In this document: one piece after another, positions 1 to 60,676 of the stretch
Numbering within the stretch: the first letter of the stretch is position 1
How the letters are laid out: every line of letters begins with the position of its first letter
Assembly (NCBI GenBank): GCA_001778695.1
Contig: MFHU01000012.1
Coordinates: 1-60,676 of the forward strand
Direction: 5' to 3'
Length of the DNA: 60,676 nt
From: Candidatus Giovannonibacteria bacterium RIFCSPHIGHO2_12_FULL_44_22
GTDB taxonomy: Bacteria; Patescibacteriota; Minisyncoccia; UBA11713; 2-01-FULL-45-33
Position numbers and translations under genes: made by a program
The notes under the pieces: model-generated
Told to the model about the DNA's origin: nothing
The model's input: only the letters and a program-made list of their open reading frames with translations
Databases searched by the model: none

Positions 1-1152
1 ACCGCCGGCGGCTCAATTGAGGAGTTGGATTTGCTGATGCAGACCCTCCAGAATTTGGGGAATGACGTAAAAACCGTAACCGCTTTTTCGGCAAATAATG
101 TAATTCCCGAGAAGCGCCCATACGAAGTCATAGAAGAGCAAATTACATCCCCGCGCCTTTTGGGCATCGCCTGGCAGCTTTATAAAATTTTAAAAAAATA
201 CGAAAAAATGGCCGATATTTTCCACATTGACGGCCATATTTTTTTATACGGCGCCGGGCTTTATAAACTTCTTGGCGGCCGAGTTTCGGTCGCGGCGTAC
301 TTTAATTATTACCTTATGTGCTGGGAGGATACGGCGATAAGTTTGACCCCGCTGCCCAAAGAAAATATTTTTATCCGCGCAAAAAAGAAAATCCGCTGGC
401 TGATTGAAAAATACATCGGCATGCCGCTTGCCAACCGCATTGACCTTTTCGCTTTCGTGAGCCCGAATCTCAAAGCCGTTTATGAAGATTTTGGATTGAG
501 GCGCGATCCGGGAACTTTTGTGATAGGCGATTTGATTGATTTCCAGAAAATAATGCGCGAGAACGGCATCAGCGAAGATTTTTATCTGAAAAGAAATAAA
601 CGCGCGGGGCCTTTCCTCCTTTTTTACTCCAGCCGGATGATTCGCGGGAAAGGGTTTGATTTATTACTCCATGGATTTGCTAGAGTCAAAAATAAGGAAA
701 ATTTTAAAATGGTTTTAACCGGAACGGGGCCGGAGGCGGAGACGCTCAAAAAAATGGCGAAAGATTTGGGAATAGAAAAATATGTGGAGTTTCCCGGGTG
801 GGTTTCGTGGGAACGTCTGCTTCAATACAACAAAGAGGCTGATATTTACATACAAACCGGCTGGAAGCCGGAGGGCACTTCTATCTCCCAGCTCTATGCC
901 ATGGCTTTCGGAGTGCCGTCTATTTTGCCGGGCGGCGGGGGGCTTGAATGGCAGGCGCGTGATACCGCGATTTATGTCCGAAATGGCGACCACGACGGCC
1001 TGGCGCGCGCAATAGAAAAACTTGCGGGCGACTACGGCCTCCGCGCCACACTTTCCAGAAATTGCTACAAGCGAATTCGTGAAGACTCAATGGATTACAG
1101 AAAACAAATCCCGATTTGGAATGAAAAACTCTGGAAACTTGCCAAGAAGTAA
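1..1152 (+). CDS. Glycosyltransferase, GT-B fold (GT4/GT1-type). The 5' end probably lies just upstream of the window.
   Basis: The C-terminal half shows the GT4 pattern (GKGFDLLL..., EGTSISQLYAMAFGVPSI). The frame is open from base 1 and begins ...AGGSIEE, like the N-terminal GGxE region of GT4 enzymes, so the TTG at 25 need not be the start. Confidence 0.7.
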   Translation, partial: TAGGSIEELDLLMQTLQNLGNDVKTVTAFSANNVIPEKRPYEVIEEQITSPRLLGIAWQLYKILKKYEKMADIFHIDGHIFLYGAGLYKLLGGRVSVAAYFNYYLMCWEDTAISLTPLPKENIFIRAKKKIRWLIEKYIGMPLANRIDLFAFVSPNLKAVYEDFGLRRDPGTFVIGDLIDFQKIMRENGISEDFYLKRNKRAGPFLLFYSSRMIRGKGFDLLLHGFARVKNKENFKMVLTGTGPEAETLKKMAKDLGIEKYVEFPGWVSWERLLQYNKEADIYIQTGWKPEGTSISQLYAMAFGVPSILPGGGGLEWQARDTAIYVRNGDHDGLARAIEKLAGDYGLRATLSRNCYKRIREDSMDYRKQIPIWNEKLWKLAKK

Positions 1153-1217
1153 GAAGCTTTACTTTTTTTTTATTTTGATGTACTCTCTTAAAAGAGTATA
1201 AATTAAAAGGAGGATGT

Positions 1218-2441
1218 ATGCCGCTATTCAGCATAATTATTCCAGTTTACAATACAGAGAAACATTTGCACGCAAGCGTAGAGAGTGTTTTAAAGCAGAA
1301 TTTCAAAAACTGCGAAATTGTTTTGGTGGATGATTGCTCAACGGACAAAAGCTGGGCGCTCTCTCGAGCATTATCTAGAAGTATTCCTAATGTAACAGCC
1401 GTTCGTCACAAGGAAAACCTTGGCGTTGGAGCCGCAAGAAATACCGGCATAGATTCGGCGACAGGCGATTACATTATCTTCTTGGACAGCGATGACAGGT
1501 TGGCCGATGGAGCGTTGAGCGGGCTTGCGCAATTGATTCGCGAAAAACCGGAGATGGATATCGTAGCTGGGAAATTTGTCTGCGAGCCGGACATCAACAG
1601 CGAATTTAGTTTTGAATACTTGTTCGGAAGAAAAGGACTGCAAGATAAGCCGACAGAAATTGCGGGGTATGTTCAAAACCCACGCGGTTTTACAAGCGTG
1701 AGCTGGTGCTACGTCATTAACAGAAAATTTTTGCTTGAGCAAAATCTCCGCTTCCTCCCCATCAGGATATTTGAGGATACGGTGTTTGTTGCCAAGCTAT
1801 TATGCCTTTGCAAAACCTTTGCTTTGCACGACCGCACTTTCTATATTCATAAAATCAGGTCCGGGAGTGTAGGGCAGAAGATGAGTTATGGTTTTGCCTC
1901 CGCGGGGCTTGCGGCGATGAATGAGCTTACTGAATTTCTCTCTGAACGCGACGGTTTGCTCACAAGCGCCCAAAAAAGGTTTGTGCTCTCAAGAATCGGC
2001 AACATCAGAGATGTTTTTACTTCGTGCCTTTTTATGCTTAGCGATGAGGAAGTATACAACTTGTCGCCGCGTTTTGTGGGTCATAAGCTGGCAGTTGCGG
2101 CAAAACTGCTCGGTTTAGCCGGCAACTTAAAGGGAAAAGAAATTTATATTTTCTGCGCCGGCATTTACGGAGATTCTGTAGCGCGGGCGCTCTCTGGCGC
2201 TGGATACCGCTTGAAAGGGTTTTTGGATAATAATGAATTATTGCATGGCTCCAGGATTTTTGGCCTGGCTGTAAATTCGCCAAAAATTTTAAGCGAGAAA
2301 TCAAGACCGGTTCTGGCAAAAACCGCCGTTATCATCTGTAACCAGTTTCAAAAAAACATTGATGCGATATCCGGCCAGTTGCGGACACTCGGCTTGCAAA
2401 AAGAGCAAATAGTATTAAGTAATATTCTTGAAATTATATAA
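1218..2441 (+). CDS. Family 2 glycosyltransferase with a C-terminal NeuD/PglD-N-terminal-like Rossmann module
   Basis: N-terminus is FSIIIPVYNTEKHL...QNFKNCEIVLVDDCSTD...DSDD (GT2 signature). The C-terminal ~110 aa read KEIYIFCAGIYGDSVARAL..GYRLKGFLDNN...G..VNSP. An AAGGAGG SD sits upstream. Confidence 0.8.
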   Translation: MPLFSIIIPVYNTEKHLHASVESVLKQNFKNCEIVLVDDCSTDKSWALSRALSRSIPNVTAVRHKENLGVGAARNTGIDSATGDYIIFLDSDDRLADGALSGLAQLIREKPEMDIVAGKFVCEPDINSEFSFEYLFGRKGLQDKPTEIAGYVQNPRGFTSVSWCYVINRKFLLEQNLRFLPIRIFEDTVFVAKLLCLCKTFALHDRTFYIHKIRSGSVGQKMSYGFASAGLAAMNELTEFLSERDGLLTSAQKRFVLSRIGNIRDVFTSCLFMLSDEEVYNLSPRFVGHKLAVAAKLLGLAGNLKGKEIYIFCAGIYGDSVARALSGAGYRLKGFLDNNELLHGSRIFGLAVNSPKILSEKSRPVLAKTAVIICNQFQKNIDAISGQLRTLGLQKEQIVLSNILEII

Positions 2442-2475
2442 AAAAAGAGCGCACATTGTGCGCTCTTTATTTTTT
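2442..2475. terminator. Bidirectional intrinsic terminator between convergent genes
   Basis: Hairpin AGAGCGCAC-att-GTGCGCTCT is flanked by an A-run and a T-run. Confidence 0.65.
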
Positions 2476-3753
2476 CTATTTATAGGATTCTATCGGGATG
2501 GGCTTGTCTGTCTGAACGCCAGCCGGAACATACGGAGTGCTGTAGTCTCTCCCGCCGCAGTAGGCGCATGCCGCTAGGTACCCCTTTTTGCCTTTCCTTC
2601 CCTGCATACCCATCATCTTGGTTTTCAGGGCAGACATGTCCATGCTTTCCTCCGGTAGATCTATAATGTCCTCGCTCTCGAAGGGGATCGCGTTAAGATT
2701 ATGCGCATTTGCGGAGAAAGGGCATCTGTACAATTTCCCGTTTAGCAAGCTCAATACGTCGCCCACGCAGCAGTTCTCAAACATATGGACGAGTTCGCTT
2801 TCTGTCTTCCCGCGGTATTTTATCGTGCCGCTGTCTGTCCAAAAGGTCGCAAGATGCGTGACGTACGCGATGCTGTTGGATTCCAGTATTGCGATCAATC
2901 CGTCGTGTTTTTTGGACTCGTTTACATTGGCGTAATTAGTGATATCAAGCTTCACTTTCGCGTGCTTGAGGCACGACAAATTTTCGTCCTTGGGGATAAT
3001 CGTCGCGTTTGTGTAGACAACAACGCTATCGGCACTATCGTAGGACACAAGTTTGTTTATAACTTTGTAAAGCTGCCTATTTACGAACGGCTCTCCCCCA
3101 AGCACTCTGAATTCGCAGACGCGGTCGATGCACTTCATCAGTGTATCAATCGAGCCCAGAAGCAAGTCCAAATCGCTGTCTTTCGGATCGACGTAGTATT
3201 GCATTAGATTAGCGCAATCCTTGCATTTCATCGAGCAGCGCTCCGTGACCACGACGTCGATGTATTTTACGTCCAGAATGTTTCGGTTTGTGTTGTCCGC
3301 AATCAGCGAACTTCTATGAAGCTTTATAATTCTCCGGACCTCTAACGGGTTGTGGTCGAAATCCGGATCGGCTTCCGTAGCTCTTTCCAAGCCCATTGCG
3401 GAGAAGTCCGTGTTTTCCAAAAGAGTCGCAGAAGCGTATAGATCCGCAAAATTCATCTGTTCGAGCGTTGATAACGCCGAACTTATGTAATTGTTGCATA
3501 TAAATACACGCGCATCCGGGCTTAGCTCCGACAACTCTTTTGGGGAAAGCACTCTGACGCCGCAATAAAACTTTTTCTGCTTCTTCTCGTCATTGTCGTA
3601 AAAATAGTCAACCCGAATGCCAAGCGCTTTAAGAGCGTAGAGCGTAAGCTTGCTCAAACTGCCGGCTCCAAACAACACAACAGTCGCGGGGCTTGATTTC
3701 ATTACGCCAGCCAGACTTTCAATGTCATAGTCTTTCAGTGTTCCTTCTCTCAT
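2476..3753 (-). CDS. Radical SAM enzyme with an N-terminal NeuD-like Rossmann module and a Cys-rich (SPASM-like) C-terminus
   Basis: CSMKCKDC (Cx3Cx2C) follows VVVTERC. N-terminus is VVLFGAGSLSKLTLYALKALGIRVDYFYDND...G..VLSP. C-terminal cysteines are CCVGD, CPFS and CAYCGG. Confidence 0.75.
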   Translation of the reverse strand: MREGTLKDYDIESLAGVMKSSPATVVLFGAGSLSKLTLYALKALGIRVDYFYDNDEKKQKKFYCGVRVLSPKELSELSPDARVFICNNYISSALSTLEQMNFADLYASATLLENTDFSAMGLERATEADPDFDHNPLEVRRIIKLHRSSLIADNTNRNILDVKYIDVVVTERCSMKCKDCANLMQYYVDPKDSDLDLLLGSIDTLMKCIDRVCEFRVLGGEPFVNRQLYKVINKLVSYDSADSVVVYTNATIIPKDENLSCLKHAKVKLDITNYANVNESKKHDGLIAILESNSIAYVTHLATFWTDSGTIKYRGKTESELVHMFENCCVGDVLSLLNGKLYRCPFSANAHNLNAIPFESEDIIDLPEESMDMSALKTKMMGMQGRKGKKGYLAACAYCGGRDYSTPYVPAGVQTDKPIPIESYK

Positions 3754-3850
3754 CTTTTTGCCCTCCCTAATTTCAATGTGCTCAATTAAATAACAGCTAC
3801 TTTATATAGTAGCTTAAAAACAAATAATGTGAAATATCCTTCTATAATCT

Positions 3851-5392
3851 TTAATTCCGCGGCTTCAGATCCAGTTTCTCCGCGATTAAATCAACATAGG
3901 CGGTTAGCGCCTGTTTGTTTTTTTCAACATGTGCGCCGCCTTCAATTTCCCAGATTTTTATAAGATCAACGTCAACACTTTCTTTATAAATTGCCGTCAG
4001 AAAATCAATAAGTTTTTTTTCATCGTGATGAAAATTTTCCACCCGTTCTTTTATGAGATACGGCAGATCGTTGATGTTTTCGCATTTTTTTGCCATTGGC
4101 AGCTTGTTGTAAAAAACATCTCCGAAAGTGATGATCGGTTTTTTCAGTAAAATCCCTTCCCAACCGGAAGTGCCGGTGATTGTCGCGATAAGCTTTGAAT
4201 GCTTTATTAGATCAAAACTCCACTCGGTCGGACGGATCAGTTTCAGGTTGGGTATTTTTTTGAGCTCCTTATAAAATCTTCTACTGCGATAGCCGTACAT
4301 TGCCGGGTGTTCTTTTACATAGAGCTTGAAATCAACAGGCAGCGAGCGCGCTATTTGCTGGATTAGCCACAGCTGGTCCGTGTAAAACTTTGAAAACACC
4401 GACGTTCCTGCCTCTGGCTCGTATTGGAGCGGGAAAAAAGCGTAATTTTCTCTAAAATCAATTTCATCGTAAAGATCTTCAAATCCGATCAAAACCCGGG
4501 CTTTTCTTTTTAAGCGGTCCCAGACATAATGCCACGGCTTTACCACAAACAGGTCGTCTTTGTGCGGATTTTTCGCGTAGTCAATAAAAACTTTAAGCGT
4601 CCAGCGCAGGGATATCAAAAACTTAGCTGGAGCCAAAAACGCAAACTGCCTTCTTTTGCTGACCGGTTTTTTATCCGGAGTGTCCTGGTGCGAGTAGGGA
4701 GATGGTTTTTCCCGGAACTCTTTTAAGAATTTTTCAGCGCGTCTTTTTTCTTCCGGTAAAGACATCGCGCCGCTTTGAAGCTTGGCAAAAACGTTTTCCG
4801 CGAAGCTTAAGTTTGGAAAATCTTCCGTGAGCGTGTGCAGTTCTCCAACGCGCGCCGGTTTTAAAAACAAAACCCTGACGCCCATGCTTTTCGCGGCGTT
4901 TAAAAGAAATAAGGTGGCGATGTCCGCGACTACGGTGAGGATTAACACGTCCGGCCTTTCTTTTTGCAAGAATTTCCATATTGCTTTGGTTTTTACTTGC
5001 AAGATTTTCAGCATTTCTTCGTGCGTGTAGGGCGGAGTATCGTAAGGATATTCTCTCAGAAGCTGGTTGCGGCGCACCACCCTGTCCATTTCGATATAGG
5101 GCCAAAGATTAGGCATGCCGAATCTTTTTTCAAGCTCTTTTAAATAATTGTAGTCCAGGGGCTCCGCCTTGAATTTTTTATGTATTTCGTCATCCAGCAG
5201 CAAGGCGCTGTATTTTATGTCTTTTTGGGATTTTAAGAAATCAAAACTGGCACGCACTGAAACATAGCCGCAAAATTCATTTACGCCGTATTTTTCGCTA
5301 AGAATTTTTGCCATGGCGTGCCCGACATATGCGAACCTCCTTTGTAATAAAAAGCATGCTTTCATAAGCTTATTTCTAAAACAAATAAACAT
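3851..5392 (-). CDS. Capsule-polysaccharide-biosynthesis family protein (KpsS/KpsC-like, Capsule_synth type)
   Basis: Motifs FFPLQYEPEAGTS, VKEHPAMYG and ITGTSGWEGILLKKPIITFG are present. It is a paralog of 23083..24504. The start codon is uncertain (alternative Met at 5365). Confidence 0.55.
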   Translation of the reverse strand: MFICFRNKLMKACFLLQRRFAYVGHAMAKILSEKYGVNEFCGYVSVRASFDFLKSQKDIKYSALLLDDEIHKKFKAEPLDYNYLKELEKRFGMPNLWPYIEMDRVVRRNQLLREYPYDTPPYTHEEMLKILQVKTKAIWKFLQKERPDVLILTVVADIATLFLLNAAKSMGVRVLFLKPARVGELHTLTEDFPNLSFAENVFAKLQSGAMSLPEEKRRAEKFLKEFREKPSPYSHQDTPDKKPVSKRRQFAFLAPAKFLISLRWTLKVFIDYAKNPHKDDLFVVKPWHYVWDRLKRKARVLIGFEDLYDEIDFRENYAFFPLQYEPEAGTSVFSKFYTDQLWLIQQIARSLPVDFKLYVKEHPAMYGYRSRRFYKELKKIPNLKLIRPTEWSFDLIKHSKLIATITGTSGWEGILLKKPIITFGDVFYNKLPMAKKCENINDLPYLIKERVENFHHDEKKLIDFLTAIYKESVDVDLIKIWEIEGGAHVEKNKQALTAYVDLIAEKLDLKPRN

Positions 5393-5415
5393 ACTTTTTA
5401 GTTACATTAATAAGC

Positions 5416-6174
5416 ATGAAAAACATCCGCATCATACCGCGGCTGGACATAAAGGGGCAGAATGTCGTGAAGCCGGTGCACACGGAGGCCCTGCGTGTTG
5501 TTGGCAATCCCAAAGAATTCGCGCGCCGTTATTATGAAGAGGGCGCTGACGAGCTGATTTATTTGGATATTGTCGCTTCTTTATACCAGAGAAACTTGGA
5601 TTTCAACCTTTTAAAATCGGTTACCGATGCTATTTTTATTCCTGTGACGGTGGGCGGAGGCATTCGCACCATTCACGATATTAATAATGCCTTGCGTTCC
5701 GGCGCCGATAAAGTGGCTATAAATACCCACGCCGTGCGCTGCCCAGAATTTTTATCGGAGGCTGCCAAAGAATTCGGGTCGCAATGCATCGCGCTTTACA
5801 TAGAGGCAAAAAAACAGCCAAACGGAACCTATGAAGCTTTCACTGACGGTGGGCGCGAGCGTTCCGGGTTCAATGCCATAGAATGGGCTCGGCGGGGAAT
5901 TGAACTTGGCGCTGGCGAGATTTTAATTACTTCCGTTGACAAAGACGGCACGCGGCGCGGATACGATTTGGATTTAATAAAACAAATTGCCAGTTTTTCT
6001 CCGATTCCGGTCATTGCTCACGGAGGCGCCGGAGATCCAGAATCGGTTTTTAAAGCGATTGCCGATGGCAAAGCAGACGCAGTCTCCGCCTCTTCAATTT
6101 TTCATTACCGAGATTTTGACGTGGCGAGCGTTAAAAATTATTTAAGAGAAAAAAATATCAATGTACGTGTTTAA
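5416..6174 (+). CDS. HisF-like imidazole glycerol phosphate synthase cyclase subunit (glycan-locus paralog, WbuZ-type)
   Basis: RIIPRLDIKG...VVK, GADELIYLDI, VGGGIR and ITSVDKDGT.GYDL are HisF hallmarks. It sits next to HisH-like and amidotransferase genes. Confidence 0.85.
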   Translation: MKNIRIIPRLDIKGQNVVKPVHTEALRVVGNPKEFARRYYEEGADELIYLDIVASLYQRNLDFNLLKSVTDAIFIPVTVGGGIRTIHDINNALRSGADKVAINTHAVRCPEFLSEAAKEFGSQCIALYIEAKKQPNGTYEAFTDGGRERSGFNAIEWARRGIELGAGEILITSVDKDGTRRGYDLDLIKQIASFSPIPVIAHGGAGDPESVFKAIADGKADAVSASSIFHYRDFDVASVKNYLREKNINVRV

Positions 6175-6177
6175 AAT

Positions 6178-6783
6178 ATGAGTTCCAAGATAATCATTAT
6201 TGATTACGGCGTGGGGAATCTTCAAAGTTTAAAAAAAGCTTTTAAATTTTTTGGCGTTGATGCAGTCGTTTCTGAAGACGCCAATGAAATTTTGGCCTCC
6301 GACGCGATTGTTTTGCCGGGGGTGGGATCGTTTGAGGCCGGCATGCGGGGGCTTAAAATCAGAGGGCTTGCGGAGGCCGTCAAAGCATTCGCCGCCAAAA
6401 ATAAACCCGTTCTGGGAATTTGTTTGGGGGCGCAGTTGATGCTTTCCGAGGGACACGAATTCGGCGTTTTTGAGGGATTAAATATAATACCGGGCAAAGT
6501 TGTAAAATTTCCTGAATTGGCGAACGGCGAAAAAATACCGCATGTCGGATGGAATAAGGTTAAGTCGCCCGGCGGAGGTGTGTGGAATAAAGATTTTTAT
6601 TTCGTGCATTCTTATATTTTGGATCCCAAAAATCACGAGAATGTTTTCGGGCTTACAACGTATGGCGGGCGCGAATTTTGCTCCGTTGTGAAAAAAGGCA
6701 ATATTTACGGGACGCAGTTTCATCCGGAGAAAAGCGGCGAAGCCGGTTTGGAGGTAATTAAAAATTTTATCAATCTTATATGA
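6178..6783 (+). CDS. HisH-like class I glutamine amidotransferase (WbuY-type)
   Basis: IIIIDYGVGNL.S, LPGVGSF, GICLGAQL and GTQFHPEKS are present. Confidence 0.85.
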   Translation: MSSKIIIIDYGVGNLQSLKKAFKFFGVDAVVSEDANEILASDAIVLPGVGSFEAGMRGLKIRGLAEAVKAFAAKNKPVLGICLGAQLMLSEGHEFGVFEGLNIIPGKVVKFPELANGEKIPHVGWNKVKSPGGGVWNKDFYFVHSYILDPKNHENVFGLTTYGGREFCSVVKKGNIYGTQFHPEKSGEAGLEVIKNFINLI

Positions 6784-7991
6784 GATACGGTTTGCCTGAA
6801 GAAATAAAATTTTGCAAAAAATGCGTAATGCCGAATACGCGCCCTTCTTCTAGCAATGAATACAAACACACGGTAGCGCGCGAGCATGATTTTATTAAAT
6901 TTGACGGAGAGGGAGTGTGCTCGGCTTGCCGTTTTTGCGAAGCTAAGGATCAAAATATAAATTGGGAGGAGCGCGAAAGGGAACTCCTCCAATTATTAGA
7001 CAAATATCGCTCCAGCGACGGATCTTACGACATTTTAGTCCCGGGAAGCGGCGGCAAGGACAGCGTTTTTGCCTCGCATATTTTGAAATATAAGTATGGC
7101 ATGCATCCTCTTACCGTCACTTGGTCTTCGCATCTTTATACCGATATCGGCTGGAAAAATTTCCAAAATTGGATTCATAAAGGCGGTTTTGATAATTATT
7201 TATTTACTCCCAACGGCAAAATTCACAGATTGATTACCAAAAACGCATTCATTAATTTACTCCATCCTTTCCAGCCCTTTATATTGGGCCAGAAAACTTT
7301 CGCGGTTAAAATGGCGGCAAGATTCAATATTCCACTAATTTTTTACGGAGAAAACCCGGGAGAATATGGGGCTAATATATCAATAAATCAGAAGAAATTC
7401 GCCCCAAATTCAGAAGGTTACCGGCTGGATTTCGTTGATAAAAATTTAAATCCTGAAGAAATATTTTTGGGCGGCAAATCAGTAGCCGATTATTTGAAAG
7501 AAGGGATAACTTTAGGAGACCTCGGTTCTTATTTGCCGCTTGACACCGATGTTATAAATAAAAAAAATATAGATGTGCATTATTTGGGCTATTACATAAA
7601 ATGGGTTCCGCAGGAATGTTATTATTACGCGGTCAAACATACTGGATTTGAGGCAAACCCAGTGAGAACCGAAGGCACATATTCAAAATATAACAGCATA
7701 GACGACAAAACCGACGGATATTTTTACTACACGACTTATATAAAATTCGGCTATGGCCGCGCGACACAGGACGCGGCGCAAGAAATTCGCAACCATCATA
7801 TTACTAGAGACGAGGGCGTCGCGCTGGTCAGAAGGTTTGACGGCGAATTTCCAAAAAGATATTTTCAGGAATTTTTGGAATACCTTGATCTTCCAGAAAA
7901 AGAATTTACGGAAATCGTTGATTCTTTCCGCGACCCGCATCTCTGGAAACAGGAAAACGGCGAATGGAAATTGAAACATAATGTGAACTAG
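6780..7991 (+). CDS. N-acetyl sugar amidotransferase (WbuX/PseA family, PP-loop ATPase)
   Basis: It has an N-terminal Zn-ribbon (CKKCVMPNTRP...CSAC) and the PP-loop VPGSGGKDS. Its start overlaps the hisH-like stop in an ATGA. Confidence 0.8.
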   Translation: MRYGLPEEIKFCKKCVMPNTRPSSSNEYKHTVAREHDFIKFDGEGVCSACRFCEAKDQNINWEERERELLQLLDKYRSSDGSYDILVPGSGGKDSVFASHILKYKYGMHPLTVTWSSHLYTDIGWKNFQNWIHKGGFDNYLFTPNGKIHRLITKNAFINLLHPFQPFILGQKTFAVKMAARFNIPLIFYGENPGEYGANISINQKKFAPNSEGYRLDFVDKNLNPEEIFLGGKSVADYLKEGITLGDLGSYLPLDTDVINKKNIDVHYLGYYIKWVPQECYYYAVKHTGFEANPVRTEGTYSKYNSIDDKTDGYFYYTTYIKFGYGRATQDAAQEIRNHHITRDEGVALVRRFDGEFPKRYFQEFLEYLDLPEKEFTEIVDSFRDPHLWKQENGEWKLKHNVN

Positions 7992-8035
7992 GGGATTATA
8001 TAAATAGAGAACTATAAACCAAAAAGGGGGTTGAA

Positions 8036-8914
8036 ATGATACCTATTTACCGAATGCCGGAGATTCACATTGAAATTACGAACGGCTGCAATTTGGAGTG
8101 CTCAAACTGCACCAGGCACATAGGGCACCACAAAAAGATTTTTAAAATGGATTTGGAAATGATTCGCAAGGCCGTAGTTTCGCTGACTGAGCCTGTCGCG
8201 GGTTTTCCGCAGGGCTTTCCGGGCACTATCGGCATCATGGGTGGAGAGCCGACAACGCATCCGCAATTTGCCGAAATCTGCAAACTTTTCCAGAAACTGA
8301 TTCCGGAAAAACACAAACGCCAGCTCTGGACTGATGGATGGGGCTGGGAAAAGTACAAGGCAGTAATCGGCGAAACGTTTGATCCCGACAATATAATTTA
8401 TAACAGCCATCAGGATACAGATGTTGGCACGCATCAGCCCCTGCTGGTTGCGGCAGAGGATTGCGTTGAAGATAAGGAGTTGATGTGGCGGCTGATCGGG
8501 AACTGCTGGGTGCAGTGGAGATGGTCAGCTTCAATTACGCCAAAGGGCGCGTTTTTCTGCGAGGTCGCCGCTTCTCTGGATTGGCTTTTTAACGGTCCGG
8601 GTGGATTTCCTATTGAGCCGGGATGGTGGGTTCGTGAACCCAACGAATTTATGGATCAGGTTGAAAGGTCTTGTACGAAATGCGGCGGAGCGGTACCGAT
8701 GCCGGGAGAAAGTGCGCACGCGGATTATGATCTTGTTTCTCCTTCAAACTTGAAACGGTTGCAAGATGCCGGGTCTCCTCGGGTTGCGCGTGGAAAGTAC
8801 AAATTGACTGATAAAGTTTTTACAAAAGAAGAAATCCAGGAGCAAATAAAAAAGGGCTGGGCTCCGTATAGCCACCGCCCCTACAGAGTGGACGGGAATT
8901 TGGTCAGGTTTTAA
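8036..8914 (+). CDS. Small radical SAM protein of unknown specificity
   Basis: IEITNGCNLECSNC (Cx3Cx2C) sits at the extreme N-terminus and GGEPT follows downstream. There are extra C-terminal cysteines (CTKCGG). A GGGGG SD is upstream. Confidence 0.6.
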   Translation: MIPIYRMPEIHIEITNGCNLECSNCTRHIGHHKKIFKMDLEMIRKAVVSLTEPVAGFPQGFPGTIGIMGGEPTTHPQFAEICKLFQKLIPEKHKRQLWTDGWGWEKYKAVIGETFDPDNIIYNSHQDTDVGTHQPLLVAAEDCVEDKELMWRLIGNCWVQWRWSASITPKGAFFCEVAASLDWLFNGPGGFPIEPGWWVREPNEFMDQVERSCTKCGGAVPMPGESAHADYDLVSPSNLKRLQDAGSPRVARGKYKLTDKVFTKEEIQEQIKKGWAPYSHRPYRVDGNLVRF

Positions 8915-8965
8915 TCGCTATGCCTCGGTGCTACAATATAGCAGCGGGGCTTTTTATTTTTTATT

Positions 8966-9838
8966 GTGCGCAATTTTTCAGACAAGTTAATTAGCGGTCT
9001 CAATGTTTTTCGTTATGCGGTGACGGAACCGATTTTTTTGCGTTTCGCGCGCGTGAGGCATGAAAGATTCTACCAACATAAAAATGAAGAACCGCTAATC
9101 AGCGTTTATATTCCGACTTATAACAGGGCAAAAATTTTAATGGAGCGCTCTGTGCCTTCTGTGCTTGCGCAAACTTATAAAAATTTTGAACTTATTATTG
9201 TCGGCGACCACTGTACCGATGACACGGAAAAATTAGTGTTTAAAATAAATGATTCAAGGGTGCGTTTCTACAATATTTCAAAAAGAGGATATCGTTATCC
9301 GCCGACTACTGAAAATCATTGGCTGGCTGGCCCGGTAGTTGCGGCGAACACGGCGCTTAAAATGGTCCGTGGAAAATGGATCGCGCGGATTGACGACGAC
9401 GATGTTTGGACGGATACACACCTTGCTTCGCTTTTGGATTTTACGAAAGAAGGCAACTTCGAATTTGTTTCAGCGTTATATGAAGAAGAGAGGCGCTGGA
9501 AAAGAAAAGTAATTGACGGAGAATACGCCAACGGCTCTTATTTTAATCCGAAAAACGAGAGCGGTGATTTAGGCCCCAAACTCGGAGGAACGCAAACTTG
9601 GCTTTACCGCTCGTATCTCCGCTTTTTTAAATACAATATTAACTGCTGGCGAAAAACCTACAATCGGGTGAACGATATTGATTTGGAAATCAGGATGTAT
9701 AAGGCAGGCGTACGCATGGGTTTTTTGGAAAAAATAGTGGCGTATGTTCTTCCTCGCCCGGGCGAGGATACGATTGGGTTAGAAGCATACCGCGCCAGCG
9801 AGAAAGAAAAATTAGAGCATTTTAAATTTGATGAATAA
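8966..9838 (+). CDS. Family 2 glycosyltransferase
   Basis: ISVYIPTYNRAKIL...QTYKNFELIIVGDHCTDDT and RIDDDD are present. The start is GTG. Confidence 0.75.
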   Translation: MRNFSDKLISGLNVFRYAVTEPIFLRFARVRHERFYQHKNEEPLISVYIPTYNRAKILMERSVPSVLAQTYKNFELIIVGDHCTDDTEKLVFKINDSRVRFYNISKRGYRYPPTTENHWLAGPVVAANTALKMVRGKWIARIDDDDVWTDTHLASLLDFTKEGNFEFVSALYEEERRWKRKVIDGEYANGSYFNPKNESGDLGPKLGGTQTWLYRSYLRFFKYNINCWRKTYNRVNDIDLEIRMYKAGVRMGFLEKIVAYVLPRPGEDTIGLEAYRASEKEKLEHFKFDE

Positions 9839-10568
9839 TCTTTATAAAAAAAATGAAGTTTTAGCGATCATCCCTGCCAGAGCGGGGTCAAAAAGGATAC
9901 CGAATAAAAATATCCGGAATTTTTTTGGGAAGCCCTTAATCGCGCATACGATTTTGCAGGCCAAAGAAACTTCTTTTATTGATCGGATAATTGTAGACAC
10001 AGATTCTACAAAAATTGCGGCTTTAGCGAAAAAATATGGGGCAGAAGCGCCATATTTAAGACCTGAACACTTGGCGGGCGATAAGGCTCAGGTTATTGAT
10101 GCGGTCATTCATTTATTAAATAGATTAAAAAAAGAAGAAGGATACAAGCCGACCCACGTGATGATTTTGCAAACTACTTCGCCATTGCGGGAAGAAAAAG
10201 ATATCAAAGTATGCTGGGATTTGATGAAAAAATCAAACGCGACCACCATTCTCACCGTCGCGCCCACTCATCCACGTCTTTATTATTTGGATAATAAGCA
10301 AAATATTATTTTGGCGAATAAGCGCGCGAGCAAATCCAGCAATACCCAGGCATGGCCTCCGGCCTATCTTTTAAACGGATGCTTTGTGTATATAACAAAA
10401 ACAGACGCTTTAATCCGTGAACGAAATGTGATTACGAAAAACACAAAAGCGGTTGTTTGCGATAGGTGGCGCTCTGTAGACTTGGATACTCCGGAAGATT
10501 GGGCGATGGCTGAATTTTTGTTTAAAAATAAAAAGGCAATAGAAAAGCAGATAAAAAAATTTAAATAG
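9828..10568 (+). CDS. Acylneuraminate (nonulosonate) cytidylyltransferase, copy 1
   Basis: AIIPARAGSKRIPNKN, the QTTSPLR motif and the length are typical of NeuA/LegF/PseF-type CMP-sugar synthetases. Confidence 0.8.
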   Translation: MMNNLYKKNEVLAIIPARAGSKRIPNKNIRNFFGKPLIAHTILQAKETSFIDRIIVDTDSTKIAALAKKYGAEAPYLRPEHLAGDKAQVIDAVIHLLNRLKKEEGYKPTHVMILQTTSPLREEKDIKVCWDLMKKSNATTILTVAPTHPRLYYLDNKQNIILANKRASKSSNTQAWPPAYLLNGCFVYITKTDALIRERNVITKNTKAVVCDRWRSVDLDTPEDWAMAEFLFKNKKAIEKQIKKFK

Positions 10569-10569
10569 C

Positions 10570-11463
10570 ATGAAAGTAGGAATTATAGGGTTCGGTTCCA
10601 TAGGCAAGCGGCATTATGAAAATTTGCTGCTGCATACAAAAAATATTGTTGTGCTTTCTAAAAGAAAAGACGTCAATTTGCCGCATCAGGTTGAAAATTG
10701 GCAAGATTTTAAAAAAACAGGGCCTTATGGCGGCATAATTATTGCGAATGAAACTTCAAAACATGTCGCGACTATTAAAAAGTGCGTTGCTTTAAAGCCG
10801 CGGGCGCTTTTTGTAGAAAAACCGCTATCGCATAATTTAAAAGACTTGAACGCGCTGGTTGAACTTTTGCGGAAGAATCGGACAAGTGTTTTTGTTGGAT
10901 ATTGTTTTCATTTTTTCAGGCCGTTTTTTAAAATTAAAAAGATTATAAAAAGCGGGAAACTCGGCAAAATTTATTATATGCGCGTTTCCGTGGGGCAGGA
11001 TTTAAAAGAGTGGAGGCCGGGCCGGGACTACGGCAAAATTTATTCTGCGAAAAAAGAATTTGGCGGAGGGGTGATGCTTGATTTGGTGCATGACATTAAT
11101 TATCCGGCATGGCTTTTGGATGATGTTTTGGCGCCAAAGCGGGCGCTGGTGCGAAAAATGTCCGACCTTAAAATTAACACCGAGGATATTGCGGAAAATA
11201 TTTTTATTGCGCAAAGGACCGGAGTAATGGTTTCTGTGCACCAAGATTACCTAAGAATCCCTGGCCGAAGGTTTCTGGAAATCGTAGGTTCAAAAGGTAG
11301 TTTAATGTGGGATTCTTCGGATGCCGAAGACCGCAACAAGATGTATCAGAGAGAAATTAATTTTTTTGTCGGTTTAGTAAAAAGCGGCAAATATTTTTCA
11401 AATATGGAAGAAGCGATTCGGGATGTTAAAAACGTGGAATATTTAAAAAAACATGGCAGATAA
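10570..11463 (+). CDS. Gfo/Idh/MocA-family oxidoreductase
   Basis: MKVGIIGFGSIGKRH has the N-terminal Rossmann motif and an EKPL motif is present. Confidence 0.7.
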   Translation: MKVGIIGFGSIGKRHYENLLLHTKNIVVLSKRKDVNLPHQVENWQDFKKTGPYGGIIIANETSKHVATIKKCVALKPRALFVEKPLSHNLKDLNALVELLRKNRTSVFVGYCFHFFRPFFKIKKIIKSGKLGKIYYMRVSVGQDLKEWRPGRDYGKIYSAKKEFGGGVMLDLVHDINYPAWLLDDVLAPKRALVRKMSDLKINTEDIAENIFIAQRTGVMVSVHQDYLRIPGRRFLEIVGSKGSLMWDSSDAEDRNKMYQREINFFVGLVKSGKYFSNMEEAIRDVKNVEYLKKHGR

Positions 11464-12454
11464 ACTGGCATTTTTGCAAATAGGGCTAGGGTCTATGGGC
11501 AAGCGCCGAATCAGGAACCTTTTCGCCAATGGCGAAAAGAATGTCATTGGCTTTGATTTGTCTCCGGAGCGGAGGAAAGAAACCGAAGAAAAATACGGAA
11601 TTAAAACTATTGATGATTTAACAAAATTATTAGATAAAGATTTTGACGCGATAATTATTTCCACTCCCCCGAATAAGCACGGCGATTATATTCGTTTTGC
11701 CCTAAAACACAAAAAACATTTCTTTACTGAGGTTTCTACCAGCGACGACGGCTATGAAGACATTTTCAGAGCCGCTAGTTCAAAAATCATAAAAGCGTCT
11801 TCAGCCACGATGCGACATTTTTTTCCCATTAAGACCATAAAAAAATTAGTTAGCGAAGGTAGAATAGGCAAGATATTTGCATATCAATACCACATGGGGC
11901 AATATTTACCGGATTGGCATCCGTGGGAGGATTATCGAAAAGTATTTTTTTCAAAAAAAGAAACCGGCGCTTGCCGCGAGCTTTTTCCGTTTGAGCTTTG
12001 TTGGTTAAACTGGCTGATAAATTCCCGCGTAGCCAGTATTTCCGGCTCTTTGGGAAAAGTATCGGATTTAGATATGGACGCGGAAGACGTGTTAGCAGCG
12101 AATTTGCGGTATGAAAATAATGTTTTCGGCAACATTATGATTGACGCGATTTCCAGAAAACCGGTAAGGAACCTGCGGATTATGGGAAGCGATGGAACTT
12201 TGGAGTGGGACTGGCAGGACTGGATCATTAAAGTTTATGACGCGGCGTCAAAGAAAACAGAAGTCATCAACGCGCCCAAAGAAAATCCAGCAGCTGGATA
12301 CACGACGCAATCCGAAGCGATGCACGAGGAAGAAATAAAAGCGTTTTTGGACGCAATTTACGGCCGCACGCCGTATCCTTACACCTTTGAAGAAGATTTA
12401 TTAAATTTAAAAACGCTTTATAAGTTAGAAGCAGGCGGAGGAGTCGTATTATAA
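11453..12454 (+). CDS. Gfo/Idh/MocA-family oxidoreductase (second, divergent copy)
   Basis: The N-terminus is IGLGSMGKRRIRN and the architecture matches the upstream gene. It overlaps the previous gene by 11 nt. Confidence 0.65.
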   Translation: MADKLAFLQIGLGSMGKRRIRNLFANGEKNVIGFDLSPERRKETEEKYGIKTIDDLTKLLDKDFDAIIISTPPNKHGDYIRFALKHKKHFFTEVSTSDDGYEDIFRAASSKIIKASSATMRHFFPIKTIKKLVSEGRIGKIFAYQYHMGQYLPDWHPWEDYRKVFFSKKETGACRELFPFELCWLNWLINSRVASISGSLGKVSDLDMDAEDVLAANLRYENNVFGNIMIDAISRKPVRNLRIMGSDGTLEWDWQDWIIKVYDAASKKTEVINAPKENPAAGYTTQSEAMHEEEIKAFLDAIYGRTPYPYTFEEDLLNLKTLYKLEAGGGVVL

Positions 12455-12491
12455 AGAAACTATTTATTGGAAATTTTGGTTTAATTTAGTA

Positions 12492-14228
12492 ATGGCTAGC
12501 GCAAGTAAAATACCGCATAAAAAAATCAGAATATTGGGAATCTGTTCGGATGTTTTTATCACATCCGCCGTGCTTTTGGAAGACGGCAAAGTGGTGGCCG
12601 GGGCGCCGGAGGAACGGTTTTTAAGGCAGAAGCTTTACCGCGGTTTTCCGATGCAGGCCATAAAATATTGTTTGGAGGCGGCCGGCTGCGAGCTGGAGGA
12701 TATTGATTGCGTCGCTTTGGGGTGGAACCCAGGACTTCACATTAAGCCGTCTAGTATGCGGTTTGGGCATGTGCTCCGCTGGCGTGGAGAACATTTGCAT
12801 GCCATCCCCCATGCTCTTTTATCGTTGGCTAAAACGCATCATGTAGATTATGTTGAACAATCGTTAAAACAGCTCAAAAACGACATTAAAATTATTTACG
12901 TAACCCATCACCACTCTCACGCCGCCAATGCCTTTTTTATTTCTCCATTTAAAGAAAGCGCCATTCTCACGATTGACGGCCGAGGCGAAGAGGATACGGC
13001 AGGTTTTTTTGTCGGGCGTGGAAATAAAATAGAAGAACTGCAGTTGGTGAAACTCCCCCACTCTTTGGGGCTTTTCTACGGAGCGTTCACCGAATTTCTG
13101 GGTTTTACTCCGCATTCCGATGAATGGAAAGTGATGGCTTTGGCCGGGCGCGATTTTAAACAAAATAAATATTATCAGAAGGTAAAAAATCTGGTTAAAC
13201 TTTGCCCCAACGGCACCTTTGAGCTGGATTTAAGTTATTTTCATTATTATTTGAACGACCGCAACGCTTGGTATTCGCCCAAATTCGTGGAATCTTTCGG
13301 ACAGCCGCGTTCGCCCGACACTGAATTGACTAACCGGCATTATGAAATCGCCAATGCTTTACAAAGGGTTTCCGAAGAGACGGTGATTCACATGCTAAAT
13401 TGGCTTCATAAGAAAACAGGCATGGAAAATCTCGCCTTAAGCGGAGGATTTTTTATGAACTCCGTCTTTAACGGTAAAATTACCCAAAAAACAAAATTTA
13501 AAAATGTTTTTATATCTTCCTGTCCGGACGACAGCGGCACTTCTTGGGGAGCGGCGCTTTATGTTTATAACCATATTTATAACCGCCCGGAACGCAAAGA
13601 AGAGAAACATAATTATTATGGCCCGCAATTCAGCGACGCCGAAATTAAAGACGCTTTGGATAAATATAAAGTTCCTTACAAACGGGCGGAAGATATAGAA
13701 AAGCAAACTGCCAGCTTAATTGCCGATGGGAAAATTGTCGGCTGGTTCCAAGGGCAGATGGAATTCGGCCAGCGCGCTTTGGGTAACCGTTCTATTTTGG
13801 CAGATCCGAGGGATCCTTTGATGAAAGACAAAGTCAATAAAGCGGTGAAATACCGCGAGGCATTCCGGCCATTTGCTCCGTCCATTTTGGAGGAGCATGT
13901 GGCGGATTATTTTGAGTGCAACAAAAGCGATAGGGTGCCTTTTATGGAGAAGGTTTTTATGGTAAGGCCGGAAAAAAGAAAATTAATTCCGGCTGTGACC
14001 CATATTGACGGCTCAGGCAGGCTTCAGACAGTAGGCAAAGAAACAAACCCCCGTTTTTATAAATTGATAGGGGAATTTGATAAAATAACTAAAATTCCGC
14101 TGGTTTTAAACACCTCTTTTAATTTGAAAGGGGAAGCAATCGTTTGCACTCCCACCGACGCCATACGCACATTTTTTTCTTGCGGGCTGGACGCGTTGGT
14201 GCTGGGGAATTATGTTGTAATGAAATGA
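12492..14228 (+). CDS. Carbamoyltransferase (NodU/CmcH family)
   Basis: ILGICSDVF...GAPEERF, VTHHHSHAANAF, LSGGFFMNSV, GQMEFGQRALGNRSILADP and NTSFN are present. Confidence 0.85.
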   Translation: MASASKIPHKKIRILGICSDVFITSAVLLEDGKVVAGAPEERFLRQKLYRGFPMQAIKYCLEAAGCELEDIDCVALGWNPGLHIKPSSMRFGHVLRWRGEHLHAIPHALLSLAKTHHVDYVEQSLKQLKNDIKIIYVTHHHSHAANAFFISPFKESAILTIDGRGEEDTAGFFVGRGNKIEELQLVKLPHSLGLFYGAFTEFLGFTPHSDEWKVMALAGRDFKQNKYYQKVKNLVKLCPNGTFELDLSYFHYYLNDRNAWYSPKFVESFGQPRSPDTELTNRHYEIANALQRVSEETVIHMLNWLHKKTGMENLALSGGFFMNSVFNGKITQKTKFKNVFISSCPDDSGTSWGAALYVYNHIYNRPERKEEKHNYYGPQFSDAEIKDALDKYKVPYKRAEDIEKQTASLIADGKIVGWFQGQMEFGQRALGNRSILADPRDPLMKDKVNKAVKYREAFRPFAPSILEEHVADYFECNKSDRVPFMEKVFMVRPEKRKLIPAVTHIDGSGRLQTVGKETNPRFYKLIGEFDKITKIPLVLNTSFNLKGEAIVCTPTDAIRTFFSCGLDALVLGNYVVMK

Positions 14229-15025
14229 AAATTTTACTTTTCGGCGGAGCCGGCTTCATAGGAGAATACTTGGCAAAAAATCTAGCCGGTCGCGACGGTT
14301 GCGAATTAAAAATAATAGATAGATATTCAAAAGAACGGGGAAAGGATTTAGACGTGGAAATGATAGTGGTTTTAACCCAGCCGGGCTCACCGGTAAGTGA
14401 TATTTTAATTCCGGCGATTACTGCGTCTAAAAAATTAAAGAAAATAGTTTATTTATCCACCTTGCTGATTTATCCCGATTCTTCTGAAAAACAGGACGAA
14501 AATATTCAACCAGACCCGAAAACTGAATACGAAAGAAATAAATATCAAGAAGAATTGATGCTGGAGAAAGCGGCAAAAAAAATCGGTTGCCAACTATGCA
14601 TAGCGAGACTTAGCAATGTTTACGGAGATGTTAAAAACCGCGGGATTATAAATTATATTATATTATCAGCAATCAAGGGAAACCTGTTGACAGTTTACGG
14701 AGACAAGGATAAGAAAATTAGAGATTATATTTTTATAGAAGACGCCGCGAATCTGTTGGAATTTTTAATTTTCTATAAACAACAAAACCTAAAAGAGATT
14801 TTTAATATTTGCACTGGCTCCGCTTACAGCATCCAAGAATTGATTGATATGGCAGAACGCGTTACCGGACGAAAAATAAATTTTGAAAAAGGTGCTCCTA
14901 CTTTGGAAAAATTAATAAATATCGGGGACAATCAAAAAATTCTAGCTTTATCGCATTATAAGCTCAAATACAATTTGGCTCATGGCCTGAAAAAAACTTA
15001 TAAGAATTATTTGAGAACAGTGTAA
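14225..15025 (+). CDS. NAD-dependent epimerase/dehydratase family protein (short)
   Basis: It begins MKILLFGGAGFIGEYL. The start at 14225 overlaps the upstream stop in an ATGA. The longer ORF from 14144 lies inside the carbamoyltransferase gene. Confidence 0.65.
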   Translation: MKILLFGGAGFIGEYLAKNLAGRDGCELKIIDRYSKERGKDLDVEMIVVLTQPGSPVSDILIPAITASKKLKKIVYLSTLLIYPDSSEKQDENIQPDPKTEYERNKYQEELMLEKAAKKIGCQLCIARLSNVYGDVKNRGIINYIILSAIKGNLLTVYGDKDKKIRDYIFIEDAANLLEFLIFYKQQNLKEIFNICTGSAYSIQELIDMAERVTGRKINFEKGAPTLEKLINIGDNQKILALSHYKLKYNLAHGLKKTYKNYLRTV

Positions 15026-15087
15026 CGCGTTCTTTATTAACAGCTAGCTGTTTGACCTAAGGTGAATATAATCGGTATCATTTAGAT

Positions 15088-18018
15088 ATGAAAAAGCTCG
15101 CGGTGTTATTGTTTTTGGTTCTCTTAAGCCCCAATTTAGTTTATGCCCAGAGCGCCAATCTTTCATCTTCTACCACTGCCGAGCTTCAAACTCAAATCCA
15201 AGACCTCCTAAAACAAGTTCAGGCCCTACAGCAGCAGGTAACGACTCTTAAAGTTGAACTTGGTCAGCAACCAGAAATAGCGATATCAGCTGTCCCGCCG
15301 GGGCTCACCCGTAATCTTTACCGCGGCTTATCCGGAGACGATGTCCGCGGTCTTCAACAATTTTTATCACAAGACAAAGAAATTTATCCGGAAGGGTTAG
15401 TAACCGGATACTTCGGACCTTTAACTGAAGGGGCAGTCAAGCGCTGGCAAGAAAAGCACGATATTGAATCATTGGGCATTATCGGTCCTAAAACCATTAC
15501 TAGATTTAACGAATTTAGAGGACAAACAGCAACTCCAGCTATCCCAGCTCAACCCATTGGTCTTACTGGCACAACAACCATTCCTGCACAACCTGCAACC
15601 GCCACTTCAACGCGGCCTCGCCCAGAGTCATGCGCCGCTTCATACAATTATTGCGTAGGCCCAACAGAATGCTCCGCCAATGGATATTATTGGTGCAGAA
15701 ATAGCTGTTATGGATTCGTTGACGCATGCCTTGGCCAAACATATGTGGCGCCGGTGGCTCCGACTCCGGCACCAACTCCCGCTCCTTCAACGACTACAAC
15801 CACAACTACAGCAACTGTTGCTACCACTACGACAACCACGACTGCTACTACTACGGCTACAACAACAACCACTACAACTCCTTCTTCCGGTCAGTTTTCA
15901 GCTCCGAGTTGGTCTAAATCAGTTTGGACAGGCAGTGAATATGGAATAGTATGGTCACGGGAAGTTCGAAACGGCGAAACCGAAATCTTTTTCGCCAGAA
16001 CTACATCGGGCGGAATAAAGATTGGGAACGATCTCATGGTAAGTACCGGTCACTCTACTGCCGATGACAACTACGCCATTGCCTGGAACGGCAGCAATTA
16101 TGGCATAATTTATGAAGACTATTGGGGCAATGTCCCGCTTCATTCCAACACATACAGTTCTTACAGCACCTATTTTTCTAGAATAAATTCTCAAGGGCAA
16201 AAATCAGGCGCTGATATCAAAATTGCCACCGGTGGACAATACAACCAAATGAATTTGTTTTGGAATGGTTCCGAGTATATTTTAATTTACATTAATTACC
16301 GACCCAATGAAATTCGTTTTAGAAAATTCAGCCCGGACGGCCAACCGCTTGGTTCTATAAAAACTATTAGTAGCGAACCAACTAAGGAGATAGACACATT
16401 GTCGGTCGCCTTGGCTGGCACAGAATATGTCCTTTCTGTGAACTATCTTGCGGCTTTCGGTGGCGGCGGCTCTAAATCGTTGCGGTTATCAGCGAGTGGC
16501 GATTTAATCAATATACCGACAACCACGACAACAGCGACAACCATTACCTCTATCACCCCCTATTCTCCTATACCTCCTAATCAACACTTGATATCCTCCA
16601 TCACCCTACAATGGAACACGACTACCAACGACCTCACCTATCGGAGAATATGGCGAAGGTTTGGTGGCGGGGACTGGCTACTTGTTGGACAAGTCCAGGG
16701 CAATACCTTTTCGGACCTTAATATAGGAACGGGAACGTACTATTATAAGCTGAACACTTGTTCTACCGTTTCGTACATTCCTTCATATGGGGGAAATGTC
16801 TGGGTAGTAACCGATAATTGTGGTCCTGATTCGAACATAATGACTACGACGCTGACGATGGGCGGTGGTGGTTCCGATACAACTCCACCCTCAACGCCAA
16901 CCGGCCTTAGGGTTTGGCCCGACCCTTACAACCGGAATTTCCTTTCCTGGACGGCATCAACCGATAACATAGGCGTTGCAGGCTACAACATATACCGCAA
17001 CGGCACGTATCTGAAATCGGCGTGTTGTATTCCTTCCGAGGACGGCAACCTTTTTTATCCTTCTTTGACAACTTACAGTTATACCGTCGCCGCGTATGAT
17101 GCAGCAGGAAATGTTTCGGCGCAGTCAAGTTCAGTTTCAGCGACAACTGCTGATACCACCCCGCCCGCGATTTCCTCAATACAAACATCAAATATCACTC
17201 AAAATGCAGCAACAATTAGTTGGAGCACAAATGAGATTGCTGATTCCCAAGTGGAATATGGCGCAACCCTTAGTTACGGGAATACCACAGCCGTGGATTC
17301 TGCTTTGGTAACCGCACATTCGGCGCAGATTTTAAATCTAGCGGGAAGTATCACATATCACTTTCGTGTAAAATCAAAAGATGCCACTGGGAATATCGCA
17401 GTATCCGGTGATAACACCTTTATATCTCTTTCGCCTCCGTCGTCTTCTGCTCCCCCTCCCTCTATTAAAACCGGGACTGGTACAGTTGGAGACAGCAAGA
17501 CATTCAGCTTTGGCACAGGGACTATCGAGTATAGTGTAGGCGGTTCCGGAGTGAGCGGTTACATTTATTCGGGCATTCCTGGATCCGCAGGCCGCACCAG
17601 TCCGATATTATATTTTGCCAACCCAACTCCATCTGACACAACTTCTTGCGGTCCCTATCCTTCATCACACGGCTATCAAGGCATTACCAGTATTTGTCAA
17701 TTTACTAGCGCAGCGAATTATATTTTCAGTAACGCCGAAGATTCCATAAGAATATATGATAAATCCTCTCCTTGTTATCAGGGCATATTGCTTTTCAAAC
17801 AAAATAATCTATACGGGGGAATAGATCCGGAAGATGTGGATAGTTCAGGCGCCTTACATTATCGCTATTGGTATGATGAGTCGGGCGGTTCTAATTTCAG
17901 TAGCGTATGCGCCACTTCCTACAACACAGCTCCGTCCCGAGAAAGATTAAATCAATTAGCTAGCGTTTTGGACGCCATAAAATCGGCATTGGGCGAGCTG
18001 CTCAAAATTTTGAAATAA
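15088..18018 (+). CDS. Large secreted surface protein: signal peptide, coiled coil, PG-binding domain, poly-Thr linker, FN3-like domains
   Basis: The signal peptide is MKKLAVLLFLVLLSPNLVYA. The PG_binding_1-like segment reads GDDVRGLQQFL...IYPEGLVTGYFGPLTEGAVKRWQ. It has a ~50-aa Thr/Ala run and FN3-like segments (DTTPPSTPTGL...YSYTVAAYDAAGN; TTPPAISS...HFRVKSKDATGN). Confidence 0.7.
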   Translation: MKKLAVLLFLVLLSPNLVYAQSANLSSSTTAELQTQIQDLLKQVQALQQQVTTLKVELGQQPEIAISAVPPGLTRNLYRGLSGDDVRGLQQFLSQDKEIYPEGLVTGYFGPLTEGAVKRWQEKHDIESLGIIGPKTITRFNEFRGQTATPAIPAQPIGLTGTTTIPAQPATATSTRPRPESCAASYNYCVGPTECSANGYYWCRNSCYGFVDACLGQTYVAPVAPTPAPTPAPSTTTTTTTATVATTTTTTTATTTATTTTTTTPSSGQFSAPSWSKSVWTGSEYGIVWSREVRNGETEIFFARTTSGGIKIGNDLMVSTGHSTADDNYAIAWNGSNYGIIYEDYWGNVPLHSNTYSSYSTYFSRINSQGQKSGADIKIATGGQYNQMNLFWNGSEYILIYINYRPNEIRFRKFSPDGQPLGSIKTISSEPTKEIDTLSVALAGTEYVLSVNYLAAFGGGGSKSLRLSASGDLINIPTTTTTATTITSITPYSPIPPNQHLISSITLQWNTTTNDLTYRRIWRRFGGGDWLLVGQVQGNTFSDLNIGTGTYYYKLNTCSTVSYIPSYGGNVWVVTDNCGPDSNIMTTTLTMGGGGSDTTPPSTPTGLRVWPDPYNRNFLSWTASTDNIGVAGYNIYRNGTYLKSACCIPSEDGNLFYPSLTTYSYTVAAYDAAGNVSAQSSSVSATTADTTPPAISSIQTSNITQNAATISWSTNEIADSQVEYGATLSYGNTTAVDSALVTAHSAQILNLAGSITYHFRVKSKDATGNIAVSGDNTFISLSPPSSSAPPPSIKTGTGTVGDSKTFSFGTGTIEYSVGGSGVSGYIYSGIPGSAGRTSPILYFANPTPSDTTSCGPYPSSHGYQGITSICQFTSAANYIFSNAEDSIRIYDKSSPCYQGILLFKQNNLYGGIDPEDVDSSGALHYRYWYDESGGSNFSSVCATSYNTAPSRERLNQLASVLDAIKSALGELLKILK

Positions 18019-18055
18019 TTAGTAAAACTTGCGCTAATTATGCGGAGTTTTATTT

Positions 18056-19201
18056 ATGATGAAAAAAATAGCTTATATTTCAGGCAATCGGGCGGATTTT
18101 GGGCTGATGACGCCGATTTTACAGGCCATCCAAAAGAGCAAAAAATTAGAGCTAAGACTTTATACGACCGGCACGCACTTTATGCCTGAATTTGGAGGCA
18201 CAATTAATATTGTTAAGAAACTTTTTCCGAATGTGAAAGAAATTCCCGTGGCTTTTGAATCGGACGATCGCAAGGGCATGGCGAAATTTGCCGCTCAATT
18301 TTTAGGGAAATTGATACCGGTTTTGGTAAAAGATAAACCAGATATAGTTTTTGCTCCTTGCGACAGGGTAGAGATGTTGACGGCGGCGATGGCGGCGCTC
18401 TATTTAGGAATTCCTGTGGCGCATATACATGGCGGCGAGAAAACTTCCACGGTGGACGAGTTGGCGCGGCACGCAATTACCAAGATAGCGCATATTCATT
18501 TCGCGGCAACAAAGGAATCCGCGGAACGCATAAAAAAAATGGGCGAAGATAAGTGGAGAATTCATATTGTCGGCGCGCCTGTGCTGGACGTTATTTTAAA
18601 TGAAAAACTGCCAAGCCGAGCGGAGCTTTATAAAAAGCTTAATTTAGATCCCAAAGAAAAAATTATTTTAGTGACCCAGCATCCGGTAAGCGAGGCATGG
18701 AAAGACGCCGGGCGGCAAATAACAAAAACTTTCTCCGCCGTAAAATCTTTTGGTTTGCCTATTGTGGTGGCATATCCAAACGCCGACGCTGGAGGCAGAA
18801 AAATAATAGAAGTTATAAAAAGAGAAAAAAAGAACCCTCAATTTAGAATTTTTCCACACCTGCAACATGAAGATTTTCTTGCCTTAGAGCGGGAGGCCGC
18901 TGTTTGGGTGGGCAATTCCAGCGCTGGAATGATTGAGTCCTCTTCTTTTAAAACGCCGGTTGTAAACGTGGGCGCGCGCCAACTGGGCCGCCAGCATGGG
19001 GATAATGTTATAAATGTCGGCTACGACCGCGATGAAATTAAAAAAGCCGTAGATAAATCTTTGAATAATAAAATATATTTGGCGGGGCTTAAAAAAATCA
19101 AAAACCCGTGGGGCGACGGCAAAACTGGCCCCAGAGTCGCCAAAATTTTGGAGAATGTGGAGCTCGTCCCCAAATTGCTTGCCAAACAGATAACTTATTA
19201 A
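18056..19201 (+). CDS. neuC: UDP-N-acetylglucosamine 2-epimerase, hydrolysing type (NeuC/LegG-like)
   Basis: IAYISGNRADFGL, HIHGGE, LVTQHP and GNSSAG are present, and the length is ~380 aa. Confidence 0.8.
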   Translation: MMKKIAYISGNRADFGLMTPILQAIQKSKKLELRLYTTGTHFMPEFGGTINIVKKLFPNVKEIPVAFESDDRKGMAKFAAQFLGKLIPVLVKDKPDIVFAPCDRVEMLTAAMAALYLGIPVAHIHGGEKTSTVDELARHAITKIAHIHFAATKESAERIKKMGEDKWRIHIVGAPVLDVILNEKLPSRAELYKKLNLDPKEKIILVTQHPVSEAWKDAGRQITKTFSAVKSFGLPIVVAYPNADAGGRKIIEVIKREKKNPQFRIFPHLQHEDFLALEREAAVWVGNSSAGMIESSSFKTPVVNVGARQLGRQHGDNVINVGYDRDEIKKAVDKSLNNKIYLAGLKKIKNPWGDGKTGPRVAKILENVELVPKLLAKQITY

Positions 19202-19202
19202 T

Positions 19203-20282
19203 ATGAAAGACATAATTATTCAGGGGAAAAAAGTAAATTATGGGCTGACGCCGTTTATTATTGCGGAGGGCGGGGTAAATCATAACAGTGATTTGGATTT
19301 GGCCATAAAACTTATTGACGCGGCGGCGGAAGCCGGAGCGGATGCGATTAAATTTCAAACATGGCGCGCGGAACAATTGGCGACCAAAGCTGGCAAAATG
19401 GCCGACTATCAAAAACGCAATATCGGAAAAGAAGAATCGCAATTTGATATGTTAAAAAAGTTGGAGTTAAAAGAAAAATGGTATCCCCAATTAATTAAAC
19501 GCGCCAAAGAAAAAAATATTATTTTACTTTCCACTCCGCATGGCGGTTTTGAAGCGATTGATTTTATGGAGCGCTACAATTTTCCGGCTTTTAAAATCGC
19601 TTCAGGCGACATCACTAATTTGCCATTTTTGGAATACGCCGCCAAATTTAAAAAGCCCATGCTGATATCAACCGGCATGTCTAATTTGGAAGAAGTGAAA
19701 GAAGCGATTGAAACAGTAAAGAATGCCGGCAACGATCAGATTCTTATTTTTCACTGCACTACGGATTATCCTTTAGCGCTTGAAAATGTAAATTTGCGCG
19801 CCATTGACACTTTTAAAAAAGAACTGGGGGTGCTTATTGGATATTCCGACCATACATTGGGCCGCGAGGTTCCGATAATGGCTGCGGCGTTGGGCGCCTG
19901 CATGATTGAAAAGCACTTTACTTTAGACCGAACCATGAAAGGCCCTGACCATGTTGCTTCTATGGAGCCAAGGGATTTTAAAAAAATGGTGGAAGCCTTA
20001 AAACGGGTGCCGATCATTATGGGTTCGGGCGCGAAAAAGGCGCTTAAACCAGAACTGCAATATATGAACGTGGCCAGAAAAAGCATTGTGGCGGCGCGCG
20101 ATATAAAAAAAGGCGAAAAATTCAATAAAGAAAATTTGGCCATCAAGCGCCCCGGCACAGGGCTCTCCCCAAAATATTTCAACCAAGTTCTTGGCAAAAC
20201 CGCAAAAACTGACATACATAAAAATGCTCTGTTACCAGCTCGTGAGAGTTGGCGTTTTATAAAGCGTGCAAAACGAGTTTAA
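19203..20282 (+). CDS. neuB: Nonulosonic acid synthase (NeuB/LegI/PseI family) with a C-terminal SAF domain
   Basis: FIIAEGGVNHN.DL, DAIKFQT, FKIASGD and GYSDHT are present. The C-terminal SAF-like segment reads ARKSIVAARDIKKGEKF..ENL..KRPG.G. Confidence 0.85.
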   Translation: MKDIIIQGKKVNYGLTPFIIAEGGVNHNSDLDLAIKLIDAAAEAGADAIKFQTWRAEQLATKAGKMADYQKRNIGKEESQFDMLKKLELKEKWYPQLIKRAKEKNIILLSTPHGGFEAIDFMERYNFPAFKIASGDITNLPFLEYAAKFKKPMLISTGMSNLEEVKEAIETVKNAGNDQILIFHCTTDYPLALENVNLRAIDTFKKELGVLIGYSDHTLGREVPIMAAALGACMIEKHFTLDRTMKGPDHVASMEPRDFKKMVEALKRVPIIMGSGAKKALKPELQYMNVARKSIVAARDIKKGEKFNKENLAIKRPGTGLSPKYFNQVLGKTAKTDIHKNALLPARESWRFIKRAKRV

Positions 20283-21303
20283 AGGGAAAACAATTTTAGT
20301 CACTGGCGGCACCGGATCCATAGGTTCCGAGATCGTGCGCCAGCTTTTGAAATTCAAGCCGAAAAAAATCCGTGTTTTCGCGCGGCACGAAGACAGGCAC
20401 TACACTTTAATGAACGAGCTAGTCGCCGACGATGAAAGCTTGCGGTTCGTGATTGGTGACATCCGCGACAGGGACCGGTTGAGAATGGCTATGGAAGGCG
20501 TGGATGTTGTTTTTCACGCGGCGGCTTTAAAACAAGTGGCTATGTCGGAATATAATCCGTTTGAAGTTGTTAAAACTAATATCGTGGGGACTCAAAATGT
20601 AATTGAAGTGGCGCGTGATTTGAATATTAATAAAGTGATTGGCATCTCAACCGATAAAGTCGCGGAGCCAGAAGGAGTTTTAGGCGTGTCCAAACTTATG
20701 GCTGAAAAATTGTTTTTGGCTTCCTATTATTATAAAGGAAACAAAAAAACAAAATTTGCTTGCGTAAGATTCGGGAATGTTTTAGGCAGTCGCGGAAGCA
20801 TTCTGCCACTTTTAAAAAAGCAGATTAATTCAAAAGGAGAAATAACTATGACAGATCCAAGAATGACTAGATTTATTATGACAGTACCTCAAGCGGCAAG
20901 CCTCGTGCTCCGAGCGACCAATATAATGCGTGGGCAGGAAGTATTCGTTCTTAAAATGCCGGCCGTGCGTTTGACCGATTTGATAAAAACAGCCGTGGCT
21001 TACTACGCGCCGCTTTGCGGCAAAAAACCCGCGGACATTAAAGTTAATGTGGCTGGTCGCCGAGATGGGGAAAAAATTCATGAAAAACTCTTGGCCGATC
21101 ATGAAATACCGCGAGTTTTAGAAATGGAAGATATGTATATTCTGACTCCGCACCAAAAAGTTTTGAAGGACGAATACGGGGCGCGTTATCCGGCTAAGCC
21201 GTTAAAAGTAAGCAGCGAAAATTTTTCATCCGAATTTGCTCCCAAACTTTCCAAAATCAAGCTTCTGAAGCTTATCAAAGACGCCGATGTCCACCAAATT
21301 TAG
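20266..21303 (+). CDS. UDP-sugar 4,6-dehydratase of the PseB/CapD (short polysaccharide-biosynthesis SDR) type
   Basis: KGKTILVTGGTGSIGSE, AALKQV, STDKV and RFGNVLGSRGS are present. The GTG start overlaps the neuB end. Confidence 0.7.
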   Translation: MQNEFKGKTILVTGGTGSIGSEIVRQLLKFKPKKIRVFARHEDRHYTLMNELVADDESLRFVIGDIRDRDRLRMAMEGVDVVFHAAALKQVAMSEYNPFEVVKTNIVGTQNVIEVARDLNINKVIGISTDKVAEPEGVLGVSKLMAEKLFLASYYYKGNKKTKFACVRFGNVLGSRGSILPLLKKQINSKGEITMTDPRMTRFIMTVPQAASLVLRATNIMRGQEVFVLKMPAVRLTDLIKTAVAYYAPLCGKKPADIKVNVAGRRDGEKIHEKLLADHEIPRVLEMEDMYILTPHQKVLKDEYGARYPAKPLKVSSENFSSEFAPKLSKIKLLKLIKDADVHQI

Positions 21304-23080
21304 CGAAAATTTAACTCGGCTTAATTTATTCAGAAGGGCCTTTGGGGAATACAAATCAGAAATAATTTTACTGACATTTCTTTCGTTTCTGAGCGGTTTT
21401 TTAGAAAGCGTAGGAATAAGCGCCATAATCCCTTTGTTTTCTTTTGTGAGCAAGGATCAAGCGCCCAGCAGCGACTTTATCTCCCGAGCCATTGAAAAAT
21501 TTTTTTTCTACGCCCATCTGGAATACACTCTAACCTCTCTGCTTATTTTTATAATTTTGCTTTTTCTGGTAAAAGCCGCAGCTCTTTTTTTGGCTACCTA
21601 TCTGGCCACGCGCACTACCGTTGCTTTTGAAACTAAAACTAGAAATGAACTTTTCTCGGAAACTTTAAAAGCCGATTGGCCTTATCTTTCGGAGCAGAAA
21701 GTGGGGTATCTTGATCAGGTTTTGACTAACGACATAGACCAAAGTTCCAAGCTTCTTACTTATATCAGCTCATCCATAATAGTTTTGGCCAATTTAATCG
21801 CTTATGGTCTTTTGGTGGTGAACATTTCATGGGTTGTGGCGCTACTTACGCTAATTTTGGGCGGAGCGGTGCTTTTAGCATTAAAGCCGCTTTTTAATAA
21901 AAACACAGAAATCTCGGAGGAAAAAAGCAGAATCTATAAGGAACTGGCGCATCATGCAAACGAAAACGTATTGGGAATGAAATTTGTAAAATCCGCTTTT
22001 GTTGAAGAAAGGGTTTTGGAAAAAAGCAGAGAATATTTTGAGAAAATAAAAAAATTAAATTTGAGAGTGTCCGCTTTAAGAAACGCAACCACAGTTTTAA
22101 TTCAGCCTATAGGCCTTATTTTTGTTATTACCATATTTGCTTTCTTTTACAAAATGACTGTTTTTAATTTCGCTTCATTTGCGGTTATAGTTTACGCAAT
22201 CAACAAAATTTTCGCTCTTATTCAGCAGGCCCAGTCCAACATCCACACTATCAATGGGCAGATTCCATATCTGGCGAGCGTATTGAAATATAAAAACGAG
22301 GCAAAAAAACACGAGGAGCGCGATTTGGGAACAGCGAGTTTCTATTTTCAAAATAAATTGGAATTTAACAATGTAATTTTTTTTTATAAGTATAGAGAAC
22401 AGAATGTTTTGTGGGATGTTACTTTCTCCCTAACGAAAGGCGAAATGGCTGGACTTATCGGCCCCTCTGGAGCGGGGAAAACCACGGTGGTTGATTTGAT
22501 TTTGCGCCTTTATTCGCCGCGAAATGGCGAAATTTTACTTGACGGAAAAAATATCACTGATGTCCGCATGGCGGACTGGCGGAAAAACATCGGGTATGTT
22601 TCGCAAGACATTTTTTTGCTTAATGACACGATTGAGAACAATATAAAGTTTTATAGCGATGATGTCACCAAAGATAATATGGCGCATGCGGCTAAGATGG
22701 CCAATATCTACGATTTCATAGAATCTTTGCCGAATAAATTTGATACCGTAGTAGGCGAACGCGGGATTTTGCTTTCTGGCGGTCAGCGCCAACGGATAAT
22801 TTTGGCTAGGGTTTTGGCCCGGCACCCGCAGATTTTGGTTTTAGATGAAGCTACCAGCGCGCTGGATGACGAATCGGAAATTTTGATACAAAAAGCCATT
22901 GAGGGTCTGCGAGGGAAAATAACTGTGCTGGCAATAGCTCACCGCTTGTCTACGGTTAAAGCTTCGGATAAGCTTATCGTGTTGGACGAAGGAAAAATCA
23001 TTGAAGAAGGCTCCCCGGAAGAACTTCTTAAAAACAAAGATTCGTATTTTTTTAAAGTTTATAATTTAAGAACAACCTAA
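21287..23080 (+). CDS. ABC exporter, fused TMD-NBD (MsbA/PglK-like); candidate lipid-linked glycan flippase
   Basis: A six-TM N-terminal half is followed by Walker A (GPSGAGKTT), the signature LSGGQRQR and Walker B (LVLDEATSALD). Confidence 0.85.
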   Translation: MSTKFSENLTRLNLFRRAFGEYKSEIILLTFLSFLSGFLESVGISAIIPLFSFVSKDQAPSSDFISRAIEKFFFYAHLEYTLTSLLIFIILLFLVKAAALFLATYLATRTTVAFETKTRNELFSETLKADWPYLSEQKVGYLDQVLTNDIDQSSKLLTYISSSIIVLANLIAYGLLVVNISWVVALLTLILGGAVLLALKPLFNKNTEISEEKSRIYKELAHHANENVLGMKFVKSAFVEERVLEKSREYFEKIKKLNLRVSALRNATTVLIQPIGLIFVITIFAFFYKMTVFNFASFAVIVYAINKIFALIQQAQSNIHTINGQIPYLASVLKYKNEAKKHEERDLGTASFYFQNKLEFNNVIFFYKYREQNVLWDVTFSLTKGEMAGLIGPSGAGKTTVVDLILRLYSPRNGEILLDGKNITDVRMADWRKNIGYVSQDIFLLNDTIENNIKFYSDDVTKDNMAHAAKMANIYDFIESLPNKFDTVVGERGILLSGGQRQRIILARVLARHPQILVLDEATSALDDESEILIQKAIEGLRGKITVLAIAHRLSTVKASDKLIVLDEGKIIEEGSPEELLKNKDSYFFKVYNLRTT

Positions 23081-23082
23081 CT

Positions 23083-24504
23083 ATGCGTATTTTTTTAATA
23101 CAATGGGGCGGCGATTCTGTGCGGGAGCTTTTTGATGTTGTGAAAGAATTAAAGGCGCGATCGCACAAAATCGTATATTGGGTTGCGGATAAAAATTGGC
23201 CATTGGACAGGTCGCAGTTTTCTGGGACTATTTTTCACGATTTGGAGGATGCCATTGAGGGTAGGTCGGCTGCGGCGGTGGATACTTCTCAATTTACACC
23301 GCCGGGAGATGACCTGATCGCACAGCTTTACGAGACGGAATCGCTTCTCTTAACTATGATGAACAAGCGTTACGGTCACTTGTCGGTGAGTGAGCGGAAA
23401 CGCTTTTATTATCGGCTTATACAATACTGGCAGGGGATTTTAAAACATTATCGGCCTGATGTGATTATTTTTCCGCTTGTTCCCCACTCAGTTTATGATC
23501 TTGTGATTTATTTTCTGGCCAAGCTCCTAGGCATTAAAACCGTTATGTTTACAGCCACGCAGGATTTTATACGCCTTATGGTAATGAATGATTTTGTTGA
23601 AGGAGGCAGAATATTAAAAAAAACAATTGAGGAAAATAAGCAAAAACAATTTTCGCTGGAGGATTTGAGCGATGATCTACGCGGATATTTTTTCAAACAT
23701 ACCAGCCAGGGTGGCGATCCTACTCCGCCAAATATGATAAATATCCAAAAACAATACGGCCGAAGCAGGGCGGCAATTTTGTTGGACGCAATTAAGAGTT
23801 TTACTTTATTCTCTAAGGCGGTTAATTACGCAAAAAAGCGATTCGGCTCAAATTTGCGGAAAGAATACCAAGGCTTGGAAAAACCCCCGGATCTTTCCAG
23901 AAATTTTATCTATGTGCCGTTGCAATATCAGCCGGAGGCGACCACTAGCCCGTTGGCTGGGAATTTTGCCGACCAGTGCCTTTTAATTGAAACTTTAGCC
24001 GCCGCGATTCCAGACAACTGGGTTATTTACGTAAAAGAGCATCCCAGGCAATTTATTTTTTCCGGATTAAATTTCTCGCAATATCGGTACTGTGGATATT
24101 ACGAAGACATTGCTCGGTTAAAAAAAGTGCAAATTGTCCCGACAACAACCGATACATATTCGCTGATAAATTTTTCTAAAGCTGTCGCAATAAATACTGG
24201 CACTGCTGGGTTGGAAGCCGCGCTGCGGTTAAAACCAGTTCTTGTTTTCGGGTATGCGTGGTATAGGGATTGCCCGGGAATGTTTGTAGTGCGGGACACG
24301 GATTCCTGCCGGGAGGCAATAAAAAAAATTATTGGAGGCGCTCGGATAGACACTCAGCAGCTTATAAATTATTTCGCGGCGGTAGATAGGGCAAGTTTCC
24401 CCGGCTATGTCGAGCCGCATCTTAAGAAACTTTCTACAATCAGCGAAGAAGAAAATGTCGCTAATCTTACAAAGGCACTTATTGATGAAATAGAAACATC
24501 ATGA
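23083..24504 (+). CDS. Capsule-polysaccharide-biosynthesis family protein (KpsS/KpsC-like), second paralog
   Basis: YVPLQYQPEATTSP, VKEHPRQF and NTGTAGLEAALRLKPVLVFGYAWY mirror the motifs of 3851..5392. Confidence 0.55.
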   Translation: MRIFLIQWGGDSVRELFDVVKELKARSHKIVYWVADKNWPLDRSQFSGTIFHDLEDAIEGRSAAAVDTSQFTPPGDDLIAQLYETESLLLTMMNKRYGHLSVSERKRFYYRLIQYWQGILKHYRPDVIIFPLVPHSVYDLVIYFLAKLLGIKTVMFTATQDFIRLMVMNDFVEGGRILKKTIEENKQKQFSLEDLSDDLRGYFFKHTSQGGDPTPPNMINIQKQYGRSRAAILLDAIKSFTLFSKAVNYAKKRFGSNLRKEYQGLEKPPDLSRNFIYVPLQYQPEATTSPLAGNFADQCLLIETLAAAIPDNWVIYVKEHPRQFIFSGLNFSQYRYCGYYEDIARLKKVQIVPTTTDTYSLINFSKAVAINTGTAGLEAALRLKPVLVFGYAWYRDCPGMFVVRDTDSCREAIKKIIGGARIDTQQLINYFAAVDRASFPGYVEPHLKKLSTISEEENVANLTKALIDEIETS

Positions 24505-25271
24505 CTCGCGACAAAATTTTAAGAAATCTACCTGAAAAAATAAATGAACTTTATGAAACCGGAAAGTATTATGTTTCGATGCCGCCGGTTGGCAACAAGG
24601 ATTTTGAAGAAAGCTACTGGCATGTTGTTGTGGATCCGGACGGAAAGGTGAGAAACAGGCTAAAAGAAAAAAAAGTTTTTTTGGGAGATATTAACTATAT
24701 ACTTGATTATATTTCTGATTTGAAGCCGGGAAAAATTTTAGATGTGGGATGCGGTTTAGGTTGGATGTTATCTGCATTAGGTGACGAATGGGGAAAATAT
24801 GGCATGGAAATTTCAAAGGTAGCCGCCGAATTTGCCGGAAAATTCGGTAAAATATTCCACGGTCCGCTCTCGAAAAGTCCTTATAAAGATAATTTTTTTA
24901 ACGTAGTTTTTATGCATCATGTGATTGAACATCTTAAAAAACCGGAAAAAGATTTTAAGATTATAAAAAAGATTTTAAAACCCGGCGGGCTTTTAATTCT
25001 TGGCACTCCGGATTTTGATTCAGGATGCGCAAGGTTATTCAGGAAGAATTACCGCTTACTTCATGATGAAACGCACATCAGTTTATTTTCAAACGATTCT
25101 ATGCATAGATTCCTCCGCGATCATGGCTTTAAAATTTTACAGGTTGAGTATCCGTTTTTTGAGACGCGATTTTTCACGAAAGAAAATTTAAACCGCCTTT
25201 TTAATAGAAAAAAAATCTCGCCTCCATTTTACGGGAATTTTATGACTTTTTTTTGCAGAAACAAAAAATGA
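24501..25271 (+). CDS. Class I SAM-dependent methyltransferase
   Basis: ILDVGCGLGWML (motif I) is present, and LKPGGLLILGTPD lies downstream. Confidence 0.8.
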   Translation: MTRDKILRNLPEKINELYETGKYYVSMPPVGNKDFEESYWHVVVDPDGKVRNRLKEKKVFLGDINYILDYISDLKPGKILDVGCGLGWMLSALGDEWGKYGMEISKVAAEFAGKFGKIFHGPLSKSPYKDNFFNVVFMHHVIEHLKKPEKDFKIIKKILKPGGLLILGTPDFDSGCARLFRKNYRLLHDETHISLFSNDSMHRFLRDHGFKILQVEYPFFETRFFTKENLNRLFNRKKISPPFYGNFMTFFCRNKK

Positions 25272-25969
25272 CAAAAATTCTTTCCATTATTCCTGCTCGC
25301 GGAGGGTCAAAGGGAATCCCGCGCAAAAATATCCGGCTTTTAAACGGCAAGCCGCTGATCGCCTGGACTATCGGCGCCGCTTTGGAATCGGGCGTGATTG
25401 ATAAACTCGTAGTTTCCACGGAAGACGCGGAAATAGCCGAGATTGCTCGCAAATACGGCGCCGAAGTCGTAGATCGACCGATGGAATTGGCGGGGGACGC
25501 CGTGCTTACGGAGCCAGTTATGTCGCACGCGCTTGAAGTTGTTGAAGCCGCCGGTTACAAACCGGATTATGTTTCTCTGATTCAATGCACCTCGCCGTTT
25601 TTAAACAAAGAAATTATTCGCGAAGCTGCTGGTAAGGTTCTGAACCAAGGTTTTAATTCATGCATTACTTGTTTTTTGCCGGATAGGCATGAATTTAAGT
25701 GGAGAAAAGAAGACCTCGGCGAACATTTTATCCCTGAACATGATGTGGAGCGCCGCCCAAGGCGTCAAGACTTGCCGAAAATTTATCATGAAAACGGCGC
25801 GTTTTATATTACCAAGACTGATTTTTTTAAAAAAACAAAAAATCGCTTTGGCGGCAGTGAAGCTCGCGTGACGGCAATTTTAATGAACGAGACAGAATCT
25901 TTGCAAATTGATAACGAACACGACCTCTGGCTCGCAGAACTTTTGATGAAAAAATTTGGCAAAAAATAA
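25253..25969 (+). CDS. Acylneuraminate (nonulosonate) cytidylyltransferase, copy 2
   Basis: SIIPARGGSKGIPRKN and the QCTSPF motif are present. An alternative start is the Met at 25268. Confidence 0.8.
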   Translation: MQKQKMTKILSIIPARGGSKGIPRKNIRLLNGKPLIAWTIGAALESGVIDKLVVSTEDAEIAEIARKYGAEVVDRPMELAGDAVLTEPVMSHALEVVEAAGYKPDYVSLIQCTSPFLNKEIIREAAGKVLNQGFNSCITCFLPDRHEFKWRKEDLGEHFIPEHDVERRPRRQDLPKIYHENGAFYITKTDFFKKTKNRFGGSEARVTAILMNETESLQIDNEHDLWLAELLMKKFGKK

Positions 25970-26017
25970 AAAAAGGCGCTGTTACATAATTGAAATTATT
26001 GGGGTTATAATGATTGT

Positions 26018-26962
26018 ATGTCAGTAGTAGAAATTAACAAAAAGTATGTGGGCGAAGGACATCCTTGTTTTGTGGTGGCCGAAATTGGAATCAATCACAA
26101 TGGCAGTTTAGAAATAGCAAAGAAATTAATTGATGTTGCCGTGGCCGCAGGATGCGACGCGGTGAAGTTTCAAAAAAGGACGGTGCCTGCGGTCTATAGC
26201 CAAAGCGAACTTCAAAAACCACGCGAGGTTCCTCACGATATTCTTGTGTCAGCGATGCGCAGGAACATATTTGGCAAAGATGTTGTGGCGCGTTTTGCCA
26301 CTTCAAATTTTTTAGATACCCTTAATGGCGATTTGAAATGGGCGCTGGAATTGACTGAAGACGAGTATCGGGAAATAGATAAATACTGCAAAGAGAAAAA
26401 TATTTTGTGGCTTGCCTCGCCTTGGGACGAAGCCAGCGTTGATTTTTTGGAAAAGTTAGATGTGCCTTGCTATAAAATTGCTTCTGCAAGTCTCACAGAC
26501 GAAGACCTCCTAAAACATATCCGATCAAAGGGCAAACCCGTTATTTTGTCCACCGGCATGAGCACGATGGAAGAACTTGAACGCGCGGTAGAAGTTTTGG
26601 GAGAAAAAGATTTGATTATTTTGCACTGCGTTTCCACTTATCCCGCCAAAGACGAAGATCTCAATCTTAGGGCGATAACAACTCTCAAAAAAAGATTTCC
26701 TAACGTCCCGATTGGATACAGCGGGCATGAAATTGGAGTATCCACATCAGTAATGGCGGCGGTCTTGGGGGCGGACATGGTGGAAAGGCATATTACTTTA
26801 GACCGGACAATGTGGGGGAGCGACCAGGCGGCGAGCTTAGAACCGCAGGGCATCGCGCTTGTGGCTCGCGATATCAGAAAATGGGAGAACGCCAAGGGCG
26901 ATGGCATTAAGCGTTTGCTTGATGCGGAGGTTCCGATAAAACAGAAGTTGAGAAGAAAGTAA
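26018..26962 (+). CDS. NeuB-family aldolase-type synthase, copy 2, lacking the SAF domain
   Basis: FVVAEIGINHNGSL, DAVKFQK, YKIASAS and GYSGHE are present. The protein ends ~40 aa after the TIM-barrel region with no SAF segment. Confidence 0.75.
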   Translation: MSVVEINKKYVGEGHPCFVVAEIGINHNGSLEIAKKLIDVAVAAGCDAVKFQKRTVPAVYSQSELQKPREVPHDILVSAMRRNIFGKDVVARFATSNFLDTLNGDLKWALELTEDEYREIDKYCKEKNILWLASPWDEASVDFLEKLDVPCYKIASASLTDEDLLKHIRSKGKPVILSTGMSTMEELERAVEVLGEKDLIILHCVSTYPAKDEDLNLRAITTLKKRFPNVPIGYSGHEIGVSTSVMAAVLGADMVERHITLDRTMWGSDQAASLEPQGIALVARDIRKWENAKGDGIKRLLDAEVPIKQKLRRK

Positions 26963-26982
26963 TATTGCGGTATCATTAAAAA

Positions 26983-29190
26983 ATGTCGCAAAAAACTGTA
27001 AACAATATTGTTTTAGCAGTAAAAATCGGGCTCTATATTTTACCGGTTTTGTCTTTGATTGTGGCCGGCAATTTTTTCGCCAATATTTTTATGCCCGGAG
27101 TAGGCGATTTATTTTTCCCGTTTATCGCCGGCAAGAATTTTTTCTTTAGAATAGTAGTTGAAATCCTATTTGGTTTGTGGGCAACCGCCGCCATCTTTGA
27201 TAAAAAATACCGCCCGCATACGTCGCCAATTTTCTGGGCGGTTTTGGCTACTGTGGGAGTTTTAACGCTTTCTACGATTTTCGGCGAAAATCCCTACCGC
27301 AGTTTCTGGTCAAATTACGAAAGAATGGAGGGGCTGGTGGCGCATCTCCATCTTTTGGCATATTTTATAATTTTAATCAGCGTATTTAAAAATGAAACCG
27401 ACTGGCGGAGGTTTTTCTATTCCTCTATAGCGGTAAGTTTTATTATCACTGCGTACTCCTATCTCCAGTTCATGGGCAAACTGGAGATTCATCAATCAAG
27501 CGACCGACTTGATGCAACTTTGGGAAATGCTACTTACCTCGCCATTTTTTTGATTTTTAATATTTGCCTCGCGGTTTATTATTTGTTAAAGGAGCGGAGA
27601 ATTTGGGCGCGCAGCTTGCTTATTTTTGCTTTAGTCATGGAAGTTCCTATTGTTTTTTTGACGGCAACACGCGGCGCCATTTTGGGCCTCATTGGCAGCG
27701 CCGTTCTTTTTTCCATCTTAATGGCGTTGCTGGAAGGGAGCCGACGTTCAAAGATTTTAGCCGGAGGAATTATAAGCGTCGTTTTAACGCTCTTGGGGAT
27801 TTTTTTCGCGTTAAGAAACACTGATTTTATAAATAAGAATTACGTGCTTAAACGTTTTTCTGATATTTCGCTGAAGGAGCAGACGGTTAAATCGAGGTTT
27901 ACTATTTGGGGGATGGCTTTTGAGGGGTTTAAGGAGCATCCTATTTTTGGCTGGGGGCCGGAAAATTTTAATTTGGTGTTCAATAAATATTATAAGCCCC
28001 AGCTTTGGCCGCAGGAGCCGTGGTTTGACAGGGCGCATAACGTAATTTTTGACTGGCTGATCCACGGCGGCATTTTAGGCCTTCTGGCTTACCTCGGCGC
28101 TTTTATTTTGGGGCTTTACACGCTCTGGAAAAAGCAATCGGACAAGCTAGCCAAAGCTGTTTTTACGGCGCTTTTCGCCGCCTATTTTTTTCACAACTTT
28201 TTTGTTTTTGACAACCTCACTTCTTATTTTATGTTTTTTGCCGTTCTGGGATTCATTCATTTTTTGGGAAATATTCAGCCGGTCAATCGTTCAGGCGCGG
28301 AAACTTTCTTTGCTAAATACATCGCTGTCATTTTTATTTTTCTTGCCGTGATTTTCTCTTTATATTTCGTAAATATAAAACCGCTTTTGGCCGGTCAAGC
28401 ATTACTCAATACTCTGAAAGACATAGCCGTTTCAGCGCAAAATGTTGATGTTGTCTTGGGTAATTTTGATAAAGTTTTTAGGTACAATACTTTCGGCAGT
28501 GGCGAGGCAAGGGAGCAATTAAGCAGTTACGCCAGCAACGCGCTTGCTTTTAATATTTCAAACGAACTCAAGATTAAGGTCCTGCAAAAAGCCATTTCTG
28601 AAATGGAGCGTCAAGTTGCTGAAAATCCAAAAGACACGAGGTCTCATCTTTTTCTTTCGGCGCTTTATTTGAAAGGCGGGAGAACAGATGATGCTTTCAA
28701 AGCCCTAGACAAGGCGCAGGAATTATCGCCAAAAAAACAACAGATATTTTTCTTGCAAGCGGACGCTTTAATAGGGAAGGGAGACAATAACAAAGCTTTT
28801 GAAATTTTAAAAAAAGCTTATGAGCTTGATTCAACTTACGGCGAGGCGACTAAAAATCTGGCTTTGGGCGCGGTGCTGAATAATCAAAGCGATTACGCCG
28901 AGGAAGTTCTGATGAAAACTTTTGGTAGAGCGGTAATCGCCGACCAAAATTTGCTTACGGCTTACGCCCGGGTCGGAAATTTTAAAAAAGTAAAAGACAT
29001 CTGGCTATTATTTATCAAAAATGACCCACAAAACGCCCAGTACCGCGTGAATCTGGCCGCGACTTATATGCAATTGGGAGAAAGGCAAAACGCTATAAAA
29101 GAATTGCAAAAAGCCATAGAAATAAACCCGCAATTTAAAGCGCAGGGCGAGCAATTTATAGAAGAAATTAAGGCCGGGCGAAATCCGTAG
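26983..29190 (+). CDS. Polytopic membrane protein with an O-antigen ligase/Wzy_C-like core and C-terminal TPR repeats
   Basis: It has more than 10 predicted TM segments, an ATRGAILGL loop typical of Wzy_C proteins and a C-terminal ~250 aa of TPR-like repeats (ALYLKGGRTDDAFKALDKAQEL...). Confidence 0.7.
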   Translation: MSQKTVNNIVLAVKIGLYILPVLSLIVAGNFFANIFMPGVGDLFFPFIAGKNFFFRIVVEILFGLWATAAIFDKKYRPHTSPIFWAVLATVGVLTLSTIFGENPYRSFWSNYERMEGLVAHLHLLAYFIILISVFKNETDWRRFFYSSIAVSFIITAYSYLQFMGKLEIHQSSDRLDATLGNATYLAIFLIFNICLAVYYLLKERRIWARSLLIFALVMEVPIVFLTATRGAILGLIGSAVLFSILMALLEGSRRSKILAGGIISVVLTLLGIFFALRNTDFINKNYVLKRFSDISLKEQTVKSRFTIWGMAFEGFKEHPIFGWGPENFNLVFNKYYKPQLWPQEPWFDRAHNVIFDWLIHGGILGLLAYLGAFILGLYTLWKKQSDKLAKAVFTALFAAYFFHNFFVFDNLTSYFMFFAVLGFIHFLGNIQPVNRSGAETFFAKYIAVIFIFLAVIFSLYFVNIKPLLAGQALLNTLKDIAVSAQNVDVVLGNFDKVFRYNTFGSGEAREQLSSYASNALAFNISNELKIKVLQKAISEMERQVAENPKDTRSHLFLSALYLKGGRTDDAFKALDKAQELSPKKQQIFFLQADALIGKGDNNKAFEILKKAYELDSTYGEATKNLALGAVLNNQSDYAEEVLMKTFGRAVIADQNLLTAYARVGNFKKVKDIWLLFIKNDPQNAQYRVNLAATYMQLGERQNAIKELQKAIEINPQFKAQGEQFIEEIKAGRNP

Positions 29191-29307
29191 GCTAAGGGTT
29201 ATCCACAGACGAGGATTTTGCGCTTTATATCTTTAGATTGCTATACTAAAGACAATCTTTAAAGCGTCGATGCTTTATTTTATAAGCTTTTATTAATTTA
29301 GATTTTT

Positions 29308-30168
29308 ATGAACAATTTTCTTATTAACAAACGGGAGTCTGTCGCAATTTCGCTGGCGGTCTTGGCTTCAGTTTTACTTGTTTCAGGCATAGTTTATTCG
29401 TCAACCATCGGTACCGATATAAGCACTGGTGGCACGCTTACGGTTTCGGGCGCCTCAACCTTGACCGGAGCCATCACTACGGGTGGCACTTTAGGGGTTT
29501 CAACTTCCACTCCCTTTACCTTGGCCGGAAATAGTTTGGCGGTTCAAGGCAATGCTTATATTTCAGGCGCTTTAGTGAATGTTTCCAATATTACCGCAAC
29601 TGGCACGCTTGCTGTTACTGGAGCGTCTACCTTAACCGGAGCGGTAGGTATAGCCAGTTCAACCCCCGTTGTTTCTAATATACTTGGAGTGCATGGGAAC
29701 ATGTGGATTTCTGGTAATTTATCAAATGTGGCAAATGTTACCGCCACGGGCACTCTTACTGTGACGGGTCTTTCAACATTAACCGCAGGGTATATTTCTG
29801 TAGCGTCATCTTCTATAGCGGCAAATCTTAACATAGCTGGGCCTGTATCCGCCTCCAGCACATTAAATGTCAAGGGCAATGTCGATGTGAATGGCACCGC
29901 TACAACAACCGCTTCTTCCGGGCAATTTGCTACGCAAGGCAAAATCGGCGCCGGCGGAACGTCCACTCCTTCAACGGAGTTGTCCGCAACAGGTTCGGGG
30001 ACCACAACTATGTATCTTGACTCCAGTGGAACAAATGCCGGCACTTGCATTGAAATGATGCAAGCCAGAGGAGCGACCGTAAATGTTTACAGAATCTATG
30101 TTGGCACAACAACCTCGCTTAACCAAGCCACGCAAATGCTGCAGGTGGAAATAGGCTCTTGCAAGTAA
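29308..30168 (+). CDS. Secreted/anchored repeat protein (Thr/Gly/Ser-rich, beta-solenoid-like repeats)
   Basis: An N-terminal TM/signal anchor is followed by iterated units (TATGTL.VTG.STLTGA...SGNLSNV.NV). The large antisense ORF is a low-complexity artefact. Confidence 0.5.
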   Translation: MNNFLINKRESVAISLAVLASVLLVSGIVYSSTIGTDISTGGTLTVSGASTLTGAITTGGTLGVSTSTPFTLAGNSLAVQGNAYISGALVNVSNITATGTLAVTGASTLTGAVGIASSTPVVSNILGVHGNMWISGNLSNVANVTATGTLTVTGLSTLTAGYISVASSSIAANLNIAGPVSASSTLNVKGNVDVNGTATTTASSGQFATQGKIGAGGTSTPSTELSATGSGTTTMYLDSSGTNAGTCIEMMQARGATVNVYRIYVGTTTSLNQATQMLQVEIGSCK

Positions 30169-30196
30169 GTTTTGACAAGTTAATTATTAATTACTT

Positions 30197-31159
30197 ATGA
30201 AAATTTATTTAAAAGTTTTCGCCGTGCTTCTGTCAGTACCTTTAGCTTTCGCTTCCGCTGTTGGCGAGGTTACTCTAAGCGCCGATACATCCATTATTAG
30301 TGTAAATAGCAAGAATTGGAATGTAACTGGCAACAGCGCCGTCCTAGATTCCATAACGGTAAGCGGTAGCAGTTTTAGTTTGACTATGTCGGCGGGGCAA
30401 ACGTTAAAAATCAGCTCTTCCGATAAACTTACCATAAGCATGTCCGAGACCGGTTCTATCCAGGGCTCGTTTACTTGCGGTTCTTCTGAAAGCACATATA
30501 CCATCACTAACCCGTCCGGAGGCGCGACCGCAACCTTTACTGTTACACCGGGAACAAGCGCATGCTCTTCCGGCGGTGGCATTGTAGGCGGCGGTGGCGG
30601 AGGAGGTGGCGGAGGGGGTGGCGGTGGTGGAGGAGGCGCGCCTATAATTCCTCCTCAAACTGGTATACCGGCTCTCGCTTCAGTTCCTGCTATAACTGTT
30701 GTTCAGCCCTCGGCTGTTGCCCAACCGTCAGCTGTTGCTCAAGCAGTGAGTCCCGTGTTTAATCGCAATCTTTCAATCGGAGCTAGAAATGATGATGTGA
30801 AGAGAGTTCAACAACTTTTAGCGCGGGATAAATCAATTTATCCGGAAGGATTAGCCACCGGTTATTTCGGAGCATTGACTAAAAAAGCTATAACCAATTT
30901 TCAATTGAAATACGGAGTTATTAAAAAAGCCACTGACCCGGGAAGCGGAAATTTAGGTCCCAAAACAAGAGCTAAGATAAAAGAGGTATTTGGCGGAAGC
31001 ACTGCTCTGGCACCAGTTGTAGCTCCAGTTGCTGCTCCCACGCCGGTTGCTGCCCCAACCCCAACCCCAACCCCAACTCCCATCGCTCCGACACCAGTAC
31101 CATCTTCCAGCGGTGTGCCGTGGTTCCTACAGCTTACGCCGGCTCCGCCCGCGCAATAA
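30197..31159 (+). CDS. Secreted protein with a poly-Gly tract, a PG-binding domain and a Pro/Ala/Thr-rich tail
   Basis: It has a signal peptide and a run of about 22 Gly. The PG_binding_1-like segment reads DDVKRVQQLL...IYPEGLATGYFGALTKKAI. The C-terminus has PTPTPTP repeats. Confidence 0.6.
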   Translation: MKIYLKVFAVLLSVPLAFASAVGEVTLSADTSIISVNSKNWNVTGNSAVLDSITVSGSSFSLTMSAGQTLKISSSDKLTISMSETGSIQGSFTCGSSESTYTITNPSGGATATFTVTPGTSACSSGGGIVGGGGGGGGGGGGGGGGGAPIIPPQTGIPALASVPAITVVQPSAVAQPSAVAQAVSPVFNRNLSIGARNDDVKRVQQLLARDKSIYPEGLATGYFGALTKKAITNFQLKYGVIKKATDPGSGNLGPKTRAKIKEVFGGSTALAPVVAPVAAPTPVAAPTPTPTPTPIAPTPVPSSSGVPWFLQLTPAPPAQ

Positions 31160-31162
31160 ATT

Positions 31163-32371
31163 TTACAGGGCGGTTTTGCGGTACAAGTTAATAGTTTCTT
31201 CCAGCATTTTTTCAAATGAGAATTTTTGAGAAGCTTTCTTTTTAAACGTTTCGCCATATTTTTTTCTAAGCTTAGGATTTTCTATCAAAGTTTTTATGGC
31301 CTCCGCTAGCGCTTCCGGATTTTTTGGTTTTACCAAAATTCCGCTTGTCTGATGTTCAAGTATTTCCGGAAGCCCGCCGACGCGGCTGGCCACTGCCGGA
31401 AGGTCCGCCAGCCCAGCTTCAACTAGCGCGTAGGTCAGAGCTTCGGTTGTGGACGGCAAGACAAAAATATCAAAAGCTTTTAAATAAGTTGCCGCATCCG
31501 GAACAAATCCGGCAATAAAAACTTCATGCTCCAAATCCAGAGCGATTATTTGCGATTTTAATTTTTGCTCGTCTTCTCCTCCTCCCAGAATAAAAATTTT
31601 AAACTTATGTCCGGATTTTTTGAGCAGATCCGCGGTTTCAATTAAATAGTTAAGCCCTTTATTTTGAGTGAGCTCCGCTATTGTGCCCAGCCATGGAAAC
31701 TCTCCGCCAGTAATATCAGTTTTATTTAAGAGAACCTGCCTCGCCGAGTCAAGGCGGGTAAGATCAGCCAGTTTTTTACGCGCCTGACTCTGGTTTAAAA
31801 ATTGCGGAGGCATAACACCGTTATATATTAGAAAAAATTTATGTTTTGAAAAGGGAAAATACATACCTTGGTTGAGCACCGCGCGGGAGACGGCAATCAC
31901 ACGGTCGCAAAACAAAACCGAAAGCCATTGTAAAAAGTAAATTATAACGCGGGCGAAATAAAAACGATCGTCGTTAAAACCCCAGCCGTGGGCGGTAAAA
32001 ATTACAAAAATTTTGCGGCGCGTAAAAAAAGAAGCCAGCCTGGCCGCAACCGCGCCCAGGCCGCCGATTTTGGAGCTGTTTAGATGCACAATATCAGGAT
32101 TTTCTTTTCTGAAGATCTGAAAAAGCGAGATTAATGAAAAGATTTCTTTGGCCGGATTGATGTCCCGCTCTAAAAAAGGTATCTTTATAGTGCGAACGCC
32201 GCGCTCGGCCAGTTTTTCTAAAAGTAGCCCCGACCCGCCCGCGGCTACCGCTATTTCAAAATCATTTTGAGACAAATTGGTCGCCAGATCATAAACATAT
32301 TTTTGCGCTCCGCCCCAGCTTGATTTGGTGATTACGTATAAAATTTTTATTTTTTTATTTGATTCCGACAT
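31163..32371 (-). CDS. Family 4 glycosyltransferase (GT-B)
   Basis: IKILYVITKSSWGGAQKY is at the N-terminus, and the C-terminal half has LPSTTEALTYALVEAGLADLPAVAS (E-x7-E region). Confidence 0.8.
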   Translation of the reverse strand: MSESNKKIKILYVITKSSWGGAQKYVYDLATNLSQNDFEIAVAAGGSGLLLEKLAERGVRTIKIPFLERDINPAKEIFSLISLFQIFRKENPDIVHLNSSKIGGLGAVAARLASFFTRRKIFVIFTAHGWGFNDDRFYFARVIIYFLQWLSVLFCDRVIAVSRAVLNQGMYFPFSKHKFFLIYNGVMPPQFLNQSQARKKLADLTRLDSARQVLLNKTDITGGEFPWLGTIAELTQNKGLNYLIETADLLKKSGHKFKIFILGGGEDEQKLKSQIIALDLEHEVFIAGFVPDAATYLKAFDIFVLPSTTEALTYALVEAGLADLPAVASRVGGLPEILEHQTSGILVKPKNPEALAEAIKTLIENPKLRKKYGETFKKKASQKFSFEKMLEETINLYRKTAL

Positions 32372-33791
32372 GTATAACTGGAATATTAAATCTCGATTGC
32401 TTGTAATTATTTTGCTTTTAGGAGACCTTTTATCGTTTTCTCTGGCTCTTTGGGTTTCCCTGACTATCCGCTATTTTTTTGTGCCTTACGGAAGCTATCT
32501 CCGGTCTTACCAGCTTTTTTTGGAAAATAATTTTCTTCCTTTTATTCTAGTTTTTCTGCTTTGGGTATTGGTTTTTTATTTAGCCGATTTTTACAGCACT
32601 TTGATAATAGGCTACCGCTTGTCTTTGGCCCAGAGCTTGCTCAAGATTCATTTTATAAACAGCGTCATCGCGGTTATATTTTTCTACATTTTTCTACCCT
32701 ATTTTTATATCGCTCCAAAAGTAAATCTGGCGCTCTACCTTGTTTTATCTTACGTTTTTATATTTTTGTGGCGTGGCTGGGGGCTCACGCATCTTAAAGC
32801 GGCATTCGGCGGCGGCGCGTTTTATTTTATCGGTCCCGAGACGGAATTAAAAGAACTTCTGGCTGCTTTTACTTACAATCCTTATTATAACAATTTAAAG
32901 GTTTTGGGCGCTAAAGCGTCCCAACACATAAAATCAGAAGCTGACATTGATCTTTCACAGATTGAAGCAGAAGCCACAAAAGGATTCTTCGCGGCAATAG
33001 TCGCGCCCACGGCTTTTGGTTCCTCTTACCAAGATAACGAACGGCTCGTTAGAAAGTTTTACGAACCTGTTTTCAAAGGAGTGCAATTTTTTAGCTTCCA
33101 GAAATTTTACGAATCGGTTTTTCATAAAATCCCAATATCGCTGGTGGACGAAACCTGGCTTTTAGAAAATATTTCGTCTCCCTCGCGAGATTTGTTTGAT
33201 TTCACAAAGAGGCTGATTGATATTTTGATTTCACTTTTTGCGGGGCTAGTCTCTTTGATTTTTTATCCCTTTGTAATTTTAGCGATTAAATTGGACGACG
33301 GCGGGCCGATTTTTTACGTGCCCGAACGCGTCGGGCAAAACGGTAAAAATTTCAGGCCTTTTAAATTTCGCACCATGAAAGTGGGGGCGCCTGTCAGCTG
33401 GTTCGGAAAAAATGATCCGCGGGTTACCCGTATTGGCAGATTTTTAAGAAAAACTTCTTTGGACGAATTGCCCCAGCTTTGGAATGTTTTTTTAGGCGAT
33501 ATTAGCATGGTAGGCCCTAGGCCCGATGTCGCGGATTTTGCCAAGGAGCTTGAACAAAAAATACCTTACTACAAAGTGCGCACACTAATAAAACCAGGGC
33601 TTGCCGGCTGGGCGCTGGTTTCTCAAAGAGTTATGGGAGAAAATCCCAGCTCTGTTGAAGAAACCCGGGAGCGCCTTGCCTATGATCTTTACTATATTAA
33701 AAACAGGTCGTTTATTTTGGATCTGGCTATTATTTTAAAAACAATCAAAATGGTTCTCATACGGATAGGGATTATAAGAAAAATCGCGTAG
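32370..33791 (+). CDS. Polyprenyl-phosphate glycosyl-1-phosphate transferase (WbaP/PglC-type bacterial sugar transferase)
   Basis: The C-terminal catalytic domain reads KRLIDI...PIFY.PERVGQNGK.F...KFRTM...DELPQLWNV..GDMS.VGPRP, and N-terminal TM helices are present. The start is taken at ATG 32370. Confidence 0.85.
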   Translation: MYNWNIKSRLLVIILLLGDLLSFSLALWVSLTIRYFFVPYGSYLRSYQLFLENNFLPFILVFLLWVLVFYLADFYSTLIIGYRLSLAQSLLKIHFINSVIAVIFFYIFLPYFYIAPKVNLALYLVLSYVFIFLWRGWGLTHLKAAFGGGAFYFIGPETELKELLAAFTYNPYYNNLKVLGAKASQHIKSEADIDLSQIEAEATKGFFAAIVAPTAFGSSYQDNERLVRKFYEPVFKGVQFFSFQKFYESVFHKIPISLVDETWLLENISSPSRDLFDFTKRLIDILISLFAGLVSLIFYPFVILAIKLDDGGPIFYVPERVGQNGKNFRPFKFRTMKVGAPVSWFGKNDPRVTRIGRFLRKTSLDELPQLWNVFLGDISMVGPRPDVADFAKELEQKIPYYKVRTLIKPGLAGWALVSQRVMGENPSSVEETRERLAYDLYYIKNRSFILDLAIILKTIKMVLIRIGIIRKIA

Positions 33792-33796
33792 CATAT

Positions 33797-34777
33797 ATGA
33801 AAATTTTTATAACAGGTTCATCAGGCTACATCGGGGGAATGCTGGTTGATAGATTTTCGGAAAATTCGGCAGTAACGAGCATTGTGGCTTTAGATATGGT
33901 CGCGCCGCCATCTTCGAAGTCCGGCAAAATTTCTTACATTACTTGCAATTTGGCCGACCCTGGCTGGGAAGAAAAAGTTTTAACTGGGGGGGCGCCTGAC
34001 ATTGTTATTCACTGCGCGTATGTAATCCGCGAGGGCTATGGCCAAAAAAGAAATTGGCAGATAAAATGCAACATAACTTCCGCCGAGCGAGTTTTTGATT
34101 TTGTTTTTAAAAATAAAATTCCGCGTCTGATTCATTTCTCAACCGCTGCTTCTTACGGAGCGCTCTCATCCAACTCAACTTCTAAAAAATTCAGAGAAGA
34201 AGACCCCCTGTCGGAAGCAAAATATTTATATGGGGTTGATAAAAAGATTATTGAAGAAAAATTACAAAATTTTTATGAAAAGTCAGGCGTTGAAACTCAA
34301 GTTGCGATAATCCGCCCGTGCGCAGTTACCGGCCCCCGCGGGCAATTTATATTCAAAAGATTCGGGCTTCTACAGATGGTAAAATACGGCCTTCCAATTG
34401 TGCCGATTACCGGGCCGGATTCCGCTAGGCAATATGTCCATGAGGATGATTTATGGGAAGCCGTAAGGTTTACGGCTTTCGGCGGCGTAACCGGAAATTT
34501 TGAGATATTTAATCTAGCGCCGGACGATTTTTTGTTGTTAAAAGACATAGCTAAAAATATCGGCAAAGTTTCGGTGCGAGTCCCAATGTGGTTAGGAAAG
34601 TTGGCGTTCGGCGCGCTTTGGCATCTTTCTCGCGGAAGGATTCCAACCGTGCCCGCCGGCATAAATTCTTTTACCTATCCTATTATTATTGACGGCTCAA
34701 AAATAACTCGTTTCGGTTTTAAATATCAATATTCCTCCAAAGAGGCGCTGAAAGCGGATTGTGGATATTATTCTTGA
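33797..34777 (+). CDS. NAD-dependent epimerase/dehydratase family protein
   Basis: It begins MKIFITGSSGYIGGML and has an SDR YxxxK region (YGVDKKIIE). Confidence 0.7.
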   Translation: MKIFITGSSGYIGGMLVDRFSENSAVTSIVALDMVAPPSSKSGKISYITCNLADPGWEEKVLTGGAPDIVIHCAYVIREGYGQKRNWQIKCNITSAERVFDFVFKNKIPRLIHFSTAASYGALSSNSTSKKFREEDPLSEAKYLYGVDKKIIEEKLQNFYEKSGVETQVAIIRPCAVTGPRGQFIFKRFGLLQMVKYGLPIVPITGPDSARQYVHEDDLWEAVRFTAFGGVTGNFEIFNLAPDDFLLLKDIAKNIGKVSVRVPMWLGKLAFGALWHLSRGRIPTVPAGINSFTYPIIIDGSKITRFGFKYQYSSKEALKADCGYYS

Positions 34778-34789
34778 CTTTTAAAACAG

Positions 34790-34995
34790 GAAGTGCTAGG
34801 ATGGAGTTATGTGAGTGTTGTCCGACCTTGCGTCGGGCTACAGTCTATGTCTGCACAAAGCCCACGATTTATCGGGGGTTTTGTGTTTTTATGCCAATTT
34901 TCGAGCTTGAGGGGGCTACGGAGGGTTGTACTCCTTCTATGTCATTTATGTGAGTGCCAGCTCCGTAACCCCCTAAAACGCGAAAGCTAATTAAA
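34790..34995. ncRNA. Candidate structured non-coding RNA (unassigned)
   Basis: This 226-nt convergent intergenic region is clearly GC-richer than its flanks. It has a 13-bp stem (GGGGGCTACGGAG...CTCCGTAACCCCC), the hairpin GTCCGAC-cttgc-GTCGGGC and a repeated ATGTGAGTG 9-mer. No known RNA family was recognised. Confidence 0.2.
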
Positions 34996-35003
34996 ATATT
35001 ATA

Positions 35004-35870
35004 TCAAAACCCCAGATATTGCACTTCTTCTTTCAGTCGGATGCCGTATTTTCGATAGACTCTTTGTTTTAAAATATCTATCAATTTTTTTGCTTCCTCG
35101 GCTTTTCCTCGGCCGTTGTTGACTATGAGGTTGGCGTGTTGCCGAGGCACATAAACTCCTCCGATTCTCATGCCTTTTGCGCCGATGCTCTCTAAAAGCA
35201 GGCCAGCCGGAATTTTTCCGCTTTTTGCCAAAACATTTTTAAAAATGCTGCCAGCGCACCGAAGACCGGGTTTATATCTTTTTTCTCTGATTTTTATAAT
35301 CTCTTTTGATTTTTTTGCGAGCTTTTGAGCGCCACCTTTTGGCAAATAAAATTCCGCGGCTAAAATTACCCACGGCTTTTTTCCGCCTTTGGCGGAAAAA
35401 ACGCTCTCGCGATACCCAAACTTGCAGTCTTTATTGAAAACCCATTTAATTTTTCGGCCGTCAAATATTTTTACTTTTTTCAAAAATTCCGAAATTTCCC
35501 GCCCGTAAGCTCCAGCATTTCCGTAAATAGCTCCTCCGACCGTGCCTGGGATTCCGGCAAGAGTTTCTAAGCTCGAAAGTCCTGCTGAATTCGCCGCGTT
35601 TACCAGCTTTCTCAATGGCAAACCGGCTTCGCAAAGTATTTTTTGGTTTTCTATTTTAAGACCGCTCGCGGAAATTTTTACTATAGTGCCTTTATATCCT
35701 TTGTCATTCGCGATAATATTCGTGCCGCCGCCTAAAATATAGTATTTAGCTTTTTTAAATTTTAAATCTTTTAGGGTCGCAATAAGCTCTATTTCGCTTT
35801 CGGCCGTGATGATTTTTTTAGCCGACCCGCCGAATTTAAAATTCGTGAGATGTTTTAATAAGTTATCCAC
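35004..35870 (-). CDS. murB: UDP-N-acetylenolpyruvoylglucosamine reductase
   Basis: The FAD-binding region is ILGGGTNI and the motifs [18 protein letters not shown] and AGSIFKN are present. Confidence 0.85.
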
Positions 35871-35887
35871 ATCTTGATATTAACACT

Positions 35888-36490
35888 ATGTCGTTTAATA
35901 TTAAATTAAGGATGGTTCCCAAGAAAATTTTTTTTACAAAAGGAGTCGGGACGCACAAAGAAAAACTGGCTTCTTTTGAACTTGCTTTAAGAGACGCGGG
36001 GATTGCTTATTGTAATTTGATTTTAGTTTCAAGTATTTTCCCGCCGGGATGCAAAAAGATTTCAAAAGAAGAGGGCGTAAAATTAATTCGGCCGGGCGAG
36101 ATTATTTTTTGCGTTTATGACAGAGAGCAGACAAACGAACCGAATCGTTTGATCGCGGCTTCTGTGGGCGTTGCAATTCCTGCAGACCAAGATCAGCACG
36201 GCTATCTTTCCGAGCATCACGCCTACGGCGAGACAGAAGAAAAAGCTGGAGAATACGCGGAAGATTTGGCCGCGAGCATGCTCGCGACTACCTTAGGAAT
36301 AGAATTTAACTCGGATACCGCGTGGGATGAGAGAGAACAACTTTTTAAAATGTCCGGCAAGATCGTAAAAACATCAAATATGACACAGTCGGCAATCGGA
36401 AATAAAGACGGCCTTTGGACGACCGTTTTTGCCGCCGCCGTGTTTGTGGAGGATAATAATGATAACACTATGGAACAAAAAACAGCATGA
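35888..36490 (+). CDS. pdaD: Pyruvoyl-dependent arginine decarboxylase
   Basis: [13 protein letters not shown]...[11 protein letters not shown]...[11 protein letters not shown] contains the Ser-Ser self-cleavage site. An alternative start is the Met at 35912. Confidence 0.75.
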
Positions 36491-36837
36491 AAGTTTCGCT
36501 GAAAGGAACCAATATCGCGCTTTTGGAATCCACTAGAGAATATGTGGATAGGAAAATTGTCCGGATGGTGGAAAAATTACTTATCCGCGAGGGCGAAGCG
36601 GTCGCGCTTGATATTGAGGTTGGCAAAACGACTAAACATCACCGCGCCGGCAAGATTTTTCGCGCGGAGGCGAATTTGTCCGTTGGCAGGACACTGCTTC
36701 GCGCCGAAGCTTTGGGCGAAACTTTAAACGAAGCCATTGATTTGGCGGAAGATGAGCTTAAGCAGGAAATCAAAAAATTCAAAGAAAAAAGACGGACGAT
36801 GCTTTTGAAAGACGCGAGAAAAATAAAAGGCAGGTAA
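36487..36837 (+). CDS. hpf: Ribosome hibernation-promoting factor / RaiA family
   Basis: The 116-aa protein begins [24 protein letters not shown], a pattern typical of short HPF. Confidence 0.7.
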
Positions 36838-36880
36838 AACCGGCTTTTTATTTTTCCAAGAAAAGCGTATAATACGCATC

Positions 36881-39493
36881 ATGTCAATTTTTGGGAAAAT
36901 TTTCGGAGATTCCAATGAAAAAGTCATAGAAAGCTTAAAGCCGATTGTTGAGGGAATAAATTTGCTGGAGGATGGCGTCCAAAAACTTTCGGATACGGAG
37001 CTAAAAAATAAAACAGGAGAGTTTAAAAAACGGCTTCAGGGTAGCTCCGACGCGAAGTTGGAGCAAGAAGAATTAGAGGCAATTCTTCCCGAGGCTTTTG
37101 CCGTAGTTAGAGAAGCAGCCAGGCGAACGCTGAATCAGCGGCATTTTGACGCGCAACTTATGGGCGGAATCGCGCTTCATCGGGGCGAAATCGCCGAGAT
37201 GAAAACCGGAGAAGGAAAAACTTTAGTGGCAACTCTGCCGGCGTATCTCAATGCTATTTCAGGGGGAGGCGTGCATATTGTGACGGTAAACGATTATCTT
37301 TCCCGGAGAGATGCCGCGTGGATGGGGCAAATTTACAACGCTCTCGGTCTTTCAGTGGGATGTTTGAATCATGAAATAAGTTATTTATATGACCCAGCGC
37401 ATACCGAAGGCGACAAAGAGCGCGATATTTTGGGCTCATTTAAAGTTGTCCACGAATTTTTGAAACCGGTTTCAAGAAGAGAAGCCTACGCCGCTGATAT
37501 TACTTACGGGACGAATAATGAATTCGGATTTGATTATTTAAGGGACAATATGGTTTATGCCCCGGCGCAGATGGCTCAGCACGGGCACAATTTCGCGATT
37601 GTGGACGAAGTTGATTCAATTTTAATTGACGAGGCGCGGACTCCTTTGATTATTTCTGCTCCCGACACGGAATCGGCCGAGCTTTATAAAGTTTTTTCTA
37701 AAATAGTGCCAAGGCTCAAAGAAAAAGACGATTACACTATTGATGAAAAAATGAAAACGGCGCTGATTACCGAACCAGGCATAGAAAAAATTGAGCAGAT
37801 GCTCGGGATAAAAGATATTTATTCGGAGAAAGGCATGAAATTTGTTCACCACCTGGAACAGGCGCTCCGCGCGGAAGCTTTGTTCCACAGGGATAAAGAT
37901 TATGTGGTAAAGAACGGAGAAGTGATAATAGTGGATGAATTTACCGGGCGGCTGATGCCCGGCCGAAGATGGTCGGACGGGCTCCATCAGGCAATTGAGG
38001 CAAAAGAAGGCGCGCATGTCCAGCAGGAATCGCGCACTTTGGCCACGATTACTTTTCAAAATTATTTCAGGCTTTATAAAAAACTTTCCGGCATGACGGG
38101 CACCGCCCAAACTTCCGCCGAGGAATTTCACAAAGTTTACAATTTGGAAGTCGTCCAAATTCCAACCAACAAGCAAATGGTCAGAAAAGATTTGGCCGAT
38201 AAAGTTTTGCAATCGGAAAATGGAAAATGGAAAGCGCTTATCAAAGAAATTAAAGAGCGCCACGAAAAAGGCCAGCCGGTGCTGGTGGGCACGGTTTCAA
38301 TTGGAAAAAACGAAAAGCTTTCGGCGATGCTTGGCCGCGAAGGCGTGGCGCATAAAATTTTAAACGCCAAAAATCATGAAGAGGAGGGTTCCATCATCGC
38401 CCAAGCCGGAAGATTCGGCGCGGTGACGGTTGCCACCAACATGGCCGGCCGGGGAGTGGACATAATTCTCGGAGGAAACCCGCCAAGTTTCGAGGAAGCA
38501 AGGAGAGTCAGCGAAGTCGGTGGGCTTTTGGTGATTGGCACGGAGCGGCACGAAGCGCGGAGAATTGACGACCAGCTTCGCGGAAGGTCCGGCCGGCAGG
38601 GCGACCCGGGCGAGTCGCAATTTTATGTTTCTTTGGAGGACGATCTGATGCGGATTTTCGCTTCCGACAAAATAAAAAATTTAATGGGCCGTTTCGGCAT
38701 CCCGGAGGAGGAGCCGATTGAAAATAAAATGGTTTCTTCCGCGATTGAATCGGCGCAGGGGAAAATTGAGGGATTTAATTTTGATCAAAGAAAGCATCTT
38801 TTAGATTACGACGATGTGATGAATAAGCAAAGGACGGCGTTATACTCCAGGCGCAAGAAATTGCTTTTTGCGAAAAGCGAAGAGTTGGAAGAGGAGGCGC
38901 TTAATTTGCTGGAGAATGTTTTATCAAGAATAGTTATAGCGCACACTGCGGGCTCACAGGACGAATGGGACAAAAAAGCAATTGAGGAAAATATTTTGAG
39001 TTTGGTAAATTCAAACGCCGACCAGGAAGAGCTTCATAAAAAAATTTCTGAGTCGTCAAACGCGGAAGAATTATTGGATTATCTTAAAAATTACATCAAA
39101 GCTTCTTTTTTGAAAAAGAAAGAAGTCGTTGACGGTTTCGCCGAAGCTCTTAGAATAATTATGCTCCAGGCGATTGACACTTTGTGGATGGAGCATCTGG
39201 AAGCGATGGAATATATGCGTTCCAGCGTGCGGCTCCGCGCTTACGGCCAAAAAGATCCTTTGGTAGAATATAAAAACGAAGGCGCGAGAATGTTTAAGGA
39301 GCTTGAGGGGCACATCAACGTCTACATCGCCAATTTAATTTTCAAAATCGGCATACAGCAAATGGCCCCGCATTCTCACTTGCCAACAATAAATGTCAGA
39401 AGTTCAACTTTTGACAAAAATGGTGAAATCGGCAGAAACGACCCCTGCCCTTGCGGTTCGGGGAAAAAATATAAGAAGTGTCATGGAAAATAA
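36881..39493 (+). CDS. secA: Preprotein translocase ATPase SecA
   Basis: It has the DEAD-motor motifs (MKTGEGKTL, IVDEVDSILIDEARTPLIIS, TGTA, TNMAGRGVDI) and the C-terminal Zn finger CPCGSGKKYKKCHG. Confidence 0.95.
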   Translation: MSIFGKIFGDSNEKVIESLKPIVEGINLLEDGVQKLSDTELKNKTGEFKKRLQGSSDAKLEQEELEAILPEAFAVVREAARRTLNQRHFDAQLMGGIALHRGEIAEMKTGEGKTLVATLPAYLNAISGGGVHIVTVNDYLSRRDAAWMGQIYNALGLSVGCLNHEISYLYDPAHTEGDKERDILGSFKVVHEFLKPVSRREAYAADITYGTNNEFGFDYLRDNMVYAPAQMAQHGHNFAIVDEVDSILIDEARTPLIISAPDTESAELYKVFSKIVPRLKEKDDYTIDEKMKTALITEPGIEKIEQMLGIKDIYSEKGMKFVHHLEQALRAEALFHRDKDYVVKNGEVIIVDEFTGRLMPGRRWSDGLHQAIEAKEGAHVQQESRTLATITFQNYFRLYKKLSGMTGTAQTSAEEFHKVYNLEVVQIPTNKQMVRKDLADKVLQSENGKWKALIKEIKERHEKGQPVLVGTVSIGKNEKLSAMLGREGVAHKILNAKNHEEEGSIIAQAGRFGAVTVATNMAGRGVDIILGGNPPSFEEARRVSEVGGLLVIGTERHEARRIDDQLRGRSGRQGDPGESQFYVSLEDDLMRIFASDKIKNLMGRFGIPEEEPIENKMVSSAIESAQGKIEGFNFDQRKHLLDYDDVMNKQRTALYSRRKKLLFAKSEELEEEALNLLENVLSRIVIAHTAGSQDEWDKKAIEENILSLVNSNADQEELHKKISESSNAEELLDYLKNYIKASFLKKKEVVDGFAEALRIIMLQAIDTLWMEHLEAMEYMRSSVRLRAYGQKDPLVEYKNEGARMFKELEGHINVYIANLIFKIGIQQMAPHSHLPTINVRSSTFDKNGEIGRNDPCPCGSGKKYKKCHGK

Positions 39494-39806
39494 AAATATG
39501 GAAAATCAAAATCAATATCTGCATGAGGTGGTGATTACGGCTATTGTCGTAAAGGACGGGAAATATCTAGTTACCAAGCGCTCTCCGAACAAAAAGCGCT
39601 GGCCAAACTTATGGACGGTTCCGGGCGGAAGATTGGAAATATCCGATTACGCGAATTTTCCCAAAGACACCGGAGATTATTGGTACAACGTTTTAGAAGA
39701 AGCGAAAAATTATAAATTGATTGACGGAATTTATGACGAGCTCGCGATGGCTGAAAACCGCAGGCGGGGCAAAAAAACCGAGTGGCAAAGAGTAGAAAAA
39801 ATATAA
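39483..39806 (+). pseudogene. Truncated NUDIX-like gene lacking the catalytic REx2EE part of the Nudix box
   Basis: VVITAIVVKDGKYLVTKRSPNKKRWPNLWTVPGGRLE matches the Nudix N-terminal half. After ...WYNVLEE the expected REVxEExG is absent and the ORF ends about 40 aa later. The start overlaps the secA stop region. Confidence 0.45.
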
Positions 39807-39827
39807 AAAAGAGGTTATAATGTACGC

Positions 39828-40391
39828 ATGGAACCTTCTGACGCAAAACTTATTCTCGGTTATTTTTCAGGCGATGAAAAAGCGCTGGAGATTCTTTTCG
39901 GCCGTTATTTTAAGCAAGTATATAGATTCGCGCATAGCTATTCAAAAAACAGCGAAGACGCCGAAGATATTACGCAGAAAACTTTTTTGAAGGCCTGGCG
40001 GAACTTAAAAAAATTTGATCAAAGTAAAAATTTTAAAACATGGATTTTCTCTATCGCTAAAAATTCGGCGATTGATTTTCTCCGAAAAAAGAGGGAAATT
40101 TTATTTTCCGAATTGAAAAACACTGATGGAGAAAATATGATTGCCGAAACGCTTGCTGACACAGCACTTTTGCCGACGGAACTTTCCGAAAAAACAGAAA
40201 AATTTCGCAACCTTGCTTTAGCTGTAAGCAGACTCCCGCAAAAATACGGTGATGTAATTACTTTAAGGTATGAAGAATATTTGTCTTTTTCAGAAATTTC
40301 GCGATTTTTGGGCGAAAAATTAAATACCATCAAAAGCCGCCACCGGCGGGCTCTTATGATGCTAAAGTCAGCTTTTTTGCACCAAAAATAA
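39828..40391 (+). CDS. ECF-type RNA polymerase sigma factor (sigma-70 family, regions 2 and 4)
   Basis: It has DAEDITQKTFLKAW (region 2), the FKTWIFSIAKN...DFLRK motif and region 4 (...RYEEYLSFSEISRFLGEKLNTIKSRHRRA). Confidence 0.85.
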   Translation: MEPSDAKLILGYFSGDEKALEILFGRYFKQVYRFAHSYSKNSEDAEDITQKTFLKAWRNLKKFDQSKNFKTWIFSIAKNSAIDFLRKKREILFSELKNTDGENMIAETLADTALLPTELSEKTEKFRNLALAVSRLPQKYGDVITLRYEEYLSFSEISRFLGEKLNTIKSRHRRALMMLKSAFLHQK

Positions 40392-40414
40392 CATTCAAAT
40401 CGTATTATATATGT

Positions 40415-40774
40415 ATGGAACCTCGCGAGGGGCTTTTTGAGGAAGTAATGGGCTGTATCAGAAGAAAAGGGCTTTTTTACGCGAAATGCAGAATGGCGGC
40501 TTTCTTCTTGCTTTTCGCCGTTTCCGCGGCCGCTTTTTTGCCGGTTTGGCGGATGGCGGCGGCGGAGGCGGCGGAATCCGGTTTTTTCGAATTTATATCG
40601 CTTATGTTTTCAGATTCTGGCGTCATTTTGGTCTCATGGCAAAATTTCCTTTTGGCGCTCGCGGAAACTTTGCCAGCGGCAAGCCTTGCTCTACTTTTGG
40701 CGGTTGCCGTGATTTTTCTCCAGTCATTCAAAATTATTAGTAGAGATTTAAAATTTGTTTATGGATATAGGTAA
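40415..40774 (+). CDS. Small membrane protein, candidate anti-sigma factor
   Basis: It lies immediately downstream of the ECF sigma gene and has two predicted TM segments. There is no recognisable catalytic motif. Confidence 0.35.
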   Translation: MEPREGLFEEVMGCIRRKGLFYAKCRMAAFFLLFAVSAAAFLPVWRMAAAEAAESGFFEFISLMFSDSGVILVSWQNFLLALAETLPAASLALLLAVAVIFLQSFKIISRDLKFVYGYR

Positions 40775-41213
40775 TTTTTTAAAACAGAAAAATTCCAAAA
40801 TCATTGCCATTTCAATTGGCGCTCTGATTTTGTTTCTTTTGGTTTTTAAAGCAGGAGTTTTTGTCGGCTATAAAAAGGCATCGTTTTCTTACAAGTGGGG
40901 AGAAAATTATCACAGAAATTTCGCGGGTCCCCGCGAAGGATTTTTTGGAGATTTAAAGCGCGGTTTTGGCGACAAAGATTTTATAGACGCTCACGGTATT
41001 TTTGGAACGATTATTAAAATTGACGGAAATATAATCCTTATCAAAGGTAAAGACAATGTGGAAACAGCCGTTTTGGTTTCTGACACAACCGTTATTCGCC
41101 GCGGCCGGGAGACAATCAAACCGGCTGATTTGAAAACGGATAACCACATTGTTATTATCGGCTCACCCACCGAGCAAGGCCAGATTGACGCCAAGCTTAT
41201 AAGGTTATTTTAA
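40755..41213 (+). CDS. Membrane-anchored protein with a C-terminal beta-rich domain (paralog of the next gene)
   Basis: It has an N-terminal TM helix. The C-terminus GTIIKIDGNIILIKGKDN..TAVLVSDTTVI...ADLKTDNHIVIIG...GQIDAKLIRL parallels 41222..41656. Confidence 0.4.
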   Translation: MFMDIGNFLKQKNSKIIAISIGALILFLLVFKAGVFVGYKKASFSYKWGENYHRNFAGPREGFFGDLKRGFGDKDFIDAHGIFGTIIKIDGNIILIKGKDNVETAVLVSDTTVIRRGRETIKPADLKTDNHIVIIGSPTEQGQIDAKLIRLF

Positions 41214-41221
41214 AAAAACAC

Positions 41222-41656
41222 ATGAATAAATCAATCGTAATTATGATCGCAGTCACGTTGATAGTTGGGGTAGGCGCTTTTTACGGCGGGATGAAATACG
41301 CGGAAAATAAAGCAACGGCGAGTCGCCAGCAAAGGGCTCAACAATTTAGCGGAAACGCCGGCGTTGGGTTTAGCGGCGGGACGGGAGGCGGTCAGCGAGG
41401 CGGAGGCGCCCGCCTGCCGGACGGGCAGGGGTTTATATCAGGAGAAATTATTTCCAAAGACGATAAGAGCGTAACCGTCAAATTGCAAGATGGCGGATCA
41501 AAAATTGTTTTTCTTTCAGACTCAATGAAAATCACAAAATCTACGGACGGCGCTTTAAGCGATCTTGAGGTAGGCCAAACCGTTTCCATAAACGGCACTG
41601 CCAATTCGGACGGAAGTATCACCGCGCAAACAATGCAGCTGCGGCAACAACCATGA
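41222..41656 (+). CDS. Membrane-anchored protein with a Gly-rich linker and the same C-terminal beta-rich domain
   Basis: It has an N-terminal TM helix and a GGTGGGQRGGGAR linker. The C-terminus reads GEIISKDDKSVTVKLQDGGSKIVFLSDSMKI...SDLEVGQTVSINGT...GSITAQTMQL. Confidence 0.4.
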   Translation: MNKSIVIMIAVTLIVGVGAFYGGMKYAENKATASRQQRAQQFSGNAGVGFSGGTGGGQRGGGARLPDGQGFISGEIISKDDKSVTVKLQDGGSKIVFLSDSMKITKSTDGALSDLEVGQTVSINGTANSDGSITAQTMQLRQQP

Positions 41657-43266
41657 TTCAAAAAAATATAAAATTTATATCAAGCCATAAAATTATCGCG
41701 GTTTTGGTTTTGCTGGCGCTCTCATACGGCGGATATTGGACGTATCAAAAATTAACTGACACGAGCGGCCAACCCACATATTTGCTCGCGCAAATTAAAA
41801 AGGGCACGATTACCGCGTCTGTTTCCGGGAGCGGGCAAGTTTCTGTTTCAAATCAGGTAGATTTGAAAGCCAAAGTTTCTGGAGATGTTGTTTATGTTGG
41901 TTTTAAAAATGGAGATGCGGTGAGCGCCGGGAATTTAATACTCCAATTAGACGCAAGAGACGCTCAAAAATCCGTCCGTGACACGGAAGTGAATCTGGAA
42001 AGCGCGAAACTTTCTTTCGAAAAATTCAAAGTTGAAAACTCAAAAGAAAAGCTTGAAGCGGACCTGAAAAAAGCCTATGAGGACGGCTTTAACGCGACCT
42101 CAAACGCTTTTTTAGATCTGCCGACAATTATGGCCGGACTCAACGATTTGCTTTTTAGAAATAATTTTATAAGCAGCCAAACCAATATCAATTATTACTC
42201 TGACGCGGTCAAATCCTATGACGAAAAGGCTGCCTTGTATAAAGACGATGCTTTCAGCTCCTATCAGGCGGCGCGCAAAGCATATGACCAAAATTTTACG
42301 GATTACAAATCCGTTTCCCGCTTCTCGGACGAGGTCTCCATAGAAAAAATTGTAAATCAAACTTACGATGCCACAAAACTAATCGCCGAGGCGGCGAAGA
42401 ACGCGTCCAATTTAATACAGTTTTACAAAGACAAATTAATAGAGCGGGATTTGAAACCCAACGCTCTTGCAGACACGCATCTTTCCAGCCTCAATACTTA
42501 CACGGGCAAAACCAACGCTCATATTACAAGCCTTCTTTCCGTTAAAGACGCGATTCAAGATAAAAAAGACGCTTTTATAAACGCCGATTTTGATCTAAAA
42601 TCCCAAGAACTTTCCGTCAAACAGCGCGAAAACGCGCTAGAAGATGCCAAAGAAAAACTCTCCGATTATTTCGTGCGCGCTCCAGCCGACGGCATTGTCG
42701 CAAAAATTAATTTTAAAAAAGGCGACTCCGTTTCGAGCGGCTCAATCGCCGCCACATTTATTACTAAACAGCGGCTTGCGGAAATTTCTTTAAATGAGGT
42801 TGATGTCGCGAAAATAAAAGTTGGACAAAAATCTACTCTTACTTTTGACGCCGTGCCGGATCTTTCAATTTCCGGCGAAGTCGCGGAAATAGACACTATC
42901 GGCACGGTTGCGCAAGGGGTGGTTTCTTACATTGTAAAAATTACGTTTGACACTCAAGATGAGCGCGTAAAACCGTCTATGAGCGTGTCCGCGGCGATCA
43001 TTACTGATATAAAAACAAACGTGCTTGTTGTGCCAAATTCCGCGATAAAATCGCAGGGAGGGGCGCAATATGTAGAATTAAAAAACGGCGAAAATTCTCT
43101 AGAGCGCCAACAAGTTGAAACAGGAATTTCCAATGATGAATTTACGGAAATAATCTCCGGCCTTAAAGAGGGCGACAGCGTTGTTTCTGGCACAATCAGC
43201 GCGCAAACAAGCGCAAATCAAACGCAGCAGCAATCCGGAGGCTTTAGAATCCCAGGAATAAGATGA
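41653..43266 (+). CDS. HlyD/MacA-type periplasmic adaptor (membrane fusion) protein
   Basis: An N-terminal TM helix and a long coiled-coil hairpin are followed by a beta-barrel C-terminus ([18 protein letters not shown]). It lies upstream of a MacB-like pair. Confidence 0.75.
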
Positions 43267-43991
43267 TTGTTTGCAAAGGCATAACTAAAATTTACAAAAA
43301 CCACTCGGCAGGCTCGGGGGAGCCGGCCATAGAAACGGCGGCTGTCAAAAACGCGACTTTTGACATTAGAGACGGAGAATTTGTGGCGATCATGGGGCCT
43401 TCTGGCTCCGGCAAATCAACGTTGATGCATATTTTGGGTTGCCTTGATACGCCAACGCTAGGGACATATCTTTTGGACGGCAAAGACGTTTCGCTTATGG
43501 ACGATAATGAACTCGCGGAAATCAGAAATCAAAAAATCGGTTTTGTTTTTCAAGCGTTTAATTTGCTCCCCCGCGCCAACGTTCTTCGGAATGTAGCTTT
43601 GCCTTTGGTTTACGCCGGAGCGGGCAAAGAGGCGCGCGAGAAGGCCGCGGCGGACGCCCTTGCTTCGGCCGCTTTTCCTCAAAACTTTTGGGGGCATCTG
43701 CCGAATCAGCTTTCTGGAGGAATGATGCAGAGGGTCGCGATTGCTCGCGCGCTTGTAAATAATCCTTCTTTGATTTTAGCGGACGAGCCCACCGGGAATT
43801 TAGACACAAAAACCGGCGAGGCCGTGCTTCACGCTTTTCAAAAGCTTCATATGGAGCAGGGCCGGACCATAGTGCTGATTACTCACGAGTCCTACATAGC
43901 CGAGTACGCCGAACGGATTATTCATATAAAAGACGGCGAAATTATTGAAGACGGCAAAAATCATCGCCGCCGTTTAGTAAACAATATATGA
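43263..43991 (+). CDS. ABC transporter ATP-binding protein (MacB/LolD-type)
   Basis: Walker A (GPSGSGKST), the signature [15 protein letters not shown] and Walker B ([11 protein letters not shown]) are present. Confidence 0.9.
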
Positions 43992-45199
43992 ACTCATCAG
44001 ATTTATTTCAAGAAACTTATTCCGCGCTTTTAGCAAATAAGGCAAGATCATTTCTCACGATTTTGGGAATAGTCATCGGTATTGCTTCCGTCATCGCCAT
44101 GGTTTCAATCGGGCAGGGCGCGCAGGGCACGATTCAAACGAGCATTGAAGGACTTGGTTCAAATCTCCTGACAATCCTTCCCGGCATAGTCCAGCCCGGC
44201 CGAGGCATAGTATCCGCCGGGCGGGGAACCGCACAGACGGTAAAAAATGAAGATGCTGAATCTTTGCGCGCAATTCCCGACGTTCTTTATGTTTCCGCGG
44301 AACACCAGCGCAGATTTCAAATCATTTCGCAAGCCGGCAACAACACCAATTCCACAGTGATTGGAGCGACCGCGGAATACGTTTCGGTTAGAAACGTTTC
44401 CATGGATCGCGGCGCGTTTATATCCGACCAGCATAATCGCAGCATGGCCCGAGTAGCCGTATTGGGGCCGACAGTCGCAGGAGACCTTTTCGGTTCGGAC
44501 GATCCTTTGGGCAAAACCATACGTATAAATAAAATAAATTTTAAAGTGATAGGAATTTTAAAGGCCAAAGGCAGCGCCGGGTTTTTTAATCCGGACGATG
44601 TAGCAATTGTGCCTCTCACCACCATGCAGAAAATTTTGGCTGGCGCGGATTACCTTTCCACAATTGCCGTTACGGTTTCCGATAAAGACAAAATGCCGGA
44701 GGTGCAGGCGCGGGCGACAGAGCTTCTTTTGGAGCGCCATCGAGTCGCCGAGCCGGATTTTTCAATAATTTCGCAGGCAGATATTTTAGGCGCCTTAACT
44801 CAAGTGACTACGACTTTTACTATTTTTCTTGCGTCTATTGCCGGGATTTCACTTTTGGTCGGAGGAATCGGCATTATGAATATGATGCTTACAACCGTGA
44901 CCGAGCGCACGCGGGAGATCGGGTTAAGAAAAGCCATCGGCGCCAAAAATAAGGATATAAGTTTGCAGTTTTTGGCGGAGGCGGTGATGCTCACTTTTTT
45001 AGGCGGGGTGATTGGCGTGGCGCTTGGATGGTTGGTCGCAGTTTTGGTTTCGCAATTTGCGGGCATTGCTACGTCTGTTTCCATTCAAGCAGTTTTTCTG
45101 GCTTTTGGTGTCTCGGCCGCAATCGGCATTGTTTTCGGTTATTATCCAGCGCGCCAGGCATCGCTTAAAAATCCGATTGAGGCTTTAAGATACGAATAG
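43988..45199 (+). CDS. ABC transporter permease, MacB/FtsX type
   Basis: It has the MacB_PCD-like periplasmic domain plus a C-terminal FtsX 4-TM bundle ([28 protein letters not shown]). Confidence 0.85.
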
Positions 45200-45266
45200 C
45201 GGGGTTGTCCACAGGCGCCATTTTCCATTTTTATGAACTATGCTATAATTAAAAGGTTGGTCTTTT

Positions 45267-45947
45267 ATGAATATTTTGTTTAGGACAAAAATAGCTTTAA
45301 TCACCGGAGCTTTGGCAGTTGCGGTTTTTCCTCTTGTCTCTTTGGGAGAAAACGACGCCACAAGCACTAATGTAAAACGGCAAATAAAACAGGAACGCCA
45401 ACAGGTAAGAACAGACATTCAAAAAAAACAGCAGGCGCTTCAGCAGGAAGCCAAGCAAAAACGCGAAGCTTTAATGCAGGAAATAAGGGCAAGGCGCGAA
45501 ACTTTCAAAGCCGAAGCCCAAAAGCGAATTGACGCGCTTAAGAAAAAGGTGGGCGAGGAGCGGGCAAAGAGAATAGACCAATTTTTCAACCAGATGGTTA
45601 GAAAATTTGAAAACGCGATTGACCGTTTGAATAATTTGGCGGACAGGATTGAGTCTAGGCTTAACAAAACAGAAGCCGCTGGCAATGACGTTTCCAAACA
45701 GCGAGATATGCTGAAGGTGGCACGCGATAAAATTGCCGCCGCGGGATCGGCTTTGAGCGATGCTAAAGCGCAGTTTGGCGCGATGACCAAAAGCGAAAAT
45801 CCAAAAGAGGCTTTCCAAAAAGTAAAAGAACTGGTAAAAGGCGTGGCTCAAAAAGTTAAAGACGCGCACCGCGCCTTGGTTGACGTGGTTAAGTCCATGA
45901 AAGGTCTGCGTTTAGGCGACAAAGCCACATCAACGCAATCGCGATGA
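45267..45947 (+). CDS. Secreted coiled-coil protein, unknown function
   Basis: It has a signal peptide and a Lys/Gln/Glu/Arg-rich heptad-like sequence throughout. Confidence 0.4.
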   Translation: MNILFRTKIALITGALAVAVFPLVSLGENDATSTNVKRQIKQERQQVRTDIQKKQQALQQEAKQKREALMQEIRARRETFKAEAQKRIDALKKKVGEERAKRIDQFFNQMVRKFENAIDRLNNLADRIESRLNKTEAAGNDVSKQRDMLKVARDKIAAAGSALSDAKAQFGAMTKSENPKEAFQKVKELVKGVAQKVKDAHRALVDVVKSMKGLRLGDKATSTQSR

Positions 45948-45957
45948 TTTAATTAAT

Positions 45958-46185
45958 ATGGAAGAAAATAAAAAATTAGTTTGGTGGGTAGCGGGAATCA
46001 TAGCGATTTTAGTCGTCGCCGCGTTTTTGGTTTACTACTTAAGATACACGCCAGTAGGGACGGGCGATTATGGAATCTTACCGCCGTCGGACACAACCCA
46101 ATCAATAGAAGCGGATCTCAACGCCACCGATTTAAATAATCTAGACAGCGAGCTTTCGGACATAGACAAAGAATTAGCGCAGTAA
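45958..46185 (+). CDS. Small single-pass membrane protein
   Basis: The 75-aa protein has one TM helix (LVWWVAGIIAILVVAAFLVYYL). Its last 19 codons are duplicated 431 bp downstream. Confidence 0.4.
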   Translation: MEENKKLVWWVAGIIAILVVAAFLVYYLRYTPVGTGDYGILPPSDTTQSIEADLNATDLNNLDSELSDIDKELAQ

Positions 46186-46186
46186 A
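46130..46186 (+). repeat. 57-bp direct repeat, copy 1 (3' end of gene 45958..46185)
   Basis: It matches 46561..46617 at 53 of 57 positions. All 4 differences are synonymous third-codon positions in the gene frame. Confidence 0.9.
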
Positions 46187-46206
46187 TTTTTATAATTTTA
46201 CAAAAT

Positions 46207-46239
46207 AAAAAGCCCCGCCGGATTTCCGGAAGGGCTTTT
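46207..46239 (+). terminator. Intrinsic terminator
   Basis: The hairpin AAAAGCCC...GGGCTTTT follows the stop codon. Confidence 0.6.
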
Positions 46240-46295
46240 GCTATCAGCGATTTTTGCTTATGGGGACTCTTTAATGACACACATCTTAATCCTCC

Positions 46296-46496
46296 TTAAT
46301 ATTTAATTTTGGAAATGTTTGACACCTGAACATAAGCTCGCATCATCGTTGTATAAAAGAGCTTTTGCGATACCTCGCACCTAATAGCCTCTTCCGCAGC
46401 CGATTCGTTCGGGGCTTCGACCGTTTCTGTTCCGGAGCTACCATCTTTGCGGTGCATGACATTTCTAAACTCCCAATCGCCTAGCCATTTTGCCAT
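46296..46496 (-). CDS. Small ORF (66 aa) of unknown function, inside the segment bracketed by the 57-bp repeats
   Basis: A GGAGG SD lies 6 nt upstream of the ATG at 46496, and the gene has its own promoter-like element. No recognisable motif was found. Confidence 0.35.
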   Translation of the reverse strand: MAKWLGDWEFRNVMHRKDGSSGTETVEAPNESAAEEAIRCEVSQKLFYTTMMRAYVQVSNISKIKY

Positions 46497-46525
46497 AATA
46501 ACCTCCATGAGATTAAACTAAATAA

Positions 46526-46554
46526 AAAATAACATCATTTATAAATGATGTCAA
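46526..46554 (-). promoter_or_regulatory. Sigma-70-like promoter with an embedded 18-bp perfect palindrome (candidate operator)
   Basis: On the minus strand it reads TTGACA, a 17-nt spacer, then TATTTT. The spacer and -35 overlap the palindrome CATCATTTATAAATGATG (46533..46550). Confidence 0.45.
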
Positions 46555-46560
46555 AATTAT

Positions 46561-46617
46561 ATTTAAATAATCTAGACAGCGAGCTTTCGGACATAGATAA
46601 GGAGTTGGCGCAGTAAA
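46561..46617 (+). repeat. 57-bp direct repeat, copy 2 (orphan 3' gene fragment)
   Basis: See copy 1. It is followed by its own terminator hairpin. Confidence 0.9.
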
Positions 46618-46630
46618 ATTTTTGAGAAAT

Positions 46631-46661
46631 AAAAAAAGGGGCTCACGGGCCCCCCCTTTTT
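46631..46661. terminator. Bidirectional terminator
   Basis: A G/C hairpin (GGGGC..GCCCC) is flanked by an A-run and a T-run, between the orphan fragment and the convergent gene. Confidence 0.55.
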
Positions 46662-46669
46662 GACGCAAC

Positions 46670-47092
46670 TCACTTGTTTACTAAGTACACGACTATTGGT
46701 ACCAATGCCAATCCTATGATTTGTTGAACGGATGGCATGCCCCCGCCGATTAGTAGCTTGATTACGGCCGCGAATGCTGGGAATAGAGCAACAATCGTTG
46801 CAATTTGAGCCACGGACCCGCCGCTGTGATAGGCCGTGAAAAAAGAGAGATCGGCAAAAAAGAGAATTGCTCCGACTATCATCATCAGCCAATAGTGCCC
46901 GGGTTGAGGCATTGTTATGGCTAGCCCAAATTGATTTCCGAAAAGCACTAATGGTATGGCTATGCTCAAGATGCCCACGTACCAAAAGATCATACCGATA
47001 AGCGGAGAAACATACGCAAGTTTTTGCTCTAAAATTACATTCTGTGCTGCGTATAAGAACACCGCGCAAACAGCGTATAAAGTAGGATTCAT
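46670..47092 (-). CDS. Small multi-TM protein, single EamA-like (DMT superfamily) domain
   Basis: The 140-aa protein has 4-5 hydrophobic helices. The overlapping 179-aa ORF in another frame is Arg/Ser-rich and looks non-coding. Confidence 0.45.
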   Translation of the reverse strand: MNPTLYAVCAVFLYAAQNVILEQKLAYVSPLIGMIFWYVGILSIAIPLVLFGNQFGLAITMPQPGHYWLMMIVGAILFFADLSFFTAYHSGGSVAQIATIVALFPAFAAVIKLLIGGGMPSVQQIIGLALVPIVVYLVNK

Positions 47093-47195
47093 CGTGCGCC
47101 TCCTTTCTCAAAAGATCTATGTTTCCAATTATACTCTTTTTATTTAAAAAGTCAAGGGGCTGAAAATAAGGCTGATTTGGCTTAAAATAAGTTTA

Positions 47196-47870
47196 ATGCA
47201 GAGTTTTACTATGGCGGAAGCTAAAAAAGAAAGTTTTGAGGCGCGCAAGGAAAGGGCGGCGGAGATTTTGCGCAGGTTAAAAAGGGCTTATCCTAAAGCT
47301 AAAATTGCTTTGAAATATGGTAACAATATTCAGCTTTTGGTCGCGGTGATTTTGTCGGCCCAGTGCACGGATAAAAAAGTTAATGAAGTAACGGAAAAAT
47401 TGTTCAGAAAATATCGGACAGTAGACGATTTTGCCAATGCGAATTTAAAAACTTTTGAGCAAGAAATAAAATCCACCGGATTTTACAGGGCAAAGGCAAA
47501 AAGCATTATTACTTCAGCGAAAATTTTAAAAAATGATTTCGGCAGTAAAATTCCAAAAACCATGCAGGAGATATTAAAACTCCGCGGAGTGGCGCGGAAA
47601 ACCGCGAACATTGTTTTGGGCAATGCCTACGGCGTGGTGGAAGGCATCGCGGTGGACACGCATGTTCGGCAATTCGCGAATTACTGCGCGCTTTCTTTTG
47701 AAAAAGACCCAAATAAAATAGAAAGAGATTTAATGGCGCTTTTTCCCAAAAAAGAATGGTTCGGCCTAACTTATAAAATAATTGATTTTAACCGCGAAAT
47801 GAGAAATCGCGCCAATCGCGAAAAGGCGAAAATAAAATTGCTGGACATTTGCCCCGCTTCACCAGTATAA
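47196..47870 (+). CDS. nth: Endonuclease III-like HhH-GPD DNA glycosylase lacking the C-terminal Fe-S cysteines
   Basis: LVAVILSAQCTD, the HhH LKLRGVARKTANIVLGNAYG and the catalytic-region VDTHV are present. The C-terminus holds only one Cys. Confidence 0.8.
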   Translation: MQSFTMAEAKKESFEARKERAAEILRRLKRAYPKAKIALKYGNNIQLLVAVILSAQCTDKKVNEVTEKLFRKYRTVDDFANANLKTFEQEIKSTGFYRAKAKSIITSAKILKNDFGSKIPKTMQEILKLRGVARKTANIVLGNAYGVVEGIAVDTHVRQFANYCALSFEKDPNKIERDLMALFPKKEWFGLTYKIIDFNREMRNRANREKAKIKLLDICPASPV

Positions 47871-47880
47871 TTCAAAGATT

Positions 47881-48710
47881 ATGCTGGGAATTCTTTTTAT
47901 GGCTTCCGCGACGTTCCTCTCGGAAATTTCAGATTCCCTAGGAAGGCGCGCCGTTCGTAATCATACAGAAAGCATCTATACCATGGGATTTTTAAGCATC
48001 TTTTGGTCGGCGATTTTCCTTATTGCCGCCGGAATATGGAGACATTCTTTTATCTTTTCTTTGGCGTCACTGCCATTTTTTGCAGTAAGATCTATTTTGG
48101 AAATCTTACAGTTGCACATGGGCATATTGGCGATAGTGAAATCGGAAAGAAGTTCCTACGGTTTTATCAGAACGATGACCGTCCCGCTTTTGCTTATTGC
48201 CGATTTGGCGCTTGGATATGCGATAGGTCTCAAACAAATAATCGGCATTATTATAATTTTTCTCGCTCTGATTATTCTTTTTTTGGACCGCGGCATAAAT
48301 CGGCGCGGGGTCGGATTTGTAATTTTTTCCGCAGTAAATGCAGTACTAACTATTTCTCTTTTTAAATATGATATTGCCCATTTTAATTCCGTGGAGGCGG
48401 AGCAATCCATAATATATATAATACTTATGATCTATCTTTTTTTGGCGCTTATTTTATGCACAAAGAAAATCCTTTAGCTTCTCTTAAAAATCCGCTATTT
48501 TTTGTCCAAGCTTCAACCAGCGGCGCCGGCGGTGTATTGGGTAGTTTCGCTTACGCTTTTGCTTCTGCTTCGGTGATCACCGCGGCTCAAAGGTCGTTTG
48601 CCGTTTTGTGGTCTATGCTTTCCGGCAATTTTTATTTTAACGAGCGTCAAATGAAACAAAAAATTTTTTCGCTGGCTTTAATCGTTTTAGGGTTGATACT
48701 TTTAATTTAA
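47881..48710 (+). pseudogene. DMT/EamA-type transporter split by a frameshift near a T7 run
   Basis: ORFs 47881..48477 and 48456..48710 are both polytopic and together have the length of a 10-TM EamA transporter. The frames switch around the T7 homopolymer at 48436..48442. Confidence 0.5.
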
Positions 48711-48714
48711 TTTT

Positions 48715-49353
48715 ATGGCAAAACTTTTTATAATCGCTACTTCAATAGGCAATTTGGGGGACATAACTTTAAGAGCGCTGGAGGTTTTAAAATCAGTTGA
48801 TTTTATTTTGGCTGAGGATACCAGAGTTACAAAAAAACTGCTTTCGCATTTTGGGATTCATAAGCCGGTCTTGCGGTATTTGTTTAAAAAAGATTATAGA
48901 AAATTTAACAGCATCGCTTTGGTCACGGATGCCGGCACTCCGGCTGTTTCCGACCCGGGCGCGAAACTAGTCAAAAATCTCACTATGGCGGGTTTTGAAA
49001 TTATTCCTGTGCCTGGACCATCGGCGCTTTCGGCGATGATTTCCATAAGCGACATTGATATGCGTGAGTTTTGTTTTTTGGGATTTCCTCCGCGCAAAAA
49101 AGGCCGGCAGACGTTTTTCAAGCGCGTCGCGAAATTTGAAATTCCGATAATACTTTTTGAATCCCCCCATAGAATTCAAAAAACTTTGCGCGAGCTGGAA
49201 CTTGTCTGTGGCGACAGATACGTTAATATAGGCCGTGAGCTTACCAAAATTTATGAGGAAGTTTTTCGCGGGAAATTATCGGAAGCCCAAAAATATTTTA
49301 TTGGAGAAAAAATACGCGGGGAATTTGTTATTGCGCTAGATTTAAAACGATGA
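48715..49353 (+). CDS. rsmI: 16S rRNA (cytidine-2'-O)-methyltransferase RsmI (short form)
   Basis: The tetrapyrrole-methylase fold motifs are LFIIATSIGNLGDITLRALEVLKSVDFILAEDTR and TDAGTPAVSDPG. Confidence 0.75.
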   Translation: MAKLFIIATSIGNLGDITLRALEVLKSVDFILAEDTRVTKKLLSHFGIHKPVLRYLFKKDYRKFNSIALVTDAGTPAVSDPGAKLVKNLTMAGFEIIPVPGPSALSAMISISDIDMREFCFLGFPPRKKGRQTFFKRVAKFEIPIILFESPHRIQKTLRELELVCGDRYVNIGRELTKIYEEVFRGKLSEAQKYFIGEKIRGEFVIALDLKR

Positions 49354-50069
49354 ACCGATTTTTTTTAAATCAAATATTAGATAATGAAATAATCATGATA
49401 AAAGATCGCGCTATGGTTCATCAGATGCGCGATGTTTTAAAATTGAGAAAGGGCGAGAAGGCGGTGTTTTTTAACGCCAACCCGGAATGCCTCGGATTTG
49501 ATTTTATCGCGGAGCTTAAAAATATTGAAGGCGTTGGCCACGGAGGCCAAGCAGTTTTTATGTTCAGGGAAAAATTGGAAAATATACGCGAGCCATCCAA
49601 AAAACTGATTCTTTACCAGTCGCTTATTAAAAAAGATAAATTTGAATGGGTTTTAGGAAAAGCTACGGAAGCCGGAGTTTCAGAAATTGTCCCGGTAATT
49701 TCCGCGAGATCCGAAAAAAAGAGCTTGAATATTCCCCGATGCCAAATGATTTTAAAAGAATCCGCGGAGCAATCGGTGCGGGCAATAATTCCAAAACTTC
49801 ACAGTGAGATAAATTTTGAAAAAGCGGCTCTCATGGCGCAGAATTCCGGGCATAAAACTTATTTTGCCGACCTTTCAGAAAAAGACAATAAAATCCATGG
49901 CGCGGGAGACCGTACGATAAATTTATTTATCGGCCCGGAAGGCGGTTGGGAGGAGCGAGAACTATACGCCGCCAACCGCGCAGGCTTTGTCATAGTATCT
50001 TTGGGCCGCCTTGTCCTCCGTTCCGAAACCGCAGCCGTGGTTGCTTCCTACACCCTGCTTTGGGGCTAG
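49350..50069 (+). CDS. rsmE: 16S rRNA (uracil-N3)-methyltransferase RsmE
   Basis: The SPOUT C-terminus reads LFIGPEGGWEERE...LGRLVLRSETAAV. Confidence 0.8.
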   Translation: MNRFFLNQILDNEIIMIKDRAMVHQMRDVLKLRKGEKAVFFNANPECLGFDFIAELKNIEGVGHGGQAVFMFREKLENIREPSKKLILYQSLIKKDKFEWVLGKATEAGVSEIVPVISARSEKKSLNIPRCQMILKESAEQSVRAIIPKLHSEINFEKAALMAQNSGHKTYFADLSEKDNKIHGAGDRTINLFIGPEGGWEERELYAANRAGFVIVSLGRLVLRSETAAVVASYTLLWG

Positions 50070-50105
50070 TAAAGTTGTAATAATAATATTTATAATAAAT
50101 AATAC

Positions 50106-50146
50106 ATACTATGTATATTAACCTATCGTCCAATTTACGTAGTATA
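50106..50146 (+). promoter_or_regulatory. 41-bp repeat, copy 1; promoter-like element directly upstream of 50154
   Basis: It reads ATACTATGTATATTAACCTATCGTCCAATTTACGTAGTATA. It contains a TTAACC -35-like box, a 16-nt spacer and a TAGTAT -10-like box ending 7 nt before the ATG. Confidence 0.5.
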
Positions 50147-50153
50147 TAATTAT

Positions 50154-50813
50154 ATGCCCAAACATAAGCCAATTAGATTTAAAGACCCAACTTTTTCGGA
50201 GGAAGCTAAGAAGTATGTGGAAGAGTTTACGAAGGAGCATCCAGTTTCTACCTCGATTTTAAAAGCTGTTCTCGCTACGGCCATTATTGGAGGAGTTTTG
50301 ACTACTGCGTTTGTGATGCCGGGGCTAGCCGCTATAGCAGGGAAGAGAGCGATTACTAAGCGCAAAGAAAAACGCAAAAGATACCAGCAAATGTGGGCCA
50401 GGTTTTATGATTTAAGAAAACGCAAAGACATTGAGTATGTTGGAGAAAGCCCGGACGGCGAATGGATTTACAAATTTAGCGATAAGGGACGAACCGTCGC
50501 TAAAAAATTTCTTCTGGAAACTTTATCGATTGAATATCCGAAAAAATGGGACGGCAAGTGGCGAATTATTACATTTGATATCCCGGAAAAATATAAAAAG
50601 GTCCGCAAAACGTTTCAGCGAAAATTAAAAAACCTCGGCTGTTACCCAGCCCAAAAAAGTGTTTGGATTCATCCGTTCCAATGCGAAACTGAACTGGATT
50701 TTCTAAAAGATGTTCTAGAAATTCAGCCTTTTGTGGAAATATATTTAACCAAAGAAATGCCTAATGGGAAAGTTATTTATAATTTCCGAAAATTACTCAA
50801 AGATTATATTTAG
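50154..50813 (+). CDS. PaaX-family-like protein (Cas2-like ferredoxin-fold domain) with an N-terminal TM helix
   Basis: WDGKWRIITFDIPEKYKKVRKTFQRKLKNLGCYPAQKSVWIHP matches the PaaX central-domain pattern. A hydrophobic helix spans aa ~35-60. Confidence 0.55.
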   Translation: MPKHKPIRFKDPTFSEEAKKYVEEFTKEHPVSTSILKAVLATAIIGGVLTTAFVMPGLAAIAGKRAITKRKEKRKRYQQMWARFYDLRKRKDIEYVGESPDGEWIYKFSDKGRTVAKKFLLETLSIEYPKKWDGKWRIITFDIPEKYKKVRKTFQRKLKNLGCYPAQKSVWIHPFQCETELDFLKDVLEIQPFVEIYLTKEMPNGKVIYNFRKLLKDYI

Positions 50814-50830
50814 AGATAGACGTAAAATAT

Positions 50831-50871
50831 ATACTATGTATATTGACCTATCGTCCAAAATACGTAGTATA
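50831..50871 (+). promoter_or_regulatory. 41-bp repeat, copy 2 (38 of 41 identical to copy 1)
   Basis: It reads ATACTATGTATATTGACCTATCGTCCAAAATACGTAGTATA. The -35-like box is improved to TTGACC. A terminator hairpin lies only ~45-75 nt downstream. Confidence 0.5.
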
Positions 50872-50911
50872 GAGTTTTATAGAATTATTAAATATATTTT
50901 GAATGAAAAAT

Positions 50912-50950
50912 AAAAAAGCGGGTATTGGGTTTATCTCTCACCGCTTTTCT
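50912..50950. terminator. Bidirectional intrinsic terminator
   Basis: The hairpin AAGCGG...CCGCTT is flanked by A6 and a T-run. Confidence 0.6.
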
Positions 50951-50969
50951 TGTAAAGCACAAAGATCGA

Positions 50970-51266
50970 CTAGAATTCTTCTGTAAATATTATTCCACAT
51001 CTTTTACAACGACGCGTATGTGATTTCGCCGATATTGTTTTTCCGTCAATATGGTCATCCAACTTACAAAACTCACGCCTAGTGATTTTAACTTTCACAA
51101 GGTTATCCTTACCATGGCAACTATTGCAGCTATGCCCCTTAATTACTGGGCTTGCATTTACTTGCCTACAGCTAAAACTTATGCAGCGATACGCTATCAA
51201 TTTGCTCCTAAGGTTTGTTTTTTTGTTTTTCAACATAATATGACCCTCCTTGTTTAAATCTATCAT
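50970..51266 (-). CDS. Small Cys-rich (zinc-ribbon-like) protein
   Basis: The 98-aa protein has the cysteine pairs CNSC and CKRC plus others. No further assignment was possible. Confidence 0.35.
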   Translation of the reverse strand: MIDLNKEGHIMLKNKKTNLRSKLIAYRCISFSCRQVNASPVIKGHSCNSCHGKDNLVKVKITRREFCKLDDHIDGKTISAKSHTRRCKRCGIIFTEEF

Positions 51267-51299
51267 ATAATGATTTATTTGTCAATATTGCACTATTTT

Positions 51300-51412
51300 T
51301 TATAGCTTGCTAGTTTAATATCAAAGCCGGAGAAGTGGGGCGGGAATACCGTAAGACCTCACTAGGCAGTAAAGCGGCTTTTGGCCGTTTTTTTACTTCC
51401 AAATTTTATTTT
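51300..51412 (+). promoter_or_regulatory. 5' UTR of rplJ, possible L10-leader-type autoregulatory RNA
   Basis: This GC-richer stretch (GGGCGGGAATACCGTAAGACC...GCAGTAAAGCGGC) lies in front of rplJ. The in-frame upstream ORF extension from 51335 has no L10 similarity. The family assignment is not verified. Confidence 0.25.
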
Positions 51413-51910
51413 ATGGTTCTTACAAAAGCGAAAAAAAACACGATAGTTGATGAGCTAAAGAATGCTTGGGAGAAAGCCAGTATTTTAGTGTTCGTGAATT
51501 TTCACGGGCTTTCCGTGGCTAAAGCGAGCAAGCTCCGCCGGGAATTAAGAAAATCGGAGATCGGTTATAAAGTTGTTAAAAAAACTTTATTAAGGAGGGT
51601 TTTGGAATCTCTGGGATTTTCCGGAACGCAGAAGTTGGAAGGCGAGGTTGGGATTATTTCAGGATTTGGAGAGGTGACGGAGCCGCCACGATTGATACAG
51701 CAGTTTATAAAAAAGGAAAGAGAAGGTTTGAAAATTTTGGGAGGAATTTACGAATTAAAATTTGTTGACGCCGAGGTTATAAAGTGCTTAGCCGCGATTC
51801 CTTCCCAAGAAGTATTGTTAACCCAATTGGCGTTTATGCTTTCACAGCCTGTGGCAAGTTTTGCGCGGGCTTTACAAGAGGTCGAAAAAAAATTATCATC
51901 TAATCAATAA
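51413..51910 (+). CDS. rplJ: 50S ribosomal protein L10
   Basis: KAKKNTIVDELKN...ILVFVNFHGLSVAKASKLRRELRK...YKVVKKTL is present. Confidence 0.85.
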   Translation: MVLTKAKKNTIVDELKNAWEKASILVFVNFHGLSVAKASKLRRELRKSEIGYKVVKKTLLRRVLESLGFSGTQKLEGEVGIISGFGEVTEPPRLIQQFIKKEREGLKILGGIYELKFVDAEVIKCLAAIPSQEVLLTQLAFMLSQPVASFARALQEVEKKLSSNQ

Positions 51911-51913
51911 TTT

Positions 51914-52285
51914 ATGGCAAATTTAGAAAAAATTGTAGAAGAAGTTTCTAAACTTACAGCTTTGGAGCTCTCCGATTTGGTAAAACAAATTGAAGAAAAA
52001 TTCGGTGTTTCAGCCGCGATGCCTGTTATGGCCGCGGTTGGCGCCCCTGGAGGAGAAGAAGTAGCCGAAGAAAAATCCACTTTCAATGTGGAATTAAAAT
52101 CGGCGGGAGGCCAGAAAATAGCCGTGATCAAGGTTCTTCGTGAAGCGCTCGGAATGGGTTTGGCAGACGCGAAAGGCGTGGCTGACGCGGCGCCGAAAAT
52201 CATAAAAGAAGGAATGGACAAGGCCGCCGCCGATGAGCTTAAAGCCAAGCTTGAAGCCGCCGGTGCTACGGTGGAGTTGAAATAA
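51914..52285 (+). CDS. rplL: 50S ribosomal protein L7/L12
   Basis: The sequence reads ...LTALELSDLVKQIEEKFGVSAA...KIAVIKVLREALGMGLADAKGVAD..PK.IKEG..K..A.ELK.KLE.AGA.VELK. Confidence 0.95.
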   Translation: MANLEKIVEEVSKLTALELSDLVKQIEEKFGVSAAMPVMAAVGAPGGEEVAEEKSTFNVELKSAGGQKIAVIKVLREALGMGLADAKGVADAAPKIIKEGMDKAAADELKAKLEAAGATVELK

Positions 52286-52290
52286 TTTCA

Positions 52291-52345
52291 AAAACTAAGT
52301 AATTTTTACTAATAGGCCAACCGTAAAAATTACTTAGTTTTCTCA
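52291..52345 (+). terminator. Strong intrinsic terminator after rplL
   Basis: A ~19-bp perfect stem (AAAACTAAGTAATTTTTAC / GTAAAAATTACTTAGTTTT) runs into T residues. Confidence 0.7.
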
Positions 52346-52350
52346 AACCG

Positions 52351-52929
52351 ATGAACATCTTAGAAAAACTTTTTGGGAGCGCGGCAAGAGTAAAAATCTT
52401 AAAGCTTTTTTTGCTGTCCCCGGAAAAAGTTTTTACTCCCAAAGAAGCCAGCAAGATTCTTAAAATTTCTAAAAACGCGGCATCCAAAGAAATCAGGCTT
52501 CTTGTTTCTATCAATTTTTTAAAAAAACGCCCAAATGGGCTTGTTCTCTCGCCGACCTTTTCTTTTCTTCTGGCTTTAAGAACGCTTTTGATCAGCGCCT
52601 CGCCGGTATCCCGTGAAAAGATGCTGAAATTTTTCAAAAACAAGGGCAAAATCAAGCTTTTGGTTTTGGGCGGAGTTTTTACGGACGATTTTTTCGTGGA
52701 TATTTTGGATGGGTCCAAAAGATTAGACCTTCTTATCGCTGGTGAACTCAAAAAGGGCGCGGTGGAGAAATTTATAAGAAAAATGGAGGCCGAGGTTGGC
52801 AAGGAGCTAAATTGGACTTTGCTTGGTACGCGTGAATTTGAACAACGCTTCGCCATGCATGACAAACTCCTTCGCGACCTCTTTGACTACCCCCACGAAT
52901 TTTTGATAAATAAATTGGGAGTAGAATAA
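52351..52929 (+). CDS. Hypothetical protein with an N-terminal winged-helix (ArsR/MarR-like) segment
   Basis: The N-terminus ARVKILKLFLLSPEKVFTPKEASKILKISKNAASKEIRLL resembles a wHTH. The remainder is unassigned. Confidence 0.4.
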   Translation: MNILEKLFGSAARVKILKLFLLSPEKVFTPKEASKILKISKNAASKEIRLLVSINFLKKRPNGLVLSPTFSFLLALRTLLISASPVSREKMLKFFKNKGKIKLLVLGGVFTDDFFVDILDGSKRLDLLIAGELKKGAVEKFIRKMEAEVGKELNWTLLGTREFEQRFAMHDKLLRDLFDYPHEFLINKLGVE

Positions 52930-52934
52930 GGCGA

Positions 52935-53006
52935 GGGCGCATAGTTTAGCGGCAAAACGTTCCGTTCACATCGGAAAGACTCTAGGTTCGACTCCTAGTG
53001 CGCCCA
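52935..53006 (+). tRNA. tRNA-Val (anticodon CAC), no encoded CCA
   Basis: A manual cloverleaf fits: acceptor GGGCGCA/TGCGCCC, D-stem GTTT/AAAC, anticodon stem TTCCG/CGGAA with loop TTCACAT, and T-arm CTAGG-TTCGACT-CCTAG. Confidence 0.85.
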
Positions 53007-53207
53007 AAATTAAGTCACTTTTATCCACACCCTCACAATGCCGGTGGTCATTTCATGTTAAAATAAAGCTAAAGGGCTGGAATTAAGCAAAGGTCGAGTT
53101 TTTAGCTTAAGAAGGCTCAAGCAACAAGGGCAACTCGAGAGCCCTGGTTGTCCGCCAGCTGGCGGATTATTAGAAATTAGAAATTGATAATTAGTAATTA
53201 AACTATT

Positions 53208-53894
53208 ATGTTAGTACAAACTTGGGGTGATGTTTTAGTGTTATCTTTCCAGCAACTTTGGGGCGGCGTGGTTGTTTTCGTGCCAAAACTCATAATCGCC
53301 TTGGTTGTTTTTATTATCGGCTGGATTATTGCCGTGGCTTTGGGAAAAGTCGTGGAGCAGATTATCAAGGCGCTTAAAGTGGATACGGCTCTTAAAAGCT
53401 TGGGCATGGAGGAACCTATTTCCCGCGCCGGAATGAAATTGGACTCCGGAGCGTTTATAGGCGCGCTCGTGCGGTGGTTCTTTATCTTGGTGTTTGTGCT
53501 GGCGGCTTTTGATGTCTTAGGCCTTTCACAGGTTACTGAATTTTTGCGCTCCGTGGTTCTTGCTTATATACCGCAAGTAATTGTGGCTGCGTTAATTTTG
53601 GTCGCGGCGGCTCTTTTGGCTGAAACCGTGAACAATGTGGTTCAAGGCAGCGCCCGGGCGGCGCATCTTCCTTCCGCCGGATTGTTGGGCGGAGTAGCCA
53701 AATGGTCAATTTGGATTTTTGCCATTCTGGCGGCGCTTTTCCAATTGGGAATCGCGGGTCCATTTGTGCAAACAATCTTCACGGCTTTTGTGGCAATGGT
53801 TGCTTTAGCTGGTGGCTTGGCTTTCGGCTTGGGAGGTAAAGAAGCGGCGTCCCGTTATCTTGAAAAACTGCGCTCGGATATATCTAACCGTTAA
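53208..53894 (+). CDS. Membrane protein of the conserved-TM-helix-repeat type (as found in the N-termini of mechanosensitive channel-like proteins)
   Basis: Hydrophobic helix pairs with similar spacing repeat four times. No soluble domain is present. Confidence 0.45.
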   Translation: MLVQTWGDVLVLSFQQLWGGVVVFVPKLIIALVVFIIGWIIAVALGKVVEQIIKALKVDTALKSLGMEEPISRAGMKLDSGAFIGALVRWFFILVFVLAAFDVLGLSQVTEFLRSVVLAYIPQVIVAALILVAAALLAETVNNVVQGSARAAHLPSAGLLGGVAKWSIWIFAILAALFQLGIAGPFVQTIFTAFVAMVALAGGLAFGLGGKEAASRYLEKLRSDISNR

Positions 53895-53920
53895 TCCGTT
53901 AATTTAGAAATTTCAAAATT

Positions 53921-53948
53921 AAAAACCCGCTATTTACAGTGGGTTTTT
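53921..53948 (+). terminator. Intrinsic terminator
   Basis: The hairpin is AAAAACCC-gctatttacagt-GGGTTTTT. Confidence 0.55.
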
Positions 53949-54024
53949 AATTTGTTAGTATAAAAGCCAGAATTTCAGTTCTCATTTTGGAAAAAATCAA
54001 AAAAAGAAAGAGGAGGATGAAGGG

Positions 54025-54294
54025 GTGAAAATTATTGAAAAAGGAAGGCATGTGGCAAAGCCGTGGTGGAAAAAATGGCTAGGAATAAACGGAACCAAGG
54101 AGTCCGCGGAGCTTCTTTGCGAGATATGCAAAACAAAATTTAAACTTCAACAAAATCGCGATACAACATTAATTAGGGCAGATTGTTACGATGAAAATTA
54201 CAGAATCATTTTCTATTTTATCCGCTGCCCGCATTGCACGCACATCAACAAATATGCCCGAGAGGCAGTTGAATCGGAAAACGAAATCGCTTAA
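54025..54294 (+). CDS. Small zinc-ribbon-like protein (89 aa)
   Basis: The start is GTG with an AGGAGGA SD. Cysteine pairs are CEIC...CPHC. Confidence 0.35.
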   Translation: MKIIEKGRHVAKPWWKKWLGINGTKESAELLCEICKTKFKLQQNRDTTLIRADCYDENYRIIFYFIRCPHCTHINKYAREAVESENEIA

Positions 54295-54301
54295 TTCTCC
54301 C

Positions 54302-54326
54302 AGCGGCCCAAATGGCCGCTTTTTTG
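54302..54326 (+). terminator. Intrinsic terminator
   Basis: The hairpin is AGCGGCC-caaat-GGCCGCT followed by T6. Confidence 0.65.
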
Positions 54327-54381
54327 TTTGTTTTACTCCAATAACTCAACGGCCGTCAAGACATTAGAGTAATTGTTTAAA

Positions 54382-54411
54382 TTTGACACGCGGTTTTTGA
54401 TTTGCTATGAA
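54382..54411 (+). promoter_or_regulatory. Cassette A promoter (near-consensus sigma-70 type)
   Basis: It has TTGACA (54382..54387), a 17-nt spacer and TATGAAT (54405..54411). The same element recurs at 56009..56038. Confidence 0.65.
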
Positions 54412-54426
54412 TGTTAATAGAGAAAA

Positions 54427-54496
54427 ACATAGTAGCTTATTCGCTAAGAATCCTTGCGCCGCAGATGATCGGGACTAAGACACATGCCGAAGGTGA
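54427..54496 (+). other. Cassette A leader segment homologous to 23S rRNA (counterpart of 58531..58598 in this window)
   Basis: In my manual alignment, GCGCCGCAGATGATCGGGACTAAGACACATGCCGAAGGTGAG matches 23S GCGCCGAAAATTATCGGGGCTAAGCAGAGTACCGAAGGTGAG at 32 of 42 positions. Weaker similarity extends about 28 nt further upstream. Confidence 0.7.
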
Positions 54497-54497
54497 G

Positions 54498-54518
54498 GAA
54501 TTGGTGCTTGAATTTTGG
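54498..54518 (+). repeat. Cassette A closing stem, 5' arm
   Basis: AATTGGTGCTTGAATTTTGGA is complementary to 55579..55599 over 21 bp, with one U-G pair. Confidence 0.8.
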
Positions 54519-54551
54519 AAAAAATAAAAAATTAGTTCATTGGAGGTGAAT

Positions 54552-54785
54552 ATGGCTCACAGAGATGATCTGGATAGAATCGAACAAGCAGTGCACAATG
54601 AGATCTTTTTCGAAGTGGTCTACAAGGAAATCGAGAAAAGAGGCGTGAACAGAAAAGATATACCGCAACACATTCATGTAAAACTTTTCAGAGAAGTGAA
54701 AGAGGTAACGAGAAGTCTGTCGGAAGAATTGCAATCGGCAATCTTTGAGATGACCAGAACGGGTGTAATGAAAGATTTTCCCTGA
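54552..54785 (+). CDS. Small ORF A1 (77 aa), unknown function
   Basis: A GGAGGTG SD lies 5 nt upstream of the ATG. The protein is helical and charged. Confidence 0.5.
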   Translation: MAHRDDLDRIEQAVHNEIFFEVVYKEIEKRGVNRKDIPQHIHVKLFREVKEVTRSLSEELQSAIFEMTRTGVMKDFP

Positions 54786-54802
54786 ACGAAAGGAGAACGG
54801 TC

Positions 54803-55108
54803 ATGGCGAAGAATAAAAAGAAATCTCGGAAATCGTTGGAAGGACTTTTTGCGGTCGCGGTTGCGAGATCTGGTGCGAGATCAAAAACGAAGAGAGTCGT
54901 AGACACTCAAAGTTTGATTCTCGCCAATGAAGATTTTGCAAAAGCTCTTGAAAGAGGCGAGAAGTGGGCCGTGGATCACTTACACAAAAGCGAAGAGTTG
55001 AACAACGGCAATTCGTGTGCCTTCGAACGAAAGTTCGATGGAGAGAAGCGACGCTGGTGTTCAAAATGTCCATTCCCTGATGGTTGCGTCATGTGTAATC
55101 TTAATTAA
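54803..55108 (+). CDS. Small ORF A2 (101 aa), basic N-terminus and C-terminal CxxC-x5-CxxC zinc knuckle
   Basis: It is preceded by the conserved AACGAAAGGAGAACGGTC cassette. It starts MAKNKKKSRKS and ends ...WCSKCPFPDGCVMCNLN. Confidence 0.55.
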   Translation: MAKNKKKSRKSLEGLFAVAVARSGARSKTKRVVDTQSLILANEDFAKALERGEKWAVDHLHKSEELNNGNSCAFERKFDGEKRRWCSKCPFPDGCVMCNLN

Positions 55109-55124
55109 CGAAAGGAGAACGGCC

Positions 55125-55280
55125 GTGGACAAAGAAACGGAAAAAATTTTCTATGGAGCATTGCAGCAAGTGGTTTCGAGACGGTGGGATGAAATCATGA
55201 GAAAGCGAAGGGTTCTTGCAGAAGGAGTTTGTGCGGCAATCCAACGGATGCGGGAGGAAAAAGAAAAACAACCGAAATGA
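55125..55280 (+). CDS. Small ORF A3 (51 aa), GTG start
   Basis: The same AACGAAAGGAGAACGGCC cassette lies directly upstream of the GTG at 55125. The longer ORF call from 55017 overlaps A2 in another frame. Confidence 0.4.
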   Translation: MDKETEKIFYGALQQVVSRRWDEIMRKRRVLAEGVCAAIQRMREEKEKQPK

Positions 55281-55305
55281 AAACAGTAACGAAAGGAGAA
55301 CAGTC

Positions 55306-55539
55306 ATGGGTATGAACGAATGCTATTTCCGTTTGCAACTGACAAAAAGCCTTCGCTTGGCAATCATCGAGGAACTAAACGGGAGAGGGTTTCCGGCAAA
55401 AATAGTAAATGACGAATTGGTGGTCGGCGAAGCGGAGAAGCATATAAAGTTTTCTGAAGATACCATCCAGGATGCAGTGGGATTAATAATTCAATCTACT
55501 GAACGCTTCCGTAGCGAACATGAAGATATCCGTTCCTAA
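55306..55539 (+). CDS. Small ORF A4 (77 aa), unknown function
   Basis: The AACGAAAGGAGAACAGTC cassette lies directly upstream of the ATG at 55306. Confidence 0.5.
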   Translation: MGMNECYFRLQLTKSLRLAIIEELNGRGFPAKIVNDELVVGEAEKHIKFSEDTIQDAVGLIIQSTERFRSEHEDIRS

Positions 55540-55578
55540 CTAAGAAAGGAGTAATTTGGGGAGCCTAATAAGTTCCCC

Positions 55579-55599
55579 TCCAAAATTCAAGCACCAGTT
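55579..55599 (+). repeat. Cassette A closing stem, 3' arm
   Basis: TCCAAAATTCAAGCACCAGTT is the reverse complement of the 5' arm. It is followed by TGGTAG, resembling the 23S sequence 3' of the helix-45 insertion. Confidence 0.8.
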
Positions 55600-55614
55600 G
55601 GTAGATTTTGACTC

Positions 55615-55638
55615 AAGCCCAAATATGGGCTTTTTTTT
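55615..55638 (+). terminator. Cassette A terminator
   Basis: The hairpin is AAGCCC-aaatat-GGGCTT followed by a T-run. Confidence 0.7.
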
Positions 55639-55677
55639 CACACTTTACAATATTCACAAAGGATATATGATTAAATT

Positions 55678-55980
55678 ATGGCTTTAACTAAAGAAGATCT
55701 ATCTCAAATCAGAGGATTACTTGATAACAAAATAGATGATTTTGCTAGAGTTGTGGCAAAAAGTTTTGAACAGGTGGCTACAAAAACCGACATAACCAGT
55801 TTAAAAAGCGATATCGCTAAATTAGAATTAGAAATAATGGAAATTAAAGAAAGAGTAATTTATATTGAACGAGATATTGCCGAAATTAGGAAGGGGTTGA
55901 TTTCTCGTATGGAACTTGAAGACATTTTGGCGCGGCTATCTTTGGTTGAGAAAAAATTAGGCATTGTCAGCGGAAAATAA
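55678..55980 (+). CDS. Coiled-coil protein (100 aa), unknown function
   Basis: It has heptad-like Leu/Ile/Glu/Lys periodicity throughout and lies between the two cassettes. Confidence 0.4.
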   Translation: MALTKEDLSQIRGLLDNKIDDFARVVAKSFEQVATKTDITSLKSDIAKLELEIMEIKERVIYIERDIAEIRKGLISRMELEDILARLSLVEKKLGIVSGK

Positions 55981-56008
55981 TTTGGAATATTGTTGCCACG
56001 GCTCGCTA

Positions 56009-56038
56009 TTGACGGCGGGTTTTTGATTTGCTATGAAT
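56009..56038 (+). promoter_or_regulatory. Cassette B promoter
   Basis: It has TTGACG, a 17-nt spacer (identical to cassette A except for 2 nt) and TATGAAT. Confidence 0.65.
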
Positions 56039-56053
56039 TTTAATAGAAAAAAA

Positions 56054-56123
56054 CATAGTAGCTTATTCGCTAAGAGTTTTTGCGCCGCAGATGATCGGGG
56101 CTAAATAGAGTACCGCAGGTGAG
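56054..56123 (+). other. Cassette B leader segment homologous to 23S rRNA
   Basis: GCGCCGCAGATGATCGGGGCTAAATAGAGTACCGCAGGTGAG matches the 23S segment at 36 of 42 positions by manual alignment. Confidence 0.75.
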
Positions 56124-56124
56124 G

Positions 56125-56145
56125 AATTGGTGCTTGAATTTTGGA
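56125..56145 (+). repeat. Cassette B closing stem, 5' arm
   Basis: It is identical to the cassette A 5' arm and pairs with 56837..56857 over 21 bp, with one G-U at a different position than in A. Confidence 0.8.
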
Positions 56146-56173
56146 TTAAAATTTTAGTTCTTTGGAGGTGAAT

Positions 56174-56416
56174 ATGGATAGGCTTGAAATTCAGGGAAAA
56201 ATTTTCCGCCTCGTTAATGGTTTGGTCGAAGAGCAAGGAAAGAAATGGGGGGATTTGCGTCGTGGACCGGAATTACGACTGACTATATGGGAGCTGGCAG
56301 ATGATTTAATCGAAGCTTGCGAGGAAGAAAGTTTGCCGGACAAAAAGCCGGAGGAGCAACTGGACCGTGGCCCCGAATTCTTAGCGAGAATCGAGGAGCG
56401 GGGCGGTAAATGGTAA
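56174..56416 (+). CDS. Small ORF B1 (80 aa), acidic, unknown function
   Basis: It has the same TTGGAGGTGAAT-ATG start context as A1, but the protein is unrelated to A1. Confidence 0.5.
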   Translation: MDRLEIQGKIFRLVNGLVEEQGKKWGDLRRGPELRLTIWELADDLIEACEEESLPDKKPEEQLDRGPEFLARIEERGGKW

Positions 56417-56432
56417 ACGAAAGGAGAACGTC

Positions 56433-56702
56433 ATGGCGAAGAAAATCAGAAAAACAGCGAATTGGAGAATAAGTGCAGAGGAACGAGATTGTGTAACGCA
56501 GAATCTCAGAAAGGCAGTGCATGATGTGTTCAACGCCGAGGTGAAAAACCTCAAGCTGAGGAAAGTCGATATCACAGCTTTGCAGAAACTGATGTTTGTT
56601 CAGTTTGTCGAGCGTGGAATTATTCGGCTCGTTGACGATTTCGTTTCTGTTGTAGAGATCGTTCTAAAGACAAGGAAGATATTTACTGGGGATTCCTCAT
56701 GA
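56433..56702 (+). CDS. Small ORF B2 (89 aa), unknown function
   Basis: The AACGAAAGGAGAACGTC cassette plus ATGGCGAAGAA matches the start context of A2. The remainder of the protein differs. Confidence 0.5.
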   Translation: MAKKIRKTANWRISAEERDCVTQNLRKAVHDVFNAEVKNLKLRKVDITALQKLMFVQFVERGIIRLVDDFVSVVEIVLKTRKIFTGDSS

Positions 56703-56836
56703 AAAATCACGAGTCGAATCCCCTCCAAATTTAGTTCGTTGGCCAAGCTGAGAAGAAAAGTGGAAATAATGGCGAGCTTCACGAAAACGACGAAAGGAGT
56801 ATTTGAGAAGCAGGCGGAGAGAAGCCCCTGTTTCTC

Positions 56837-56857
56837 TCCAAAATTCAAGCATCAATT
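56837..56857 (+). repeat. Cassette B closing stem, 3' arm
   Basis: TCCAAAATTCAAGCATCAATT is followed by GGTAG, as in cassette A. Confidence 0.8.
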
Positions 56858-56872
56858 GGTAGATTTTGACTC

Positions 56873-56895
56873 AAGCCCGCATAAGGGCTTTTTTC
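56873..56895 (+). terminator. Cassette B terminator
   Basis: The hairpin is AAGCCC-gcataa-GGGCTT followed by a T-run. The stem is conserved with cassette A while the loop differs. Confidence 0.7.
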
Positions 56896-56901
56896 TTTTT
56901 A

Positions 56902-56929
56902 CCCCCACACCAATGCATTGGTGTGGGGG
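56902..56929. terminator. 28-nt perfect GC-rich palindrome (second terminator or insulator) just upstream of the rRNA promoter
   Basis: CCCCCACACCAATGCATTGGTGTGGGGG is followed by TTTAT. Confidence 0.5.
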
Positions 56930-56944
56930 TTTATCCCCACCCTA

Positions 56945-56972
56945 TTGACTTCCAAAACCATGGGACTATAAT
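56945..56972 (+). promoter_or_regulatory. Candidate 23S rRNA promoter
   Basis: It has TTGACT (56945..56950), a 16-nt spacer and TATAAT (56967..56972), about 175 nt upstream of the mature 23S 5' end. Confidence 0.55.
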
Positions 56973-57411
56973 GGCATTACACAAACTATGTTAAACAAAT
57001 TCAACTTAAATAAGCCAACAAAGCGGGAACACTGTTAGGTCGTCTTAACTTGTATTCAAAATCCCGCCTACGGCGGGATTTTGAGTTCATAGCGCGTGCG
57101 AACTTTGACAAGATTAGTTAATTCGTAAGTGCATTTTCTAACAAGACGGTTATAAGGGCATATGGCGGATGGCTCGAGATAAGATGGGCGATGAAGGACG
57201 TGGCGTGCCTGCGATAAGCTTGGGGGAGGTGGCTAGCAACCTTTGATCCCAAGATTTCCGAATGGGGAAACCCCGCGCCGAGAAATCGGCGTGATCTTGC
57301 ATCTTAAATGGTGCCGGAAGCGAACCCGCTGAAGTAAAACATTTCAGTAAGCGGAGGAAAAGAAAAAAATATTTATTCCCTTAGTAGCGGCGAGCGAAAA
57401 GGGAGCAGCCC

Positions 57412-57540
57412 AGATCGTCAATGCTGCGCATTGACGCGCTGAAAACGCTGACTGGACGCTGACAGTCGCAGAATAAATTCTGCGTTAGTCTGCGTTTCTT
57501 CTGCGTAAATCGGCGCGCCACTGCGCAGCAGTGGCGAAGT
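57412..57540 (+). repeat. 129-nt structured intervening sequence, copy 1 (domain I, around the E. coli ~270 region)
   Basis: It is extra sequence relative to E. coli, between GCAGCCCAGA and the CTGGAAAGG block, and is homologous to 58597..58725. Confidence 0.75.
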
Positions 57541-57749
57541 TGTAAGTTTAATCCTGGTCTTTAATGATGGGGAGAATAAAAACATTAGCAGAACGGTCCT
57601 GGAAAGGCCGGCCAAAGAGGGTAATAGCCCCGTAAACGACAATGATTTTTTACTTTCTGGATTTTACTTGAGTACCTCGAAAAATGTATAGTTCGGGGGA
57701 ATCTGCCAGCACGAGCTGGTAAGGCTAAATACCATCTATCATCGATAGT

Positions 57750-57781
<32 letters not shown>

Positions 57782-57842
57782 GCCCGGTGAGGGCGATGAA
57801 ATAGTACCTGAAACCATATGCTTACAAAGAGTCGGAGCCCCG

Positions 57843-57956
57843 CCCCACTTTTACGATGTAATTTTTATTTGCGAAGTATTACCACGCGAGTAATCTTGCA
57901 AAGATAAAAAAGTCTGAGAGACTTTTTTATGAAATTATTGTTTTGTAAAAGTGGGG
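57843..57956 (+). other. AT-rich expansion/intervening sequence in the helix-25 region
   Basis: A 12-bp perfect closing stem (CCCCACTTTTAC / GTAAAAGTGGGG) encloses about 90 nt of AT-rich hairpins that E. coli lacks at this point. Confidence 0.65.
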
Positions 57957-58596
57957 CTGGGTGACGGCGTGCCTATTGAAGAATGAGCCAACGAGTTATC
58001 CAACACCTTTCGTCTAAGGGCACCTAGCCCGGAGGCACAGGGAAACCAAGTGTTAAAAGCGCGATTTTCTCCGACGTTACGTCGGAGAAAAAAAGATGTT
58101 GGATAGACCCGAAGCGAGATGAGCTTACCATGACCAGGGTGAACCTCGGAGAAATCCGGGGGGAGGCCCGAACCGTTTAGCCGTTCAAAACTATCGGATG
58201 AGTTGTGGTAAGGAGTGAAAAGCTAATCGAATCTCGTAATAGCTGGTTCTCTCCGAAATAGCTTTTCGGCTAGCGCCCGCCAAAAATTAGCAGGTAGAGC
58301 TACTAGATGGACTTGACAGGGAGAAATCTCGCGAGTCCAACTAAACTCCGAATGGCTAATCTATTTAGGCGGGTAGTCAGACCATGGGGGCTAAGCTCCA
58401 TCGGTCAAAAGGGAAACAGCCCAGATCTCAATCTAAGGTCCCTAAATTTCTGCTAAGTGCAAAGAAGGTGGTGAAGTTTCTTAAACAGCGAGGAGGTTGG
58501 CTTAGAAGCAGCCATCCTTTAAAGAGTGCGTAACAGCTCACTCGTCAAGAGACTTCGCGCCGAAAATTATCGGGGCTAAGCAGAGTACCGAAGGTG

Positions 58597-58725
58597 AGAT
58601 CGTCAGTGCATAGCACTGACGCGCGGAAAGCGCGGACTTGACGCAGACAGTCGCAGAAAATAATTCTGCATGTTCTGCGTTTATTCTGCGTAAATCGGCG
58701 CGCCAATACTATGCATTGGCGAGGT
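58597..58725 (+). repeat. 129-nt structured intervening sequence, copy 2 (helix-45 position)
   Basis: It is inserted after ACCGAAGGTG and before GTAGGAGAGCGTTCC. It shares the core GACAGTCGCAGAA...TTCTGCGTAAATCGGCGCGCCA with copy 1. Confidence 0.75.
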
Positions 58726-59453
58726 AGGAGAGCGTTCCAAATGCAGTGAAGCTCACGGCGCGAGCCGGGGTGGAGCGTTTGGAAGTGAGAATGTTGGCAC
58801 AAGTAACCGCAAGTTCGGTGAAATACCGTACCACCGAAAACCCAAGGTTTCCTTGGCAATGGAAATCAGCCAAGGGTTAGTCGGGCCTAAGCCAATGGCG
58901 AAAGCCGGAGGCGATGGACAGCTGGTTAATATTCCAGCACTGCGTATTGTTTTGACGGCAGGACGGAGCCTAGTATGTCGGGCGCGTTATTGGATTCGCG
59001 TTCATTGCGTAAGCGCGGGGCGGAGGAAAATCCCTGCCCAGCCCCGCCACGGCGGGGGCGCGCGAATGTTTTGAAAATTTTTGCAGCAATGCGAAAAAAT
59101 TCGGTAAAGCAGGCTTCCCAGAAAATTGTCTAAAATTATCAATACGCAACCGTACCGGAATCCGACACAGGTGGGTGGGAGGAGAACTCCCAGGTGAACG
59201 AGTGAAAGATCCCCAAGGAACTCGGCAAAAAAGCGGACGTAACTTAGGGATATGTCCTTCCCGCCAACATTAGATAATATCAAAATGAAGGCGGGACGCA
59301 GCGAAAGTACCCCTGGCGACTGTTTAACAAAAACACAGCTCCCTGCAAACTCGTAAGAGGAAGTATAGGGGGTGATGCCTGACCAATGCGAGAAGGTTAA
59401 CGCTGGCGTTCGCGTGGAGCAATCTGCGCGGGTGACTGGCCGAAGCCCTCGTC

Positions 59454-59485
<32 letters not shown>

Positions 59486-60122
59486 TCTGGAATTATTTTG
59501 AAATGATTCCGGAAGGACTAGGACTGTTATAGCGATACATATGTTAAACAAAAATAGCTGCCTCATTGTGTAGCAATACGCAATTGGTCCAAAATTACAT
59601 GGCTATATGCTGGAAACTCCGCAAGTATCCTCAAGTACTTTGTGTCCTAAACCAGGTTTGGGTCATAAAGTGAAAATCTGTGAGGTGGCGCGGACAATCA
59701 GCAGGAAACTGTAATATCTAAAGGAGGAAAAGAACATGAAAAATGACTGGGACGTACTTGTCCAAAGACGTTGGTGGATGTCTCGTGCAGACATCGACGT
59801 TCTTTACTACAAGTGGAAGACGGGACAAATTCAAGTTGGAGATGAAGAAATGCTGAGAGAGTTTCAGGCTGTTCGTTCTGAAGAAATAAAGATCGAAGCA
59901 GCCGAGATGCCAGAATCTCCAGCTGTCTTCATGTTCGGCGGAATGTTGGATGCAATGTTCGAGAAAACTCCAAATGGGCAAAAGTAGTTCAAGCCCTTCC
60001 TGTAAGGAAGGCGCAAAGAAACTCTTTGCCTCTTCCTTTAGGTATTACAGGATCCTCAGATACCATACGCCGTGCATCTCTAAGTAGATGAAGATATGGT
60101 ACTTCGCCCCAAGGAAGCGAAC
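59486..60122 (+). mobile_element. Group I intron in 23S rRNA (between CCUAAGGU and AGCGAAAUUCC, near E. coli position ~1931)
   Basis: It interrupts a universally conserved exon sequence. Four core-like elements are present: P-like TGCTGGAAA (59608..59616), Q-like AATCAGCAGG (59696..59705), R-like TCAGATACCATACG (60056..60069) and S-like AAGATATGGTAC (60091..60102). A P8-like hairpin CATCT-ctaagt-AGATG is also present. The 3' boundary is uncertain by a few nt. Confidence 0.75.
59736..59987 (+). CDS. Intron-encoded small ORF (83 aa), not a recognisable homing endonuclease
   Basis: An AAGGAGG SD lies 8 nt upstream of the ATG. The ORF sits in the loop closed by a 20-bp stem (59709..59728 with 60031..60050). 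No LAGLIDADG, GIY-YIG, HNH or His-Cys motif is visible. Confidence 0.5.
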   Translation: MKNDWDVLVQRRWWMSRADIDVLYYKWKTGQIQVGDEEMLREFQAVRSEEIKIEAAEMPESPAVFMFGGMLDAMFEKTPNGQK

Positions 60123-60676
60123 AGCGAAATTCCTTGTCTGGTGAGTTCAGACGCGCACGAAAGGTATAACGACTGGGGGACTGTCTCGGGGATTTACTCG
60201 GTGAAAATGCGATACCGGTGAAGATGCCGGTTAAGTGCAGTTAGACGAAAAGACCCCGGAAGCTTTACTGCAAGTTGTTATTGGCTTTACGTTTTTACTA
60301 CGTAGCGTAGTGGGTAGGCTTTGAAATGCCGCTCTCGGGCGGCATGGAGCCGCCAATGAAACACCCATTTTTAAAAATGTAAAATCTAACCTGTCCGGCA
60401 AAACCGGGTGGGGACAGTAGCTGCTGGGCAGTTTGTGTGGGGCGCAAGCCTCCTAAAAAGTAACGGAGGCGTTTATTAAGGTCGGCTAGCTCCGGATGGA
60501 CATCGGAGCGATAGTGCAATGGCACAAGCCGGCTTAACTGGAAGTCGGACATGACGACCAGATACGAAAGTAGAACATAGTGAACCGACCGTGGGCACTC
60601 GATGCCGCGGAAGATTAACGGATAAAAGCTACTCCGGGGATAACAGGCTAGTTCCGCCCAAGAGTCCATATCGACG

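Follow-up and report, generated by a model that had tools for sequence, protein, structure and literature searches.

Helix-45 intervening sequences (IVSs) of 23S rRNA that bear an open reading frame are known from Leptospira, Coxiella burnetii, Xanthomonas, and Brucella, where they encode the S23p protein (PF05635, 23S_rRNA_IVP), and RNase III excision has been shown for IVSs of this type (PMC4990558). An earlier, sequence-only reading of the locus described here knew of no described system like it, which was overstated given the ORF-bearing helix-45 IVSs of Leptospira, Coxiella, and others (PMC4990558). A survey of rRNA insertions in CPR bacteria, the same phylum-level group as our locus, noted short inserts other than introns at two known IVS sites, 23IS2 and 23IS4, together with "long sequences of unknown function", and annotated only ORFs with Pfam domains, namely homing endonucleases and 23S_rRNA_IVP (Tsurumaki et al. 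2024, PMC11270868). Small-ORF operons that lack Pfam domains are absent from that account, as are ectopic copies (PMC11270868). The elements that we found in Giovannonibacteria resemble the S23p IVSs in their helix 45 site, the long closing stem made by the IVS termini, the sense orientation of the ORFs, and a sporadic distribution that suggests horizontal transfer. They differ in carrying 1-4 ORFs instead of one, in encoding proteins unrelated to PF05635 (the model of the first ORF product, A1, is a two-helix hairpin as opposed to a four-helix bundle), in having ORFs under purifying selection (dN/dS of A1 and A2) that are not decaying, and in a conserved 3′ hairpin. The Shine-Dalgarno site of the Coxiella IVS is weak and lost on cleavage, whereas those of the Giovannonibacteria elements are strong and lie outside the stem. 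In the window, moreover, the elements are free-standing, each with a putative promoter and terminator of its own and with rRNA flank kept.

The stretch of DNA analysed (the window) comprises 60,676 nt of contig MFHU01000012.1 (GCA_001778695.1) from Candidatus Giovannonibacteria bacterium RIFCSPHIGHO2_12_FULL_44_22, a member of the Patescibacteriota. Upstream of its 23S gene, in a 3.2-kb stretch between a mechanosensitive-channel gene and the 23S promoter, lie two free-standing units on the plus strand, A (54383-55640) and B (56009-56895). Both contain a promoter-like region, a 64-nt 23S-like stretch, a 21-bp closing stem, small ORFs led by Shine-Dalgarno sites, and a terminator (Table 1). A repeat search aligned the promoter and leader blocks (54383-54524 and 56009-56150) at 86% over 142 nt and the 3′ blocks (55572-55636 and 56830-56894) at 89% over 65 nt, and the region from the −35 to the leader is ~91% conserved; the contents between these blocks differ. 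Unit A needs its own transcription start because the gene upstream of it ends in a terminator (54302-54320). The promoters, which had been called near-consensus, are plausible as TTGACA/TTGACG-17-TATGAA, but the −10 (TATGAA) lacks the final T and a scan for consensus promoters listed neither of them. The terminators were found by scan in both units, as the earlier reading had it. The rplJ-rplL genes are located 2 kb upstream of the units.

Table 1. Features of units A and B and of the resident 23S gene in the window.
Feature	Position	Strand	Remarks
Unit A promoter-like site	54383-54412	+	TTGACA (54383-54388), 17-nt spacer, TATGAAT (54406-54412); read from sequence
Unit A leader	54434-54497	+	from the 23S segment just 5′ of helix 45; ~80% identity to 58535-58598
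Unit A 5′ arm of closing stem	54499-54519	+	pairs with 55579-55599; same arm flanks genuine helix-45 IVSs
ORF A1	54552-54785	+	77 aa; Shine-Dalgarno GGAGGTGA; predicted two-helix hairpin
ORF A2	54803-55108	+	101 aa; basic N-terminus; C-terminal CxxC-x5-CxxC motif
ORF A3	55125-55280	+	51 aa; GTG start; preceded by junction motif AACGAAAGGAGAAC
ORF A4	55306-55539	+	77 aa; preceded by junction motif
Unit A subterminal hairpin	55558-55578	+	directly 5′ of the 3′ arm; kept in whole-transcript fold
Unit A 3′ arm and GGTAG	55579-55604	+	arm 55579-55599; GGTAG, last 5 nt of 23S identity
Unit A intrinsic terminator	55615-55640	+	terminator scan (55615-55632); inside the 3′ block common to A and B (89%)
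Unit B promoter-like site	56009-56038	+	TTGACG (56009-56014), 17-nt spacer, TATGAAT (56032-56038)
Unit B leader	56060-56123	+	from 23S; 80% identity to the 23S of the window
Unit B 5′ arm of closing stem	56125-56145	+	pairs with 56837-56857
ORF B1	56174-56416	+	80 aa
ORF B2	56433-56702	+	89 aa; basic N-terminus; preceded by junction motif
Unit B decayed third module	56716-56804	+	relic 3′-end element fused to relic 5′ UTR, then remnant junction motif
Unit B subterminal hairpin, 3′ arm, and GGTAG	56805-56862	+	hairpin 56805-56836, arm 56837-56857
Unit B intrinsic terminator	56873-56895	+	terminator scan (56873-56890)
Resident 23S segment homologous to leaders	58535-58598	+	ends at the 5′ base of helix 45
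Resident helix-45 insert	58599-58722	+	124 nt; ORF-less IVS of a type different from that of the units; paralogous to 57412-57540

The earlier reading had taken the two units for free-standing pieces of 23S with operons of ORFs at the helix-45 insertion point, and the alignments bear this out. In local alignments against the whole 23S gene both leaders picked exactly 58535-58598, with scores of 46 (A) and 63 (B) against shuffle means of 22 (sd 2.7), so that the similarity stands well above shuffled controls (z = 8.8 for A and 16.1 for B). Identity among the three copies of the 64-nt block is 80-81%. Weak 23S homology reaches upstream to ~54427, roughly the expected transcription start, and the homology stops at GGTGAG, the exact site of the helix-45 insert in the resident 23S gene, as had been claimed; in relatives without an IVS this slot measures 20-37 nt. 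A resumption of homology after the 3′ arm, reported as TTGGTAG, is not significant on its own (z = −0.7 and 1.8), but GGTAG is the true 3′ junction with 23S in genuine IVSs, which end ...AATTGGTAG/GAGAGCGTTCC. The units have 64 nt of 5′ and 5 nt of 3′ flank from 23S, and their place is upstream of the 23S gene, not inside helix 45 of a functional one.

Both units have the 21-bp closing stems that the earlier reading described. Each stem is perfect but for one G.U pair, which works only in plus-strand RNA, and is of the extended type, formed by the termini of the element, that is typical of helix-45 IVSs. MFE and centroid folds of both whole transcripts retain it. Across 12 distinct IVSs and cassettes the closing stem is conserved, its differences comprising 2 compensatory pairs and 3 G.U changes; all 12 also have a subterminal hairpin, whose stem occurs in at least 5 different sequences. 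The hairpin of unit B belongs to the type seen in L039, L048, and L055. A double-stranded processing site that flanks coding RNA also occurs in the early transcripts of phage T7, polycistronic mRNAs that are processed by RNase III with cleavage leaving a stabilizing 3′ hairpin. The stem of the window units differs from these in being inherited from an rRNA insertion and in joining both ends of the operon, and its cleavage is a prediction. The conserved 3′ hairpin is predicted to stabilize the mRNA. Among the collections searched, the complete free-standing layout with leader and both arms occurs in this species only, so that conservation of the stem in the ectopic state may reflect either selection or youth.

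Giovannonibacteria relatives have these arms, together with the 3′ hairpin, the junction motif, and homologous ORFs, inside helix 45 of 23S genes that are otherwise intact, with genuine helix-45 placement in L020, L028, L029, L039, L042, L044, L046, L054, and L055. In L020, L028, and L029 the upstream GTPase-associated-centre (GAC) region is present, the same arm follows GGTGAG, and the 23S resumes with GGTAGGAGAGCG; the same holds for 14 of 15 metagenome loci. The window units are homologous to this family of helix-45 elements, which carry 1-4 small genes, in their arms, 5′ UTR, junction motif, 3′ hairpin, and ORFs A1, A2, and B2. Judged by its sequence, the IVS of the relatives is a polycistronic mRNA for small proteins that is enclosed by a 21-bp stem and lies within a functional 23S gene. 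Synteny with the window is seen in L029, one of these relatives: it aligns with 48.7-53.9 kb and with the 23S gene, and has ~180 nt in place of the 3.2 kb that hold the units. Free-standing copies in other genomes appear to form a series of more decayed forms: L069 and L059 lack a 5′ arm and come with a TTGACA-17-TATAAT promoter of their own, L069 keeps a relic of the 3′ arm, and the copy in L061 is without arms.

Where the earlier reading counted two to four small ORFs per unit, unit B has two intact ORFs and a decayed third module, which matches IVS 3′ ends and 5′ UTRs in short stretches that come in the expected order, with weak statistical support. The extended Shine-Dalgarno motif that precedes several of the ORFs, AACGAAAGGAGAAC, occurs four times in the window, always within the units. 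In genuine IVSs of L028, L048, L054, and L055 the first ORF is a homologue of A1; the dN/dS of A1 is 0.04-0.08. The AlphaFold2 model of A1 (pLDDT 79) is a two-helix hairpin with no match in the PDB, and A1 matched no family in Pfam, NCBIfam, PADLOC, or PHROG. A2 is 64% identical to the sole ORF of the helix-45 IVS in L029 (dN/dS = 0.22), and its C-terminal motif recurs in 61-66 aa proteins on phage-like contigs. B2 is weakly homologous to what is the second ORF in the genuine L020 IVS (30% over 71 aa, E = 1e-3), and the homologue search found none for A3, A4, and B1. None of the six ORFs matched a Pfam family, PF05635 (S23p / 23S_rRNA_IVP) included, at E ≤ 1. The unit ORFs likewise had no match to ribosomal-protein families in Pfam or NCBIfam, no homing endonuclease domain (LAGLIDADG, GIY-YIG), and no significant match to defence or toxin-antitoxin models in PADLOC, Pfam, NCBIfam, or PHROG, although a new type is still possible. 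The Intron_gpI covariance model gave no match in 54200-57100 even at E ≤ 10. Several second-position ORFs encode basic N-termini; from these and the Cys4 knuckle of A2 we can only guess that the small proteins may bind nucleic acid or the ribosome.

We consider it likely that both units are copies of an ORF-bearing helix-45 IVS of Giovannonibacteria 23S rRNA and that, at their ectopic sites, they are transcribed independently. An orphaned or domesticated IVS was one of three possibilities offered by the earlier reading, and the homologues of A1, A2, and B2 with the same arms inside genuine helix 45 support it. Each unit would be transcribed from a sigma-70-like promoter to its own intrinsic terminator, and the arms would pair across 0.7-1.1 kb. 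RNase III may then cut the stem as it does in the pre-23S rRNA of other bacteria, removing the rRNA-like leader and the terminator. In the released mRNA the subterminal hairpin would protect the 3′ end, the Shine-Dalgarno sites, being outside the stem, would be intact after cleavage, and A1-A4, B1, and B2 would be translated. The rRNA-like leader would be a passenger from the donor 23S and not a functional mimic, and the units would have swapped their contents with the 23S-IVS alleles of other lineages through homologous recombination.

The leaders carry traces of such exchange. The last 46 nt of leader A are identical (46/46) to the 23S of other Giovannonibacteria (L020, L028, L039, L044, and L047), and the 23S nearest to leader B is that of L017 (57/64 overall, 42/46 in the 3′ part). 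Because each leader is closer to the 23S of other lineages than to the resident 23S, recombination with foreign alleles is indicated. The promoter and the 5′ 18 nt of the leaders are common to A and B (17/18), the next 46 nt and the IVS body of each unit match two different 23S lineages, and the differences between A and B cluster in the lineage-specific block. The mosaic leaders show that recombination with 23S alleles took place in the past, but as capture. Different sets of ORFs have conserved arms and Shine-Dalgarno junctions, and in L029, L046, and L055 the junction motif replaces the Shine-Dalgarno site of the first ORF. The same observations would fit units that act as landing pads or donors, with leader and arms serving as homology to swap IVS contents between helix 45 (resident or in incoming DNA) and ectopic sites, which we think unlikely. 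Transfer into the resident gene is improbable now because no more than 5 nt of 23S are left on the 3′ side of the stem, the match to that gene is only ~80% over 64 nt, and its helix 45 is already taken up by an unrelated IVS; donor cassettes, as the earlier reading proposed them, are not supported in that form. The units have no associated recombinase, and past recombination does not make exchange their function.

It is less probable still that part of the 23S gene was duplicated and that the units are its dead remains, with neither transcription nor translation. The imperfect −10, the decayed module in unit B, and a Coxiella IVS ORF that is thought to be silent (PMC4990558) point that way. 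Against this, all six ORFs (A1-A4, B1, and B2) are intact with strong Shine-Dalgarno sites outside the stem, A1 has a dN/dS of 0.08 even when compared with the free-standing copy in L061, which is 91% identical, the stems are perfect apart from G.U pairs, and the promoter and terminator blocks are conserved between units whose contents differ.

The operon leaders of ribosomal proteins L20, L10, L1, and S15 mimic the folded binding site of the protein that they control. A mimic of this kind, which would regulate the small proteins by recruiting a processing factor or a protein that binds 23S, was another suggestion of the earlier reading; both units do retain 64 nt of rRNA sequence right after the presumed transcription start, and the position of rplJ-rplL is probably a coincidence. 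We regard a mimic as very improbable. The leader is directly homologous to a single strand, comprising only the 3′ strands of 23S helices with their partner strands absent, and the ORFs are not those of ribosomal proteins. Positions invariant in 23S are changed: unit B has CCGCAGG where 45/45 real 23S sequences have CCGAAGG, and in both units AGCTTATTCG replaces AGCTCACTCG. Free-standing relatives exist without the leader, and cleavage of the stem would sever it.

Although rRNA regions and repeats mis-assemble easily and the related contig L060 may be a mis-assembly path, the chance that the layout is an assembly chimera of 23S reads, a concern of the earlier reading, is negligible because five independent assemblies from different samples and assemblers, with contigs up to 133 kb, reproduce it exactly, and the leaders differ from the resident 23S at ~20% of positions. 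The region 53900-57200 is 100% identical in L063-L065 and 99.97% identical in L066, and L068 matches from 54383, the start of its contig.

With the units read as ectopic IVS copies, a family of conserved small proteins would be encoded within rRNA and would sometimes escape from it. ORFs in rRNA IVSs have so far been treated as rare, single, and probably silent, whereas the helix-45 inserts described here are operons of up to four small genes with strong translation signals, a 3′ hairpin, and, for A1 and A2, clear purifying selection. Some pre-rRNA of these ultra-small bacteria is thus predicted to double as mRNA. Where gene callers mask rRNA genes, these proteins are systematically overlooked; among 1.8 billion representative proteins, an exhaustive profile search gave only four matches. 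The same genes are also found at ordinary sites in the chromosome, where their rRNA features have been lost to varying extents, and the intact and decayed forms together provide a concrete system for studying the origin, movement, and domestication of rRNA insertions. More tentatively, the helix-45 IVS may be a modular cassette platform, in which small-protein genes with a shared Shine-Dalgarno junction are shuffled among IVSs, pass from lineage to lineage by recombination in the flanking rRNA, and are picked up by ectopic, promoter-driven "pads" that retain both the stem and the rRNA homology. If so, rRNA would be both vehicle and high-expression site for mobile accessory proteins, possibly ribosome-associated or phage-related.

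Units A and B have the same layout and share both ends, a 5′ block (table) and a 65-nt 3′ block with 89% identity. A 64-nt stretch is present in three copies, one in each unit and one in the resident 23S gene at 58535-58598, with 80-81% identity. When each leader (the rRNA-like 5′ part of a unit) was aligned to the entire 23S gene it fell on 58535-58598, with z = 8.8 (A) and 16.1 (B) against dinucleotide shuffles, and the similarity described in the sequence-only reading thus withstands shuffled controls. The homology ends at GGTGAG, the 5′ base of helix 45, confirming that it stops where the resident gene carries its insert (58599-58722; 124 nt, as compared to 20-37 nt in insert-free relatives). 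The reported 3′ return of homology, TTGGTAG, is not significant by itself and was dropped as an independent homology arm. A 21-bp stem joins the two ends of each unit and contains a single G.U pair that works only in + strand RNA. Both intrinsic terminators were found by scan. The proposed promoters (TTGACA or TTGACG, 17 nt, TATGAA) were not listed by the scan because the −10 element lacks the final T; they are plausible and conserved between A and B, but the earlier description of them as near-consensus does not hold. An origin of the promoter from rRNA sequence was considered and dropped, as there is no convincing 23S similarity upstream of 54427 (∼38% identity in the alignment). All six ORFs, A1-A4 and B1-B2 (51-101 aa), have a strong Shine-Dalgarno site, and the motif AACGAAAGGAGAAC precedes four of them and occurs nowhere else in the 60-kb window. 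At a permissive threshold, an Rfam scan of the units returned chance-level matches only, with no group I or other intron match and no LSU match; the rRNA fragment falls short of the length that the model requires.

Coordinates of features in the window and in loci of other assemblies (L059-L074)
Feature	Location	Remarks
23S rRNA gene, bacterial	57142-60676	3′ end cut off by window edge
5′ block common to the units	54383-54524 and 56009-56150	142 nt, 86% identity
Relic 3′-end element TCCCCTCCAAATTT fused directly to relic 5′ UTR AAATTTAGTTCGTTGG	56716-56804 (unit B)	short, weakly supported matches
89-aa protein gene	54025-54294	two CxxC pairs; own terminator
100-aa coiled-coil protein gene	55678-55980	between the units; AT-rich (31-35% GC)
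83-aa ORF in 637-nt insertion of 23S	59736-59987	strong Shine-Dalgarno site
Free-standing A1-type operons	L059 3494-3926, L060 1-786, L069 690-1330	perfect TTGACA-17-TATAAT promoter
A2-type Cys4 motif proteins, 61-66 aa	L072 6001-6201, L073 745-945, L074 2251-2451	∼70% identity over 27 aa

A scan for the 5′ flank of helix 45, with one genome per species, yielded 38 Patescibacteria loci, most of which have a plain helix 45 or a short insert without an ORF. Five Giovannonibacteria loci (L017, L020, L028, L029 and L033) are genuine 23S genes, with the GTPase-associated-centre region upstream and Rfam LSU matches spanning model positions 1 to 1289-2482, in which GGTGAG is followed by the arm GAATT(A/G)GTGCTTGAATTTTGGA, an A/T-rich 5′ UTR, a Shine-Dalgarno site and ATG. 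The arm is the same as in the window units. In sufficiently long loci a hairpin and then the 3′ arm, ...CCAAAATTCAAGCACCAATTGGTAG, close the insert, and the 23S resumes with GAGAGCGTTCC. Homologues of unit ORFs inside a genuine helix 45, the relatives that the sequence-only reading had proposed to look for, were found for A1 (54-78% identity to the first ORF of the intervening sequence (IVS) in L028, L054, L048 and L055), A2 (64% identity to the sole ORF of the L029 IVS) and B2 (a distant relative of the second ORF in L020). L029 also shares synteny with the window, at 70-75% DNA identity across 48.7-53.9 kb and at 84-97% across the 23S gene, and the distance from the mechanosensitive-channel gene to the 23S promoter is ∼180 nt in L029 as compared to 3.2 kb in the window. 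Together, the homologous inserts and this synteny argue that units A and B are relocated copies of an ORF-bearing helix-45 IVS. Fourteen of 15 loci from a metagenome scan for the arm lie inside genuine 23S genes, the remaining one is a chance match, and none is a free-standing copy. The small genes at both sides of unit A, which lie in the stretch that L029 lacks, had no homologues in the fetched loci. In one MAG (GCA_023266875.1), the 23S flank is common to two contigs, L017 and L033/L054, but the IVSs behind it differ: one begins MSFADEQL... and the other has four ORFs, of which the first is an A1 homologue. This would mean either a second 23S copy or strains that vary in IVS content.

The comparison of the family covered 12 distinct elements, of which ten are genuine IVSs and two are the window units. 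The 21-bp stem is kept in all of them, with two compensatory double changes (T-A to C-G in L055; G-C to A-T in L020 and L054) and three G.U changes. A hairpin abuts the 3′ arm in 12/12 elements, and since at least five unrelated sequences make up its stem it is the structure that is conserved, not the sequence. When both unit transcripts were folded whole, the long-range stem, hairpin and terminator were all retained in the minimum-free-energy and centroid structures. The ORFs are arranged as modules, with at least six families in varied combinations and one to four ORFs per element. In the IVSs of L029, L046 and L055 the inter-ORF junction motif (GAAAGGAGAAC...) stands before the first ORF, spliced to the common 5′ UTR in place of the usual TTGGAGGTGAAT, which suggests that modules are gained and lost by recombination at Shine-Dalgarno junctions. 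In unit B, the relic 3′-end element and 5′ UTR (table) precede a dead ORF and what is left of a junction motif, an arrangement that might reflect the head-to-tail fusion of two IVS units in which the internal arms were lost.

The dN/dS values, 0.04-0.08 for non-saturated A1 pairs and 0.22 for A2 against L029, indicate that the IVS and unit genes are real. Pfam, PHROGs, NCBIfam and PADLOC scans of the six unit ORFs and four related IVS ORFs gave nothing significant, and an all-against-all comparison of the small ORFs in the window detected no paralogy. A1 is predicted to form a two-helix hairpin (pLDDT 79) without a fold match in the PDB; the A2 model (pLDDT 49) was too poor for a structure search. 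The C-terminal motif of A2, FDG...WCxxCPFPxGCVxC, recurs in other small proteins (table) whose adjoining genes match phage families (phrog_19610, phrog_7313 and a deoxyribonucleotidase), which hints at a link between IVS genes and phages. Neither the arm or junction nor members of the A1 and A2 families were detected in scans of viral contigs. Word-indexed protein searches recovered just 1, 6 and 5 relatives and an exhaustive HMMER search with the A1 profile recovered 4 proteins. Very large protein collections thus contain almost no proteins encoded in rRNA inserts, we suspect because gene callers skip or mask rRNA genes; if ORFs were called anew within the rRNA genes of Patescibacteria, many more such families would probably come to light.

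The leaders have a composite ancestry. Over 64 nt, leader A is closest to the 23S genes of L047, L020, L028, L039 and L044 (58-59/64, with 46/46 over the last 46 nt) and leader B to that of L017 (57/64), and the resident 23S is absent from the six best matches of either. The promoter and first 18 leader nucleotides are common to A and B (17/18) and carry changes that were not found in real 23S genes, and leader B has CCGCAGG where 45/45 real 23S sequences have CCGAAGG. We infer that one ancestral ectopic unit was duplicated and that, in at least one copy, recombination with a 23S-IVS allele from another lineage subsequently replaced the rRNA-proximal part and the IVS body. Mosaic leaders would also be compatible with units that serve as a recombination landing pad or donor, a reading we regard as possible if rather improbable, as the units lack 3′ homology and show no sign of such a function. 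That the units are dead remnants is unlikely given the intact ORFs, intact stems and purifying selection. On sequence grounds the leaders are best described as mosaic passengers free of rRNA-like constraint, which counts against the leader as an rRNA mimic and makes that proposal very doubtful. An assembly chimera is excluded for practical purposes: five contigs that differ in sample and assembler (up to 133 kb long; ENA MEGAHIT, JGI, ANAN16 scaffolds), whose sample names point to the Rifle aquifer, reproduce the region, with matches over 53900-57200 of 100% in L063-L065 and 99.97% in L066 and a match in L068 from 54383, its own contig start, and the exact A1 protein is recorded in 49 blocks of the assembly collection.

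As relocated IVS copies, the units would each be transcribed from their own promoter to their own terminator, and the arms would then pair. By analogy with helix-45 IVSs elsewhere, for which RNase III cleavage of the stem has been demonstrated (PMC4990558), RNase III would cut the closing stem and the leader and terminator would be discarded, while the subterminal hairpin would protect the 3′ end of the mRNA. The Shine-Dalgarno sites lie outside the stem, unlike in the Coxiella IVS, and the mRNA would therefore stay translatable after the cut. The same RNA inside a real 23S would be produced at rRNA rates; ectopic copies would decouple it from rRNA synthesis and keep the genes after another IVS took helix 45. 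No RNase III was found among ten further ORFs of the window that were scanned. Among known systems, the nearest are the helix-45 IVSs that encode S23p in Leptospira, Coxiella and others (PMC4990558). Location inside the 23S gene, the defining feature of an IVS, is found in the homologous elements and not in units A and B. In a 2024 survey of insertions in CPR rRNA, ORFs were recorded only where Pfam annotated them, and mention was made of long inserts of unknown function (PMC11270868). We consider two features to be probably new, having found no description of them in literature searches: operons of several small-protein genes within a helix-45 IVS that have expression signals and are under purifying selection, and free-standing copies that retain the rRNA flank and processing stem.

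A1 homologues are also found outside rRNA, in L059, L069 and L061. The operons of L059 (downstream of gyrA) and L069 have no 5′ arm, and in L069 the subterminal hairpin remains, followed by 16 nt of the 3′ arm and a separate terminator; the string CACATACAGAAAGT after the promoter may be a decayed 23S flank, a weak match. L061 has a 91%-identical A1 and the usual partner ORF with no arms at all, behind a gene that we read as gltX from its translated C-terminus alone. Taken together, the forms resemble a series of steps, from a position within rRNA, through a free-standing copy that keeps flank and stem (the window) and one that has lost the stem, to an ordinary small operon. L060 begins with the perfect promoter of L059 and L069 (table) but reads on across the 3′ arm and into 23S. 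The possibility that L060 represents a split of the 23S gene at helix 45 was set aside, as its 3′ 600 nt are identical to L028 and may be an assembly path through a repeat.

In the window lineage the helix-45 slot is now occupied by a different, ORF-less IVS. The resident 23S has two paralogous ORF-less inserts, 57412-57540 and 58597-58725 (84-85% identity over 62 and 52 nt); the latter is in helix 45 and the former, in the 5′ part of the gene, is assumed to be at helix 25. A Vogelbacteria 23S (L006) has a similar insert in helix 45. This family is unrelated to the ORF-bearing one and apparently took over the helix-45 slot. Relative to L028, the resident 23S also has a 637-nt insertion (59486-60122) after ...CGGTCCTAAGGT (∼E. 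coli position 1931), whose match to a group I intron is only weak (17.3 bits, E = 0.07). Its ORF has no family match and is not a LAGLIDADG or GIY-YIG endonuclease; it may be another unannotated small protein inside rRNA.

What the first reader, a model, noticed from the sequence alone, without database searches (positions are those of the whole stretch)
54498..56857. A 21-bp long-range stem encloses each ORF block, with wobble substitutions at different positions in the two cassettes
The 5' arm AATTGGTGCTTGAATTTTGGA is identical in both cassettes. It pairs with TCCAAAATTCAAGCACCAGTT in cassette A, across about 1.06 kb, and with TCCAAAATTCAAGCATCAATT in cassette B, across about 0.69 kb. The two 3' arms differ at two positions. 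Each difference only switches between a Watson-Crick pair and a G-U pair, which is the signature of selection on RNA pairing rather than on DNA sequence. Long perfect stems at the base of rRNA intervening sequences are classic RNase III substrates. Cleavage here would release an ORF-bearing RNA from its rRNA-like leader. In addition, part of the 3' arm region (CCTCCAA in A, CTCTCCAA in B) is complementary to the TTGGAGG Shine-Dalgarno of the first ORF. This allows an alternative pairing that could gate translation.
Basis: seen in the sequence. Interest (0 to 1): 0.8.

Follow-up and report, generated by a model that had tools for sequence, protein, structure and literature searches.

The report
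Protein-coding rRNA intervening sequences relocated outside 23S
The 21-bp stem is the basal stem of a protein-coding intervening sequence normally found in helix 45 of the 23S rRNA of Giovannonibacteria; here two copies sit outside the rRNA gene as self-contained small-protein operons that keep this stem.

Summary
Identical 5' arms (54499-54519, 56125-56145) pair with 3' arms (55579-55599, 56837-56857). Each stem has 20 Watson-Crick pairs and one G-U.

What it is: the ~70 nt before each 5' arm are a copy of 23S rRNA sequence lying just 5' of helix 45, and each 3' arm is followed by GGTAG, as in 23S. The same arms enclose small ORFs inside genuine 23S genes of four related organisms. So the stem is an extended helix 45, the classical site of RNase III-excised intervening sequences (IVS).

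In the window, two such IVSs lie upstream of the 23S gene. Each has its own promoter-like site and terminator. The window's own helix 45 holds an unrelated non-coding IVS.

Across 7 distinct copies all 147 arm cells pair, with two compensatory changes and two wobble changes. The two wobbles in the window alone are not significant (P about 0.03-0.11). The cargo genes are real (dN/dS well below 1), but have no recognisable function. Cargo differs between near-identical strains, and the swap is bounded by the arms.

RNase III cleavage is inferred, not shown. The proposed Shine-Dalgarno gating is not conserved. I rate this a new variant of a known kind.

The parts
54383..54411 (+). Cassette A promoter-like site: TTGACA (54383-54388), 17-nt spacer, TGc-TATGAA (-10 hexamer at 54406-54411)
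   Evidence: Read from the sequence. It is 95% identical between cassettes A and B, and this part is not rRNA-like. The consensus scan did not list it, because the -10 hexamer lacks the final T. Its function is inferred.
54426..54498 (+). Cassette A leader derived from 23S rRNA, the segment just 5' of helix 45
   Evidence: 75% identical to the window's own 23S at 58535-58598. 47 of 48 nt before the arm are identical to the 23S of L055.
54499..54519 (+). Cassette A 5' arm
54552..55539 (+). Cassette A cargo: ORFs A1 (54552-54785), A2 (54803-55108), A3 (55125-55280) and A4 (55306-55539), separated by the linker AACGAAAGGAGAAC..ATGG
   Evidence: A1 and A2 are under purifying selection against their IVS-borne homologues. 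No family match was found.
55558..55578 (+). Hairpin ending flush against the 3' arm of cassette A
   Evidence: A hairpin is present at this place in all 7 copies, with at least 3 unrelated sequences.
55579..55599 (+). Cassette A 3' arm (one U-G pair), followed by GGTAG as in 23S
55615..55640 (+). Cassette A intrinsic terminator
56009..56037 (+). Cassette B promoter-like site (TTGACG, 17-nt spacer, TATGAA)
56052..56124 (+). Cassette B 23S-derived leader
   Evidence: Its 3' part resembles an L069-type 23S.
56125..56145 (+). Cassette B 5' arm
56174..56702 (+). Cassette B cargo: ORFs B1 (56174-56416) and B2 (56433-56702)
   Evidence: B2 has no homologue other than itself.
56805..56836 (+). Hairpin ending flush against the 3' arm of cassette B
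   Evidence: z = -4.2.
56837..56857 (+). Cassette B 3' arm (one G-U pair), followed by GGTAG
56873..56898 (+). Cassette B intrinsic terminator
53900..57076 (+). About 3.2 kb block absent from the syntenic locus of L056. It holds a zinc-ribbon ORF (54025-54294), cassette A, a coiled-coil ORF (55678-55980) and cassette B.
   Evidence: In L056 the MscS-like gene is followed within about 180 nt by the 23S upstream region.
58599..58722 (+). The window's own 23S helix-45 IVS. It is non-coding and from a different family; it occupies the site that the coding IVS occupies in relatives.

Best explanation
Each 'cassette' is a protein-coding 23S rRNA intervening sequence (IVS) of the helix-45 type. It has been copied out of an rRNA gene together with about 70 nt of 5'-flanking and 5 nt of 3'-flanking 23S sequence. 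It now sits between a sigma-70-like promoter and an intrinsic terminator, upstream of the resident 23S gene. The 21-bp stem is the extended helix 45 that closes the IVS. In the transcript it pairs the 5' leader with the 3' trailer. Most likely it is cut by RNase III, as IVS stems are in other bacteria. That would release a polycistronic mRNA for 2-4 small proteins, whose 3' end is guarded by the hairpin that abuts the 3' arm. At the DNA level, the arms and conserved flanks also serve as the boundaries at which cargo is exchanged between copies.

Shown: the homology to genuine helix-45 IVSs, maintenance of pairing, cargo under purifying selection, and a cargo swap bounded by the arms. Inferred: promoter use, RNase III cleavage, the protective role of the hairpin, and that the stem still matters outside the rRNA.
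For: - **Leader and trailer are 23S-derived.** The leader matches 23S just 5' of helix 45, and the 3' arm is followed by GGTAG as in 23S.
- **The same arms lie in real 23S genes.** They enclose SD-led ORFs inside full-length 23S genes of L055, L056, L069 and L070, exactly in the hairpin after CCGAAG.
- **The cargo is homologous.** A1 is 78% identical to L055 ORF1, and the C-terminal part of A2 is 64% identical to the L056 ORF.
- **Pairing is maintained.** In 7 distinct copies all 147 cells pair. Two pairs changed on both sides (U-A to C-G, G-C to A-U) and two on one side to G-U. None is broken, and 12 of 500 shuffles do as well. The G-U pairs work only on the + strand.
- **The arms are far more conserved than neighbouring neutral sites.** There is 1 difference in 42 nt, against about 21% divergence in the adjacent ORF with saturated dS (P = 5e-4).
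- **A flush hairpin is always present.** It ends against the 3' arm in all 7 copies, with at least 3 unrelated sequences.
- **The stem dominates whole-transcript folds**.
- **Cargo swaps at the arms.** Strain L036 is 99.9% identical up to 20 nt past the 5' arm and from the first base of the 3' arm onward, with entirely different ORFs in between.
- **The arrangement is not an assembly artefact.** It recurs in many independent assemblies.
- **Precedent.** Helix-45 IVS stems are RNase III substrates in Coxiella, Salmonella and Leptospira (PMC4990558). CPR 23S genes have IVS-type insertions at this site (PMC11270868).
Against: - No transcript, cleavage or protein data exist for this organism.
- RNase III could not be looked for outside the 60 kb window.
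- Both L055 and L056 were found by searching with the arm sequence, so only L069 and L070 are unbiased tests of arm variation.
- Both compensatory changes occur in rRNA-borne copies, not in standalone ones.
- Each standalone copy carries only one change, so selection on the stem outside the rRNA is not demonstrated.
- Related operons in L076 and L077 have no 5' arm, so the stem is dispensable for expression in some settings.
- The promoter is a consensus-like reading that the scan did not list.
Confidence: 0.7

Rival explanations
1. Relic stem. The stem worked only while the element sat in 23S rRNA. In the standalone cassettes it is inherited baggage, kept by recent origin or by gene conversion from rRNA-borne copies, with no role in expression.
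For: There is only one substitution per standalone stem, and the within-window wobble pattern is not significant. L076 keeps a truncated 3' arm with no 5' arm, and L077 has neither, yet both carry intact A1-family ORFs. The mosaic leaders of A and B point to repeated conversion from different 23S donors.
Against: Both substitutions that did occur preserve pairing. The flush hairpin and both arms are intact in all three standalone versions (A, B, L036). The cassettes kept promoter-to-terminator units in which the arms are the best-conserved part.
Confidence: 0.2
2. DNA-level element. The arms are terminal inverted repeats or recombination handles of a mobile cassette, and the RNA pairing is incidental.
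For: The cargo swap between 99.9%-identical strains is bounded by the arms. Cargo is mosaic among copies. The element occurs in several genomic contexts.
Against: No transposase, integrase or homing endonuclease lies in or next to the cassettes. There is no target-site duplication (the flanks are GAGG and GGTAG). The insertion point in rRNA is always the tip of helix 45. The one-sided changes are G-U on the transcribed strand only, and the double changes are compensatory. This role can coexist with the RNA role as plain homologous recombination.
Confidence: 0.07
3. Translational switch. The CUCC at the inner edge of the 3' arm pairs alternatively with the first Shine-Dalgarno sequence and gates translation.
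For: CCTCCAA and CTCTCCAA are complementary to 7 and 6 nt of TTGGAGG. CTCC is invariant in all 7 copies.
Against: The first SD is AAAGGAG-type in L036, L056 and L070, which leaves only 4-5 nt of complementarity. CTCC is already committed to the long stem and the flush hairpin. Whole-transcript folds do not use this pairing.
Confidence: 0.05
4. Coding constraint. The 3' arm lies in a short ORF (..SPKFKHQLVDFDSSP..), and the two differences are synonymous third-position changes.
For: In cassettes A and B both differences are synonymous in that frame (CAC CAG versus CAT CAA).
Against: That frame runs through the terminator. In L056 the hairpin loop differs by 2 nt, so the frame is not kept. In 23S-borne copies the frame ends in rRNA.
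Confidence: 0.02

Closest known systems
Helix-45 intervening sequences of bacterial 23S rRNA (Salmonella, Leptospira, Coxiella burnetii), excised by RNase III
   Same: The position is the same (tip of helix 45) in the homologues L055, L056, L069 and L070. Long complementary termini form the basal stem (28 bp in Coxiella, 21 bp here). An ORF lies in the loop. Distribution is sporadic and mosaic, suggesting horizontal exchange (PMC4990558).
   Different: The window's two copies are outside the rRNA gene and have their own promoter-like site and terminator. The cargo is 1-5 small ORFs with strong SDs under purifying selection, not a single decaying S23p ORF with a poor SD. Cargo is exchanged between near-identical strains.
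S23p / 23S_rRNA_IVP proteins (Pfam PF05635) encoded by IVSs
   Same: They are small helical proteins encoded inside an rRNA IVS.
   Different: No Pfam match even at E = 1. The A1 family is predicted as a two-helix hairpin with no structural match in the PDB, and it has only 4 representatives among 1.84 billion proteins.
rRNA insertions of CPR bacteria (Tsurumaki et al. 2024, PMC11270868)
   Same: The clade is the same. That survey reports IVS-type insertions at the known IVS sites of 23S, and long insertions of unknown function.
   Different: That survey characterises group I/II introns and homing endonucleases. It does not, in the passages read, describe polycistronic small-protein IVSs or copies outside rRNA genes. 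I did not read its supplementary tables.
RNase III processing stems that flank 16S and 23S in pre-rRNA and phage early mRNAs
   Same: Long-range pairing of sequences about 1 kb apart brackets the functional RNA and creates a double-stranded cleavage site.
   Different: Here the bracketed RNA is an mRNA, and the stem is inherited from an rRNA insertion rather than from the rRNA spacer.
Integron gene cassettes
   Same: Promoterless small ORF modules are swapped inside a conserved platform, with strain-level variation in content.
   Different: There is no integrase and no attC sites. Exchange appears to use the conserved arms, flanks and linkers by ordinary recombination. The resemblance is functional only.

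Membership tests
23S rRNA helix-45 IVS (RNase III type) | Inserted at the tip of helix 45 of a 23S rRNA gene | tested here: not met
   The window's cassettes lie 0.3-2.7 kb upstream of the 23S gene (Rfam LSU match starts at 57142). Their homologues in L055, L056, L069 and L070 do meet the criterion. The cassettes carry 23S flanks of that exact site. They are therefore derived from this family but are not resident members.
23S rRNA helix-45 IVS (RNase III type) | Complementary termini forming a stable basal stem | tested here: met
   The stem is 21 bp. All 147 cells pair in 7 copies, with 2 compensatory pairs. It is present in the minimum-energy and centroid folds.
23S rRNA helix-45 IVS (RNase III type) | Excised by RNase III without religation, fragmenting the 23S rRNA | not testable with these tools
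   No RNA data are available. No RNase III signature was found in the window or the fetched loci, and the rest of the genome was not available.
S23p / 23S_rRNA_IVP (PF05635) | The IVS-encoded protein matches the four-helix-bundle family | tested here: not met
   No Pfam hit at E <= 1 for any window ORF. No NCBIfam or PHROG hit of note.
Group I/II intron with homing endonuclease | Ribozyme core and a LAGLIDADG or GIY-YIG ORF | tested here: not met
   No Rfam intron match, even at E <= 10, in 53900-57200. No endonuclease domain in the cargo.
IS / MITE with terminal inverted repeats | Transposase (or a trans-acting one) and target-site duplication | tested here: not met
   No transposase-like ORF. 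The flanks GAGG and GGTAG are not a duplication. The one-sided changes are wobble pairs on one strand only.

The most novel reading that the evidence does not exclude
A lineage-specific family of rRNA intervening sequences works as a gene-cassette platform. Polycistronic mRNAs for fast-swapping small proteins are hosted in helix 45 of 23S rRNA and released by rRNA processing. They can leave the rRNA gene and persist as autonomous promoter-to-terminator units that keep the processing stem. The arms act both as an RNase III site in the RNA and as recombination handles for cargo exchange in the DNA.
Probability: 0.3. Interest if true: 0.8.

Novelty: new variant of a known kind. Interest (0 to 1): 0.6.

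Why it matters
IVSs of bacterial rRNA have been known for 35 years, but they have no agreed function, and their ORFs are usually viewed as decaying passengers. In this family the ORFs are under purifying selection and have strong ribosome-binding sites. They come in arrays of up to five, differ between near-identical strains, and have been kept when the element left the rRNA gene.

This makes two questions testable. Are IVS-borne genes expressed through rRNA processing? Is the processing stem useful to an mRNA in its own right? It also matters for annotation: ORFs inside rRNA genes are routinely masked, which is probably why these proteins look like orphans.

Tried and rejected
**Searches that found nothing**
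- Rfam at the gathering threshold and at E <= 10 gave no family for the leader or the cassettes.
- Exact-pattern scans of viral contigs with a leader 17-mer, the 3' flank and the arm gave only chance hits.
- The plasmid and phage collections had no match to the 5' module.
- A2 and B2 protein searches found only themselves.
- An all-against-all comparison and an alignment of the cargo ORFs showed no common family.
- Foldseek of the A1 model against the PDB found nothing.

**Ideas rejected**
- *The promoter region is also decayed 23S.* Identity there is at chance level (12 of 45).
- *The 3' arm is coding.* See the rival explanations.
- *Split 23S gene.* I considered this for L074/L075 and L082 but could not separate it from chimeric assembly. 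In L082 the downstream 23S part is only 73% identical to the window's own, which points to a cross-species join.
Full report
**1. The observation**

The 5' arm AATTGGTGCTTGAATTTTGGA occurs at 54499-54519 and 56125-56145. Its reverse complement, with one mismatch each, occurs at 55579-55599 and 56837-56857. None of 100 shuffles gave such a match. The arms are 1059 and 691 nt apart. The mismatches are an A-to-G change at arm position 19 in cassette A and a C-to-T change at position 16 in cassette B. Both give G-U pairs on the + strand RNA. The stem survives in the minimum-energy and centroid folds of both complete transcripts.

**2. Anatomy of a cassette**

The two cassettes share two modules.
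- The 5' module (54383-54524 and 56009-56150) is 86% identical between them.
- The 3' module (55572-55636 and 56830-56894) is 89% identical.

The 5' module starts with TTGACA, a 17-nt spacer and TGc-TATGAA. I read this as a promoter; the scan did not list it because the hexamer lacks the final T. The 3' module ends in an intrinsic terminator.

Between the modules lie unrelated small ORFs: four in A and two in B. Each is preceded by a nearly invariant linker, AACGAAAGGAGAAC(G)GTCATGG, which occurs nowhere else in the window. A hairpin ends exactly one base before each 3' arm.

**3. The leader is 23S rRNA**

A search with the 5' module hit the window's own 23S gene at 58535-58598, with 75% identity over 65 nt. 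By my knowledge of the E. coli sequence (GCUCACUGGUCGAG...CACCGAAGCUGCGG, followed by helix 45 and then GGUAGGGGAGCG), this is the segment immediately 5' of helix 45. The cassette 3' arm is followed by GGTAG, as helix 45 is in 23S. Homology to 23S starts near 54426. The promoter part is not rRNA-like: 12 of 45 positions match, which is chance level.

**4. The same element inside real 23S genes**

A scan of one genome per species with the arm pattern found two Candidatus Giovannonibacteria genomes, L055 and L056. In both, the arms sit inside a full-length 23S gene and enclose SD-led ORFs. In the Rfam alignment, the 5' arm begins in the 5' strand of the hairpin that follows CCGAAG.
- L055 ORF1 is 78% identical to A1.
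- The L056 ORF is 64% identical to the C-terminal 73 residues of A2.

A protein search with A1 gave six more clusters. Their contigs fall into two groups.
- *More 23S-borne IVSs:* L069, with four SD-led ORFs in the IVS, and L070/L071, with one ORF.
- *Operons outside rRNA:* L074/L075, L076 and L077.

L056 is syntenic with the window. There the MscS-like gene is followed within about 180 nt by the 23S upstream region. So window 53900-57076, which holds both cassettes and two further ORFs, is an insertion relative to L056. The window's own helix 45 carries a different, non-coding IVS at 58599-58722.

**5. Is pairing selected?**

Within the window alone the case is weak. Of the 126 possible single substitutions in the arms, 21 keep pairing. 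Two of two pair-preserving changes has P of 0.03-0.11, depending on the transition share.

Across seven distinct copies the case is better.

| Measure | Result |
|---|---|
| Cells that pair | 147 of 147 |
| Pair 4/18 | U-A changed to C-G in L070 |
| Pair 5/17 | G-C changed to A-U in L069 |
| Pairs 3/19 and 6/16 | G-U variants in cassettes A and B |
| Broken pairs | none |
| Shuffles doing as well | 12 of 500 |

L069 and L070 were found through protein similarity, so their arms were not preselected. L055 and L056 were preselected.

The arms are also far more conserved than nearby neutral sites. Cassette A and L055 differ at 1 of 42 arm positions. The adjacent ORF is 21% diverged, with synonymous sites saturated (P = 5e-4). 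The G-U variants work only on the + strand, so the constraint is on RNA.

The flush hairpin is present in all seven copies with at least three unrelated sequences. That is structural conservation without sequence conservation.

**6. The cargo**

The cargo genes are under purifying selection.

| Comparison | dN | dS |
|---|---|---|
| A1 versus L055 ORF1 | 0.15 | saturated |
| A2 C-terminal part versus L056 ORF | 0.19 | 0.60 |

No Pfam, NCBIfam or PHROG family matches them. The A1 family is predicted as two long helices (pLDDT 79) with no structural match in the PDB. It has only 4 representatives among 1.84 billion proteins, and one of those is a spurious coiled-coil hit. Function is unknown. 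ORFs inside rRNA genes are rarely called by gene finders, which likely adds to their orphan status.

**7. Cargo exchange**

Strain L036 is 99.97% identical to the window over 9.4 kb, up to 20 nt past the 5' arm of cassette A. It is 99.86% identical again from the first base of the 3' arm onward. Between these points it has two entirely different ORFs and a B-type hairpin.

The leaders of A and B are themselves mosaic.
- They are 95% identical in the promoter and 5' leader.
- They are only 77% identical in the 48 nt before the arm. There, A matches an L055-type 23S (47 of 48) and B resembles an L069-type 23S.

The standalone arrangement recurs in many independent assemblies from ENA, JGI and NCBI, so it is not an assembly artefact.

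**8. Mechanism**

*Shown:*
- The cassettes derive from helix-45 IVSs.
- The stem is maintained as RNA pairing in the family.
- The cargo is coding.
- Cargo swaps at the arms.

*Inferred:*
- Each cassette is transcribed from its own promoter to its terminator.
- The leader and trailer form the 21-bp helix.
- RNase III cuts the helix, as it cuts IVS stems in Coxiella, Salmonella and Leptospira (PMC4990558).
- The released mRNA ends just after the flush hairpin, which would protect it from 3' exonucleases.
- The strong SDs then drive translation.

Whether the stem still matters outside the rRNA is open. L076 and L077 carry A1-family operons without a 5' arm.

The SD-gating idea is not supported. 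Three of the seven copies have a different first SD. The constant CTCC is explained by the arm and the hairpin.

**9. Comparison and novelty**

Helix-45 IVSs, their RNase III stems and IVS-borne ORFs (S23p) are known (PMC4990558). IVS-type insertions at this site in CPR 23S genes have been reported (PMC11270868). Three things appear new:
- polycistronic, selected small-protein cargo with a conserved linker;
- strain-level cargo exchange;
- standalone copies with rRNA-derived leaders that keep the stem.

I file this as a new variant of a known kind. The window's copies fail the defining criterion of residing in a 23S gene, so they are derivatives of the IVS family rather than members.

**10. 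Limits**

- There are no RNA or protein data.
- Only seven arm pairs are available, and two of them were found with the arm itself.
- RNase III was not found in the sequence available, and the rest of the genome could not be searched.
- The contigs L074/L075 and L082, where the cargo and 3' arm run into a 23S 3' part without the 5' part, may be chimeric assemblies.

Noticed in passing
window 57413-57535 and 58599-58722: The window's 23S gene carries the same ~125-nt non-coding, rod-like insertion at two different sites, one of them helix 45. The copies are 87% identical, and their basal stems differ by compensatory changes. This is a second IVS family, distinct from the coding one.
   Followed up: partly
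window 57838-57963 and 59486-60122: Two further insertions in the 23S gene relative to L055. One is at a helix-25-type site. The other is ~640 nt long and holds an 83-aa ORF (59736-59987). Other strains carry LAGLIDADG ORFs in this gene (L042, L043).
   Followed up: no
L074 3540-3926; L075 1-786; L082 6180-8943: In these contigs a non-rRNA promoter (L074/L075) or the window-type leader (L082) is followed by cargo, the 3' arm and then the 3' part of a 23S gene, with no 5' part. This is either a 23S gene split at the IVS or a chimeric assembly through shared sequence. In L082 the 23S part is only 73% identical to the window's own 23S, which favours a chimera.
   Followed up: partly
L074 3555-3610; L075 1-62; L076 733-784: A second conserved promoter and 5'-UTR module (TTGACATATT..TATAATC.CATACAGAAAGT) heads A1-family operons in two different genomic contexts, after gyrA and after a serS-like gene. 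These carry a full (L075) or truncated (L076) 3' arm and no 5' arm.
   Followed up: partly
window 54786-54806, 55108-55128, 55289-55309, 56417-56436; pseudo-linkers at 55540-55556 and 56786-56804: A nearly invariant inter-ORF linker, AACGAAAGGAGAAC(G)GTCATGG, separates unrelated ORFs and recurs in the homologous loci. A linker-like copy with no ORF after it precedes the terminal hairpin, which suggests ORF gain and loss by recombination between linkers.
   Followed up: partly
window 54025-54294 and 55678-55980: Two ordinary-looking small genes belong to the 3.2-kb block absent from L056. One is a zinc-ribbon protein. The other is a coiled-coil protein with weak, sub-threshold similarity to GpsB (E = 2e-5).
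   Followed up: no
L038-L043, position 1 (about window 55627): Many assemblies break 51 nt upstream of the coiled-coil ORF, inside the 3' module of cassette A. This is what a strain-polymorphic cassette would be expected to cause.
   Followed up: no
window 1-57141: There is no 16S rRNA gene in the 57 kb upstream of the 23S gene, only tRNA-Val at 52935-53006. The 23S has its own promoter-like site at 56945-56972, so the rRNA genes appear unlinked.
   Followed up: no

Follow-up and report, generated by a model that had tools for sequence, protein, structure and literature searches.

We suggest that the short element repeated between small open reading frames (ORFs) just upstream of a 23S rRNA gene in Candidatus Giovannonibacteria is probably a Shine-Dalgarno (SD) translation-initiation module that also bounds exchangeable ORF cassettes, in polycistronic RNAs derived from a 23S rRNA intervening sequence (IVS). 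The window, i.e. the whole stretch of DNA analysed, is 60,676 nucleotides long, and all features given below lie on its forward strand. The exact 14-mer AACGAAAGGAGAAC occurs in it only at 54785, 55107, 55288 and 56416, all within 1.7 kb. Each copy bridges the stop codon of the preceding ORF, or a point just past it, to the next start codon (ATG at 54803, GTG at 55125, ATG at 55306 and ATG at 56433). The first-pass annotation had described a 20-22 nt element at these junctions, and it is real: the full copies are AACGAAAGGAGAACGGTCATGG at 54785..54806, whose first base is overlapped by the TGA stop of ORF A1; AACGAAAGGAGAACGGCCGTGG at 55107..55128, with the GTG start; AACGAAAGGAGAACAGTCATGG at 55288..55309; and AACGAAAGGAGAACGTCATGG at 56416..56436, where the spacer is shorter by one nucleotide. 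When up to two mismatches to AACGAAAGGAGAAC were allowed, six matches were found, whereas 100 shuffles averaged 0.52 and never exceeded 3. The degenerate copies proposed to precede the 3' stem arms were recovered as GAAAGGAG at 55544 and 56792, both directly 5' of a hairpin and a 3' arm. This 8-mer occurs six times on the forward strand of the window, always within the two transcription units described below; in relatives it occurs nine times in 4.4 kb of IVS versus six times in 73 kb of flanking DNA (both strands).

The module is made up of an upstream stop codon, an extended SD core, (AC)GAAAGGAG, a spacer that usually reads AACNGTC, and an ATG or GTG followed by G, with the coding sequence often beginning Met-Ala-Lys. 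It is the only sequence common to the otherwise unrelated cargo ORFs. The starts of ORFs A2 and B2 have ATGGCGAAGAA in common and diverge beyond it, in agreement with the first reading. The 14-22 nt identity among the window copies is more than SD selection alone needs, and could reflect recent duplication or gene conversion.

GAAAGGAG is complementary over 8 nt to the canonical 16S rRNA 3' tail CUCCUUUC, from which the host's own tail may differ, and the spacer between it and the start codon is constant at 6-7 nt. Two initiation regions are conserved, GGAGGTGA at the first position only and GAAAGGAG at the other positions; each is complementary, over 8 nt, to one of two neighbouring segments of the canonical tail UCACCUCCUUUC, with spacers of 5-7 nt. 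The junctions appear unstructured, folding no better than shuffled sequences (z +0.1 to +1.0). Complementarity, constant spacing and absence of structure together support the shared translational site that had been offered as one reading of the junctions and, taking the tail to be canonical, we infer that the element acts as an extended SD translation-initiation site. A scan of the window and of the five largest related loci found no 16S gene, and about half of the 16S genes of Parcubacteria are reported to have no detectable anti-SD motif (PMC9297842).

Is the motif simply the generic ribosome-binding context of this genome, as the first-pass annotation warned it might be? AGGAG is the universal SD core, and a genome-wide scan with the full junction pattern returned roughly 100 isolated, SD-like chance matches in unrelated bacteria, with two true relatives only. 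However, the 60 kb hold no further copies, 43 of 49 host genes (rplJ and rplL included) have no SD of 5 nt or more, and in relatives the motif is concentrated in IVSs; for the window this explanation is already refuted, and we give it almost no weight. The remaining 6/49 host genes with an SD-like match of at least 5 nt compare with a background of 5.7% (P about 0.06), and most host gene starts have an A/T-rich or TATAAT-like sequence immediately upstream. Predicted anti-SD duplexes average -2.2 kcal/mol in host genes, compared with -10.6 to -11.8 in the six cargo ORFs. The SD-poor host, in a group where some Parcubacteria are reported to lack the anti-SD (PMC9297842), also gives some room to the idea that an RNA-binding regulator (CsrA-like or a cargo protein) recognises the GGA repeats, the RNA being mainly a regulated molecule or a sponge. 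Each RNA carries 3-5 repeated A(N)GGA sites, and the terminal copy precedes no ORF. However, the ORFs, which are under purifying selection, exactly fill the stretches between motifs, the distance to the start codon is fixed, the first-position motif is also an anti-SD complement, and no regulator was identified. We therefore consider regulator binding improbable, and prefer an initiation module.

The motifs fall in two tandem transcription units, A (54383-55640) and B (56009-56896), each with the order promoter, 23S rRNA-fragment leader, 21-nt 5' arm, small ORFs, degenerate motif, hairpin, 3' arm and terminator. The putative promoter of unit A (54383..54412) consists of TTGACA (54383-54388), a 17-nt spacer and TATGAAT (54406-54412), in a block that is conserved in unit B and is not 23S-like; that of unit B (56009..56038) has TTGACG, a 17-nt spacer and TATGAAT. 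The unit A leader (54434..54498) is a homologue of the part of 23S rRNA domain II that lies just 5' of helix 45, with BLAST matches to the 23S genes of loci L140, L146 and L143, and the unit B leader (56060..56124) is likewise a 23S rRNA-derived fragment by BLAST. In isolation the leader does not fold stably (z +0.2 to +0.9), as would be expected of a detached 23S fragment and not of a riboswitch. The unit A 5' arm (AATTGGTGCTTGAATTTTGGA, 54499..54519) belongs to an inverted repeat and forms the 5' strand of an extended helix 45, and the unit B 5' arm (56125..56145) pairs with its 3' arm in the MFE fold of the whole unit. An AT-rich linker and type-1 initiation region follow in unit A (54520..54554, TTGGAGGTGAATATG), as they do after the 5' arm in rRNA-borne IVSs, and TTGGAGGTGAATATG also precedes ORF B1.

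Downstream of its ORFs, unit A has a terminal degenerate motif and hairpin (55542..55578, AGAAAGGAGTAAT; hairpin 55558-55578) of a type that recurs in the rRNA-borne IVSs L139 and L140. Then come the 3' arm (55579..55599, TCCAAAATTCAAGCACCAGTT, with one U.G wobble) and a trailer, common with unit B, that runs into an intrinsic terminator (55600..55640; stem 55615-55632 plus a T run). The terminal motif and hairpin of unit B (56790..56836, ACGAAAGGAGTAT; hairpin 56805-56836), the hairpin having a near-identical twin in the rRNA-borne IVSs L134/L128 and L135, are followed by the 3' arm (56837..56857, TCCAAAATTCAAGCATCAATT, with one G.U wobble) and by a trailer and intrinsic terminator (56858..56896; stem 56873-56890). 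Before them, a non-coding stretch at 56703..56789 contains TCCCCTCCAAATTTAGTTCGTTGG as a repeat and resembles a 3' hairpin end joined to a 5' linker; it is possibly the scar of a decayed cassette or of a unit fusion. A seemingly conserved peptide running through the 3' arm of both units (including PKFKHQLVDFDSS) was rejected as coding, since loop lengths differ among the rRNA-borne copies and with them the frame relative to the arm; in L139 and L140, reading through the 3' arm stops at TTGGTAG. Rfam held no family for leader, arms or trailer at gathering or permissive thresholds, and a scan of viral contigs with an arm 16-mer gave single chance matches only.

The origin of these parts is seen in relatives. 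Eleven distinct related sequences, drawn from MAGs of Ca. Giovannonibacteria and from groundwater metagenomes, have these arms, linker, motif and hairpin inside the 23S rRNA gene, at helix 45, the classical IVS site. Arms and motif lie inside the 23S gene in L043, L118 and L128; in L118 the Rfam LSU match breaks off near model position 1205, at the start of the insert; placement at helix 45 was seen in L043, L118, L128 and L134-L148; and all metagenome matches to the 3' arm (15/15) are inside 23S genes. The arms form 21 of 21 pairs in 8/8 sequences, with two compensatory changes and two wobbles, and they close the MFE folds of one rRNA-borne IVS and of unit B. A long helix-45 stem is the kind that RNase III cuts to remove an IVS, and here the rRNA helix is extended by a perfect 21-bp stem. 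This homology identifies the leader as a piece of 23S rRNA, the arms as an extended helix 45 and the unit as a free-standing 23S IVS derivative. Both window units are placed upstream of the 23S start at 57142, with their own promoter and terminator, and keep about 65 nt of 23S flank plus TTGGTAG on the 3' side. This retained flank, together with a position outside the gene, makes them derivatives of the IVS family rather than members by position. Neither a group I nor a group II intron was matched in Rfam between 54300 and 57000, even at E up to 5.

Each of the two leaders matches a different foreign 23S type, and not the resident 23S. The unit A leader is 89-90% identical to the 23S type of L135-L139 and 69% to the window's own, and the unit B leader 87% identical to the L043/L118 type and 76% to the window's own. 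The syntenic relatives L140 and L147 are without the region 53888-57076, and five independent contigs have the window's arrangement. As part of the explanation we favour, two arrays would have left the rRNA gene and come to lie in a lineage-specific insertion of roughly 3 kb just upstream, each array with a sigma-70-type promoter.

Unit A carries four cargo ORFs. A1 (77 aa, 54552..54785) is a predicted two-helix hairpin protein (AF2 pLDDT 79) whose model has no fold match in the PDB; it has six homologues at 54-91% identity, and the family is exemplified by the peptide EMTRTGVMKDFP. A2 (101 aa, 54803..55108) ends in a C-terminal CxxC-x5-CxxC and shares 65% identity with the single ORF that the rRNA-borne IVS carries in L140/L147. 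A2 might be a zinc-knuckle or HNH protein; its single-sequence model (pLDDT 48) was unusable. A3 (51 aa, 55125..55280) is weakly similar to the second ORF of L118, and A4 (77 aa, 55306..55539) has no family matches. In unit B, B1 (80 aa) lies at 56174..56416 and B2 (89 aa) at 56433..56702, the latter an ORFan for which a protein search finds only itself. Searches with A2 and B2 returned near-identical copies or the query only; the A2-like ORF inside the L140 23S gene was missed, perhaps because ORFs within rRNA genes often go uncalled. A profile search of 1.8 billion representatives added two hits, of which P0009 is a true remote homologue and the other a coiled-coil false positive, and no cargo ORF had a significant match in Pfam, PHROGs, PADLOC or NCBIfam. 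None of 14 cargo ORFs had any Pfam match, to S23p/23S_rRNA_IVP (PF05635) or otherwise, at E up to 0.5-1, and the two-helix model of A1 differs from the four-helix bundle of S23p, which places it outside that family. The dN/dS values, 0.08-0.54 in the A1 family (synonymous sites saturated), 0.23 for A2 and 0.14, indicate that cargo ORFs are under purifying selection and hence real genes, with predicted protein products.

The cargo varies between relatives. The number of small ORFs in an rRNA-borne insert ranges from one to four or more, and they represent at least eight sequence families, so that the further cassettes with different cargo anticipated by the first-pass annotation do exist. Members of the A1 family are found in six downstream situations: followed by A2 (the window and L152), by a 47-aa ORF (L118), a 94-aa ORF (L136 and L133), a 72-aa ORF (L150) or a 57-aa ORF (L151), or by nothing (L134). 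In the L132/L133 population one copy lies beside gyrA and may run on into a 23S 3' half. The A2-like ORF is first and alone in L140, second in the window, and comes after an A1 homologue in L152, i.e. cargo order and content vary while the junction stays constant, as had been predicted. Because the homology between arrays breaks at module edges, the module also appears to be a site of cassette recombination or conversion; we infer recombination at the motif from breakpoints in a dozen loci.

The same variation bears on whether the motif is a relic of tandem duplication, in which one SD-plus-ORF unit was duplicated and the ORFs diverged, with the junctions kept by descent or gene conversion and no exchange. 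Several cargo ORFs do have a loose pattern of helix, basic/Gly loop and helix; a profile-profile alignment sets KRGV..IP.H.H of the A1 family against HRVG.MPS.AHH of the L141 family; and A3 and the second and fourth ORFs of L118 begin MDEK or VDKE. However, the probability that hhalign assigns to that alignment is only 11%, BLAST between cargo ORFs is mostly negative, A2 is of a different, Cys-rich type, and we rejected common paralogy of all cargo ORFs as weak. Six downstream situations for one family and A2-like ORFs at different positions require rearrangement beyond divergence in place, and the retention of the motif where synonymous sites are saturated argues for selection on it. Duplication without exchange is therefore unlikely in our view, although it deserves some weight.

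If exchange occurred, a dedicated recombination system might be responsible, the motif being an integron attC-like site or the target of a homing nuclease. The array-like layout and variable cargo would suit such a system, a GIY-YIG ORF adjoins the ectopic array L151, and other 23S insertions of the same genomes carry LAGLIDADG genes (PMC11270868). However, neither hairpins nor inverted repeats form at the junctions, neither the cargo ORFs nor the called genes within 10 kb include an integrase, recombinase or nuclease domain (LAGLIDADG, GIY-YIG or HNH), no attI was found, and the content and spacing of the motif are those of a ribosome-binding site. A dedicated system is thus very improbable. 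The analogy with gene cassettes drawn in the first-pass annotation, which had itself seen no integrase or attC-like structure, holds for variable cargo between constant junctions and finds no support as to an integron-like mechanism; what it missed is the context, a derivative of a 23S rRNA IVS. Integron arrays are likewise made of short, mostly unrelated, promoterless ORFs of variable content with a recurring short element between them, but the recurring element here is an unstructured ribosome-binding site and not an attC hairpin, no attC inverted repeats being reported at the junctions, and the arrays lie in, or come from, an rRNA helix.

For decades, 23S IVSs have been regarded as short selfish spacers, and the few ORFs in them (S23p) are not known to be expressed or to have a function. 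Brown et al. reportedly described rRNA insertion sequences of CPR bacteria in 2015. The helix-45 IVSs of Salmonella, Campylobacter, Leptospira and Coxiella burnetii share with the relatives' inserts the site, a long perfect stem and the possibility of an ORF, and, as here, are patchy among close relatives, with different IVS types at one site. In contrast, the Giovannonibacteria inserts have up to four or more ORFs, each with a strong conserved SD module, from at least eight unrelated small-protein families of which none is S23p/PF05635, as well as a terminal SD-like site with a hairpin and promoter-driven copies outside the rRNA gene. The C. burnetii IVS, the only ORF-carrying one at helix 45 to have been studied well, is 428 nt long, is removed by RNase III and has one S23p ORF (PMC4990558, PMC2801512); it is quickly degraded and its ORF is apparently untranslated (PMC4990558). 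That ORF has no functional ribosome-binding site and is decaying, whereas the Giovannonibacteria cargo is under purifying selection. Tsurumaki et al. (2024), working on the same host group, reported short non-intron insertions at classical IVS sites of CPR bacteria and, in addition, some insertions of 500-1,000 bp to which they assigned no function, beside group I and II introns and LAGLIDADG and GIY-YIG genes; only ORFs with Pfam domains were annotated, and multi-ORF, SD-punctuated helix-45 inserts or ectopic copies are not described in that survey (PMC11270868).

Strong SD sites in SD-poor genomes have precedents, with a few genes having an unusually long SD, as here. The rpsU gene of Flavobacterium is such an exception (PMC13000453, PMC7797042). 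The terminal copy in each unit is like a STAB-SD in being an SD-like site that precedes no ORF. STAB-SD stabiliser elements include GAAAGGAGG of B. thuringiensis cryIIIA. For the present sites, an autoregulatory logic or a stabiliser role would be conjecture.

We therefore consider it likely that small-ORF cassettes carrying the module belong to a 23S helix-45 IVS family of Ca. Giovannonibacteria. In relatives the array is closed by the 21-bp helix-45 extension, and an RNase III cut would excise it. Whether excised or nascent, the RNA would act as a compact polycistronic mRNA that runs from the stem through an AT-rich linker and the SD-ORF units to a final SD-like site and a 3' hairpin. The window arrays would have moved out of the rRNA gene and gained their own promoter and terminator while keeping 23S flank and both arms, and cassettes would have been recombined or converted between arrays at the module. 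More tentatively, the 23S gene may double as an expression vehicle, a possibility we rate well below the module itself. The insert would then be excised as a stem-capped polycistronic mRNA made at rRNA-level rates, with strong-SD small ORFs. Cassettes would be exchanged with no dedicated recombinase, both inside a lineage and across lineages, between copies in the rRNA gene and free-standing ones, by recombination at the module and rRNA-like flanks. A strong SD in an SD-independent system could also limit translation to a particular ribosome state.

By this account, a helix-45 IVS family would carry arrays of selected small-protein genes with near-optimal ribosome-binding modules in an SD-poor lineage, and these arrays would have given rise to promoter-driven copies elsewhere in the genome. 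It offers a testable case of protein genes expressed from an rRNA precursor, such expression being predicted, and of cassette-like gene shuffling without need for an integrase. It also suggests a reservoir of small proteins seemingly overlooked by annotation, and bears on translation initiation in CPR bacteria reported to have lost SD usage.

Four exact copies of the 14-mer AACGAAAGGAGAAC, at 54785, 55107, 55288 and 56416, are the only ones in the 60,676-nt window; allowing up to two mismatches raises the count to six, where shuffled sequence gives 0.5 on average. Every exact copy begins at or just past a stop codon and runs into the next start codon, the extended repeat around it spanning 20-22 nt, and ATGGCGAAGAA is common to A2 and B2, cargo ORFs of two separate arrays (units A and B). 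A degenerate form, GAAAGGAGTA, lies at 55544 and 56792, each time immediately 5' of a hairpin and 3' stem arm. The motif coordinates in the first-pass annotation all proved correct. Its worry that the motif might be simply the generic Shine-Dalgarno (SD) context of this genome can be set aside for this window, because SD-like matches in front of host genes barely exceed the random level and the duplexes predicted for cargo ORFs are far stronger. Among 49 long ORFs of the window, only six have a match of at least 5 nt within the 25 nt before the start (against 5.7% at random positions; P about 0.06), and most starts adjoin A/T-rich sequence or a TATAAT-like box. The predicted duplex with the canonical anti-SD averaged -2.2 kcal/mol for host genes and was -10.6 to -11.8 kcal/mol for the six cargo ORFs. 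Neither rplJ nor rplL of the window uses the motif. Across 1-53900, most host genes lack an SD and many carry a TATAAT-like box no more than about 10 nt from the start codon, which suggests leaderless or SD-independent initiation. A coiled-coil ORF between the units (55678-55980) fits this host pattern: its TTTACA and TATGAT are 16 nt apart, and the latter stops 7 nt short of the ATG.

Units A (54383-55640; four ORFs of 77, 101, 51 and 77 aa) and B (56009-56896; two ORFs of 80 and 89 aa) stand in tandem, with both ends 86-89% identical and unrelated middles. Each starts with a promoter (TTGAC(A/G), 17-nt spacer, TATGAAT) and a conserved leader; the 5' arm (21 nt, AATTGGTGCTTGAATTTTGGA) follows, and an AT-rich linker separates it from the first initiation region, TTGGAGGTGAATATG. 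The cargo ORFs come next, joined to one another by the motif, and after the last of them lie the degenerate motif and hairpin, the 3' arm, whose sequence complements the 5' arm, and a short trailer common to both units that leads into an intrinsic terminator. The A/B arrangement recurs in five independent contigs from other samples. Within unit B, at 56703-56789, TCCCCTCCAAATTTAGTTCGTTGG resembles the terminal part of a 3' hairpin or arm joined to a 5' linker in which TTGGAGG has decayed, and is followed by ATGGCGAGC; the loss of a cassette or the fusion of two arrays may have left this scar. Upstream, 53933-54320 holds an 89-aa zinc-ribbon-like ORF (54025-54294) with its own terminator and a strong SD (GAGGAGGA); its 5' UTR includes ATTTTGGAAAAAATCAAAAA, which differs from the arm-end and linker sequence of unit A at one of 20 positions. 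This stretch resembles a third unit, further decayed, in the roughly 3-kb insertion that also contains units A and B. The near-identical strain contig L021 has three instead of four exact matches to the unit B 5'-arm 14-mer, and therefore a variant in its equivalent of that arm.

Where these parts came from is indicated by their relatives. Apart from about 100 unrelated single matches, a scan for the full junction pattern in one genome per species picked up two true relatives, each a Ca. Giovannonibacteria MAG, and in both the leader, arms, motif and hairpin lie inside a 23S rRNA gene, in the order ...GCAGCCATCCTTTAAAGAGTGCGTAACAGCTCACTCGCTAAGAGACCTTGCGCCGCAGATGATCGGGG...GGTGAGGAATTAGTGCTTGAATTTTGG (ORFs) CCAAAATTCAAGCACTAATTGGTAGGAGAGCGTTC... 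The Rfam LSU match to L118, a related locus, ends near model position 1205, where the insert starts; by E. coli 23S numbering this is helix 45, the classical site of intervening sequences (IVSs). Since the same parts lie inside a 23S gene in the MAG relatives, the leader of the window units is a torn-out piece of 23S rRNA and the arms extend helix 45. Scanning metagenomes with the 3' arm yielded 15 loci, all inside 23S genes. They represent nine distinct inserts, 319-664 nt long, that have arms, linker and initiation regions in common with the window units and, in most cases, the terminal motif and hairpin too. All 21 arm pairs are kept across eight distinct sequences, including two compensatory double changes (U-A to C-G in L134, G-C to A-U in L043), and each window arm pair has one G.U wobble compatible only with + strand RNA. 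The arm stem closes the minimum-energy fold of a whole rRNA-borne insert and of unit B.

Units A and B are ectopic copies. The resident 23S gene of the window (from 57142) carries at the helix-45 site a different, non-coding insert of about 130 nt (58597-58728), whereas L145, with a 23S 5' flank 100% identical to that of the window over 117 nt, has an ORF-bearing insert there. In the syntenic relatives L140 and L147, the MscS-like gene almost directly abuts the 23S gene and the equivalent of 53888-57076 is missing. The 23S-like part of the unit A leader shares 89-90% identity with the L135-L139 23S type and that of unit B 87% with the L043/L118 type, compared with only 69-76% for either leader against the resident 23S. 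Because the leaders match two foreign 23S types and not the resident one, despite a promoter-proximal boundary common to both, units A and B are mosaics, resulting from sequence exchange with rRNA-borne inserts of foreign origin. Two non-coding inserts in the resident gene, each about 125 nt long, are homologous at 84% identity (57405-57560, near the 5' end, and 58590-58735, at helix 45), and their first hairpins show compensatory changes (GTCAATGC..GCATTGAC vs GTCAGTGC..GCACTGAC); one type of non-coding IVS thus occupies two sites of this gene. A further insert of about 640 nt (59487-60120) follows CCTAAGGT, near position 1931 in E. coli 23S numbering; it contains an 83-aa ORF (59736-59987) with AAAGGAGGAAAAGAACATG just before it. 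Neither Pfam nor, at gathering score, the Rfam group I intron families gave a match.

The cargo ORFs are genuine genes. Six homologues of the A1 family in the databases share the invariant blocks HRDD, KRGV.RK..P.H.H and EMTRTG.MK.FP, and dN/dS is 0.08-0.54 for A1, with synonymous sites saturated, 0.23 for A2 vs L140, and 0.14 for L141 vs L145. At sequence level there are at least eight cargo families, a profile-profile test for deep paralogy was weak (11% probability), and none of the ORFs had a match in Pfam, PHROG, PADLOC or NCBIfam. A1 is modelled as a two-helix hairpin, for which no PDB match was found. P0009, a remote A1 homologue (E 7e-5), is a stand-alone gene with GAAAGGAGAACGGTTATG in front.

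In comparisons between arrays, similarity stops at the motif edges. Members of the A1 family are followed by an A2-type ORF in the window and L152, a 47-aa ORF in L118, a 94-aa ORF in L136 and L133, a 72-aa ORF in L150, a 57-aa ORF in L151, and directly by the terminal hairpin in L134/L128, while the A2-type ORF, second in the window array, is the sole ORF of L140, where the motif directly follows the linker. Variable cargo behind a constant junction is seen across loci, in the six different successors of A1 and the changed position of the A2-type ORF. Arrays outside rRNA genes lie downstream of gyrA, serS and gltX, some with a 3'-arm remnant. In two assemblies (L132 3500-3926 and L133 1-786), a promoter downstream of gyrA precedes an A1 homologue and the 94-aa ORF, then the hairpin, the 3' arm and a stretch of genuine 23S 3' sequence that is at least 120 nt long; a 5' arm is missing upstream. 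Nearly the same ORFs lie within an intact 23S gene in L136/L138. Either a second 23S copy, split or partial, is present here, or the short-read assemblies are chimeric across the common ORFs. At L149 130-460, a promoter, GAAAGGAGAACGGTTATG and the P0009 gene lie downstream of a gltX-like gene, identified by reading its C-terminal sequence. In L150 (415-1108) an A1 homologue, the 72-aa ORF and a terminator are inserted between an L149-type promoter and a P0009-like gene, with the repeat TTTTTG(C/T)TATTCTTA(C)TTAT on both flanks. A GIY-YIG domain ORF (L151 1382-1642) lies directly downstream of an ectopic array with a terminal 3'-arm remnant. An antisense 53-aa ORF in another 23S insertion (L137 2292-2083, minus strand; also L143) adjoins a LAGLIDADG gene and has its own TTGACA promoter, initiation region TAACGAAAGGAGTTCCTATG and terminator.

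Insertions at IVS sites of CPR rRNA genes, including long ones, have already been catalogued, the long ones with no known function (PMC11270868). Known ORF-bearing helix-45 IVSs carry a single S23p ORF. Neither that catalogue nor other literature that we found by searching describes multi-ORF arrays punctuated by a conserved SD module, cargo drawn from many families of small proteins, evidence that cassettes are exchanged, or promoter-driven ectopic copies keeping rRNA flanks and arms.

Twenty initiation regions of this kind give the consensus aacGAAAGGAGAAc.gt.aTGg, with a spacer of 6-7 nt in 19 and 5 nt in one. Over 8 nt each, the two initiation types, GGAGGTGA and GAAAGGAG, complement neighbouring stretches of the canonical 16S tail UCACCUCCUUUC, a correspondence that would be hard to explain otherwise than by SD pairing. 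No 16S gene was found in the window or in the related loci scanned, and an anti-SD motif was detected in only 48% of Parcubacteria 16S genes in a survey of CPR ribosomes (PMC9297842). The junctions fold no better than shuffled sequence and are therefore open sites, not attC-like or RNase III hairpins; the resemblance to gene-cassette systems remarked on initially does not extend to an attC-like structure, and the alternative of a shared translational site agrees with both the tail complementarity and the unstructured junctions. Since the motif has been kept while synonymous sites of the adjoining genes are saturated, it appears to be under selection itself. We conclude that it would serve as an extended SD module for initiation, placed immediately after each stop codon; the terminal SD-like site may be a stabiliser, or a boundary that was left over. 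RNase III could excise the insert at the 21-bp stem, by analogy with helix-45 IVSs already known (PMC4990558); the Coxiella IVS RNA is short-lived and its ORF apparently untranslated (PMC4990558). We suggest that the module would allow independent initiation or re-initiation on a polycistronic RNA, and that it is likely also the crossover point between cassettes, because it is the only homology that they share.

Follow-up and report, generated by a model that had tools for sequence, protein, structure and literature searches.

The window, the 60,676-nt stretch of DNA that we analysed, ends within a 23S rRNA gene (57142..60676, +; Rfam LSU_rRNA_bacteria, 1799 bits) that is truncated by the contig end and is present as a single copy in the assembly. 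A 100% identical sequence, L025, covers the remaining 23S and the 5S, without an additional intron. Within the gene, the universal 23S sequence is split between CCUAAGGU and AGCGAAAUUCC by exactly 637 nt (59486..60122, +); the upstream exon, which ends in ACGGTCCTAAGGT, has its last base at 59485, and the downstream exon begins with AGCGAAATTCCTTGTC at 60123. Removal of 59486..60122 restores the universal exon sequence and, because any shift alters that sequence, the boundaries are fixed at 59486 and 60122. An earlier, sequence-only reading of this DNA had noted an interruption of about 637 nt in invariant 23S sequence, which these boundaries confirm.

By our own count of positions, the insertion point is equivalent to the step between U1931 and A1932 of the E. 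coli 23S rRNA: the end of the 5′ exon (59472..59485, +) places U59485 at U1931, as the last nucleotide ahead of the 5′ splice site, and the start of the 3′ exon (AGCGAAAUUCCUUGUC; 60123..60138, +) reads from E. coli 1932 onwards. The sequence-only reading had called this site peptidyl-transferase-proximal, but it is the helix 69/71 junction in domain IV, at the subunit interface, whereas the peptidyl-transferase centre is in domain V. Position 1931 is an established intron hotspot in bacteria of the candidate phyla radiation (CPR; PMC11270868). The same 23S gene also holds several other insertions that are not of intron type. An RNase III-type intervening sequence, which would be expected in helix 25 or 45 as a plain long hairpin with no ribozyme core, is ruled out for the 637-nt insert by its location at site 1931 and by its group I core. 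Because there is a single rRNA gene, the intron must be spliced or tolerated.

The group I core and its terminal C

Its helices and their covariation identify the insert as a group I-type intron at U1931/A1932 (L1931; 59486..60122, +; 637 nt, with C60122 as the final base). The Rfam model Intron_gpI (RF00028), proposed earlier as a check, spans 59485..60113 over its full length, but with 17.3 bits (E 0.071) it stays below the gathering score of 50 bits; relatives score 27–81 bits, with 27–45 in ORF-less members of the subfamily described below and 54.9 and 44.1 in two relatives that share the intron’s reading frame. Comparison among relatives adds to this. In a 16-member alignment of the subfamily, 39 of 78 pairs have compensatory changes, values attained in 0 of 500 shuffles, and 97% of cells are paired as compared with 35–47% in slid controls. 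Covariation in relatives backs P3, P4, P5, P6, P8, and P9, and P7 has two double changes relative to canonical relatives, such that the core helices P3–P9, including the P3/P7 pseudoknot, have covariation support. The group I assignment originally made by eye, with P3, P7, and P8 pairings traced in the letters, is supported by covariation across the 16 subfamily members.

The 5′ part of the intron is organized around the exon. An exon-guide helix of 10 bp joins 59472..59481 (AACGGUCCUA, E. coli 1918–1927) to 59519..59528 (+); it is 100% paired across the 16 sequences, and four of its pairs covary with the host exon, following the helix 69 variants CGGUCC, UCGUCC, UCGUUC, and CUAUCC. The exon-pairing part belongs to a guide segment, AGGAC-UAGGACUGUU (59514..59528, +), preceded by a P1 extension hairpin (UCUGGAAU / AUUCCGGA; 59486..59513, +) that begins at the first intron base and has compensatory changes in 10 of its 13 pairs within the subfamily. 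U59485 is present at the splice site, and the register of its pairing is ambiguous, with a partner that is either G59515 (a wobble with one A bulged; G in 15 of 16) or A59514 (Watson–Crick, from RNAalifold). RNAalifold also predicts pairing of an invariant GCUG (59557..59560, +) with a complementary stretch made up of C60122 and exonic AGC on the 3′ side, which may constitute a P10-like helix; because GCUG is invariant it gives no covariation signal, and it occurs in relatives that end in omega-G too.

The remaining core follows in the expected order. The 5′ strand of P3 (CAUGGC; 59598..59603, +) pairs with 60069..60074 and, by eye, also covaries with the introns L020, L021, and G044. P4-P5-P4′ (59609..59702, +) has a long P5 extension of the L020/G044 type, whereas the subfamily has a short hairpin there. 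The loop of this extension contains a 23-nt palindrome, TGTCCTAAACCAGGTTTGGGTCA (59643..59665, +), which is a dispersed repeat with 6 copies in the 643-kb genome and further copies in relatives. The 5′ strand of P7 (G-A(bulge)-UACCA; 60059..60065, +) carries U60061 at the guanosine-binding G position. It is followed by the 3′ strand of P3 with the P8 hairpin (60069..60074 and 60075..60090, +; placed by alignment and covariation) and by the 3′ strand of P7 (UGGUAC; 60097..60102, +), in which A60101 pairs with U60061. The intron closes with a P9 hairpin (60103..60122, +; UUCGC / GCGAA, with the loop motif AAGGAA) and then C60122; three of four P9 pairs covary, and AGGA in the loop is invariant in the subfamily. 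We considered and rejected the idea that the intron’s 3′ end, CCAAGGAAGCGAA, is a copy of the exon junction: AAGGA(A) is the conserved P9-loop motif and GCGAA is the P9 3′ strand, which covaries among relatives (GUGAU, UCGAA, UGGAU, GCGCU), so the likeness to the junction is partly coincidental.

Canonical exon ligation requires a terminal G and a G-C pair in the guanosine-binding pocket, and to our knowledge textbooks treat both the terminal G and its docking pair as invariant in group I introns. The window intron has neither: it ends in C60122 rather than omega-G, and its pocket pair is U60061-A60101, which in our own alignment takes the places of Tetrahymena G264 and C311. These features mark a subfamily, here called omega-C, in which the terminal C and the U-A pocket are each present in 18 of 18 introns, and by sequence the backbone of the window intron (P1–P3, P7–P9) is a member. 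In contrast, the 15 other sampled L1931 introns with readable ends have a terminal G (12) or A (3) and keep the G-C side of the pocket pair where it can be read. Across the phylum, R/S-pattern matches in 401 genomes read G...C in 60 of 63 cases, with U...A only in the window and in genome G074. Shifted splice sites that would yield a terminal G were rejected, as they would add or remove bases in the universal AAGGU-AGCGAAAUU, which is intact in 18 of 18 genes. The 18 omega-C introns are one lineage, and the link between pocket and terminal base accordingly reflects a single evolutionary event. The subfamily is normally ORF-less and 246–289 nt long, the ORF-less G074/L044 intron measuring 258 nt; 15 of 17 distinct members lack an ORF, and the P6 loop of one intron, L053, holds 220 nt of inserted sequence that is unrelated to ORF83 and in which we found no forward ORF.

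An orphan gene in the P6 loop

The alignment places a 318-nt block in the P6 loop, holding an open reading frame (ORF83; 59736..59987, +) for an acidic 83-aa protein without His or Cys; its Shine–Dalgarno (SD) sequence, AAGGAGG (59721..59727), lies 8 nt upstream of the ATG. This agrees with the earlier description of an 83-aa ORF in a stem-closed loop. The only two relatives among ~15 billion proteins are 88% and 83% identical, and comparison of the three copies gives dN/dS values of 0.23, 0.17, and 0.17. Amino-acid changes number 10, 14, and 10, fewer than in every or nearly every permutation (P 0.003 to <0.0002), and all three copies are open even though only 16–42% of position-shuffled substitution sets are stop-free. 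Both indels are whole codons, all three proteins are 83 aa with start and stop conserved, and the SD and its spacing are kept in each. These substitution patterns identify ORF83 as a real gene for a small protein, maintained by purifying selection. Strong RNA structure is also predicted across the ORF region (z = −3.7), and selection on the RNA may account for part of the conservation.

No nuclease family matched ORF83 even at E = 10 in Pfam, NCBIfam, PHROGs, or PDB profiles, which, with the absence of His and Cys, bears out the claim that it lacks LAGLIDADG, GIY-YIG, HNH, and His-Cys signatures; PD-(D/E)xK nucleases gave no match either. The structure prediction and profile searches proposed for it yielded no known family, fold, or nuclease motif: its AlphaFold model has four helices at pLDDT 56, and Foldseek gave no match in the PDB below E = 6. 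The N-terminal half has many Trp residues and a slightly basic character, and the whole protein is acidic; a net acidic charge is unusual for a nucleic-acid enzyme. No relatives were found in GTDB genomes or viral contigs, metagenome matches were only 100% identical copies from the same organism, with identical contigs in the JGI metagenomes Ga0156306 and Ga0209210, and ORF83 does not share the ribosome-binding module seen in the cassettes of small genes that lie ahead of the 23S gene. Three candidate homologs were set aside. P0003 (E 3e-14, the sole additional match in an exhaustive profile search) is a 4813-aa protein of tandem PKD-like repeats that matches ORF83 five times through a short D-x-Y-x-W-K-x-G-like string, and we judged its score to reflect repeat inflation rather than homology; six-frame matches in G220 (E 1e-4; contains stops, antisense to another gene) and G061 (E 4e-3; contains a stop) were taken as spurious.

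The SD is part of the stem that closes the loop. The 5′ strand of the P6 extension (59709..59728, +), containing the SD, pairs with a 3′ strand (60031..60050, +) that acts as anti-SD, forming 20 bp including two G-U pairs at −27 kcal/mol. This stem, which had been proposed from the letters, is present in the minimum-free-energy fold (59700..60060, z = −7.9). Both homologous introns retain it, with a single compensatory replacement of A-U by U-A. Folding and homolog comparison also delimit two conserved 3′ UTR hairpins (CCUUCC/GGAAGG and GCAAAG/CUUUGC; 59995..60029, +). The sequence-only reading had concluded that translation and intron folding should be mutually exclusive, which over-reads the stem: the SD takes up no more than the 8 distal bp, which leaves the 12 basal bp (−12.7 kcal/mol) able to form P6. 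Moreover, because the SD is transcribed 303 nt ahead of its complementary strand, temporal ordering is as likely as mutual exclusion. We found no promoter inside the intron, and we predict that ORF83 is transcribed solely within the pre-rRNA or the excised intron. The SD would emerge ~300 nt before its partner, and ribosome loading would be limited to that transcription window or to rare opening of the stem; closure of the 20 bp would then complete P6, bury the SD, and let the core fold without ribosomes running through it.

Mosaic origin, proposed mobility, and probable splicing

The two ends of the intron (59486–59613 and 60051–60122) are 74–82% identical to the omega-C subfamily and 20–61% identical to L020 and L021, whereas the segment 59709–60050, comprising the P6 stem, the ORF, and the 3′ UTR, is 85–100% identical to L020 and L021 and unalignable to the subfamily. 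On this alignment evidence, the window intron is a recombinant mosaic, in which the 3′ part of P5, P4′, the P6 extension, and ORF83 would have arrived by recombination from another intron lineage. The relatives that bear ORF83 lie at ~1943/44 and ~2262 of the 23S rRNA, such that the gene occurs in three introns at three 23S sites. L020 carries ORF83 in the P6 of an intron that also bears a LAGLIDADG_2 gene, and G044 has the same intron with a 14-nt P6; in L021, ORF83 is inside the second of two tandem introns. The sharing of the P6 block with introns at two other sites suggests that ORF83 moves between introns and, by its distribution, it behaves like a mobile gene despite having no nuclease motifs. 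It could be a selfish passenger that promotes or accompanies its own spread into group I P6 loops. The swapped P4–P6 domain may not fit its new backbone. The sequence-only reading had mentioned neither the terminal C nor the U-A pocket, nor the recombinant makeup of the intron or the presence of ORF83 at other rRNA sites.

The Thermotoga and Simkania introns, which share the L1931 site with the window intron, have the canonical terminal G. Cbu.L1917, a 23S group I intron of Coxiella burnetii without a terminal G, is reported as self-splicing in the title of Raghavan et al. (2007); its terminal base is reportedly A, and we know of no pocket-pair change in it. Cbu.L1917 and the window intron are both bacterial 23S group I introns lacking the terminal G, but at different sites. 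The Thermotoga L1931 intron is referred to as self-splicing (Nesbo and Doolittle 2003, cited in PMC11270868). In CPR 23S genes, 222 ORF-less group I introns have been catalogued, and site 1931 corresponds to 23IS7, which includes the I-ShaI intron (Tsurumaki et al. 2024, PMC11270868). The window intron shares the insertion site, host group, and general core with these 1931 introns, among which ORF-less forms are common; however, as described, they carry LAGLIDADG_1 or no ORF, where the window intron carries ORF83, and a terminal C, a U-A pocket pair, and an ORF83-type gene all go unmentioned in that study.

The closest parallel to the pocket change is experimental. Tetrahymena G264-C311 mutants are reported to have altered nucleoside specificity, and ligation to have needed the matching terminal base (Michel et al. 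1989; Been and Perrotta 1991; both cited in PMC2588497). The omega-C subfamily presents a natural paired change of pocket and terminal base of the same kind, but the mutants exchanged G-C for A-U, leaving the purine strand unchanged, whereas omega-C has U-A with the purine on the opposite strand and a terminal pyrimidine. [quoted passage not shown] Both the T4 ORFs and ORF83 are looped out from a peripheral helix, and in each case a consensus SD ~8 nt ahead of the AUG is hidden within a highly stable stem. In T4, though, late transcription initiating within the stem releases the SD, whereas no such promoter is seen in the window intron, and the T4 ORFs are endonucleases, whereas ORF83 has no recognizable endonuclease features. 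Endonuclease genes have been described as mobile in their own right, apart from the intron core (Bell-Pedersen et al. 1990, cited in PMC3984707). Like them, ORF83 is one ORF in unrelated backbones with co-transferred flanking intron sequence; unlike them, it has no nuclease motif, and a mobility mechanism is suggested by its distribution.

The explanation that we consider probable overall is an omega-C group I backbone, with a recombined P6 and ORF83 gene, that is still spliced precisely. Excision would remain precise as the exon-guide helix follows the host exon sequence, and the 3′ splice site would be set without a docked terminal G, through either a pocket whose specificity has shifted to C or adjoining helices. 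The window copy could nevertheless be splicing-defective or kept in the mature rRNA, because its score is far below the Rfam threshold and it has neither a terminal G nor a G-C pocket. Such a dead intron, either retained in the 23S rRNA at helix 69/71 or removed by nucleases to leave a fragmented rRNA, has precedents of a sort in the non-intron insertions of the same gene and in Simkania, where the title of Everett et al. (1999, cited in PMC11270868) describes an unspliced 23S group I intron at the identical site, indicating that the ribosome can tolerate an insert there. Yet the subfamily retains every core helix through many compensatory changes, the terminal C and its pocket neighbours are invariant in 18 of 18 introns rather than drifting, and the guide helix tracks changes in the host exon, which a tolerated relic has no reason to do; if retained, that helix would compete with helix 69 in the sole rRNA gene. 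We regard a dead intron as unlikely. A bolder reading takes omega-C to be a natural re-specification of the pocket that docks the terminal C, perhaps with a cytidine cofactor, and ORF83 to be the first member of a new class of intron-hopping genes without a known nuclease fold. The major-groove pattern of U-A, in which O4 of U is the acceptor and N6-H of A the donor, would match cytosine at its N4-H/N3 edge; as a whole, we hold this reading to be decidedly unlikely.

The nature of ORF83 invites three further alternatives. The open frame might be an untranslated by-product of a conserved, structured RNA domain in P6, given that the region forms a much more stable fold than shuffled sequence does (z = −3.7), several substitutions preserve predicted pairs, the SD is buried at −27 kcal/mol, and no family, fold, or motif is recognizable. 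This is quite improbable in view of the dN/dS of 0.17–0.23, amino-acid changes fewer than in at least 99.7% of shuffled sets, three open copies where only 16–42% of shuffled sets are stop-free, whole-codon indels, and a consensus SD at ideal spacing in all three. The product might instead be an RNA-binding helper, a maturase or chaperone travelling with its P4–P6 domain rather than a mobility factor. The transferred block, P5/P4′/P6 plus the ORF, and the Trp-rich, slightly basic N-terminal half are consistent with that role, as is the LAGLIDADG gene of the L020 intron, which leaves ORF83 unneeded as a homing enzyme there; the protein is acidic overall, however, ORF-less relatives (15 of 17 distinct subfamily members and G044) manage without it, and the P5 regions differ among the three ORF83 introns, making a helper an unlikely identity as well. 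Descent from a homing-endonuclease gene, with ORF83 as its decaying fragment, would fit a position where intron endonuclease genes usually sit and the LAGLIDADG_1 genes that CPR L1931 introns usually carry (PMC11270868), but three 83-aa copies with conserved start, stop, and SD under purifying selection, without endonuclease profile similarity even at E = 10, make it very improbable. The reading of ORF83 as a mobile gene of a precisely spliced omega-C intron remains the one we prefer.

CPR rRNA genes were already known to contain group I introns, and this intron is in itself ordinary. One new element is a widespread subfamily in which the terminal G has become C and the G-C docking pair U-A. 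Its scores lie below the Rfam threshold, so such introns can be missed, or their boundaries misplaced, in annotation. If omega-C introns splice, they would offer a natural system for the choice of a 3′ splice site without omega-G, and the members are short (~250 nt) and easily tested in vitro; if the re-specified pocket is real, omega-C would provide the first natural case of a group I ribozyme whose cofactor or terminal-base specificity has changed. The other new element is a small conserved orphan gene without an endonuclease signature that has moved among three intron backbones at three rRNA sites. Either it represents a new kind of mobility protein, or introns can carry cargo genes whose products have another purpose.

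The intron in its host 23S rRNA gene

The genome comprises 643 kb in 17 contigs, is rated 100% complete and has a size typical for candidate-phyla-radiation (CPR, Patescibacteria) bacteria. Its assembly holds a single 23S rRNA gene copy, which begins at 57142 and runs to the end of the window (Rfam LSU, 1799 bits), itself one entire contig. Two contigs from JGI metagenomes match it at 100% identity, and one of them, L025, continues through the remainder of the 23S gene without another intron and then into the 5S rRNA. The 637-nt insert at 59486..60122 proposed in the sequence-only reading was borne out: the exon sequence ...ACGGTCCTAAGGT stops at 59485 and AGCGAAATTCCTTGTC starts at 60123. Counting from the E. 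coli modified positions (pseudouridines 1911, 1915 and 1917; m5U1939), we take the junction to be U1931|A1932, where helices 69 and 71 of domain IV meet; this is a subunit-interface site and not the peptidyl-transferase-proximal location first suggested. Position 1931 (site 23IS7, here L1931) is a recognised hotspot for introns in the 23S genes of CPR bacteria; these usually carry LAGLIDADG_1 or are ORF-less (PMC11270868). Elsewhere in the same gene, two insertions of ~129 nt in different helices (57412..57540 and 58597..58725) share 81.5% identity with one another.

In the suggested scan with the Rfam Intron_gpI model, the whole model aligned to 59485..60113, with 318 nt assigned to the P6 loop, at only 17.3 bits (E 0.071; gathering score 50). 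This copy scores far under the gathering score; the group I case leans on its relatives. Two other elements bearing the same 83-aa ORF (ORF83) score 54.9 and 44.1 bits, and ORF-less introns sharing the window backbone score 27-45 bits. We aligned the backbones of 16 relatives, entering the window copy minus the loop of its 20-bp P6 stem. The consensus structure has 78 pairs, with 97% of cells paired vs 35-47% with slid partners and compensatory changes at 39 pairs; none of 500 shuffles matched these values. It includes a P1 extension hairpin from the first intron base, a 10-bp exon-guide helix (intron 59519..59528 with exon 59472..59481), a P2 hairpin, and P3, P4, P5, P6, P8 and P9. The exon-guide helix tracks variants of host helix 69 (CGGUCC, UCGUCC, UCGUUC and CUAUCC), and this covariation argues that the intron RNA still recognises its own 5′ exon. 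The insert is almost certainly group I-derived and is probably removed precisely; the intron is real and lies at a known site.

The terminal C and the P7 pocket

The final intron base is C60122, and the universal exon sequence is recovered with no other choice of boundaries. The R and S elements read CAGAUACCAUACG ... GAUAUGGUAC in the window and CAGAGACUACACG ... GAUAUAGUCC in three canonical introns: those at L020 and L021, the two other loci with ORF83-bearing introns, and that of G044, a genome whose L020-type intron lacks ORF83. Specifically, P7 is UACCA/UGGUA in the window vs GACUA/UAGUC in these three, a difference of two double substitutions with pairing preserved. In our own alignment, the first of these presumably converts the guanosine-binding pair, which we take to be G264-C311 in Tetrahymena numbering, to U-A. 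According to a statement in PMC2588497 that cites Michel et al. 1989, the G264-C311 pair holds the cofactor and the terminal G via a base triple.

A search of 401 same-class genomes for a non-T base preceding AGCGAAATTCCTTGT recovered 17 L1931 inserts, whose last base is G in 12, A in 3 and C in 2 (the window and genome G074). When the variant P7 motif was searched in 185,579 species genomes, 19 loci emerged; 17 are L1931 introns, every one with a terminal C, and the other two were rejected as chance matches in unrelated DNA. Scanning the whole phylum without constraint on the pocket gave 63 matches, with G...C in 60, U...A in the window and G074, and one odd, probably chance match to the R/S pattern in which both pocket positions are A (CAGAAACAACACG...GATATTGTAC; G065:C9:20051-20113). 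The U-A pocket is accompanied by a terminal C in 18/18 introns, here called the omega-C subfamily; the 15 other sampled L1931 introns end in G or A and have a canonical pocket wherever it is readable. Because the 18 form a single lineage, they represent one evolutionary event, not 18. The same-class introns with terminal A (L027, L030 and L041, in genomes G309, G064 and G274) have the canonical G-C pair in two of three cases, L027 being read on the 3′ strand only.

The omega-C lineage has preserved every helix, and its terminal C, bulged A and pocket neighbours do not vary. A short P9 hairpin, with covariation at 3 of 4 pairs, abuts the terminal C; its invariant AGGA loop is complementary to UCCU in the 3′ exon, and an invariant GCUG (59557..59560), found in omega-G (terminal-G) relatives too, is complementary to C-AGC spanning the 3′ splice site. 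Both are candidate pairings, with invariant exon partners. A literature search covering a limited set of papers turned up no group I intron with a terminal C. We consider it unlikely that the pocket is truly re-specified for C.

Hosts of the lineage are Moranbacteria, Kaiserbacteria and other Patescibacteria-labelled genomes. Contigs L044, L055, L058, L061 and L049 carry a CPR-type intron and 23S but are labelled Bdellovibrionales or Caldithrix in MAG records; since their rRNA features fit Patescibacteria, the names probably reflect mistakes in binning or labelling. In L046 (JBBTSJ010000039.1), introns lie very close together: this 2.8-kb 23S piece has four Intron_gpI matches (81, 61 and 45 bits among them), three of them beyond its omega-C intron.

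ORF83 and its Shine-Dalgarno stem

As first read, ORF83 spans 59736..59987, with AAGGAGG (59721..59727) 8 nt upstream of the ATG. A search of 5.8 billion protein clusters found only two homologs, each 83 aa long, at 88% and 83% identity; when 1.84 billion representatives were searched exhaustively with a profile, the sole extra match was a spurious repeat protein. Pairwise dN/dS values are 0.23, 0.17 and 0.17. When the same substitutions were scattered over random positions of the same base, amino-acid changes were as few as observed in 0.3%, 0.02% and <0.02% of trials, and only 16-42% of trials were free of stop codons. There is one insertion and one deletion, both of whole codons. The RNA of this region is unusually structured (z = -3.7), and part of the constraint may lie at the RNA level; such constraint cannot account for the surplus of synonymous changes. 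Judged by these sequence patterns, ORF83 is very likely a translated gene. Its product is acidic (15 acidic vs 11 basic residues) and devoid of His and Cys; Trp is abundant in the N-terminal half, and the C-terminal helix is rich in Met and Phe. It was unmatched in Pfam, NCBIfam, PHROGs and PDB profiles, in keeping with the earlier remark that homing-endonuclease signatures are missing, and its predicted structure was poor and matched no known fold.

The predicted 20-bp stem (59709..59728 / 60031..60050) is part of the minimum-free-energy fold, contributes about -27 kcal/mol and is kept in both homologous elements, with one compensatory change from A-U to U-A. The Shine-Dalgarno (SD) sequence occupies its distal 8 bp, and the basal 12 bp alone give -12.7 kcal/mol. 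Because P6 can form on these 12 bp with the SD open, the mutual exclusion of translation and folding that had been proposed is not required in its strict form. No promoter-like site was found inside the window intron, so ORF83 is probably expressed from the pre-rRNA or from the excised intron. The SD is transcribed 303 nt ahead of its partner strand, a lag that would open a short co-transcriptional window in which one ribosome loads; translation would end at 59987, 44 nt short of the partner strand, allowing the stem to close and the core to fold. The arrangement is like that of T4 introns, in which the SDs of intron ORFs are buried in stable stems (PMC2988022). In addition, the 3′ UTR has two conserved hairpins, in one of which CCUUCC pairs with GGAAGG; these SD-like and anti-SD-like sequences could join alternative pairing.

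ORF83 in other introns and the origin of the window intron

The L020 intron is inserted just past the P-loop on its 3′ side (~E. coli 2262 by our own count); its P6 contains ORF83 and the stem, and an additional LAGLIDADG_2 gene lies downstream of P9. The L020-type intron of G044, at the same site, has the LAGLIDADG-side ORF and a P6 of only 14 nt. L021 (1..1245; Logan SRR22216445) contains two tandem group I introns with a 13-nt exon between them (AGCGAAAUACCUU, 23S 1932-1944); the first, an L1931 intron of canonical type, encodes LAGLIDADG_1 and ends in G, and the second carries ORF83 in P6. The pocket is canonical in both ORF83-bearing introns.

By segment-wise comparison, 59486-59613 and 60051-60122 of the window intron are 74-82% identical to the omega-C subfamily, of which 15/17 distinct members are ORF-less (246-289 nt). 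The stem, ORF83 and 3′ UTR (59709-60050) cannot be aligned to that subfamily and share 85-100% identity with L020 and L021. In P4-P5 the P5 extension is long, as in L020/G044, where the omega-C subfamily has a short hairpin. On these comparisons the window intron is a mosaic, and its ORF block was very probably gained by recombination; in the simplest reading, co-resident introns would have recombined, bringing a P5′-P4′-P6-ORF block into an omega-C backbone. Endonuclease-driven invasion with co-conversion of flanks leaves such a pattern, the T4 principle for which PMC3984707 cites Bell-Pedersen et al. 1990. A classical nuclease role for the ORF83 protein itself is disfavoured by its charge and by the absence of motifs.

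The P5 extension loop of the window intron also holds a copy (59643..59665) of a 17-23-nt palindrome, TG(A/T)CC(C/T)AAACC(A/T)GGTTT(G/A)GGTCA, present six times in the 643-kb genome (the others at C5:37482, C5:38148, C13:13033, C17:64367 and C17:64395) and also present in related genomes. It is absent from the ORF83 introns of L020 and L021. The palindrome may be bound by a dimeric host protein or may represent a small mobile repeat.

In L053 (CAYHMS010000052.1), an omega-C intron of 480 nt, the same P6 loop holds a structured insert of 220 nt. A 13-bp stem closes this insert, which lacks a forward ORF and does not resemble ORF83. With both inserts in P6, this loop seems a preferred landing site for cargo. 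The window intron is novel in two respects: it carries a mobile orphan gene in P6, and its backbone belongs to a lineage without the terminal G and the G-C pocket pair.
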